Below, piece after piece: positions 1 to 64,000 of a stretch of DNA of 64,000 nt. The notes below the pieces were generated by a model. It was not told where the DNA came from. It did no database searches and saw only the letters and a list, made by a program, of their open reading frames with translations. Source of the stretch: Hypanus sabinus (lineage: Eukaryota). Numbering within the stretch: position 1 is the first letter of the stretch; the number at the start of each line of letters is the position of its first letter. The DNA is taken from contig NC_082723.1 in assembly GCF_030144855.1 (NCBI RefSeq), forward strand, positions 37,138,001-37,202,000. The letters run 5' to 3'. The position numbers and the translations under genes are program-made.

Positions 1-459
1 TGAACAGCGTTGCAGCTAATAAAGCCACTGTCTCACAATACCAGAGCCCCAGGCTCAGTCCTGAGTTTGGATACAATTGGTGTAGTTTCCACATTCTCCA
101 TAAGTGGTAGAATCAGGTGGGAATTGATGAAAATATGGGGAGAATGAAAGCAGAATTAATGCAGGATGAGTGCAAATCAGTGGTTAATGGTTAATAGTGT
201 GGGTTTAGTGGGCTAGAAGGCCCATGTCTACACTGCATCTCTCTACATCCCCATTTTATCTCCATTGTCCTATTATTTTGCCCTCTTGTGCTTGTACATT
301 TTGCCCTTTTCAAAAGTCTTTTCTCCCTGAATCACCTCCTCACCAAAACCCTTGCTTTTGGTTTCCACCTCAGCTTTCCATGGGTAGAGGCTCCCAAGCC
401 TCTAGCAAGCTTAAACTCCACCAGAATTAATAAAGATGATCACAAAGGAAATATTAGAG

Positions 460-1610
460 CCAGCAAATGACTTTATGAAAAGAAAATCTTTTTGACCAGT
501 TTATTGGTGTCCTTTGAAGAAATAGCATGTGCTGTGGATACTGGGACTCCACTGGATGAACAATACTTGGATTTACAGAAAGAGTATTGATAAAGTGTTG
601 TATCAAAGATAATGCAGAAATAAAAGCTCATTGTGTAGGAAATAACATGACATGGATAGAAAATTGGTCACCTAACAAGAAAATCAGCATAAATGGGTCT
701 TTATCTGATTAGCAAGATATAGAGTGTGCCATGATGATCTGTGCTAGGACCTCAACTTACTAAACTTACATAAATAACTTGGATAAAGACATCCAAGGAA
801 TATAGATAGATTAAGTGACGGCAATATTTGGGAAAACATGAAACAGTCCATTTTGGAAGAAGAATAAACCATTTTATTGAAATGCCAGGGACTGCAAATC
901 TCAAAGGTGCAGAGGATTCTGAAAACGTTAGTGTTTTGCTGAAGACTAGTGTTAGACTTGCTGAAGGTTGATATACAGGTACAGAAAGTACACAGTTAAG
1001 AAAGCCAACAAAATAAATGTCTGTATCCAGCTCTCCTCACAACAATATAGGGTGCTTTAGTTTTATAGGCAATTAGCTCGGAGTAACATACACAGTACTG
1101 ATCATCCAAAGAAGGATGCAAATTTCTTTTAAGCAATTCTGAGTAGTTTCATCAAATGCCTGGAATGGGCAAGTTGTCAATTCCAGAATAGGCTGGGCTA
1201 GTTTCCCTTGGAATTCTGATGTGAGAAGGTACTTGATTTAAACATATATAACCCTAAGCAATCTTGAATGAGATAGATATGAAGAGCATGTTTTCTCTTG
1301 TAGCAGAATAATGAGTTAGTGGAGTCACTGTTTCAACTTGGGGGAATAGTAGAGGCATAGCTCATAAGAAAGAGGACCTCAGAGGGTTTGGAGGTCTTTG
1401 GAACTCTTCCCCAAAGGTTGATGAAAGCCAATTCTTTGAACATTTTAGGGTAGAAGTAAATACTGTGTATTCTGATAACATATTTAAGTAGTACCAAGGG
1501 TAGATGAGAATGCTGAGTTCATAGTATAATCAGATCAATCATAATCTTATTAAATAGTAAAGCAGCCTCAAGAGACTGAGTGGTCCACTTCTGGTCCTAA
1601 TTCATAAGCC
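460..1610 (+). mobile_element. Decayed CR1-type LINE (RT region to 3' end)
   Basis: Degenerate CR1 RT motifs (LLxxFEE...VD...YLDxQK) followed by a CR1-like 3' end; no intact ORF. Boundaries approximate. Confidence 0.65.
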
Positions 1611-1884
1611 CTGTAATTTTACACAGGGTTTGAATGTATTGGAATAAACAGGTTTATAGTCAACAACTTCAGAGACAGGTGAATTAAGACAAGGCAGCAA
1701 AGTTAAAGAGGTAAAAGCAAGTAGTCTTAATAACTGTGAAAATATAACATTTAAAGCCCATCTTAGAAAAGTGAGTGTCTTTTCATCACAGAGATTGAAA
1801 TATCAATATTGCCGTCAGGGAGAACAAGTCTGTGGAAATGAGCAAAGATAATATCCTTATGCCTCAGGACTCACTCATTCTATT

Positions 1885-2092
1885 TCTGGTGTTCCCACAA
1901 CCGCATTAAGAACTCTTCATCTTGCTATTTCATACTCATTTATTTATATTTGCACTTGCAGTTTGTTGCTTATTGATCTTGTTTTTTAGTTACTGTTCTA
2001 TAGATTTGCTAAATATGCCCACAAGAAAAAAATTCTCAGGGTTGCATGTAGTGCCAAGTACATATTCTGATAATAAATTTTACTCTGAACTT
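1885..2092 (+). mobile_element. Rex1/Babar LINE 3' end
   Basis: Ends in TCTGATAATAAATTTTACTCTGAAC, the same tail seen at ~39870-39900 and ~56560-56590. Confidence 0.55.
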
Positions 2093-2439
2093 TTCAGCTG
2101 TAATCTTCCAGCACCACCACCCTGCAACATTTTAAGAATAAAGGCTCTAAGGCCAAAACATCAACTGCCCATTTCCCTTCGTAGATCTGCCAGACCACTG
2201 AATTCATCCAGTCCCCGTTTTGCCCCAGGTTTCCAGCATTTGCAGTTTAGTGTGTCCACATTTCATAGATCCTCACTTAATGAAAAAATGGCATGAACAT
2301 GCCAGTCCTCATCTTCAAACCAGGCTGATCAAGGAATTAATGAGAAGTAAAAAAGTAAACTTCTAGGTCCACTTTCGAAATGAATGAGACAAGTGCAGAC
2401 TTAATGGAGTTTCAAATAAATCATTGAGAAGATCATGGA

Positions 2440-4730
2440 TGAAGCCATAGAGAACTTGACTTCATTTAACTACAAGTCCACTTATCCAATGACCACATCA
2501 GATGCAATCTCACTGGCTCTCCACTCAGCTTTGAAATACCTGGACAACAGCAACACCTCGGTTAGGCTGTTACATATTTATTTCTGCTCAGCACTTAACA
2601 CTTACCAACCCCTCAGTACTAACCAACAAATTTCAAAATCTGGACCTTTGTACTCCCTCTGCAACTGGATCCTTGACTTCCTCATTAGGAGACCACAGTC
2701 AGTGTAGATCAGAAATAACATCTCTTCCTCACTGATAACACCGGACAAATTTTTTCAAAAGTGTTGCTTCCTCAGAAATGTTTTGGTTATAAATAGGCCA
2801 TTTGAAGCTGAACACAAATATAATTTCAGATTATTAGTATCACATAGGAATTTGGAGAAACAGGAAATTAACTTTTATTGAATAAAATGTGTTTAATTAC
2901 ATAACGGTGCTAATGCTTTGCAATACAGGTAGTTTGACTAAGCTAAAATGGTTTGTTGATGATTTTCATTTGTACTCAGTGACTGAGGCTCCTTGCTTAA
3001 GCGTCCAACAATAATCAGCCAGCATTGATCGATTCCAGTTGCTCTGATATTGTTTCTCTATGACTGCAATGTCCTGGTGAAACCTATCACAATGCTCATC
3101 ACTGATAGCGCCAAGATTTGCAAGAAATAAATCTAAATAGGAATATAGAAAATGAACCTTTAGTGACATGTTGCACTTCATTGTTTGTATGCTTGAAGCA
3201 TGTTGTCAACCAGCTGCATGTAGTTTGGTGCTCTGTAGTTGCCAATAATTTTTTCATCAACATCCTTGAATGCCTTCCATGTGATTTTCTCCGGTCCCAC
3301 TAGAAGTTATTCGAATTGCCTGTCATTGATTACCTGTTTGATTTGTGGACCAGCAAAAATGCTTTCTTTAATCTTGGCATCAGTACTTTTGGGAAACATC
3401 TGTCTCAGATTTTGAAATCCTTCACCATTCTTGCTCATCACATTCATAAATTTTTTCATGAGCCCCAGTTTTATATGAAGAGGAGGCAAAAATATCTTCA
3501 ATGGGTCTACAAGTGGCTCATGTGCCACACTTTCTGCCCTGGAACCAACTGCTCATGGAGTAGCCAATCTTTTTAATGTAATGAGATTCCTTAGCATGGT
3601 TGCCCCACTCGCAAATGAAACAACAGTATTTGGTATATCCAAGCTGCATTCCTAGCAGCAGCCTTTCTAAAACCTATCCTGCCATGCAGCAACCACCCTG
3701 CCTAGGCATGCCAGGACAAGATAGAAAACATTTCAGCTTACATTGTAGGCAGCATTTTAATAAACTTGAATTATGAATTGAAATAACAAATATCAGCAAT
3801 TTTTTAAAAATTGTGCATGATATGGAAATTTCATGGTGATTTTCATGATTTGCAGCCCAAAGTACACAAGATACACCAAAAGTATTCAGGAAGCAAAATC
3901 TTTGTTGTCCATTGTAATCAATACAGGCACACTTCAAGGATGCATGCTCTACCCCTCTACCCTCATGACTTTGTGGCTAAGTAGAGGTCAAACACAATCT
4001 ATAAATTGGATGATAATACAACTGTTATTGGCAGAATCTCAGACAATGATGAGAAGATGTACAAGAATGAGATATTTCAATTAGTTGAATTGTGTCACAA
4101 AACAGCATGTGATTCCAACCAAATGATCATGAACTTCAGTGAGGGGAAGTCAGAAGAATATACACCAATCCTCATTGACAGGTCAGCAGTGGAAAAAACA
4201 GTGAGAAGTTTGAAGTCCTGGGCTCCAAAGAATCTATCTTGGGCCTAATATATTGATGTAATCACGAAGGCAGCAGCTATACCTCATTAGGAGTTTGAGA
4301 TTTGTTACATCACCAAAGACTCTAGCAAATATCTACAGATGCACTGTGCAGAGCATTCCGAGAGGTTGCATCACCAACTGGTATGGAGGCTCCAATGAAC
4401 AGTCCACAATCTCTTTGTTAAGGACATCTTCCAAAAGACTGTGCCTCACTGGGGATCCTCACCATTCAGGACATGCCATCAAAGGTACAGGAGTATGAAG
4501 ATACACATTCCAAATTTATTTACTTTTTTTAAAAAATGGAACAGCTTCTTCCTCTCCATGAGATTTCTGAATGAGACATAACACCTCACTGTTTCGCTCT
4601 CTCTTTGCACTATTTTATACAAATGTCTTATTGTAATTCATAGTAATTGTTTTACTTATTGCACTGTACTGCTGCCACAAAACAATAAATTCAATGACAT
4701 GTCAGTGATAAACCCGATTCTGATTCTGCA
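2440..4730 (+). mobile_element. Rex1/Babar-type LINE remnant, split by a DNA transposon at 2739-3914
   Basis: RT remnants DAISLALHSALKYLDNSNTSVRLL, LCNWILDFL and DDNTTVIGRISDNDE; (GATTCT)n tail near 4716-4728. The sequence reads continuously across the insertion (ACTGATAA / TCAATACAGG). Confidence 0.8.
2739..3914 (-). mobile_element. Chapaev3-type (CMC) DNA transposon, internally deleted
   Basis: Transposase remnants LLLGMQLGYTKYCCFICEW, PPLHIKLGLMK, KIKESIFAGPQI and MSLKVHFL...SDEHCDRFHQDI...MLADYCW. Imperfect TIRs CACCGGACAA / TTGTCCATTG. TAA target duplication at 2736-2738 and 3915-3917. Family assignment is from recalled motifs and the 3-bp TWA TSD. Confidence 0.75.
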
Positions 4731-4894
4731 TTGCACTGAAGAGGTAAGTAGAATGAATTTGCATTCAAATAACTATCAAGGAGTTCAAATATGTTTGAAA
4801 ATTTATCTCAGATTTGTTTGGGACTGTGTCAAAAATAAAAAACAATCCATGGAAACAAATTGCAAAATCAAACACAATGATGTTGCTGCTTTTA

Positions 4895-5385
4895 AAAACA
4901 CAAACACGAGAAAACCTGTAGATGCTGGAAATTCAAGCAACACACACAAAATGCTGGTGGAACGCAGCAGGCCAGGCAGCATCTATAGGAAGAAGTACAG
5001 TCGACATTTTGGGCTGAGACCCTTCGTCAGGACTAACTGAAAGAAAGGATAGTAAGAGATTTGAAAGTGGGAGGGGGAGGGGAAAATCCAAAATGATAGG
5101 AGAAGACAGGAGGGTGAGAGGTGAAGCTAAGAGCTGGAAAGGTGATTGGCAAAAGGGATACACAGCTGGAGAAGGGAAGGATCATGGTACAGGAGGCCCA
5201 GGGAGAAAGAAAGGGGGAGGGGAGCACCAGGGGGAGATGGAGAACAGGCAAGGAGTGATCGTGAGAGGGGCAGAGAGAAAAAAAGAGGGGGGAGAAGAGA
5301 GAGAGATAGATAGATAGATAGATAAATAAATAAGGGATGGGGTAAAATGGGGAGGAGGGGCATTAACAGAAGCTAGAGAAATCAA
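4895..5385 (-). mobile_element. Penelope-like element terminal (pLTR-type) fragment with (GA)/(GATA) microsatellite
   Basis: ACACACAAAATGCTGG...CAGGCAGCATCTAT...GACCCTTC motif, repeated at ~6086, ~23183-23370, ~30380, ~53975-54100 (inverted) and ~57225. At 6086 it is contiguous with GIY-YIG remnants. Confidence 0.6.
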
Positions 5386-6085
5386 CATTGCTGCTTTGAT
5401 CAATTTGCCAGAAAGTACTGTTTGAGCGTGTGATATCTTAGAACATCAGTGCACAAATTCTTTTGCAGGGAGGACAATCATAGTTACTTCTGAGAGCCAA
5501 TTAAATATGCACAATGTTAACAATACATAACCAGATATTGATACTTCAACCACAAATGAATTTGCTAATGTTTACCAGACTAGTTTCTATCAGATCACTA
5601 TAATACAACACCAATCCAACAATGACGAATATGGAGGAGATTGTGACTGGGGAATTTGTGTACTTAACAAGATAATCAGTAGAAATAAATTTTTAAAATC
5701 TAATTAATGCTGGAATTGTATGTACCCTATGTAATTTTAAGCACAAGGAAGCGTGGTTTGGGGTTAAAAGGAAGTTAAAATTTGTAAATTTTCATTGTCA
5801 TCCCAGCCCATCAAATTTTCAAACAGATTTTCACAAACAAAAGCGTCAAAGAAACTTGTATTTGTGGGTCTTTCATTCAAAAGTATTTTGCTTATCTTGA
5901 GGGGCCATTGTTATACTTACCAAATCAATGGAAGGGAAAATCCAACACCACTGAGGATATCCAAAAGTGTATGGCTTACTTTTCCCAGTAGTTACAATGA
6001 ATTAAATAATGTTTTGCTTCAACTCTATTCAATATATTCACAATTTAAACTTAAATGTATAAAAACCATACATAATTTGACATAA

Positions 6086-7300
6086 GCAACACACACAAAA
6101 TGCTGGAGGACTCAGCAGGTCAGGCAGTATCTACAGAAATTAATAAATTGTAGACGTTTCAGGCCAAGACTCTTCAGGACTGGAAAGGAAGTGGGAAGAT
6201 GCCTATGGGGCAAAGGGATGAGTTAGCTAGAAGGTGATAGCTGTAGTCAGGTGGGTAGGAAAGATAAGGGCTGGAAAGGAAGGAATCTGATAGGAGAGAG
6301 AAAAGTGGACCATAGAAGAAAGGGAAGGAGGAAGGGACTCAGGGGAAGTGACAGGAAGGTGAGAGGAGGTAAGAGGCCAGAGTGGGGAAAAGAAGAGAGG
6401 ATGCCATTAGGCTGGTGACTATCCAGACAGAATACAATGTGTTGCTAGACCAGACAAAATTCAAGGAGTTGATCCTCTACCCTGACAGTGCCCTCATTTG
6501 GTGCATAGGGCCAACATATTGGAATGTTTAGCCAACAGATCGGAAGGGGAAAGAGAATTTGAATTAAAATGTTAAGCCACCAGGACGTTCCACTTTTGGT
6601 GAATAAAGTGGATGTGCTTGATGTAGTGGTTCCCCAATTTACAACGGGTCTCAGTATTGTAGAGGAAGCCTCATTTGGAGCACCAGACACAACAGATGAC
6701 CCCAGCAAATTTGAAGGTGAACAACTGCCTCACTTGGAAGGACCATTTGAGGTCCTGAATGGAGATGAGGAAGGAGGTGAATGGGCAGTTGTAGCATTTT
6801 GGCCACTTGCAGTGATGTGCTGGAGGGAGATTAGTGGGGAGGGATGAATGGACAAGGAAATCATGGAAGGGAGTGATCCTTGTGGGAAGTAGAGGGGGAG
6901 GGAGGTAAAGATACGTTTGGTGGTAGGAACCCTTTGGAGGTGGCGGAAGTTGTGGAGCATGACACATTGGATGCGGAGGCTCAAAGGGTGGTAGGTAAGT
7001 ACAAGGGGAACTCATCACTGTTGAGGCAAAGGGAAGATGAGGTGAGCACAGATGTTTGGGAAATAGAAGAGATATGGCCGAGAGCAGCAATGGTGGAGGA
7101 AGGGAAACCCTATTCTTTTGAAGGAAGAGGACATCTCTGATGTCCTGTAATGTAAAGTTGGAACAGCTGGGAACAGATGTGGCAGAGATGAAGAAACTGA
7201 GAAAAGAGAGTAGCATTTTTACAGAAGACATGAGGTGTGAAGCTATACAAAAAAGATAACCATAGAAATCAGAAGGTTCATAAAAGTTGTCAATCAACAG
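6086..7300 (-). mobile_element. Penelope-like retroelement remnant (GIY-YIG endonuclease region)
   Basis: Minus-strand remnant SFQVRQLFTFKFAGVICCVWCSK, continuing as a degenerate GxLYxxET..LG..xxEH GIY-YIG segment; frameshifted. Confidence 0.7.
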
Positions 7301-7539
7301 TTTGCCATATTCATGAAGTAAAACAAACAATTCTTGAAATATAAAACAGAAAATCAGATGAGTATTGCTTGTGCCAATAATAATCACATTTGACACCTGT
7401 TGCTTTGTTTCTTTCATTTATGACCCAAGAGACAGACTTTTTGCCCATCACATCTATGCAGACTCTCAGAGAATCTTATTCTTCCAATAATTTCCTTGCA
7501 AATCTATTCTCTTACATACCTATTAATATAACCAGTTCT

Positions 7540-7720
7540 CCAACCAGCCACCCACACAAGAAGCAGTTTACAACAGCTAATTAACCTATGAGCCCCACAT
7601 ATTTGACATGTGTGAGGAAAGCAGAGCCCAGGGTGAAAACCCATGTGGCCACGAGGGAGAATGTGCAAACTCTACATTAATAACATTGGAGTTAAGAGAT
7701 AGCTGCAACAGAACACTACC
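7540..7720 (-). mobile_element. HE1/V-SINE-like fragment (related copies at ~1-230, ~31790-31900, ~32100-32390, ~58960-59120)
   Basis: Shared motif AATTAACCT...GGGAGAATGTGCAAACTC, recalled from elasmobranch SINEs. Confidence 0.5.
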
Positions 7721-8204
7721 CTTTCCTCTTTCCTTATGTCATACTCAAATAAAGAATGAACTTTCAAAAACCACAAGAAAAAAAATCCAAATCTACATTT
7801 GAAAAGACCATACTTTAATAATCAACCAATAGTGTCAAACATATAAAGGGAAATTTATTGTTTAATTGTTGAAATATTTGAGTTATTTCTGGTAAAAAGA
7901 TATGGATTTGAGCAGCAAACATGGCTTATTCAAATTCAGGACAATCACATCAGAAGTTAACTGGGGTTGGATAGGTATAGGATAATGCATTATAGAACTT
8001 CTATATAAAGTCCTAGAGGGGGTATAATTAACCTCTAACTACCACAACCAACGTTCTTTGTGAAAAATACAACTCTAACAATTGGAATGTTTTCCATTTG
8101 AGGCCTATTGGTACTTTTCTACAATGATGGGCAGATGTCAAAGTTGTGCATAACAATATTGAACCAGCATGGTCCAAGGCACAGCTATCTCAGGAGCACA
8201 GGCT

Positions 8205-8700
8205 CAAAGTCAGAAGTACATTGATTATCAAAGTACATATGCAACCCCGAAAATTATTTTCTTGCAGGCATACTCAATAAATCCAATAACCTTAATAGAA
8301 TCAATGAAAGACCACACTAAAAGGGTAGACAACCAATGTACAGAAGACAACTATGAAAATAGAAAGAGCATAGTAATAAACAAATTACAAGAACACAAGA
8401 TGAAGAGTACTTGAAAGTGAGTCAATAGGTTGTGGGAACAGTTCAGTGATGGGGCAAGTGAAGTTATCCCCTTTGGTTCAGGAACCTGATAGTTGAGGGG
8501 TAATAACTGTCCCTGAACCTGGTACTGTGAGTCCTGATGGCAACAGCGAGAAGACAGCATGACATGGATGGTGAGGGTCTCTGATGATGGATAATGCGTT
8601 CCTGTGACAACACTTCATGTACATTTGTAGATGTGCTCAATAGTGAGAAGAGCTTTATCTGTGATGGACTAGGCCATATCCACCACTTTTTGGTCAGGTG
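8205..8700 (-). mobile_element. Rex1/Babar LINE 3' fragment
   Basis: Remnant HSTRFRDSYYPSTIRFLNQ typical of the Rex/Babar C-terminus, followed by the family 3' UTR. Confidence 0.7.
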
Positions 8701-11393
8701 CACTACAGCAGATACATTGTCTCCTTTACTCTGTCAATAATTTAAATTTTTTTTTGGTATCACAGATAGAAATAAATGACCTGAAGACTGGCTTGTGCCT
8801 GTGGGGTCCTCAATAGGAAACTAACATGGAATATCTATGCAACATAATTAAATATTTTCAGCCTTGCCTTTTGCTCAAACAAAGCCCCACCATCAAAGAG
8901 ATTCTTGAAGCCTCTTTTTATTCATATTTAATTGCCCACACCTACTCATAACTAGATCCCATCCACTGGTTGCAAGATCACATAGACCAGTGTAGTGCAA
9001 CTTTTCAGTATACTTGAGCCTCATTAAGTTGGCATTTCATCATCTGTAGGTATTCTTGCAGCTGCTCCTGTCATGCCCCTCTGCACTCCACATTGATCCA
9101 TGGCTGGACAGTAATGATAAGAGGTATGCCAGCCATGGAGGGGTTATAGATTATAGTAATGAATATTCTTGATGCCACAACTCATGGAACTCCAGTTCAA
9201 GGTGCTAGATCTGTGCATTTTATTCAGCACAATGGTGTCTCTGCTGAGAAGTCATGAGACTTTGTCTTCACAAAGACTGTTCTATGGTCACTTCTATTAG
9301 TGTTATCAGACAGATGCGCTGGCAATAAGAAGAATGGGGAGGATGCGGTAATATTTTTCACTGCGTTCTGGCAACCATGTCTTTCAAAACTTGATTAGTG
9401 CTTCCAAGCTACTCTTGGTGATGAACACTGATATCCCGAATCACAGCACATCTACTGGAAATGGAGGCGGACTCATCAGCTGAGATAATATCTAGTAATC
9501 AGAAGGAGGCTTCTATTTGATTTGGAGTCTGCAGGTCATTCTTGTTCTGCCTTAAATACCACAGTGCCAGTACCTAGGGATTATCATGGCACCTTGTCTG
9601 CAAGATAACATCTGCGTGATCCTATGAGTAACAACGTCAGCCTATTGCCTGACCAGTCCGCTTAACAGCCTTCCCAATTTAGACATTGCTTGATAGATGT
9701 TTAAGAGCTTTGCAAAGTCAAGCAAGCTGGAAGCAACTTTGCTGTACCCAAATTTAATCCCTAGATCTATAGCAGGTGGTCTATCAATAAAACTTTTCCC
9801 CTTTTTTTGTAAATGAAGTGGTAATTCAAGAGAGCCATATTTGTCCATTTCAGAGTCATTATTAATCATAGTTTGACCTCAGGCAGAAGTTAAACTAGAT
9901 AGGGATGGCAGATTTCTCCTACAGAAGATCAGTCAGATAGATTTTTCAACAATTTAATGTTTTTCATGATCATCATCGGTAAGATAAATTATTTTTCCAA
10001 AATCATCATAATTTTGAAAAACAAATTCCACAGAAGCTATTTTGAGATTTGAACCCACGTGTCCAGATTGTTAAATCAAATCTCTAGATCAGTAGTCCAA
10101 GAATTTAACTCCCAGATCACTGCATACCTTGTTAGAATTACTAAGCTTAGATCAGAAAAGACATATCCACCTTTCACAACCTCCACCATCCAAAATTCTT
10201 TACAGCCAATGAAATTTATCGTGTTATCAATACAAGAATGTAGAAAATACCAAACCCAATGGTTATAAAATATGATTACATATTAAATTTGATAAGATCT
10301 ATCTGCTTTAGCAAATGCCAATTCAAGGATAAATATTGATCAGGGTTCAGAAGAGCCAAGTTGTTTTACATTAATCTGAGAGGGCAAAGAAGAGGTTGGC
10401 TTAATACTCCTTAAATTCATACCAGTCATTCAATAAGTACAAGGCAGAAATCTGTCAAATACAGGGACTTGCTGGAATATAACTGATGAAAGACTTATGA
10501 AATACTTTAAAGATGTGTATTTCCAGGATATTCAAGCAGTGATATATATGAAAATACTTTCTAATCCACTCATTATGCACATTCATATCAAGGACAAGAA
10601 CACATTCACTGAATACAAATGCTACTGTCACTAGTATATTACACAACACTGAAATGACAATAACATGAATTTTTTGATTATATTTCCCTATCTAAATGAA
10701 ACTAATCAACAAACAGTGGGAAAATTGCATTTCATTCCAACAACACCTGTCCGAATGAATAATCATGATACCTTTCCCTCTCAGAAATTAATGCAAAGTA
10801 CGGTTATATTTCCCGGAATTTATTGGATAAGGGTTTTGATTAAAACTTTGCACGATATTACAGAGAAATTAACAAACTAATTCACTGGCTAGGGAATTTG
10901 CAGCAGCAAAGTCGGGATGTATTTCTAGGGCCGAAGAAGAATATCAAGTACGAAATAACGTTTCAAGCCATTGCTAATTTAAAATCTACCGCTCATTGAA
11001 ATTTATTAAGTTCTATCGCTACATTAAATTTATGAAGGACTACGAAACAAAAACCAGGTATATAGGTTATATAATCCTATGAAACGCAATTAACATCCTA
11101 GAGTTTGTAAGTCCCCCACAAACGCAGGCTACATTTAGGCTTTCATTAATATCGTTTCACATTCTTGTTTTCATCCGTCTCGATCCAGAAAATGCATTGC
11201 TTGTTAAATGTTTGCAACAGTTGTCATGCTAACAGCGTCCGTTTCTTTAAGCGCAGAAGTCGAAAATATGAGAATTGGTATTTGTGTGTATATAAAAGTG
11301 TAGATCATACAAATGAACTCAAAATTGCATGCTACAAGTTATATTGCAATATTACACTATATTTGAAATATATCCAATTTCCCACCAACTCAC

Positions 11394-11729
11394 TGTCTGT
11401 GGTTGGTCTATCCAGTCAACTTCAAACCCATCAAACGCGTGGCTTTGGATGTTCTTGTTTAACTCCCTGATCAACATCGGCTCCACTTGCCGCAGAAAGC
11501 GAACCAGACGCGGAAAATCAACCGATGGCTCGACGTTCTGATCCAGGACGGGGAGCTCTCGGCCGTCGTTCAGCTCTGTCTGCGTACTGATCTCCGCGCT
11601 ACGTCGTATCTGCACTGAGGCTTCGGCACGCCGAACCTCAACTGTTTGACAAACTGCGTCACAGAGCTCAGGAGCTTTTCTCCAGCGCGACTCCACTGAC
11701 ACGGCCTCTTGCACCTCATCGGTGAACAT
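11394..11729 (-). CDS. DYNC2I2: WDR34/DYNC2I2 (dynein-2 intermediate chain), first coding exon; later exons not located in this window
   Basis: [19 protein letters not shown]...CQTV...ISTQTE...[32 protein letters not shown] matches the recalled WDR34 N-terminus ([17 protein letters not shown] motif, QT light-chain-binding motifs). Phase-0 donor ACA|GTGAGT after 11394 (112 codons). Head-to-head with SET, as in human. Confidence 0.9.
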
Positions 11730-12254
11730 GGTCCGTTAAGTTATAAAACCAAATAGAATCTAAATCGATTTTAGTTTATTTCTTAACCGAAATGTTCAGA
11801 GCTAAGGACTCATCCGCCTCCCACACACACAAAAAAGAACCCTCTGTCACACAGAGCATGAGCTAATATTCGACGCGACCCAATCAGCGCGCCCCGTCGC
11901 CATGACGACCTGGTCCAATTGGTGCCCAATGCCTCCTGACGTCACCGTGGCCCTCGCGCCGCCACGGCCGCCGCCAAGACTGGCCAATGGAAGGCAACGC
12001 TGAAGGGTATGTAGGCGCAAGGGCGGCTCACTGCGCATGCGTGGTAGTTTGGAGCGCTGTGGTGTGTACGCGCGCGTGCGTGTGGAGCTATTGGGCTCGA
12101 GCGTTTTTTTACTGTGGTAGAGGCGCGAGACCCACTGAGCCTTCGAGGGGGGAAGAGAGACCGAACCAAGGGAAGATTAAAAAAAAAGCGCGAGTCAGAG
12201 CTTTTCATCTTTTTTTTCCTCCTTTTTTATTTCCCCCTCTTTCCTTCTTCCAAG
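11730..12254. promoter_or_regulatory. CpG-rich bidirectional promoter shared by WDR34 and SET
   Basis: 525 bp between the divergent ATGs. CCAAT boxes at 11880, 11915, 11926 and 11984; perfect CRE TGACGTCA at 11937-11944; NRF1-like TGCGCATGCG at 12032-12041; RFX X-box-like GTCGCCATGACGAC at 11896-11909. CpG density is high relative to the flanks. Confidence 0.85.
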
Positions 12255-20002
<7,748 letters not shown>

Positions 20003-22760
20003 TTTGTTTGCTGTTGACATTCACCTCCTCCCCCTACTTTTTTTTTTCTTTAGTCCCTGGGAGCAAGTTGCTGTCTTTTTGTGCTCAGTTTCCTTGTTCT
20101 CCTGAGGTCCTTAAACCATATACACAATTGGGATGAGTTACATGCGCAAACAACAGTGGCAATCTCTTTCTGCCATTTTCCATGAACTGATGAATTGTCC
20201 TCCAACCAGATGATCAGCACACAGACCTCCATAGTAATGTGCTTTGTATTTTTTTTTACTTTTTATTTTTAACCCCACCACTGACAAATTCCCTCTGTTG
20301 GAAGCCCAGAACTTCTCTCTACCTTTTGTGCTGTGACCATAGATGATTTTGAATAGGCTTTTTTCTTACCAGTTCTGGCCCAGAGATTACACTGTGTTTC
20401 CATGTGATGTGGACAAATGGCAGTTACCATCGTCCTTGTTTCCTTCTCTCTTGTAACAAATTGGGGTGTGATTGAGGCGCCTGGGGTAGATGCAGATGGT
20501 TGGGTTCTAAAGGGTGGGTTTGTTGGGTATTTTGAGGACATGGCTGTACTTAGCACGTTGATGCATTGTATATTTTTACAACATCCCGTGCAACCAAAGC
20601 CAACACTTTTAAATATTAATCGATTTGAGCCCCACAGCAGATGGTGACAACCTGTAGAATCTTATTGGAATCTACATTCTCTAATGTAATTTTTTGTTTC
20701 ACTGGAAAGGAAAATTGCTCAGTTTTAAACGTTAAAAGTGTACAAGTTGCTTTGTTACAATAAAACTAAATGTGTACACAAAAAGTGTGTGGTGAGTTTA
20801 CTTTTCACCTGGAATGTTTTGAGGGCTTGTTTTCGGTCATCTTAAATAGTTATTTTAAATGTTTTGAGGAAATTCTATAGATCTGAAGTAGTATCTAATG
20901 AATACCATAAAAATTGCTTGTTTCAAAAGTGGTGGTTCTAAATTAATTTTTGCATTGTTTGTTCTCTACTTTGTTATAATCAGCCAAGTAATGAAAGTCT
21001 TAGTCTAAATGAGCAAAGTTGAAAACAAGTTTTGGGCCCAGTGCTTTTTTTTGGTGTTAATTGCAATTTGTTTTAATGCAATGTAGGCACAAAAAGGGTA
21101 ATTAATGTATTCGGGCCTACTATTGTATACTTATAGTGTTTCTAGCCTGGTTTATGTTCAAAATGTGTAAACATCCCATATGTTTGTATTTAGATACCTT
21201 TTCTGTATTTAATAGACAAGATTGTAACTAAAATCAGTTTACAACTTGGCATTTCCTTCGAACAGTTGGGTCCAATGCTACATTGCAAGTTTGATTATCA
21301 CATTTTGCATTGGACAGTTAGCTAATAAATGGTCTTTCTCTTCCAAGGTTTTTCTTTTGTCTTGTAGTTAAATTTGTAAGTTGTATGTTGTCTTGCCAAT
21401 AGTTATGCATCTGACAGTTTTCTTGATCTAGAATCTGCCATGGGTACTATGCCAACTGTGCAATTAGCTCCAGTTTATAGATTATTGTATATAATTATTT
21501 GAACCTCAATTGGGCTTGATTTTTTGAATTCAAATTGATTGTACTCTGGATTTGATGCACTCTTAAATTGTTTTATTTCTGGTGATAAGTGCTAATATTC
21601 AACTATGATTTTTCTTTTTGATTAGTTGTCCTTTAGTGTTACAACACTGGGAGCTCAGTTATTAAAAGTTAGGATACAAGTACCTCAAGTTACTTGTTAT
21701 TCCTGTTGCTTATTCCATTGTCCTGGTCAAATTTGCTTTGTATTGAATTATAACCTATTGTGCAGTGAAAAGGTTGACCTCTTGATTACAGCTGTTCTGT
21801 GTTTTATAAACTTGTCCCAATTCCATAATTCCTGATTTATGCAGTTTTGTTATTAAATTGCATTTTTCATTGTGGCCAAAGTATTGTTTCATTAATCCTA
21901 TCCCACCTATTGGATTTCTTTTCTCAATAGGAATTTTTCAGTCTCTTCAGTTAATTTTTGAGGGAAATAATATCACTTGCATTACCAGCTAGAAAATAGG
22001 CCATTATATAATGCTACAGCACACATGCTGCCTTGTTCTAAATCTAGCCAGAATGGTGCCCTAAATTGGCTTTGTATATTTATTCTGCAAATTACATATC
22101 CTTAGTCATTGGTACTGCAACAAACTTCATAACATCTGTTCAGTAATCCACTAGACTACAATATAACCAGAGCAGCTAATGATAGTTTCATGGGTGCAGA
22201 TCAGATTTCTGCTGGTGTTTTGTATGTCTTAATAAGTATTATACATTGGCATGTTTTTCCACCAAGGATATCCATATTCCCAAGAGTCCTTCTGTTGAAG
22301 TCTTGCTACTCCACTGGTGATGGATAATTGTGGTTACCAATCACACCATTTGGTTTCATTTGGAAAATTAAAGGAATGAATAATAATTCTACCACCAGCA
22401 ATGTAAGCATGAGGTATATGGTTCCTTGCGCTGAAAAGTTGATGGTCCTGAGGGCTTTTAATAATAGATGGTATACAATCTACTGATAACTAGAGCTGTC
22501 TAGATTTTTCAGAAATTTTGTTTACATTATCTGTCCAAGCATTGGACATGGCTGCACCATCTTTTTGCTTAAATGTTCTGGAGAGGAAGGTGTTTAAACA
22601 ATATTTTGGAATGTTCCTCTGGTTTATAGACACCCATGTACTGGGGTTTGTTTCATGTGGCAATCTGAGGTGTCGTGACTTCATCTTTAAAGCTTGTTTT
22701 TTTTAAAACAAATGATTCTCATCTGTCATGTTATCAATAAACTTTGTATACATGTTTTGC
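20003..22760 (+). other. SET: SET 3' UTR with tandem polyadenylation signals
   Basis: U-rich stretch with no recognisable TE after the stop. AATAAA at 20759-20764 (within TGTACAAGTTGCTTTGTTACAATAAAACTAAATGTGTACAC, flanked by TGTA elements) and at 22736-22741. The distal end is inferred. Confidence 0.6.
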
Positions 22761-24733
22761 CACAGTGCTGTACATTGTCTTTACTAAATGTATAATATAA
22801 GGATTATTCATCAGCTATGTTGGCATTGCTATTGATAATATAATTAGTTTAATATTTCAAGTGGTTTAGACTGGAATGATTTGCTGTTTTGTGAAGTAGT
22901 CTGATGTCTGGTTACTTTGGAATTGGCCTACATATAGGCCTTTGCTGTTAAAACAAGGAATCTCTCCACATTCCTGAAGGAAATAAACCTAAGTAATATG
23001 ATATAATGATCTAGCATGCCTTGAAACTGGTGTGCATTGGTCTTGGATGTAAAGTACAATCTTGTACTGCCATATTTTGAAACCTGTAGACTACCCTAGT
23101 TTAAGATGCAAGAGTAAAGGTAAAATGTAGAATCGCTTAAGAAATTTACAGTATAGTGCTAACAAGCAATGTTCTTCCTGTTAACACGAGGAAATCTGCA
23201 GGTGCTGGAAATTCAAACAACAACACACAAAATGCTGGTAGAACACAGCAGGCCAGGCAGCATCTATAGGGAGAAGCACTGTCGACGTTTCGGGCCAAGA
23301 CCCTTCATCAGGACTAACCGAAAGGAAAGATAGTAAGAGATTTGAAAGTAGAGGGGGGAAGGGGGAATAGGAGTAGACTGCCTTTTAACTTTGTTTAGGT
23401 TTCAATTTCAAACATTAAATATCACATGTTCCAAGTAAGGCAATTCCTAAATTACTGATCTGATTGCTACAATTAGGAACCTTGAAGGCATGCCTAGAGG
23501 GTGTAGAAATGTACTATACTTGATGGAACAAAGGCTCACCAGAATCGATCTATGGCTGTCTTTACTGAGCTTCTGATATGGGGCTATACCATACCATTTG
23601 AAATATATCTAAACATCTAGTGATCAATATTGATTCAAAAACAGCAAGTTGAACACTACCATACCAAATAAAAGGTAATACTAGAAAGTCTTGAGGATTT
23701 TGATGTACCTTCAAATTAGGTCACAAGCAGAATCAAGTCTATGGCAGGTAATAAGCCATTAATAAATATGCAGAAAGTGTTCAAATCAGCAATGTTATTT
23801 GCCTATCATTAACTTTTAGGCATTTCAGTCAGGTTGCAGTGAAAATTTGACAAACTTGGGAGATATTTTAATCCTAAAATAAAGGCATCTTCGACTTCGT
23901 AAGTTTTTTCTTCATCATTGGCAGTGGTAGGTTAACTGTTTATACTCTTAAACGTTTAATAGATGTCTTTTTAAAATGTTGAGATTTGATGACCTATTCC
24001 TATAAGCTATGGACTAGACGCTTTCAAGGACTCTTCATTTCATGTTGTTTTATTTTTGTTTGTATTAACTATGAATGCCTATAAGACAATGTCAAGGGTG
24101 TCGGAAGAGAAGTGTGCGCAGTCACAATTACGAGAGAGAAAGTACTCAGGAAGCTGAATATTCTAAGGGTAGGTAAATCTCCCGGACCAGATGGAATGCA
24201 CCCTTGTGTTCTGAAGGAAGTAGCTGTGGAGATGAGGCATTAGCAATGATTTTGAAGTCAATAGATTCTGGCATGGTTCTGGAGGACTGGAAGATTGCAA
24301 ATGTCACTCAGCTATATTTAAGAAGGGGGCAAGGAAGCAAAAAGGAAGTTATAGACCTGTTAGCTTGACATTAGTGGTTGGGAAGTTGTTGGAGTCAATT
24401 GTTGGATGAGGTTATGGAGGCATATGACAAGATAGGCAGAAATCAGCTTGTTTTCCTTAAAGGAAAATTCTGCCTGACAAACCTATTGCAGTTTTTTGAG
24501 GAAATTACAAGTAGGCTAGACGAGGGAGATGCAGTGGATGTTGTGTATTTGGATTTTCTGAAGGCCTTTGACAAGTTGCTGCACATGAGGCTGCTAAACA
24601 AGGTAAGAGCCCATGGAATTACAGGAAAGTTGCATGTGTGGATAGAGCATTGGCTGATTGGCTGTCGATTACCAGTGGTGGTCCACGGGGTCTGTGTTGG
24701 GGCTGCTGCTTTTTATGTTGTATATCAACAATT

Positions 24734-25004
24734 GTTGGCGCGTGCCCTAGTGGGCAAGGTTTCACACTAGTAACCTGAAGGTCACTGGTTCGAGCCTCAA
24801 CTGAGGCAGCGTGTTTGTGTCCTTGAGCAAGGCACTTAACACATTGCTCTGCGGGTCCTAGTGCCCTTCCCTTGAACAACAGCGGTGGTGTGGAAAGGGG
24901 AAGGCCTGCAGCTTGGACAACTGCCGGTCTCCCATACAGGCCTGTGCCCTGGAAACTGCAGGCACAGATCCATGGTCTCTCGAGACTGACAGATGCCACC
25001 ACCA
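24734..25004 (+). mobile_element. tRNA-derived CORE-type SINE with a 10-bp target duplication
   Basis: A-box-like TGGCGCGTGCCCTAGTGG, B-box GGTTCGAGCC, CORE-like GTGTCCTTGAGCAAGGCACTTAAC; flanked by ATCAACAATT at 24724-24733 and 25005-25014. Confidence 0.8.
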
Positions 25005-25500
25005 ATCAACAATTTGGATTATGGACTAGGTGGCTTTGTGCTTAAGTTTGCTGATGATACAAAGATAGGTGGTAGGTAGTGCTGAGGAAACAGTCTGCAG
25101 AGAGACTTGGGAGAATGGGCAAAGAAGTGGCAAATGAAATACAATGTTGGAAATACAATGTATGATCATGCACTTTGGTAGAAGAAATAAATGGGCAGAC
25201 TATCATTTAAATGGAGAGAGAACTTATGAGATGCAATGGGACTAAGGAATCATCATGCAGGATACCCTTAAGGTTAACCTCCAGGTTGAGTCAGCGGTGA
25301 AGAAGGTGAATGCAATGTTGGCATTCATTTCTAGAGGAATAGAGTACAGGAGCAGGGATGTGATGTTGAGGCTCTAAGGCACTGGTAAGACCTCACTTGG
25401 AGTACTGTGTGCAGTTTTGGGATCCTTATTTAAGAAAGGATGTGCTGACCTTGGAGCGGGTTCAGAGAAGATCCACTAGAATGATTCTGGGCATGAGGGG

Positions 25501-28426
25501 AGAAGAAAGAAAAGGATAATAAATTTGAATGCATTGTTAGGGATGAAAAGAGAGGAGGAGGTGGAGAGTATCTTAAATGTATCTATTTTAATGCTAGGAG
25601 CATTGTAAGAAAGGTGGATGAGCTTAAAGCGTGGATTGATACCTGGAATTATGATGTTGTAGCTATTAGTGAAACATGGTTGCAGGGTGTGATTGGCAAC
25701 TAAATATTCCTGGATTTAGTTGCTTCAGGTGTGATAGAGTAGGAGGGGCCAGAGGAGGAGGTGTTGCATTGCTTGTCCGAGAAAATCTTATAGCGGTGCT
25801 TTGGAAGGATAGATCAGAGAGCTCCTCTAGGGAGGCTATTTGGGTGGAATTGAGGAATGGGAAGGGTGTAGTAACACTGATAGGAGTGTATTATAGGCCA
25901 CCTAATGGGGAGCGTGAGTTGGAAGAGCAAATGTGTAAGGAGATAGCAGATATTTGTAGTAAACACAAGGTGGTGATTGTGGGAGATTTTAATTTTCCAC
26001 ATGTAGACTGGGAAGCTCATTCTGTAAAAGGGCTGGATGGTTTAGAGTTTGTGAAATGTGTGCAGGATAGTTTTTTGCAACAATACATAGAAGTACCAAC
26101 TAGAGATGGGGCAGTGTTGGATCTCCTGTTAGGGAATGCGATAGGTCAGCTGACAGATGTATTTGTTGGGGAGCACTTCGGGACCAGTGATCACAATAGC
26201 ATTAGCTTCAATATAATTATGGAGAAGGACAGGACCTAGAGTTGAGATTTTTGATTGGAGAAAGGCTAACTTTGAGGAGATGCAAAGGGATTTAGAGAGA
26301 GTGGATTGGGTCAAGTTGTTTTATGGGAAGGATGTAATAGAGAAATGGAGGTCATTTAAGGGTGAAATTATGAGGGTACAGAATCTTTTAAGTTCCTGTT
26401 AGGTTGAAAGGAAAGGTTAAAGGTTTGAAAGCACCATGGTTTTCAAGGGATATTAGAAATTTGGTTCAGAAAAAGAGGGATGTCTACAATAGATATAGGC
26501 AGCATGGAGTAAAGGAATTGCTCGAGGAATATAAAGAATGTAAAAGGAATCTTAAAGAGATTAGAAAAGCTAAAAGAAGATACGAGGTTGGTTTGGCAAA
26601 TAAGGTCAAAGTAAATCCAAAAGGTTTCTAGTTATATTAAAAGCAAGAGGATAGTGAGGGATAAAATTGGCCCCTTAGAGAATCAGAGTGGTCAGCTATG
26701 TGTGGAGCCGAGGGAGATGGGAGAGATTTTGAACGATTTCTTCTCTTCGGTATTCATTAAGGAGAAGGATATTGAATTGTGTAAGATGTGGGAAACAAAG
26801 AAGTTATGGAACCTATGGCAATTAAAGAGGTGGAAGTACTGGCGCTTTTAAGAAATTTAAAAGTGGATAAATCTCCGGGTCCCGACAGGATATTCCCCAG
26901 GACCTTGAGGGAAGTTTGTGTAGAAATAGCGGGAGCTCTGACAGAGATCTTTAAAATGTCATTAGAAACGGGGATTGTGCCGGAGGATTGGCGTATTGCT
27001 CATGTGGTTCCATTGTTTAAAAAGGGTTCTAGAAGGAAACCTAGCAATTATAGACCTATCAGTTTGACATCAGTGGTGGGTAAATTAATGGAAAGTATTC
27101 TTAGAGATAGTATTTATAATTATCTGGACAGACGGGATCTGATTAGAAGTAGCCAGCATGGATTTGTGCGTGGAAGGTCATGTTTGACAAACCTTATTGA
27201 ATTTTTTGAAGAAGTTACGAGGAATGTTGACGAGGGTAAGGCAGTGGATGTAGTCTATATGGACTTCAGCAAAGCCTCTGACAAAGTTCCACATGGAAGG
27301 TTAGTTAAGGTTCAGTCGTTAGGTATTAATGCTGGAGTAATAAAATGGATTCAACAGTGGCTAGATGGGAGATGCCAGAGAGTAGTGGTGGATAATTGTT
27401 TATCGCGATGGAGGCCGGTGACTAGCGGGGTGCCTCAGGGATCTGTTTTGGGGCCAATGTTGTTTGTAATATACATAAATGATCTGGATGATGGGGTGGT
27501 AAATTGGATTAGTAAGTATGCTGATGATACTAAGGTAGGAGGTGTTGTGGATAATGAGGTGGGTTTTCAAAGCTTGCAGGGAGATTTATGCCGGTTAGAA
27601 GAATGGGCTGAACGTTGGCAGATGGAGTTTAATGCTGAGAAGCGTGAGGTTCTACATTTTGGCAGGAATAATCCAAATAGAACATACAGGGTAAATGGTA
27701 GGGCACTGAGCAATTCAGAGGAACAGAGAGATCTAGGAATAACAGTGCATAATTCCCTGAAGGTGGAGTCTCATGTAGATAGGGTGGTGAAGAAGGCTTT
27801 TGGAATGCTGGCCTTTATAAATCAAAGCATTGAGTACAGAAGTTGGGATGTAATGTTAAAATTGTACAAGGCATTGGTAAGGCCAAATTTGGAATATTGC
27901 GTGCAGTTCTGGTCACCAAATTATAGGAAAGGTATCAATAAATTAGAGAGAGTGCAGAGACGATTTACTAGGATGTTACCTGGGTTTCAGTACTTAAGTT
28001 ACAGAGAAAGGTTGAACAAGTTAGGTCTCTATTCATTGGAGCGTAGAAGGTTGAGGGGGGATTTGATCGAGGCATTTAAAATTTTGAGAGGGATAGATAG
28101 AGTTGACGTGAATAGGCTGTTTCCATTGAGAGTAGGGGAGATTCAAACGAGAGGACATGATTTGAGAGTTAGGGGGCAGAAGTTTAAGGGAAACACGAGG
28201 GGGTATTTCTTTACTCAAAGAGTGATAGCTGTGTGGAATGAGCTTCCTGTAGAAGTAGTAGAGGCCAGTTCAGTTGTGTCATTTAAGGTAAAATTGGATA
28301 GGTATATGGACAGGAAAGGAGTGGAGGGTTATGGGCTGAGTGCAGGTAGGTGGGACTAGGTGAGATTAAGAGTTCGGCACGGACTAGGAGGGCCAAGATG
28401 GCCTGTTTCCGTGCTGTGATCGTTAC
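25501..28426 (+). mobile_element. Young CR1 LINE, near-complete ORF2 (APE endonuclease + RT), with frameshifts
   Basis: YFNARSI...ETWL, GVYYRPPN, VGDFNFP, SDHNSI; RT ORF 26788..28359 (523 aa) with GVPQGSVLGP and YADD. Confidence 0.92.
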
Positions 28427-28974
28427 GTTATATGAGGAATGTCTGACCACTCTTGGACTGTACTCCTTGGAGTTTAGAAGAATGAGGGGGGAAAAGAAAC
28501 ATTTCAAATGTTGAAAGGCATGGACAAAGTTGTTTCCCATGGTGGGGGAAGTCGAGTAGGAGAGGGCATGACTTAAGGATTGAAGGGCGCCCATTCAGAA
28601 CAGAGATGCAAAGAAATTTTTTTTAGCCAGAGGGTGGTAAATCTGTGGAATTCGTTGCCATAGGTGGCAGTGGAGGTCAAGTTATTGGGTGTATTTAAGG
28701 CAGAGATTGATAGGCATCTGAGTAGCCAGGGCATGAAAGGTTATGGTGAGAAGGCAGGGGAGTGGGACTAAATGGGAGAATGGATCAGCTCATGGTAAAA
28801 TGGCAGAGAAAACTCGATGGGCCGAATGGCCAGCTTTTTTTTTAATGAATCTGTTGTATATGGTGACATATACATTAATTCTGAATGATCAGAATGTTTG
28901 ACTAATGAGTATGCACCCTGTGAAAGGTAATTTACTCCACAATAATTAAAATTTATTATAAAAATAACATTGAT

Positions 28975-31900
28975 TTATCTTTGATAAGACTTGGGCACCA
29001 TGAGAAGTGTAGCAGCAAAGTTCTCTTGCAGAAGTCTGTCCACAATCAAAGCAATAAATGTCTCTTCAGATTCTTCAAATTCTTCATCTGTAACATATGG
29101 AGGCCAGTTATCAGGCTGAAAAGACCACCCTAATAAAACAAAAACAATCCATAAATGTCATATCCCCTTTGCCTTTTTCCAAGAAAGTCATAATAGCAAC
29201 AACACAGTAGCATCCAGGATTTTCATAAACAAAAGTTTAAACCAGGACTAGACATAAGGAAAGGTGGCCAAATGCTTGGTAACAATGAATTTGAAGGACA
29301 GGTGATGCCTTATGAGCCTAACTGAATTCTTTGAGGTTATGACAGCACATTGATGAAGGTAAACAGTATGATGTATATGAATTTTAGTAAGGTGTTTGGT
29401 AAGGTTCCCTTTAGGCTTATTTATAAAGTCAAAGTATAAGACTTAGAAACAGGGTGGTAGTAGAAAAGTACATTCAGCTTGGAGGTTGGTGACAAGTGTT
29501 GTTCGCGGGGATCTTCTGGGTCCCCTGTTGATTTTTTTTTTAAATGTAAAGGATGCAGTTGAAGTAGAAAGGTGGTTAGTAAATTTGCAGCTAACACGAA
29601 GGCTGGTGGAATTGCAGATAGTGTGGAGGAGGGTTGTAGGTTGCAGCAGGATCAGAGTTGGGCTGAGAAGTGGCAGATGGAGTTCAACCCATAAAGGTTT
29701 GAAGTGATTCATTTTGGAAGATAGAATTTCAAAACAGCATTCTTAGTAATAAAGGAATAGAAGGGTTTTAAGGTCCAGTCCATTAATCCCTCAAAGTTGC
29801 AACACAAATTGACATGGTTGTTTAAGGTGTACAGTGTGTTGGTTTTTATTGAGGGATTGAATTCAAGAGCTGCGAGATAACATTGCCATTCTTTAAAACT
29901 CTGGTTAGATCACATAATATTGGGTTCAGTTCTGCTCAACTCATTATAGGAAGGATGTGGAAGCTTTGGAGAGGGTGCAAAGGAGATTGCCAGGATGTTG
30001 CCTGAACTAAACAGCATGTTCTACGAAGATACATTGAGCAAGCTCGGGCTCTTTTATTTGGAATGAAGGAGGTTGTGATGTGATTTGTTAGGTATACAAG
30101 ATAAAGAAGGATACATTCAGTGGACAGCCAGAGACCTTCTCCCAGACAGAAATGGCTAATACAACCAGGCGTAACTTTTAAAATAAGGAAATTATAGAGG
30201 TGGATGTCAGAGTTAAGTTTTATTCAGAGTGGTTGGTGCATGGTATGCCCTGCCAGGGGTAGTGGTAAAGGCAAATAAGTTAGGGGCTTGTAAGAAACAG
30301 GTAGGAACATGGATGATAGAAGAATGAAAGGCTATGTAGGAGGGAAGGGTTCTCTAATGTCCTATGTAAAAGAATTACAAGCAACACACAATACTGGAGG
30401 AATTCAGTAGGCTAGGCAGCATCTAACGTAAAGACCCTTCATCAGGATTCATTTAGGGTCAAAGAAGGTGAGGAGGAATTTCCAGAGTTTCAGCCTACGC
30501 AGGTACAAGGATTACTACCTCTCACAGGGCTTAGAATATAGAAGCAGCCAGTGTTGAACAAAAGTTATTGGAAGGTGAGATGAGCAAATTTGAAAATGCA
30601 ACTTACAGATAGAAACATTAAATTGGTGGTCAAACATAGACACTTGCTGCAAGATCCAAGTAAACATGGATCTTCCCATATCCCAAAAGGCAAACAAATA
30701 ATGAAGTTCAACATCACCTTTAATGCAGCATACACTGCAAACCATTTTAGAAAATAGTTACTTTAAGATCAAGACTTCAGAATTGGTACAAAACTCAATC
30801 AGGCCTAGTGTGAACCCTATCACACAGTACACTTGGGATATGTATTACTTTTAAAATTCATCAAGACAATGAGAAGATGCTACCAATACTTCACAAAATC
30901 CTCAATTCACAATAAAAACAAAATGATCTAGGGTTAAATTGGGGGTTGCTGATTGTGCTACTTGAAGGCCCTATTCTGCACTGTTTCTAAATTAAATACA
31001 TAAATACCAACTTGTCCCCCTACCATCACCAAGGCCCCAGTTTGAAGAGCTGGCACTACTTTTGACTTGTCTCAGGAAAAGTCTATCAAGCAATCAAAAA
31101 GAAATTAAAGAATATGTTCAAAGGATCATTGGAAAAAAAAGACATTTTTATTTACTCCTGCGAACCTGTGGCCCAAAGTGGATAAAAAACAGGACAGTTT
31201 CCACAACCCTGAATCCCTAATTCAACTATATTTCCTTACCACATAGGAGCTATTTGTTACTTCACAATACAACTTAATTCCCCAAAAAAACTTTCCTCAT
31301 AACCCATTCTCACATTCCCATAAATTAGAAACAATCTGTCTCCTGCAGAAAGAGCTGGGTAATTTTTCAGTGCAATCTCTGTGATTCCTGTTCCTGTAGC
31401 CTGTCCTTGGGATTTGAGCAGTTATTTCCTGGACAACAAAACATATTTTACTGTTGTTAAAGTCCAATGAATTTGAGAATTCCTGACCTGCATAATTCTA
31501 GCGGGAATAGTGACTTTTTTTGTCCTGGGTGCTTTGTAGGCCAGTACCCAAGATGGAGCTGACTAAATTTACAACCCTCTGCAGCTTCTTCTGGCCCTGT
31601 GCTGTAGCCCCCCATCCCCCATACCAGACAGTGATAGAGCCTGTCAGAATCTTGGTACATGGAGCTTAGAAAAATAGAGGACAATGGGCAACCTTATGTA
31701 ATTTCTAAAGTACGTACATTTGGCACAGCATTGTGGGCCAAAGGGCCTGTACTGTGCTGTAGGTTTTCTATGTTTCTAATTATATCACCCACCTATGGGC
31801 AATTAACCTAGAAAACCTACGTGATCAGAGGGAGAACATGCAAACTCGACACATCACTAAGATTTGGGTAACCAGACCTACAAGGCACCAACTCTACTGG

Positions 31901-34900
31901 CTGTGATTCTCTTTCTCTCAGAAAAGCACAATGTCAAGAACAAAAACACCTGTCCTATCTGTGGTTCCTAGACTGGCATCATCAGCAATTTATAATCTAC
32001 AAAAAGTGTAAGCACATCCCAAAGGCTGTCTCAAAAAAGATAATTTTATGCAAATTACATTAAATAGGAACCTGCCCACCCACCCATTCAATATGATCAA
32101 TAGCAGCACTTTAGCATAGCAGCTAAAGCTTTACAACTCCAGCAACTGAAGTTCAGTACAATGTGCTGTCTGTAAGGACTTTGTACAATCTCCCTGCACT
32201 GACATGGCTTTCTTCTGGGTGCTCCAGATGGGCTAGTGAGTAAAAGACTCTTAGATAAGCACATTAATGAAAGAGAAATGCAGGACTATGTGGGAGGGAA
32301 GGGTTATATGGTTCTTGGGGTAGGTAAAAGGGTCAGTACAACACCATGGGCCCAAAGGCCTGTACAGGGCTGTACTGTTCTATAGTACATGTAAAAATTA
32401 GTTGCTCCAAATGTCAGTTTCTCTTCAGTGCCATTCCCCAGTCTTTCAAAAAGATATGTCTCCTCTTTAATTAACATCAATGATCTTACTTCCATAGCTC
32501 TCCAGTGTTGAGGAAGAGATTCACCAATCTGTGCAAGAAATTCCTTTAAATAACTAACTCCTTTGCCACTTGAGACTCTTGCACTAATATAAATTTCTCA
32601 TAGATCTTGTCATGCCCATCCTAGAATTGTCTTTCAATAATGTTATTCCTCATGTTTCAAACACAATAATTTAAATAACTTGCAGTGGAAACCTGCCCAT
32701 CCAGGAATTAGCCCGGTAAACCCTTTTTTTAGGACTGCTTACAACACCAGTACAGTATATATTTTTTAAATATATCATTTAAATAAATAGACACAAACTC
32801 CAGTTGTGGCCCCGTCCTGTACAACTGCAACTCCCTGCTAGGCTACATGTCAACATTTTGAGATTTATGTAGACCACCACCTAGATCTCCCAATATTTCA
32901 CTTATTTACAAAATAGGTTGCTTTTACTTCCATTTGAAGCCCTTTAATTTGCCAAACTTTTACCTATTCAGTCTGTATCCTGTTGCAGAATGGAAATATT
33001 AGCATGTTCCCGTAGTTAACACTGTCATCAGCAAATGTGAATGCTTTCTCTGGGTCATTAAATTAAAAATTAAATAAACTGTGGGCCAAGGCATGATCTT
33101 TGAGGCACTTCACTAATATGCTTTCAGAATGAGAAACCCCCATTTATTCTAACAATTTTTCTCCTCTAGAATACAGGCAGAGTGTTTTCAATTATGGAGG
33201 ATGGAAGACAATTTGCAAAAGGGGGGAGAAATAAATTTCATGTTTTTTTTAAAACCTTGATATTGTCACTTAACAAATTCTTAGACCAAATGATGCTTCC
33301 CAGCCTGCTCCATCATTTTGACATATCTTCAATCTGTTCTCAAATTGTCCCTAATTTCTTATTGTTCAAAATTTATCAGATCAAAGATTATCCTAAGAAA
33401 TGTTTCCTTGTATCTTTAAACAATTAGCTCATTGCCTTGAGAGTTAGTTCAAAACTTTTCAGTGAGAAGAAACTCTCAACATTTACAAATACTGCCTCTC
33501 AGGAATATTTACATAGAGAGAATGAGATGGTTTCTATCTCCAACAAAATCCCATCTTAAAATAACAAAATTCCCCACAAATTTAAATAGGACAAGAAAAA
33601 CAGCGTGGGGTTCAGATGCTGAGTGTTCTGCCAGGAACAAATCTTCATCGTTCTTTTAACACCTTAAAACACAAACCAGGAATCTAATGGAAGACTTGCA
33701 ATTCTAAATCACAAGCAACTAGACAGAATTCAAAACGAACAACCCACTTAATTAGCACAGCATATACCACCAGCAGCATGTCTCGTATTTGGCAGAGCTT
33801 CTTTGAACTCTATCGACCGAAATTCACTACAAAAACACCACATTCTCAAGGGCATTTAGAAATGAACATTACCAACAAGACGGGATCTGATTAGAAGTAG
33901 CCAGCATGGATTTGTGCGTGGAAGGTCATGTTTGACAAACCTTACTGAATTTTTTTGAAGAAGTTACGAGGAATGTTGACGAGGGTAAGGCAGTGGATGT
34001 AGTCTATATGGACTTCAGCAAAGCCTTTGACAAAGTTCCACATGGAAGGTTAGTTAAGAAGGTTCAGTCGTTAGGTATTAATGCTGGAGTAATAAAATGG
34101 ATTCAACAGTGGCTAGATGGGAGATGCCAGAGAGTAGTGGTGGATAATTGTTTATCGCGATGGAGGCCGGTGACTAGCGGGGTGCCTCAGGGATCTGTTT
34201 TGGGGCCAATGTTGTTTGTAATATACATAAATGATCTGGATGATGGGGTGGTAAATTGGATTAGTAAGTATGCCGATGATACTAAGATAGGAGGTGTTGT
34301 GGATAATGAGGTGGATTTTCAAAGCTTGCAGGAAGATTTATGCCGGTTAGAAGAATGGGCTGAACGTTGGCAGATGCTGAGAAGTGTGAGGTTCTACACT
34401 TTGGCAGGAATAATCCAAATAGAACATACAGAGTAAATGGTAGGGCATTGAGGAATGCAGAGGAACAGAGAGATCTAGGAATAACTGTGCATAGTTCCCT
34501 GAAAGTGGAGTCTCATGTAGATAGGGTGGTGAAGAGGGCTTTTGGAACGCTGGCCTTTATAAATCAAAGCATTGAGTACAGAAGTTGGGATGTAATGCTA
34601 AAGTTGTACAAGGCATTGGTAAGGCCAAATTTGGAATATTGTGTGCAGTTCTGGTCACCGAATTATAGGAAAGATATCAATAAATTAGAGAGAGTGCAGA
34701 GACGATTTACTAGGATGTTACCTGGGTTTCAGCAATTAAGTTACAGAGAAAGGTTGAACAAGTTAGGTCTCTATTCATTGGAGCATAGAAGGTTGAGGGG
34801 GGATTTGATCGAGGTATTTAAAATTTTGAGAGGGATAGATAGAGTTGACGTGAACAGGCTGTTTCCATTGAGAGTAGGGGAGATTCAAACTAGAGGACAT

Positions 34901-45300: not shown

Positions 45301-48300
45301 CTTCCTCATGGATTCGGACATGCTGCCTGCCAGCAGCGTAGCGTTGTACACTTCCAGCAGGTCGGGGCCCATCCTGTTCCACAGAGCCGAATACAACTTG
45401 ACCGGTGAGCCGTCACTTCCGGGAGTCCTACCCGACTCAAAGGAACGGACGAAGCCAGTCAGCTCGTCCAGGGTCAGCGGCTGCTCCAGACTCTCACGTC
45501 GCTTCTGGGAGTCCTACCCGACTCAAAGGAACGGACGGAGCCAGTCAGCCCGTCCAGGGTCAGCGGCTGCTCCAGACTCTCCCACTTGCCATCGTCTAAG
45601 ACCTGCGAGATAGACAACAGGAAGTTGCGGGAGACTGTGTAGACTGTGGCCTTTTCTCCGTACAGACTGGCATAGAAGGACCTGCAGATCCTCAGTATGT
45701 CTGTCTGCGAAGATGCGACTGAGCCGTCCTCTTCCTTAAGGTTGTGGATCACAGAGCTCCCCCTGTGCACCTTTTGGAAGAAGAATCGTGAACACGTCTC
45801 GTCCTGCTCCACGGTTTGGACCCTCGATCGGAAGATGATCTTGGAGGACTCGGCAGCAAAGTGCTGGGCCTGCCGGGCCTTCACCTCCCGAAGTTCCTCC
45901 CTGACATCCATCCCCTCGACTGCAGAAGGAGGAGTTGCTGCAACTCTGTCTGGAGTTTATGCAGTTCCCTCTGCCCCTGCCTTGCTCCCTGGATACCCTT
46001 GCGGATGAAGAACCTCTTGATGTTCTCCTTGGTGGCTTCCCACCAGTGAACTGGGGAATCAAAGAAGGCTTTCAAGTTTCTCCAACCCATGTACTCCTTC
46101 TCTAGTTCCTCAATGTTCTCTGGGGTCAGCAGCTTGACGTTCAGCTTCCACGTCCCCCTCCCTGCCTTCCGGTCCTCCTGCAGGTGGCTCGCAGGAGGCA
46201 GTGGTCAGAGAGGAACACTGGCGTGACGTCGGTGGTTCTGACCGTGAGGGGCTCTGACAGGACGAGGAAGTCGATCCGGGAATGGGCTGAGCCGTCCCAT
46301 CGTGTCCAGGTGGCTTGCGGCTGAGATCCACCTGTGGGGTCGCCAAAGGCGTTGCGCAGCTTGGCTGTCTTCACCGTATCCGTCAGGAGTCTGGAGGTAC
46401 TCTCCAGCCTGCCGTCGGCGCTGCCGGATTGTCCAGCCGCACCAATGGTGCAGTTGAAGTCTCCGGCCGGGACGTCACCAGCAGTGGTGGGAGCTGCTCG
46501 AGGGCGGCCCGCCGCTCGCTCTGCACGGGGGAGGTGTACACGTTGATCAGCCGGAGCAGAGTGCCCTGGTATTTGATGTCTGCTACCAGGAGGCACCCGA
46601 CAACCACCTCTTTGGTTTGGGTGATTGCGAAGTTGCCTCCCTGTAGCAGAGTTCCCAGGTCGGAAGCGCGATAGTTGTTACCCCCTGACCACACCAACAA
46701 ACCCCGGGTCCACCAACGTGACCGCCTCCGTTAGTTGCCGAGGTGTGGCAGTCCACACTCCTGGAGGAAGGTCACGTCGGCCTTTACGGAGTCCAAGTAC
46801 TGGAGCGTGCTGACGCATCGCCCGGTACTCTTCAGACTGCACACATTGACAGATGCCAGTGAAATATCCGCCATTAAAGTTCTTTATTTTAACAGCACAC
46901 TGTCCTTACCTTCGCAGTCCTGAGCCTTTATGCCCACGGCCTCTGCGAAGTCCTTCACCTTCTGTGGGCTCAGGAACTGCAGGTTATTCTCCCCTGTGTG
47001 TGGCAGTTCCTGTTCTGTGCCTGGGGGCTTGGTGTCTCCCAGGTCTGCTGCCTCTTCAGGCTGCGAGGCACCATACACCATCCCGGGTTCCCGGAGCCGG
47101 GGGTCTCTGGTGGTCTCCGCCTCCCGTGCTCGTGCTTGGGGGGTGGCCAGCAGGCTTTCCTCACTCCCTCTCCTCCCCTCCGCCGGCTCTGTCCGCCGCT
47201 GCTGGCCTCCCCCAACTCCTTCCTCGTCTGAAGTGGGCAGGTTGCTGGGATCTGCTTGGTCCCCTGCCCTTCTCTTCACACCTTCCCTTCTTTCTGCCCT
47301 CTGTCGTTTTGCCGGAGCTTTTTGGGCCTTCTTTCTTTTGCCCGCAACGCTCCAGCCTTCCTCCCCCTCGGCTCTCCCCTCCTCCATGGACGACTCCTCC
47401 TTTTCCTGTGGCAGGTCTTGGAGGGTCTGCAAGGGGGTGGGGGCCCTCGGGGTGGCTGTGCCTTCTCCTCTGCTGGTGTCTTCCGTTGCTTCGGGCGCAG
47501 CCTCTGCAGGGGTGGCAGGTACATCCGATCCTGCCGGGGCCCTTCCAGTGCCAGCACCTCCCCTGGTCGCCTGTGCATAGGTGCCGGCACGTTTCGGACA
47601 GGCCCTGTACAGGTGGTCGGTGCTTCCACAGAGATTGCAGGACTTGGCCTGCATGCAGTCCTTGGTGAGGTGGCCCTCCACCTTGCAGTTCTTGCAGATT
47701 GTAGCTCTGCACTGGGCTGCGACCTGCCCCGCCTTGCCGCAGTTGCGGCACAGCCTGGGCTGCCCGGCGTAGACCAGGTAGCCTCGGTTCCCTCCTATGG
47801 CGAAGACCGAGGGTGGGTAGAGACATTGCCGTTCGAGTCGACCCTCAGATTCACCTTCACCTGCCGTTTACTTGTCCAGCATCCCAGGCTGTCCTTTACG
47901 TCCAGGCAGGCTCCTACACTCTCCACATACCGAGCGAGGAATGTAAGGACATCGACCACCGGCACGTAGGGGTTGAACATGTGCACGGTGGCAGTCCATT
48001 CCTGCTGGGCGGCAGCAAAGAGGGGCTGTGCTTGTAGCTGCGACAGCGGCGCCTCTCTCCCCTTCTCCTGGAATTGCAGGAACAGCTTCTGCCACCCTGC
48101 GGGTCGTCGGAAGGTGACATCGAAGAACCCAGCAAAGTCCTGGACACAGTAGATGTCGTCGATCGTGAAACTGCAACAGTTCATCAGGACCTTCTGGATG
48201 AAGGTCACTCTCGAAAATCCGTTGCCCTTGCTCTGGCGTCGCACTGTCAGCCGGACAGTGTCCTTGATGCCCAGGCCCCGGGCCGATGCGCTGTTGTCTT

Positions 48301-51300
48301 GAGCCATCCTGTTCACCGCTGTCGTTGTCGTCGCTGGTATGAGATGTGAGATTGGGAGCCAATCAGCATTAGGATCCACCCCTGCATCAGCACAAAACCT
48401 TCTCCACCTTCCGATAAGAATAGAAACTACACGTAATCTAAGCCAAAAAGCTGAGAAGCGATCTGATAAGAACAGATACTACACTTGATCTTAGCCAAAA
48501 GGCAGCAGAGAGACACGTCAAAACCTCCCTGTACATGGACGACGGCAACGTCTTCTGCTCTGATCCGAGGTCAGTTCGCAGGCTGATCAGCATCTGTGAA
48601 CAGTTCGAGCAGGCGTCGGGGGCCAGGGTCAACCGCACAAAGAGCGAAGCCATGTTCTTTGGCAACTGGCCCGACTGATCCAGCGTCCCTTTCACCATCA
48701 GGGCTGATCACCTGAAGGTGTTGGGGATCTGGTTCGGAGGGGCCGAGGCGTGCAACAAGAACTGGCAGGAGCGAGATGGACACAGTGGGGTGATTCCCTG
48801 AGCAGACTGTCCAGTTCATCTGGCAAAATGCCTCATCGCCTGACCTCACCAACAGGCACCAAGACCTTACCTGGCTGGCGGTGAGAGGGGCCCTCCCAGT
48901 CCGATCCCTCCTGTACACCCGGAACGTCGCCTCTACACCCCTCTGCCCACGGGAGGACTGCAGAGAGGAGGAGTTGGTGACCCACCTCTTTGCACACTGT
49001 GGGTTCGCGGAGAAGGTGTGGAGGAGGATGGAAGGGGCTGTGTCGAGATTCATCCCCAGCAGTTGCGTAACAGAGGACTCTCTGATCTATGGGCTGTTCC
49101 CGGGGATGCACACCGAGACCAACAAGCAGAAGGGGGAGAGGGAAGACCTTAGAAATTGGAGGCCCATCTCACTCCTGAATGTGGACTACAAGATCCTGTC
49201 CAAGGCAATCGCCAACAGGGTCAAGTCTGCACTGGAGCAGGTGATCCATCTGGACCAAATCTGTGCCATACCGGGCAGGAAGATCTCAGACAGCCTCACG
49301 CTGCAGAGGGACAGAATTGCCTATGTGCAGGACAGGGAGGTGGACGCCTGCCTGGTCAGCTTGCACCAGGAGAAAGCCTTCGACAGGATATCGAACAAGT
49401 ACATGGCAGATGTACTCTCCAAAATGGGATTCGGGGAGGGAATCCGGAATTGAATCAAACTGCTCTACAACAGAATCTGTAGCGCAGTCCAGGTCAACGG
49501 GTGAGAAACAGACAGCTTCCCCATCAGGTCTGGAGTCAGGCAGGGTTGCCCTCTCTCCCATCTTGTTCGTGTGCTGCGTAGAACCCTTTGCCAAAGCCAT
49601 CAGGAGGGATGGGGGCATAGGAGGGGTGACGCTATCAGGCAGTGGAGGGACCCAAGTCAAAACCTCCCTGTACATGGACGACGTCACCATCTTCTGCTCT
49701 GATCCGAAGTCAGTTCGCAGGCTGATCAGCATCTGTAAACAGTTCGAGCAGGCATTGGGGGCCAGGGTCAACCGCGTGAAGAGCGAAGCCGTGCTCTTCA
49801 GCAACTGGTCCGACTGATCCAGTGTCCCCTTCACCATCAGGGCTGATCACCTGAAGGTGTTGGGGATCTGGTTTGGAGGGGCTGAGGCATGCAACAAGAA
49901 CTGGCAGGAATGGACTGCCAAGGTCAAACAGAAACTGGGGCTGTGGGGAGGGCGCTCCCTATCGATAGTGGGAAAGAACCTGGTCATCAAGTGTGAGGTG
50001 CTCTCAGGGCTGCTGTACTTGGCGCAGGTGTGGCCAGTCCCCCGCTCCTTCAGCTCGGAAATCACCCGAGCAGTCTTCAGATTTGTCTGGGGGATCCAAG
50101 ATGGAGCGGGTCAGATGGACCACCATGCACAAGCCCCTGAACAATGGGGGCAAAAACGTCCCCAATGTCACCCTTGCCCTGATGGCCAGCTTTGTGTGTG
50201 GCTGCATTAGGTTGTGTGTGGATCCCAGGTACATGGGCACCAAGTACCATTATGGGCCCAGGTTCTACCTGTCGCCCTGGCTACGAAGGATGGGTCTGGC
50301 CCCTTTCCCGCGCAACACCCCTGTCAGCTGGTTGTTGCAGCCATACCTGTCCTTCGTAGAGAAGTTCTTTCAGGTCGACGCCTTTGACCCACAGGGCCAT
50401 CAGGCAGTGGCCAGCACATAAGGTCCTGCAGGCACTGCAGAAGAAGGACGTGATGGACATGGTGGGGTAGTTCCCTGAGCAGACAGTCCAGTTCATCTGG
50501 AAAAATGCCTCATCGCCAGACCTCACCAACAGGCACCAAGACCTCGCCTGGCTGGCGGTGAGAAGGGCCCTCCCAGTCCAATCTCTCCTGTACGCCCAGA
50601 ACGTCGTCTCCACACCCCTCTGCCCACGGGAGGACTGCAGTGAGGAGGAGTCGGTGACCCACCTCTTCGCACACTGTGAGTTCACGGAGAAGGTGTGGAG
50701 GAGGATGGAAGGGGCAGTGTTGAGGTTCATCCCCAGCAGCTGCGTAACAGAGGACTCTTTGATCTACGAGCTGTTCTCAGGGACGCACACCGAAACCAAT
50801 ATCCGGTGCTGCTGGCAGATCATCAACTCGGTCAAAGATGCTCTTTGGTTGACCCGAAATTTGATGGTCCACCAGCACGCGGAGATGTCCGTGGGGGAAT
50901 ACTGCCAGCTGGTACATTCTCAGCTGCAGGTGTACGTGCTGAGGGGCGCACTCAAATTTGGTGCAGCCACCGCAAGGGCCCGGTGGGGAAGGACCACAGT
51001 CTAGGGTTCTTCTCCCGTGGGAGTTGAGGGGTAGAGGGGTTGGGGGTATACCCCAGTGAATGTAAATATGAAAGAACAGAGTGCCATGTGGGTGGCAAAA
51101 TTTTGAATTTTGAAAATGTTAAAACAGTAATGGTAATAACTGTAAAGAATTGAAAGTCATTGAATGGTTGTTGTATATAATTTTATTTTTGAATACAGTT
51201 TTTTTTAATTAAAAAATCAGTTTTTTGAATAAAGAATATTTTGTTTTTAAAAAAAAAATCAGTTTCCTGCTGTAACGTGAGTTGACTGGATCTGTAGCCA

Positions 51301-54300
51301 GTGCAATAGCTTAATCAGTTTTTTAGAATTTAATACGACTTCCCTGATTTTGTATCCAAAGCTTCAATCAATAAAAACAAATAATACATGTTGTTTTCAT
51401 CACCTTATCTATCTTTCCTGTTTCAGAGAACTGAGTTTAAACCTCTGAACTTCAAGATGCCTCTTTTCTACACTTTTCTGTCTCCTGTCATTATATTTTG
51501 GTGGTGTTCTCTTTGCAAGTTTTCTGCCCACTGTATCAATGTATTGATAGCTTCTTACAGTCTATAACTTTTGTTTTCCTCAGCATAAACCCAGGCCAGT
51601 TTTGAGAGAGCAAAAAAAAGATGTGGGTTGGGAATACGGTTCAAAAATAGGGAAATATCTATTTCCAGATTAAATGTACCATGTCTTCTGTTCCTATATT
51701 CTTTATCCACACATGCTAATCTGTTGTCATTTAAGGCTTTGCCCATGACTAGCTGGCACCTAGTCTCATTTGCCATTCAGCCCCTGTGCTTAATGACCAA
51801 TGCTGGGAGGAGATGTTACAATTTTTTACTTCCAAATCCTCCATATCTCTCCCATGGACTTACAATATTCTGGCCTCTTAATTATTTCTGTATTTAAGTG
51901 AACCATTTTCATCTGATGTACTTGTAGCTGCCAAGGTCTAAAAGCTGTGGTTTCATCCCTGCACAGCTCTGCCTCTGCCTTTCTGCATCACTCCCTAAAA
52001 ACCCCTTTTGTGTTTTAGTAGCAAAATTTCATTTGAAAATGGCTTGTTAACTATCATTGGTGCTATATGTAATGATCTCTTGAAATATCCAATTCATGGG
52101 TGCTATTCCATTGTTTTAAAATGAAATAATAACTTTGTCTTTACTCAATATCACATGAAGATTTTATGCTACAACAATTAAAATTGATAACAAATTTCAT
52201 GGCATATGCAGGTGATATTAAATTCTGATTCTTTAATAATGAAAATCGCTATCTGTTAATTTCATCTTTTAGAATTATGCTTCTCAGCTGCTAGTGAGCC
52301 AAGGGTTAGATCTAACCCAAGGAGCTGACTTCTTGAATCCCAACATGCAGCAAAAGCTTGAAGGAGTAAAAAGTTGGATTCGGCGTGAAATACAAAAGGA
52401 ACTTAAAATCAAAGAAGGTACAGAGAACTTGCGCAAGGTGACGACAGATAAAAAAAATCTGGCATGTATAGAAAACATTCTGAAGATCTCAAATCAAAAA
52501 CTGGAATCCCTGCATTGGGAGCTTCAGGAACTGAATGCACGAATCGTCATGGAGAGGGACAATCTGAGAGGTGAGACAACCCTTTCTCTAAACCTCAACA
52601 GCAGAAACATCATTGCTCGAACTGGTGGTTAAATTTCAATTTAGATTTGTACTGTATTCCTCTTAACCAGTCATACAGTTAGCCACATGTTTTTATATAG
52701 GCTGTGATATTGATATTGATCTTGACTCTTGCTTGGTGGCTGAGTGTAGCCCTCTCTGTAGTATAATACACAGCTATAGTACGTTGTGGGATCTTCCCTG
52801 AGTAAATGGCAGGATTGCAGCACTTGGCTACCTACAAGTACAAGTGTACAGCACAAAAATCCAAAAGTAGTGAAACTTTTAATAACATATTCTAGGACGT
52901 CTGGGATTCTGCTTAGCTGACATCTTTGTTTTCTTGCTGTGCTGTGAAATTGTTTTATTGATCGGTGTTGTCATTTATGCTTCACTCAAGCCTCCACTTG
53001 CATTTCTTCATATAACTTCAGCTGTGTTTCCTCTTTGATGAGCATCCTTTTTAACCCCCCCCCCCCCACCAACCCCCAGCCTCTCATTCTGTCATGTATC
53101 CACTCCACTCTTACTTCCTTGATTCTGAACAGTTAGAGTACTATACCTGACTGCTGCCATCCATAGGCAGATGCAGGGGCAAGCTTTGTGTTTCGGATTT
53201 CTCCATACTGCATATTGCAAAAAGCAGGTCTCATTCATATAGGTAGGGAAAGATATAGGGGATGTTTAAGATTTGTTTTCTCTCTAAAATTGAAGGGCTT
53301 TCCAAAAGAAAATGTTGTGTGCATAGGTATAGCCTTTTCTCTAGTGTTCACAGTATTTATGTGTTTTGCAGACTATCTTGGGAGAGGACTTTTTTTTTAA
53401 AACTGAAATTGGAGAGATTTTTGGGAAATTTTTTACCTTAAGCCTTCTTTCATAATGTAATCAGAATGGGAAGTGCACACTTCATGTACCAAAAAAGCAG
53501 TGGTGCATGTCTGAACTAGCAAGATCTTGCTTGATTCAACACAGAGCATACGGGCATTCTGATAATTGAGATAATGTTAGTATGAAGGTGGCCGGATATG
53601 TTGTAATAACTGAGCAATTCATTGCTAGGTTGACTTTCTATAATATTTTCTTGTATGCCATCAAAGTGATTTATGACATGTATTATAAGTCTAGTACAAT
53701 TGCAACAATGCAGTTTTAGAACTAAATTAACGAAGGAGTTCATAAAAATACTCTTGGACCTATGATGCTGCATATCTGATATTTCAATTTTAGTTTTCAC
53801 TGTGTGCATTATAGTTCGGTTATTGTGATTTGATAGTCCATCTCTGTAAGGCTGGCAATATAATATACCTTCAAATTTCACACACTCTTTGAAGTATAAC
53901 TGAAACACTTAACACAATTTATGCGTTAAGAGGTGATAAGAAGATTCATTGAGACTTCATAAGATAGTCCTAGTCCTGCTGAAGGGTTTCAGCCTGAAAC
54001 GTCAACTGTACTCTTTTGCACAGATGCTGCCTGGTCTGCTGGGTTCCTCCAGCATGTTCTGTGTGTTGCTTGGGTTTCCAGCATTTGCAGATTTTCCCTT
54101 GTTCATAAGATAATAGTTTTCAGCTGGGCGAAGAAAAGTTCTTGCATTGCTTTTTGCCTCAAAAGTTTCTAAAAATTCTTTTTGCACAATTGGTACCGTG
54201 AAGTCCAGTGAGTTGAAATAAACAACATCTATGGTATTGTTCAGGATTCCGGAAAAAGCTCTCTGTACTTTTATTAAAGATGCAGTGGGATCTTTATCAA

Positions 54301-57300
54301 GGTTTGAACTACTACAAGAGGCAAGCAGATTGGATGATTTAATGTCTTTTTGAAAGTCAAAGTTTAACAATATAATATTGCATAAAACTTTATAATTTTA
54401 AAATGAAATGTAATGTTAAGTTCTTTTGGATGAGAGATTTAAAAAAAACTCTTTGGCTGCTTTTCATCTGTCTGATAGTCTGTGTTTATGGTGAATAAAC
54501 AGAAAGTATCCAAGACTAACATTTAATTACCACAGATGGTGAATTATCTCCAGACTCCTGCTGCTGGGAGCAGTGTCTAACTCCATTGGGCAGTCGAATT
54601 GCAGCTCTAAAGAGACAGCTAAATATTGAAATGAAGGTGAAACAGGGAGCTGAAAACATGATCCAAATGTACTCAAATGGACTATCAAAGGTAAGCTCTC
54701 TGCTCTTGAACTCATCTGGTTGGGACATCTGAAGAAGTCTGAACTTAGAAAGGTACCTTGCACCATTAGTTTTCATACTTTTGAGGAGACTTTAGCAGCA
54801 GGGTGGATCAGGCAACCTGCTTGTCAATGGATGTAATTTAATATAAGACTGCAAGTGCTTATTTTAAGTTGCAGCCTTGAACGTGTTAAGATGCAAAAAA
54901 TAGAAAAACTTGGTATTAAGTGATGAGGTTAGCAAGGATTTCCTTGATTGCCAAATTGGAGAGGGTTAAGTTTGAAGCTAATATTCCACACTTTTGAAAC
55001 TTCAAAAGAATCAGAATGATAATTTTAATGTTGCAAGATGTATATCTGGCTCTCGGTAAACGTGAATATTAAGTGATAGTTGCTTTGTTATTGGCTTGGT
55101 TTGTCAGCTTAGTCAGTCCAGCAGTAATTTTTGCTTCATCACCTGGTGTTAGTGATGCATGTCTCAGTGATTTAGCAGCTATATGCTTTAAGACAGTCAT
55201 GACAAAACATTTCTGACTAGATTATTGATCGCTCTGAGATTTTGTGATTGCTTTTCTTATTCCTCTTTCTGAGGATGGGAGAAGATGTCTGCTGCACAGT
55301 GGCTAAGGATTTATACATGCAACCCCCACTTTCCTTGTTATGCGCATTCACTAGAAGCTGCTTTATTGTTTCTACTTAAATACAGCTGCAAGAAGCAAAA
55401 TTCATTTAAATATCTATGTGAAGTCTGGTATTTGAATGTTAATTGCTTCCTCTCAGCATGATATACTTAAAAACAATTGTTCTGTGATTGTTGCCAGGAT
55501 CGTAAGATGTTAACAGCAGCACAGCAGATGTTGCAGGACAGTAAAATAAAGATTGATATAATCAGAATGCAGATCGTCAAAGTAACTCGCACTATTGGAA
55601 CACCCATTGATGCCAATGAAACTCTAGGTAGGCAGTGAAATTGGAAATGCATGTTAGAAAATTTAACTATTTTATGGAACTTGAGACTTTATTTGTCAAT
55701 GTTGTGGGAGTGGGAACTGTTCCAGTTTGGATTTGCGCCTTGTGGCTGAGAAACACTAATTCGGTTGATGAACACTTGGCTTGAAGAGCTTTGAAACTCC
55801 TGGTTCAGAGTAGTAATCAGTGCTCCTATGCCCAGTTGTAATAATTCTTCATGGTGTGATCAGTAATTTATTGTCCCTTCATGAAATAAAGGAGACTATC
55901 AAATCAGCTTTAATGTTTAATTTTACTACTATAGTAAAAGAAAATTACTATAGTGGTGCTTAGGTTATAGTTAGAATTTGGAGCACTAGCATTTTATGCC
56001 TCTTATGCCATGAGCAAATTGCACATATTGTAAATTTTCAGGTTCCTCCTTGTGTGAGGATGCTACTCATCAAGAATAATTTTGGTTTAACTAATTTTTA
56101 ATGTGATGATTACATTATAACATTAGTACAAAGTGGAGTTCCATTGTCTTCACATTTCCACCTGTGTCAAACATGATCAGTTATCACCAATTATCAACTG
56201 TCTCTGTGTCTCTCCCTGTGTGTGTGTGTGTGTGTGTGTGTACTCCCCCCCTCTCCCCCCCCCCCCCCCCGTTAGTGGGGTTTGATATGCGAGTCCTGGA
56301 GTGGCTGTGCAGGCCAATCCCTGACAGGCACTGCAGGTGAGGCCTGGGGGGCAGCAGTGGCAGAAGCTCTGTTGTGGCATGAGCTTGTTCTCAGCAACAT
56401 CCACATCTTTTCTGATCTTGAGCCAGATCCTCCACTGTTGATGGGGCAATGTCAGCTTTCTTGAGGCTTCTATGCAGGACATCCTTGTACTGTAGTCACT
56501 GGCTTCTTCGCTTTCGGGTACCACAGGACAGTTGACTATACAAAATGGAGTCAAGTATGTACTCTGATAATAAATTTTACTTTGAACTTGGAACAGTTGT
56601 ACTTATCTTAAATGTATGGTTGCTTGACTTGTATGGGGACAGGTTTTTGGGATTCAGAGCCATTGTCTCTGGCTCAATCTGTTCCCAACAGCTTCATGGA
56701 ACTGCCTTCATCAGAAAGACTGGTGGAGTTCAAGGCAGCAGATCACCACCACTTACTAAAAGGCATAAGTGATGGATCATAAAATGCTGCCATTTCAAAG
56801 GACGTCAAGATCCCAAAATATTTTAAATCATTAAAAAAAATGGTTTTGCTGTAGGTCACCATATTAAATAAATAGAGCAGTTGGTTGGAATGAGCTGCTT
56901 GTTAACATTTGATCTTATTATCTTCTTGTTCTGTGTTCCAACCAAGGACACATCAGTTCTCTAGAGCTAAGAGTTGAAGAACTGAGACATCACCTTCGAG
57001 TTGAGTCTGCAATAGCAGAAGGTGCAAAAAATGCAGTGAAGTTGCTAGATGGAAAGAAGGACCAGGAGAAGAGAGTTCTGGTTGAGGTATGTTATTCTTA
57101 AACAGTTGCACCATTTGAGCTGAATGAATGAGCAAGTGTACAGGAAATCAATATTTTTTGTGGGAAAATATGATTTTAGTTTTCATCTGAACAAAGAAAT
57201 GAAATACAAGTAGAAAGCAATGGGACACAAGTTCTGCAGATGCTGGAAATGTTGAGCAACACACTCAAAATGCTGAAGGATCACAGCAAGTCAGACAGCA

Positions 57301-58859
57301 TCTGTAATGGGGAATAACCAGTTGACGTTTCAGGCCAAGACCCTTCATTAGGACAAGATGGTGGGAATTTTATTTAAGTTGCAATTATGTTTTGGATGGT
57401 ACTAGAAGAATAGGTAGTACCTAAAGAATCAATAAATTATCTTGTAAGAAAATTTACTTTTGCACCTTCAAATTAAACTACAAATACTGTGCTACATTTG
57501 CGTTTTTGGGAAGATTTGTGGGAAGGAATTATGCCTGGAAATAGCTGAATGTTACTCGGGGTTTTAAAGAAGGAATTGTCTCTTCATCTATACCGTGTGC
57601 ATGTAAAATCCAATTGATGAAGTATCACATTGACAGTTTGTCTTAATTCTAAAATAACTTTTCTTACAACTAAATGATCAACAAAAATATTTTTTGATGG
57701 TACCAACATTTTGGAATATGTTTATGGTTTGCTTTGTATTAACTATTATTTTTTTAGAGCACATATGCAAATCTTTTGGCAAACAGTTGTGCAAGGAACT
57801 TTGAAAAATAATATGGTACCTTTTGTATCTTCCTGACCAAGTAGATGGACATTTTTATTTAAATAATGAAAAGTACAGTATGTCTCTGCACCACTAAATC
57901 TAAATCTTCATGACTTTTTCCACCTGTCAAGCCTCAGTTGAAATTTGTACAGCATCCTCTGAAAGTTGCACTCTTTCTTGCCATTAGCTACATAAGCTCT
58001 CCTTAATTGGCAAATTTCGAAGTGATTGCCTTCATTTAAATCTCTTTATCTTAGAATTATTCCTCTGTGCCTCATGAGCCATCCATTGTAACACTTGCTA
58101 AAATGGGTCCTGGATACTACAGGTCAATTCTACTTAATAACAGTTTCAAATTATGAGAACTTCAAGCATAGGTGCTTATTTTGCTCAATTCTGCCCACAT
58201 ACTTGCATGATGTGACGAAGTTCTCTGGTCATATTAACTTATTTACATGAATATACACAATTATGCTGTCCTTTTTATCCTGTAATACAAATCTGCCGTT
58301 TCCTTTTGCTATTTATGAACACGCCATTTCTTGTTATTTTTAAAAGTCCTCTTGAGGGTGAAGGTCTGATAATCTCCCATGACATGCCTTGGGGTATGAT
58401 ATGCAACTGGACAGACAGAAAGAGCGACAACCACTTCCATTGCTTAAATGAGCAGAATGAAAGATTTCTGATGCCAACCCCAGGTATCAATGCAAGCAGA
58501 GTACTACCACCTCGGTGTAAATCTCCCTTCAGAATGGGCAAGGAATAAGTTGAACATAAAAGCCAATTCATAAACTAACTTTGCTTTAAAATATAATAGT
58601 TTTCAGTGTGAAATAAGTATTGTTTTTGACAAATGTTTGTTTTCACATCAGGCACAATCACAGTTGTGGGAGTCAGCCCAAAAAATAAATCTACTTCGTA
58701 TATCACTGGAGTGTCGCCTAAGAGAACTCCCTAATGATCATTACCTCCAGGCAGTTATCAAAGAAGAGTTGAAAATTGTGAATTCGCCATCAATGGAACT
58801 AACTCGTTTTGGTGCTTCATACCACACTTCAGCCTTCATTAAATCAGCAGCATTAACAG
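42361..58859 (+). CDS. PKN3: PKN3 (protein kinase N3), exons 1-6 encoding the HR1a/b/c Rho-binding region; gene continues beyond the window
   Basis: join(42361..42381,52273..52570,54536..54690,55498..55627,56947..57086,58652..58859), GT-AG and phase-consistent. Contains HR1 motifs [43 protein letters not shown] and [22 protein letters not shown], and ends KSAALTG. The paralog call rests on synteny with SET. Exon 1 (MAGVSQQ|GTCAGG) is less certain. Confidence 0.88.
44400..44690 (+). mobile_element. CR1 3' end fragment
   Basis: CR1 3' sequence (GAATCTGTGGAATTTGTTGCCACAG...) ending in a (TCTTATGG)n tail. Confidence 0.7.
44755..51257. mobile_element. Tx1-clade (Keno-like, U2-associated) non-LTR retrotransposon with an inverted 5' half and internal rearrangement
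   Basis: Minus strand 44761-48503: U2 fragments, ORF1 (~46884-48379, three CCHC-type knuckles), then ORF2 from ATG 46874 (APE: INVYT, GDFNC, SRID, LSDH; RT to [10 protein letters not shown]...GVTLPG). Plus strand 48501-51257: RT resumes at SLYMDD, with the C-terminal CPREDC...HLFAHC zinc finger, stop at 51004 and an A-tail. ATCAGTT occurs at both ends (44748, 51258). Confidence 0.9.
48411..48503 (-). pseudogene. RNU2: Two tandem U2 snRNA 5' fragments (nt 1-52 degenerate; nt 12-52 perfect)
   Basis: 48463-48503 is the exact reverse complement of recalled U2 nt 12-52 (GCCTTTTGGCTAAGATCAAGTGTAGTATCTGTTCTTATCAG). 48411-48462 matches U2 nt 1-52 at 44/52. No Sm site or 3' stem-loops are present. 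Confidence 0.92.
56217..56270. repeat. (TG)n microsatellite followed by a C-rich tract
   Basis: Directly visible: (TG)12 followed by C runs. Confidence 0.9.
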
Positions 58860-59499
58860 GTAGAGGCTCTTTATTTTCTCATTTTCAAATGGCCAACGAG
58901 AAAAATCGCTGTTATATTAATGGGATTTATTCAGTTTATGTATTTGGAGATGCTCATGCCACCTAATTGCACCCATTGGACCAATTAACCTACAAATTCT
59001 TAAATCTTTGAAATGTGGGAGAAAATCAAAGCACCCAGAGGAAGCACCAGGAGAAAGTACAGTGCCAGGAACTGAACCTGGGTCACTTGCACTGTAATAG
59101 TGTTAGGCTAACTATGTTGCCCCAATTCTGTTTGTGATCTGAGCAGCATAAGAAATTGAGATTATAGGTTCTTTTCCCCACCATCTACTGCTGGTGGGAA
59201 GTCTCCTAATCTTTCTGTGTTCTTCCAGAGAAACAAGTACCATCATGACAATTCCTGTGCTTTTGTCCTGATAGTTTGATAGGTTTGGAGAATATTTTGT
59301 CATTCATACATGTTCCAATAAGTTATTGGTGTAGGTTTATTTTACATTTTATATTCCTATTAAAGTTTTTCTTTATCGATGTACTAATCTTTTTAATTTA
59401 CTTACTTTAACCATTGTATTTTATTTTTTGGTCATTATTATTAATTCTCTGAAGGTGAATTTTTTTAACGTTTTGATATCTTTTTTTCATTTTTTGTGT

Positions 59500-62400
59500 A
59501 ACTAAGATGGCGGTTTCATTTTAAAAATACTTGCTTGTTTTTGATTTCGCCATTTTTTTTGTCGTCTTCGTCCTATAATGCCTTTCTTATCACATCCTAA
59601 CTTTTATTTGTTCAGGTTTTAACCTGATTTATAAGTTACCAGTGTTCATATTTTTGTTTTCTTTTTACTAGCAATTATATTAAGAAGTCTGTTTTAGCAT
59701 AGTGTTAATTACTTTTTAGGATTTTGGGTGGATTTCTTTTTCTCCTTTATATATTTGGAGTCGCCTTCTGGAGACATGGGGGTAGATTAAGTGTCACGCT
59801 TTTTTTCCTGGCCTCCTTTAGGCTCAGGAGGATCTCTTTTTCATGGGTGGTGGGTGGGGGGGTTTCTTTCTAATTCTATTGGTCTTTTTATTAGTTTTTC
59901 TGGTTTTTTCATTTGGGCTGATTTCAAACTATTAAAATGTGTGATGTGTCGTCATTTCCGATTCCTCCACTTATTTTTGTTCCTCTTCCAGGTGCATGAG
60001 TTCCTACTTTGGTTAACTCTTTATATACCAAAGGGTTGATTTTAGAAATATGGCTCAGACCATTAATTTTGTCTCTTGGAATACTAATGGCTTAAACGGA
60101 AAAAGATTTTAAAAGTATTCCAAAGACTAAAAGTGCATATTATTTTTGCACAAGAAACTCATGTGAGGAAAGAGGACAATTAGCATTTTTTTAGGTTTTG
60201 GAGTGGTCAACAGTACCATTCGAATTCAAACGCCAAAGTAAAAGGAGTTTCAATTTTTATTGACTCCTCCATTACATTTTTTCAACACGATATTATTTTG
60301 GATCCGAATGGTAGATTTTTGTTAATTACTGGGTTACTTTTTAATAAGAAGGTTGCTGTGGTTAATGTTTACGCTCCAAACGTGGATTATCCTGATTTCT
60401 TCAAGTCTTTATTTACTTCTCTACCTAATCTAAACGAATATATGTTAATAATGGGTGGTGACTTCAATTGTTGTTTAAATCCTTTGCTGGATAGATCTAT
60501 ATCCATTCAGACTTTACCAAATAAGTCGGCCACTTATATCAATTCTTTTTTGACTGATACTGGGATTTTCGATATTTGGAGATTTCTGCATCCTAAGGAC
60601 AAAGATTTTTCATTTTTCTCACATGTCTATCATACTTACTCGAGAATTGACTACTTTTTCATTGACTCTTGTTTTATTCCATCTGTAATTGGTTGTAATT
60701 ATGACGTTATAGCCATCTCTGATCATGCTCCAATGAAACTTTCTATTAAATTAATGGACACAGCTCTTGGTACTAAGCAATGGCAATTTGATTCTACCTT
60801 ACTACAAGATCCGGATTTTTTTAAATTTATAAAGGAACAGATTGATTTCTTCTTTTCAACTAATTCCATGGATGAAATCTCCTGCGGAACACTTTTAAAG
60901 CATATATACGTGGACAGATTATCTTCTATTCTGTTGGTTTGAGAAAACATATTAAGAAGAAAACTCTTTTATTTGTTGATAAGATTAAAGAAATTGACAA
61001 GAAATATTCGATTGCTCCTAGTAAGGAGCTTTACAAGCAAAGGGTTGAGCTTCAAATGGAACACAGTTTATTACTTACATTTTCAATTGAAAATCAATTA
61101 ATGAAAATCAGAAGTGATTTTTATATACATAGTGATAAATCGGGTAAACTGTTAGCTAACCAATTGAAGAATGCTTCGGTTAAACGTCGAATTATTAAGA
61201 TTCGCCAACAGAATGGTGAAATGACAATTAATCATGATGAGATAAATAAATCTTTTCAAGATTTTTGTACCTCCCTGTATCATTCTGAATTTCCTCATGA
61301 TCATAATACCATGCATGATTTTTTAGGGAAATTGAATTTTCCAAAATTGTCATCTGAAGAACTTTTAATATTAGAAACTCCTATTACGGATGCAGAAATT
61401 AAAGGTGTTATTTCCTCTATGAGTTCCGGGAAAGCACGAGGTCCAGATGGGTATACAGTGGAATTTTAAAAGTTTTTTTCCTCTTCTCTTTCTCCTTGGT
61501 TATGCAGGGTTTTTGAAGAAGCAATTAGACTAGGTAAACTACCACAATCTTTTTATAGAGCTTCCATTTCTTTAATATTGAAAAAAGATAAAGACCCTAC
61601 AGACTGTGCATCCTATAGACCAATATCTCTATTGAATGTAGATTCCAAGATCTTTTCCAAGTTATTGGCGACCAGGCTGTAGAAGGTATTACCTCAAATG
61701 ATCTCGGAGGATCAAACTCGTTTTATTAAAAGTCGGTCTTCCTTTTTTCAATATTAGGAGATTATTGAATATTGTTTATACTCCTTCAAGTAGTACCTCA
61801 GAATGTGTCATTTCATTAGATGCGGAGAAAGCATTTGATAGTTGAATGGCCATATTTATTTACTGTGCTTGAGAAGTTTAATTTTAGTCCGACATTTATG
61901 TCCTGGATTAAATTGATATATCATACTCCAGTAGCCTCGGTTTTTACTAATAATCAAAGATCTTCCTTTTTTTGTTTATTTTGGGGTACCAGGCAAGGCT
62001 GTCTTCTTAGTCCATTATTATGTGATATAGCTCTGGAACCTTTGGCAATTGCTATTAGAGAATCACCTAACATTTTTGGCATTACTCGAGGGATAGATAT
62101 ACATAAGTTATCATTATACGCAGATGATTTGTTATTATACATTTCTGATCCTGTGAAATCCATTCCTGCAATTATATCATTATTGGCTCAGTTTAGTGAT
62201 TTTTCCAGGTATAAATTGAATCTTAATAAGAGTGAATTGTTCCCCTTAAATAGACAGGTTCCAATTTGTGGAAATTTACTTTTTAAATTAGTTAATGACT
62301 TTGTTATATACTTGGGGATTAAAATTACAAAAAATCATAAGGAGTTATTCAAGGTTAATTTTTTACCCTTAATTGATCAAATTAAATGTTTGTTTACTAA

Positions 62401-64000
62401 ATGGTCACCATTGTCTTTATCTCTGATAGGTCAGATTAATGCTATTAAGATGATTATTTTACCCAAGTTCTTGTATATATTTCAAGCGGTACCAAGTTTC
62501 ATTCCAAAATCCTTTTTTGACAATGTTGGTTCAAAAATTTTCTCATATATATGGCAGAATAAAAATCCTGGATTAGGTAAAAGATATTTACCTAAGTCAA
62601 AGAAGGAAGGTGGATTGGCATTGCCTAATTTTAGATTTTATTATTGGGCAATTAATATTTGATATTTGAATTGTTGGTTAAGGGATTTGGATTTATCTCC
62701 TAGCCCTCATTGGGTAAACCTGGAAACTAAATCTGTACAAGGATTTTCATTGGGTTCTATTTTAGGGTCTTCTCTTCCCTTTGCTCTTTCTAAATTGCAT
62801 AAACGAATTGACAATCTGATAGTTAAGCACACTTTACGTATCTGGTTTCAATTTCGGAAATTTTTTGGGTTGAATCAGTTTGTTTTAGCAATTCCTATTG
62901 TATCCAATTTCTTTTATCATCCCTCTATTATAGACCAAGCTTATTCAGCTTGGAAGACTCATGATTTTCTGATTTATTTTTGGAGAAATTATTAGAACTA
63001 AATCCTTTTCAGAAAGGTGTAATATCAAATGTTTACAATATAATTATGAAAATGCATTCGGAGGCCTTTTATAAGATTAAAAATGATTGGGAAAGAGAAC
63101 TTAACCTTACTATCCCTATTGAGAATTGGGATAAAATTCTTCAATTAGTTAATTTATCCTCCATGTGCTTTACATTCATTGATACAGTTTAAAGTAGTGC
63201 ACAGGGCTCATATGTCCAAGGATAAATTGGCTCGTTTTTATTCCCATATAAATCCTATATGTGACAGATGTCATTCTGAGATAGCTTCTTTAACTCATAT
63301 GTTTTGGTCATGTTCACTTTTGAAAAAATATTGGAAAGACATTTTCGATATTATTTCCACGGTTTTGAACATTTATTTACAACCTCATCCTATTACTGTA
63401 ATCTTTGGTTTACCAATGATAGTCAATTCATTTATCTTCTTCTGCTTGTCAGATGATTGCATTCCTTACATTAATGGCTAGAAGATCTATTTTGTTGAAT
63501 TGGAAAGAAATTAATCCCCCTACCATATTTCATTGGTTTTCTCAAACTATGTTATGTCTAAATTTGGAAAAAATTAGAAGTGTCATATATGACCCTTCTA
63601 TTAAATTTGAAAAGACTTGGAGGCCACTTATTCAATATTTTCACATGATGTAATTTGACCTTGTTCCAATCCTATTTGATTATATGTATGTTGAGAGGAT
63701 CGGAGTTGGGGACACTAATGATTCTTTGCCTTTTTGTAGATACTATAAACAGCCCATTTAAAAAATAAAATAAAATAAAATCCCTTTTTTTCTCTTTATT
63801 AGTTAGTGGTTAATTTGTTAGATTAGTTTTTCTTAGGGCAATAATTTCTTTTTCCTTTCTCTTTTCTGTTTTTTTTCAACATGATATACCTAGTTTTTTT
63901 TGTTGTTGTTTTGTTTATATGATAGTTGTATCATTCATGATTTGGGAAGACTTAACTATATTGTACTTATTGCTTGTGTATCCTTTTATGTTCATTTTAA
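59500..64000 (+). mobile_element. L1-clade LINE (AT-rich; disrupted ORF2 plus 3' UTR) in PKN3 intron 6
   Basis: ORF2 from ATG 60050 (MAQTINFVSWNTNGLN): NVYAPN, GGDFNC, YSRIDYF, ISDHAP, GTRQGCLLSPLL, LYADD, CDRC...HMFWSC; multiple stops and frameshifts. The 5' boundary is approximate. Confidence 0.9.

Follow-up and report, generated by a model that had tools for sequence, protein, structure and literature searches.

We found that a LINE copy in the genome of the ray Hypanus sabinus carries at its 5' end two stacked heads derived from U2 snRNA, one pristine and one worn, both of which were present in the RNA from which the copy was made. The two heads end at the same nucleotide of U2, and the stretch of U2 that spans this nucleotide recurs at the junctions of the copy itself. 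The double-headed ray LINE is a clear new example of the known snRNA-headed Tx1 elements and not a new phenomenon. All positions refer to the window, that is, the whole stretch of 64,000 nucleotides that was analysed (Table 1).

Table 1. Positions of the U2 heads, the parts of the LINE copy and the junction motifs in the window
Feature	Position	Strand	Description
Outer U2 head	48463..48503	-	U2 nt 12-52, 0 mismatches; nt 12-14 = junction microhomology
Inner U2 head	48411..48462	-	U2 nt 1-52, 8 mismatches
5' UTR spacer	48308..48410	-	103 nt, from inner head to ORF1 ATG; inverted CCAAT pair at 48350-48364
ORF1	47307..48307	-	ATG at 48307; two ZCCHC3-type RNA-binding domains plus CCHC knuckles
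ORF2 aa 1-676	44760..46874	-	APE endonuclease and N-terminal half of RT; five reading-frame segments
Segment C	48508..49122	+	ORF2 aa ~679-767, then aa 934-1064; first letters precede 48508
Segment B	49122..51257	+	ORF2 aa 497-1124, stop 51002-51004, AT-rich 3' UTR, AATAAA at 51228, A10 run
ATCAGTT, 5' junction	44748..44754	+	followed by 5 filler bases GTGCA (44755-44759) before the inverted cDNA
ATCAGTT, 3'	51258..51264	+	immediately past the A10 run; candidate 3' target-site duplication

Two U2 heads with different wear

Read on the minus strand, the outer head is identical to the U2 consensus in the Rfam alignment from nt 12 to nt 52, and it is followed by an inner head that matches nt 1-52 with eight differences. 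A sequence-only reading of this DNA had already described these two copies and their common end, and strand reading and Rfam agree with it. The extent which that reading gave for the outer head holds as an exact match; its first three letters, nt 12-14 (GCC), double as the first letters of the adjoining RT-coding segment, so that only nt 15-52 are unambiguously U2. Across the whole window the Rfam U2 match scores 48.2 bits (gathering score 46; E=1.6e-6), and an exact 34-mer from the outer head occurs once in the window and in none of 100 shuffles. With the outer head excluded, the inner head alone is matched by the Rfam U2 model at 28.7 bits (E=2.4e-4). Its mismatches fall at U2 nt 11, 14, 23, 28, 30, 38, 42 and 51 and comprise five transitions and three transversions, and the GUAGUA that pairs with the branch point now reads GTAGTT.

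Both heads have G52 as their last nucleotide. The outer head passes into nt 1 of the inner head through a blunt 52|1 join without microhomology, and the inner head directly adjoins unrelated 5' UTR sequence. Further candidate U2 sequence was rejected on either side of the heads. What would be U2 nt 1-11 before the outer head, where Rfam aligned 13 nt, is actually RT coding sequence, matching the paralogous segment at 49637-49660; and a low-confidence Rfam alignment of the U2 3' domain inside the 5' UTR is not credible, as it rests on a GATTGG/CCAATC hairpin.

Over the 41 nt that the heads share, mismatches to U2 number 0/41 in the outer head and 7/41 in the inner one (Fisher p=0.012). This contrast, measured over 41 nt of one copy, is moderate evidence for a stack of heads that differ in age at this 5' end, as the sequence-only reading had proposed. 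When local decay of ~4-5% per lineage is assumed, the probability that the outer head would remain intact is 0.12-0.19, and the probability of eight or more changes in the inner head is 0.001-0.005; overall, the latter probability under local decay alone is put at about 0.001-0.015.

A partly inverted LINE copy and the RNA behind it

Judged by its coding sequence, the host of the heads is a dead, frame-broken and partly inverted copy of a Tx1-like (Keno-like) LINE. Its ORF1, which carries a single frameshift near 47815, contains the Pfam domains RBD_ZCCHC3_1st and RBD_ZCCHC3_2nd together with a zinc knuckle, as is characteristic of ORF1 in the Tx1 clade, and shares 67% identity with a protein of Mobula hypostoma that is annotated 'ZCCHC3-like'. 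In ORF2, Pfam detects Exo_endo_phos, RVT_1 and zf-RVT, in the order APE-RT-zf when mapped on a relative of 1130 aa (P0153); this is the Tx1-clade arrangement of an N-terminal APE, an RT and a C-terminal zf-RVT, with no restriction-like endonuclease. The RT piece scores 219 bits (50% identity) against a protein from Danio that bears the name 'transposon TX1 149 kDa', and 109 bits against human L1 ORF2p. These scores serve as a proxy for placement in the clade, and the name is not clade-specific, because NCBI applies it to L1-like plant proteins as well. The best relatives of the RT come from sharks, amphibians and fish. Relatives were found neither in two scans of metagenomes (one with the ORF1 alignment, one with the ORF2 relative P0026) nor in a scan of viral contigs, and a search of sequencing runs gave partial matches only (share at most 0.23), none of them recorded as RNA. 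The APE and RT architecture and the Tx1-type ORF1 agree with the earlier assignment to the Tx1 clade; this copy does not reside in a U2 gene.

The copy is composite. The inverted part of ORF2 contains an 85-nt tandem duplication (45411-45581), and about 536 bp are absent from segment C between its two ORF2 parts (aa ~767 and aa 934). Segments C and B are joined at a CAA microhomology, segment B being 8-9% diverged from the overlapping stretches of the inverted segment and of C, and a tandem duplication affects the final ~40 nt of the 3' UTR.

The 5' inversion of the copy has the geometry of twin priming. On the minus strand the inverted part runs as far as ORF2 aa 676; the coding sequence is taken up again on the plus strand from 48514 at aa ~679-681, the inverted and direct parts overlapping by 4 nt (GGCA) at the join. 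The motif ATCAGTT stands at both ends of the copy; as a target-site duplication it is an uncertain candidate, since three copies of it fall within 100 nt at the 3' end. U2 nt 1-11 are absent at the far breakpoint of the inverted arm. Given the near-contiguous join, its short overlap and this absence, the heads are cDNA of the RNA's 5' end; the twin-priming geometry therefore means that both came from the template RNA and do not represent what is left of a local U2 gene, which bears out the earlier proposal that they belonged to the element's RNA. Since the template RNA bore both heads, its transcription started at nt 12 of the outer head or upstream. The transposed unit has a U2-derived 5' terminus outside an snRNA gene, with an inverted arm that derives from cDNA and flanks that are free of U2.

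The present site of the copy is not in a U2 gene. Rfam finds no U2 sequence in either flank at E<=10, which also rules out a decayed U2 pseudogene as the target, and the window holds no paralogous empty site for the flanks. Around this single copy we did not find the flanks that mark a Keno insertion, namely those of a U2 gene with a 3' flank from nt ~39 (TCTGTTCTTATCAGTTTAAT). The junction motif ATCAGTT corresponds to U2 nt 48-54; it occurs ten times on the plus strand of the 64 kb, and 4/10 of these occurrences lie at junctions of the LINE, including extra copies near its 3' end at 51216-51222 and 51314-51320. The shared end of the heads at nt 52 and the presence of this U2 motif at the junctions fit a boundary that is defined by the target site.

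How the heads may have been acquired

The likeliest origin of the heads, which we put forward tentatively, is that transcription read through, time after time, from U2 genes into copies inserted there at nt 52/53. We place it ahead of template switching because the wear of the heads differs, because both end at nt 52 and because ATCAGTT lies at the junctions. The nuclease of the family would cut the top strand past ...ATCAG (U2 nt 52), and a full-length copy landing in a U2 gene would be transcribed from the start of that gene, so that its RNA would acquire U2 1-52 as a leader. The worn inner head would then stem from an earlier passage through a U2 gene and would afterwards have evolved as element sequence; the pristine outer head would come from the last U2 gene to host the source copy. 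We infer accordingly that the source copy resided in a U2 gene, used the U2 promoter and captured its heads in series. The template RNA itself began with U2(at least 12-52)-U2(1-52)-5'UTR-ORF1. The copy seen today is best explained as one old insertion by twin priming: cDNA synthesis started from the top-strand end within ORF2 (aa 676) and continued to the RNA's 5' terminus, leaving the 5' UTR and both heads inverted against the 3' half. The blunt 52|1 junction is exactly what a headed cDNA inserted at U2 nt 52/53 would leave.

Several points weigh against read-through. Promoters of the snRNA type are linked to 3'-box processing and make long polyadenylated RNAs poorly. In addition, a single copy was examined, its flanks are free of U2 even at the permissive threshold used, and the published Keno 3' junction begins TCTGTTC..., in place of which the ray copy has just TCAGTTT past its tail. 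It is conceivable, if rather doubtful, that rays carry an autonomous Keno-like LINE which still cuts a U2-like site (TA|TC...CAG|TTT) and owes its most productive transcripts to read-through from U2 genes, gaining one 52-nt leader per passage. Were this the case, the passages of a promoter-parasitic element could be counted from its stacked heads and their graded wear, and snRNA heads could arise by a 5'-transduction route separate from the template-switch route proposed for crocodilian SINEU.

Template switching is a possible but less probable origin. On reaching the 5' end of the LINE's RNA, the RT would change template to U2 snRNA, or to the RNA of a second headed element, and would copy this acceptor as far as its 5' end. 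The inner head would date from one such switch in an ancestor, and the outer one from a recent switch or from the event that made this copy. It is documented that SINEU gained U1/U2 sequence at the 5' end recurrently and that Tx1-Mar families bear U1/U2 heads (Kojima 2015, PMC4494074), and this copy shows other template discontinuities in its inversion join, in the CAA join of segments C and B and in the 536-bp skip. However, end-to-end jumps reach the 3' end of the acceptor, and U2 ends near nt 188, not at nt 52. An exactly shared end at nt 52 would have a chance of ~1/20 or less, because head extensions in SINEU-2 vary by up to 22 nt (PMC4494074). The blunt junction between the heads, without microhomology, also speaks against a jump, and the U2 nt 48-54 motif at the copy's target site ties nt 52 to the nuclease and not to the RT.

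It is improbable that the tandem arose within the element from one ancestral head, through slippage or unequal exchange, giving heads of equal age whose differences would be due to chance, to selection on the terminal head or to conversion of the outer head by U2 genes. The exact 52-nt tandem unit would suit such an event, the copy contains other tandem duplications (in ORF2 and at the end of the 3' UTR), and Kojima noted partial duplications within snRNA heads (PMC4494074). At equal ages, however, the observed contrast in wear would be unlikely (p=0.012), the outer head matches the U2 consensus itself with no derived state shared between the heads, and gene conversion of a 41-nt tract is improbable. 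That the outer head is target DNA, the remnant of a local U2 gene or pseudogene hit by the LINE and not derived from RNA, would agree with the usual Keno picture of an element flanked by U2 but is contradicted by the geometry and hardly credible, the head being preceded by the LINE's own RT segment in opposite orientation (joined at aa 676/679), while both outer flanks lack U2 nt 1-11 as well as the 3' part of U2.

Relation to known elements

Iterative capture of an snRNA leader, which the sequence-only reading had proposed, was anticipated by the recurrent head addition already described (Kojima 2015, PMC4494074), and the ray copy leaves the picture of what snRNA-headed Tx1 elements are unchanged. 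What it contributes is an inversion that documents the double head in RNA, and heads whose end nucleotide agrees with the motif found where the copy itself inserted. If these observations are confirmed genome-wide, they would indicate that the target site can bring about the gain of heads, by way of read-through from snRNA genes, and would extend snRNA-headed Tx1 elements to cartilaginous fishes.

Keno, which the earlier reading rightly described as inserting into U2 genes, is a U2 snRNA gene-specific Tx1 LINE (Kojima and Fujiwara 2004, as cited in PMC4494074, PMC4640811 and PMC6136364), and its 3' flank begins at U2 nt ~39 (TCTGTTC...). Like Keno, the ray copy is an APE-type LINE with a Tx1-like ORF2 and a 5' end that bears U2 sequence; in both, the 3' flank opens with TC, and the junction motif of the ray copy is U2 nt 48-54. 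It differs from Keno in lying outside a U2 gene, without the published 3' flank from nt ~39, and in its two stacked heads, which are absent from the Keno accounts in the available text of PMC4494074, PMC4640811 and PMC6136364. A literature search for Keno in cartilaginous fishes returned nothing relevant.

The Keno-related Tx1-Mar families described by Kojima (2015, PMC4494074) include the U2-headed Tx1-11_Crp and the U1-headed Tx1-2_Crp and Tx1-4_AMi; for the heads of SINEU and Tx1-Mar that study prefers template switching, leaving the choice between it and 5' transduction undecided. The ray copy has in common with Tx1-Mar and crocodilian SINEU the presence of U1/U2-type 5' heads outside snRNA genes, their recurrent addition and the stacking of heads that differ in age. 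Unlike theirs, the ray stack sits on an autonomous type of LINE in a cartilaginous fish host, both of its heads are U2 with the same end nucleotide, and the junction motif suggests a U2-like and not a Mariner target.

The inversion itself has a parallel in L1, for which Ostertag and Kazazian reportedly described 5' inversion by twin priming in 2001. In both cases the inverted 5' part and the direct 3' part follow on from each other along the element, and where they meet there is microhomology and an overlap of a few bases; the inverted arm of the ray copy is unusually long, reaching the 5' leader of the RNA, and a third segment (B) is attached to it.

U6-L1 and other snRNA-L1 chimeric retrocopies (Buzdin 2002; Garcia-Perez 2007, as cited in PMC4494074) likewise have snRNA sequence joined 5' of LINE-derived cDNA. 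These are one-off pseudogenes with a full-length snRNA up to its 3' end, whereas the ray LINE bears a fixed 1-52 fragment twice.

Finally, it is accepted that site-specific LINEs without a promoter are transcribed together with their target. R2 and R1 are co-transcribed with rRNA, and 5' transduction is known from SVA (MAST2) (PMC4494074). As in these systems, a retroelement with a weak promoter or none would be transcribed from upstream host sequence, which is carried into new copies. In R2 a ribozyme removes the leader, whereas the ray LINE, which may draw on the U2 promoter, keeps its leader in a form that can be stacked.

Two U2-derived heads on a probable Tx1-type LINE

On the minus strand, RT-coding sequence in the opposite orientation is followed by two adjoining partial copies of U2 snRNA (the outer and inner heads), by 103 nt of 5' UTR unrelated to U2, and by an ATG at 48307. 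The sequence-only reading had described these heads as tandem U2 copies, one perfect and one with 8 mismatches, both ending at nt 52, and this description was confirmed. A U2 match across the region scored 48.2 bits in Rfam against a gathering score of 46, the inner head searched with the outer left out matched U2 at 28.7 bits (E=2.4e-4), and a 34-mer from the outer head occurs once in the window and in none of 100 shuffles. The common end point is seen at the junction between the heads, which is blunt (52/1) and has no microhomology, and again at G52 of the inner head. The outer head's nt 12-14 (GCC) also belong to the adjoining RT segment, forming a junction microhomology. Upstream of this head, Rfam placed 13 nt as U2 nt 1-11; the placement was rejected, since these 13 nt are RT coding sequence, matching a paralogous stretch at 49637-49660.

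Coordinates of the U2 heads, coding regions and junction motifs
Feature	Position	Strand	Description
Outer U2 head	48503->48463	minus	U2 nt 12-52, 0 mismatches
Inner U2 head	48462->48411	minus	U2 nt 1-52, 8 mismatches; directly adjoins outer head
ORF1	48307->47307	minus	two ZCCHC3-type RNA-binding domains and CCHC knuckles; one frameshift
ORF2 aa 1-676	46874->44761	minus	APE and N-terminal half of RT; five frame segments
Segment B	49122-51257	plus	ORF2 aa 497-1124, 3' UTR, AATAAA, A10
ATCAGTT	44748	plus	just before 5' junction, 5 filler bases from element's first base
ATCAGTT	51216	plus	element junction region
ATCAGTT	51258	plus	directly after A10 run
ATCAGTT	51314	plus	element junction region

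As judged from its coding sequence, the element fits a Tx1-type LINE. ORF1 shares 67% identity with a protein of Mobula hypostoma that carries the annotation 'ZCCHC3-like'. Relatives of the RT piece number in the tens of thousands, those with names coming from a shark, amphibians, fish and amphioxus; the RT piece matches a zebrafish 'transposon TX1 149 kDa' protein at 219 bits (50% identity) versus 109 bits for human L1 ORF2p. Scans of metagenomes and viral contigs found no match for the element. About 15-23% of the 31-mers sampled from 47900-51500 are present in each of the sequencing runs labelled as at least 11 differently coded organisms, which suggests that parts of the LINE region are near-identical among several related species or data sets of low coverage. 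Other LINE reverse transcriptase fragments at 26812-27477, 33999-34229 and 60193-62629 (23-34% identity to a Tx1-like ORF2 probe) belong to distantly related LINEs and not to the U2-headed family. The 5' UTR holds a perfect inverted CCAAT pair at 48350-48364 (GATTGG CTC CCAATC, minus strand), one arm of which matches the NF-Y consensus; the pair may belong to an internal Pol II promoter or be a mere hairpin, and its Rfam alignment to a U2 stem was rejected as a misalignment.

Geometry of the insertion

The layout was established by self-comparison of the window and by mapping onto a 1130-aa ORF2 relative. On the plus strand, the flank, ATCAGTT and 5 filler bases lead into an inverted segment (44760-48503), the reverse complement of the element between the RNA 5' end and ORF2 aa 676, both heads included. 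This is followed by a direct segment with ORF2 aa ~679-767 and aa 934-1064 (to 49122), by segment B and by ATCAGTT. The inverted and direct parts join at aa 676/679 with an overlap of 4 nt, which is the signature of twin priming. It follows from this geometry that both heads are cDNA of the template RNA's 5' end and not remains of a local U2 gene. A later chromosomal inversion was rejected, since the far breakpoint would then hold U2 nt 1-11, and it does not.

Segment B, which joins at a CAA microhomology and is 7.7-9.4% different from the overlapping parts, may derive from a template switch within the same event, or from a second insertion at a regenerated site followed by deletion. At 48770/48771 the direct segment is without ~536 bp (ORF2 aa ~768-933) kept in the neighbouring paralog at 49909-50445, a loss explained either by internal deletion or by a second skip of the template. 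An 85-nt tandem duplication at 45411-45581 (95% identity, 86-nt period), within the inverted segment's ORF2 region, postdates the insertion and is old in its own right.

The LINE inserted at the end of the tail of a repeat (44450-44745), in which a 25-nt unit occurs twice (44679-44703 and 44711-44735); the repeat's core is of a kind characteristic of interspersed repeats in sharks and rays. At the opposite end, the final ~40 nt of the 3' UTR are tandemly repeated with ATCAG between units (51183-51330), and an extra ATCAGTTTTTT lies 56 nt downstream, followed by sequence like the second unit's start. The tandem has the look of a second insertion, extremely truncated, into a regenerated site, although it may instead be a 3' repeat belonging to the element itself; the pattern as a whole could have come from successive hits on a regenerated target, from such an intrinsic repeat, or from AT-rich slippage.

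Age and origin of the heads

Over the 41 nt that the heads share, the outer differs from U2 at 0 positions and the inner at 7 (Fisher p=0.012). Provided that a single event gave rise to the paralogous segments, local decay is ~4-5% per lineage, and at this assumed rate the probability of an intact outer head is 0.12-0.19 and that of at least 8 inner-head changes is 0.001-0.005. Most of the inner-head changes therefore predate the insertion. The proposal that the heads differ in age thus gains no more than moderate support, the sequence being so short; the contrast might also come from selection acting solely on the terminal head.

The plus strand of the 64-kb window contains 10 copies of ATCAGTT, a motif corresponding to U2 nt 48-54, and four of these lie at element junctions. 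The local site, CTA/TCAG/TTT, holds both TA/TC and CAG/TTT, the latter being the head boundary. The published Keno 3' junction has the context TA/TC, the flank beginning TCTGTTC at U2 nt ~39; if this family uses that junction, then with a 5' junction at nt 52 an insertion into a real U2 gene would duplicate 14 nt.

We tentatively favour, at somewhat short of even confidence, a qualified form of the serial capture originally proposed, in which the heads arose by read-through from U2 genes hit at nt 52/53. The nuclease would prefer a U2-like site; copies inserted in U2 genes at nt 52/53 would be read through from U2 +1, so that their RNA gains a 52-nt leader; and a headed full-length cDNA reinserting at nt 52/53 would yield the blunt tandem. 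The double-headed RNA would then have inserted at the present U2-like off-target site by twin priming. As a caveat, snRNA promoters are tied to 3'-box processing and are poor makers of long polyadenylated RNA.

The main rival, which we consider rather unlikely, is template switching onto snRNA, documented for the crocodilian SINEU and Tx1-Mar families with U1/U2 heads (Kojima 2015, PMC4494074). Such jumps, however, reach the acceptor's 3' end or variable positions (spread up to 22 nt in SINEU-2), and they leave unexplained why the target carries the motif of U2 nt 48-54. Internal tandem duplication of one head, followed by unequal wear, is improbable, and a local U2 gene remnant, with no U2 match in either flank even at E<=10 in Rfam, is scarcely credible; both are less likely than read-through or template switching.

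Comparison with published U2-targeting elements

A U2-specific Tx1 family, Keno, has already been described. Also published (PMC4494074) are U1/U2 heads on Tx1 elements that are related to Keno and lie outside snRNA genes, together with the 'recurrent addition' of these heads. To these, the single dead copy on which our U2-head finding is based makes a modest addition: an autonomous copy with two unequally worn U2 heads, evidence for the presence of both in the RNA, and a connection of the head boundary to the motif at the insertion site.
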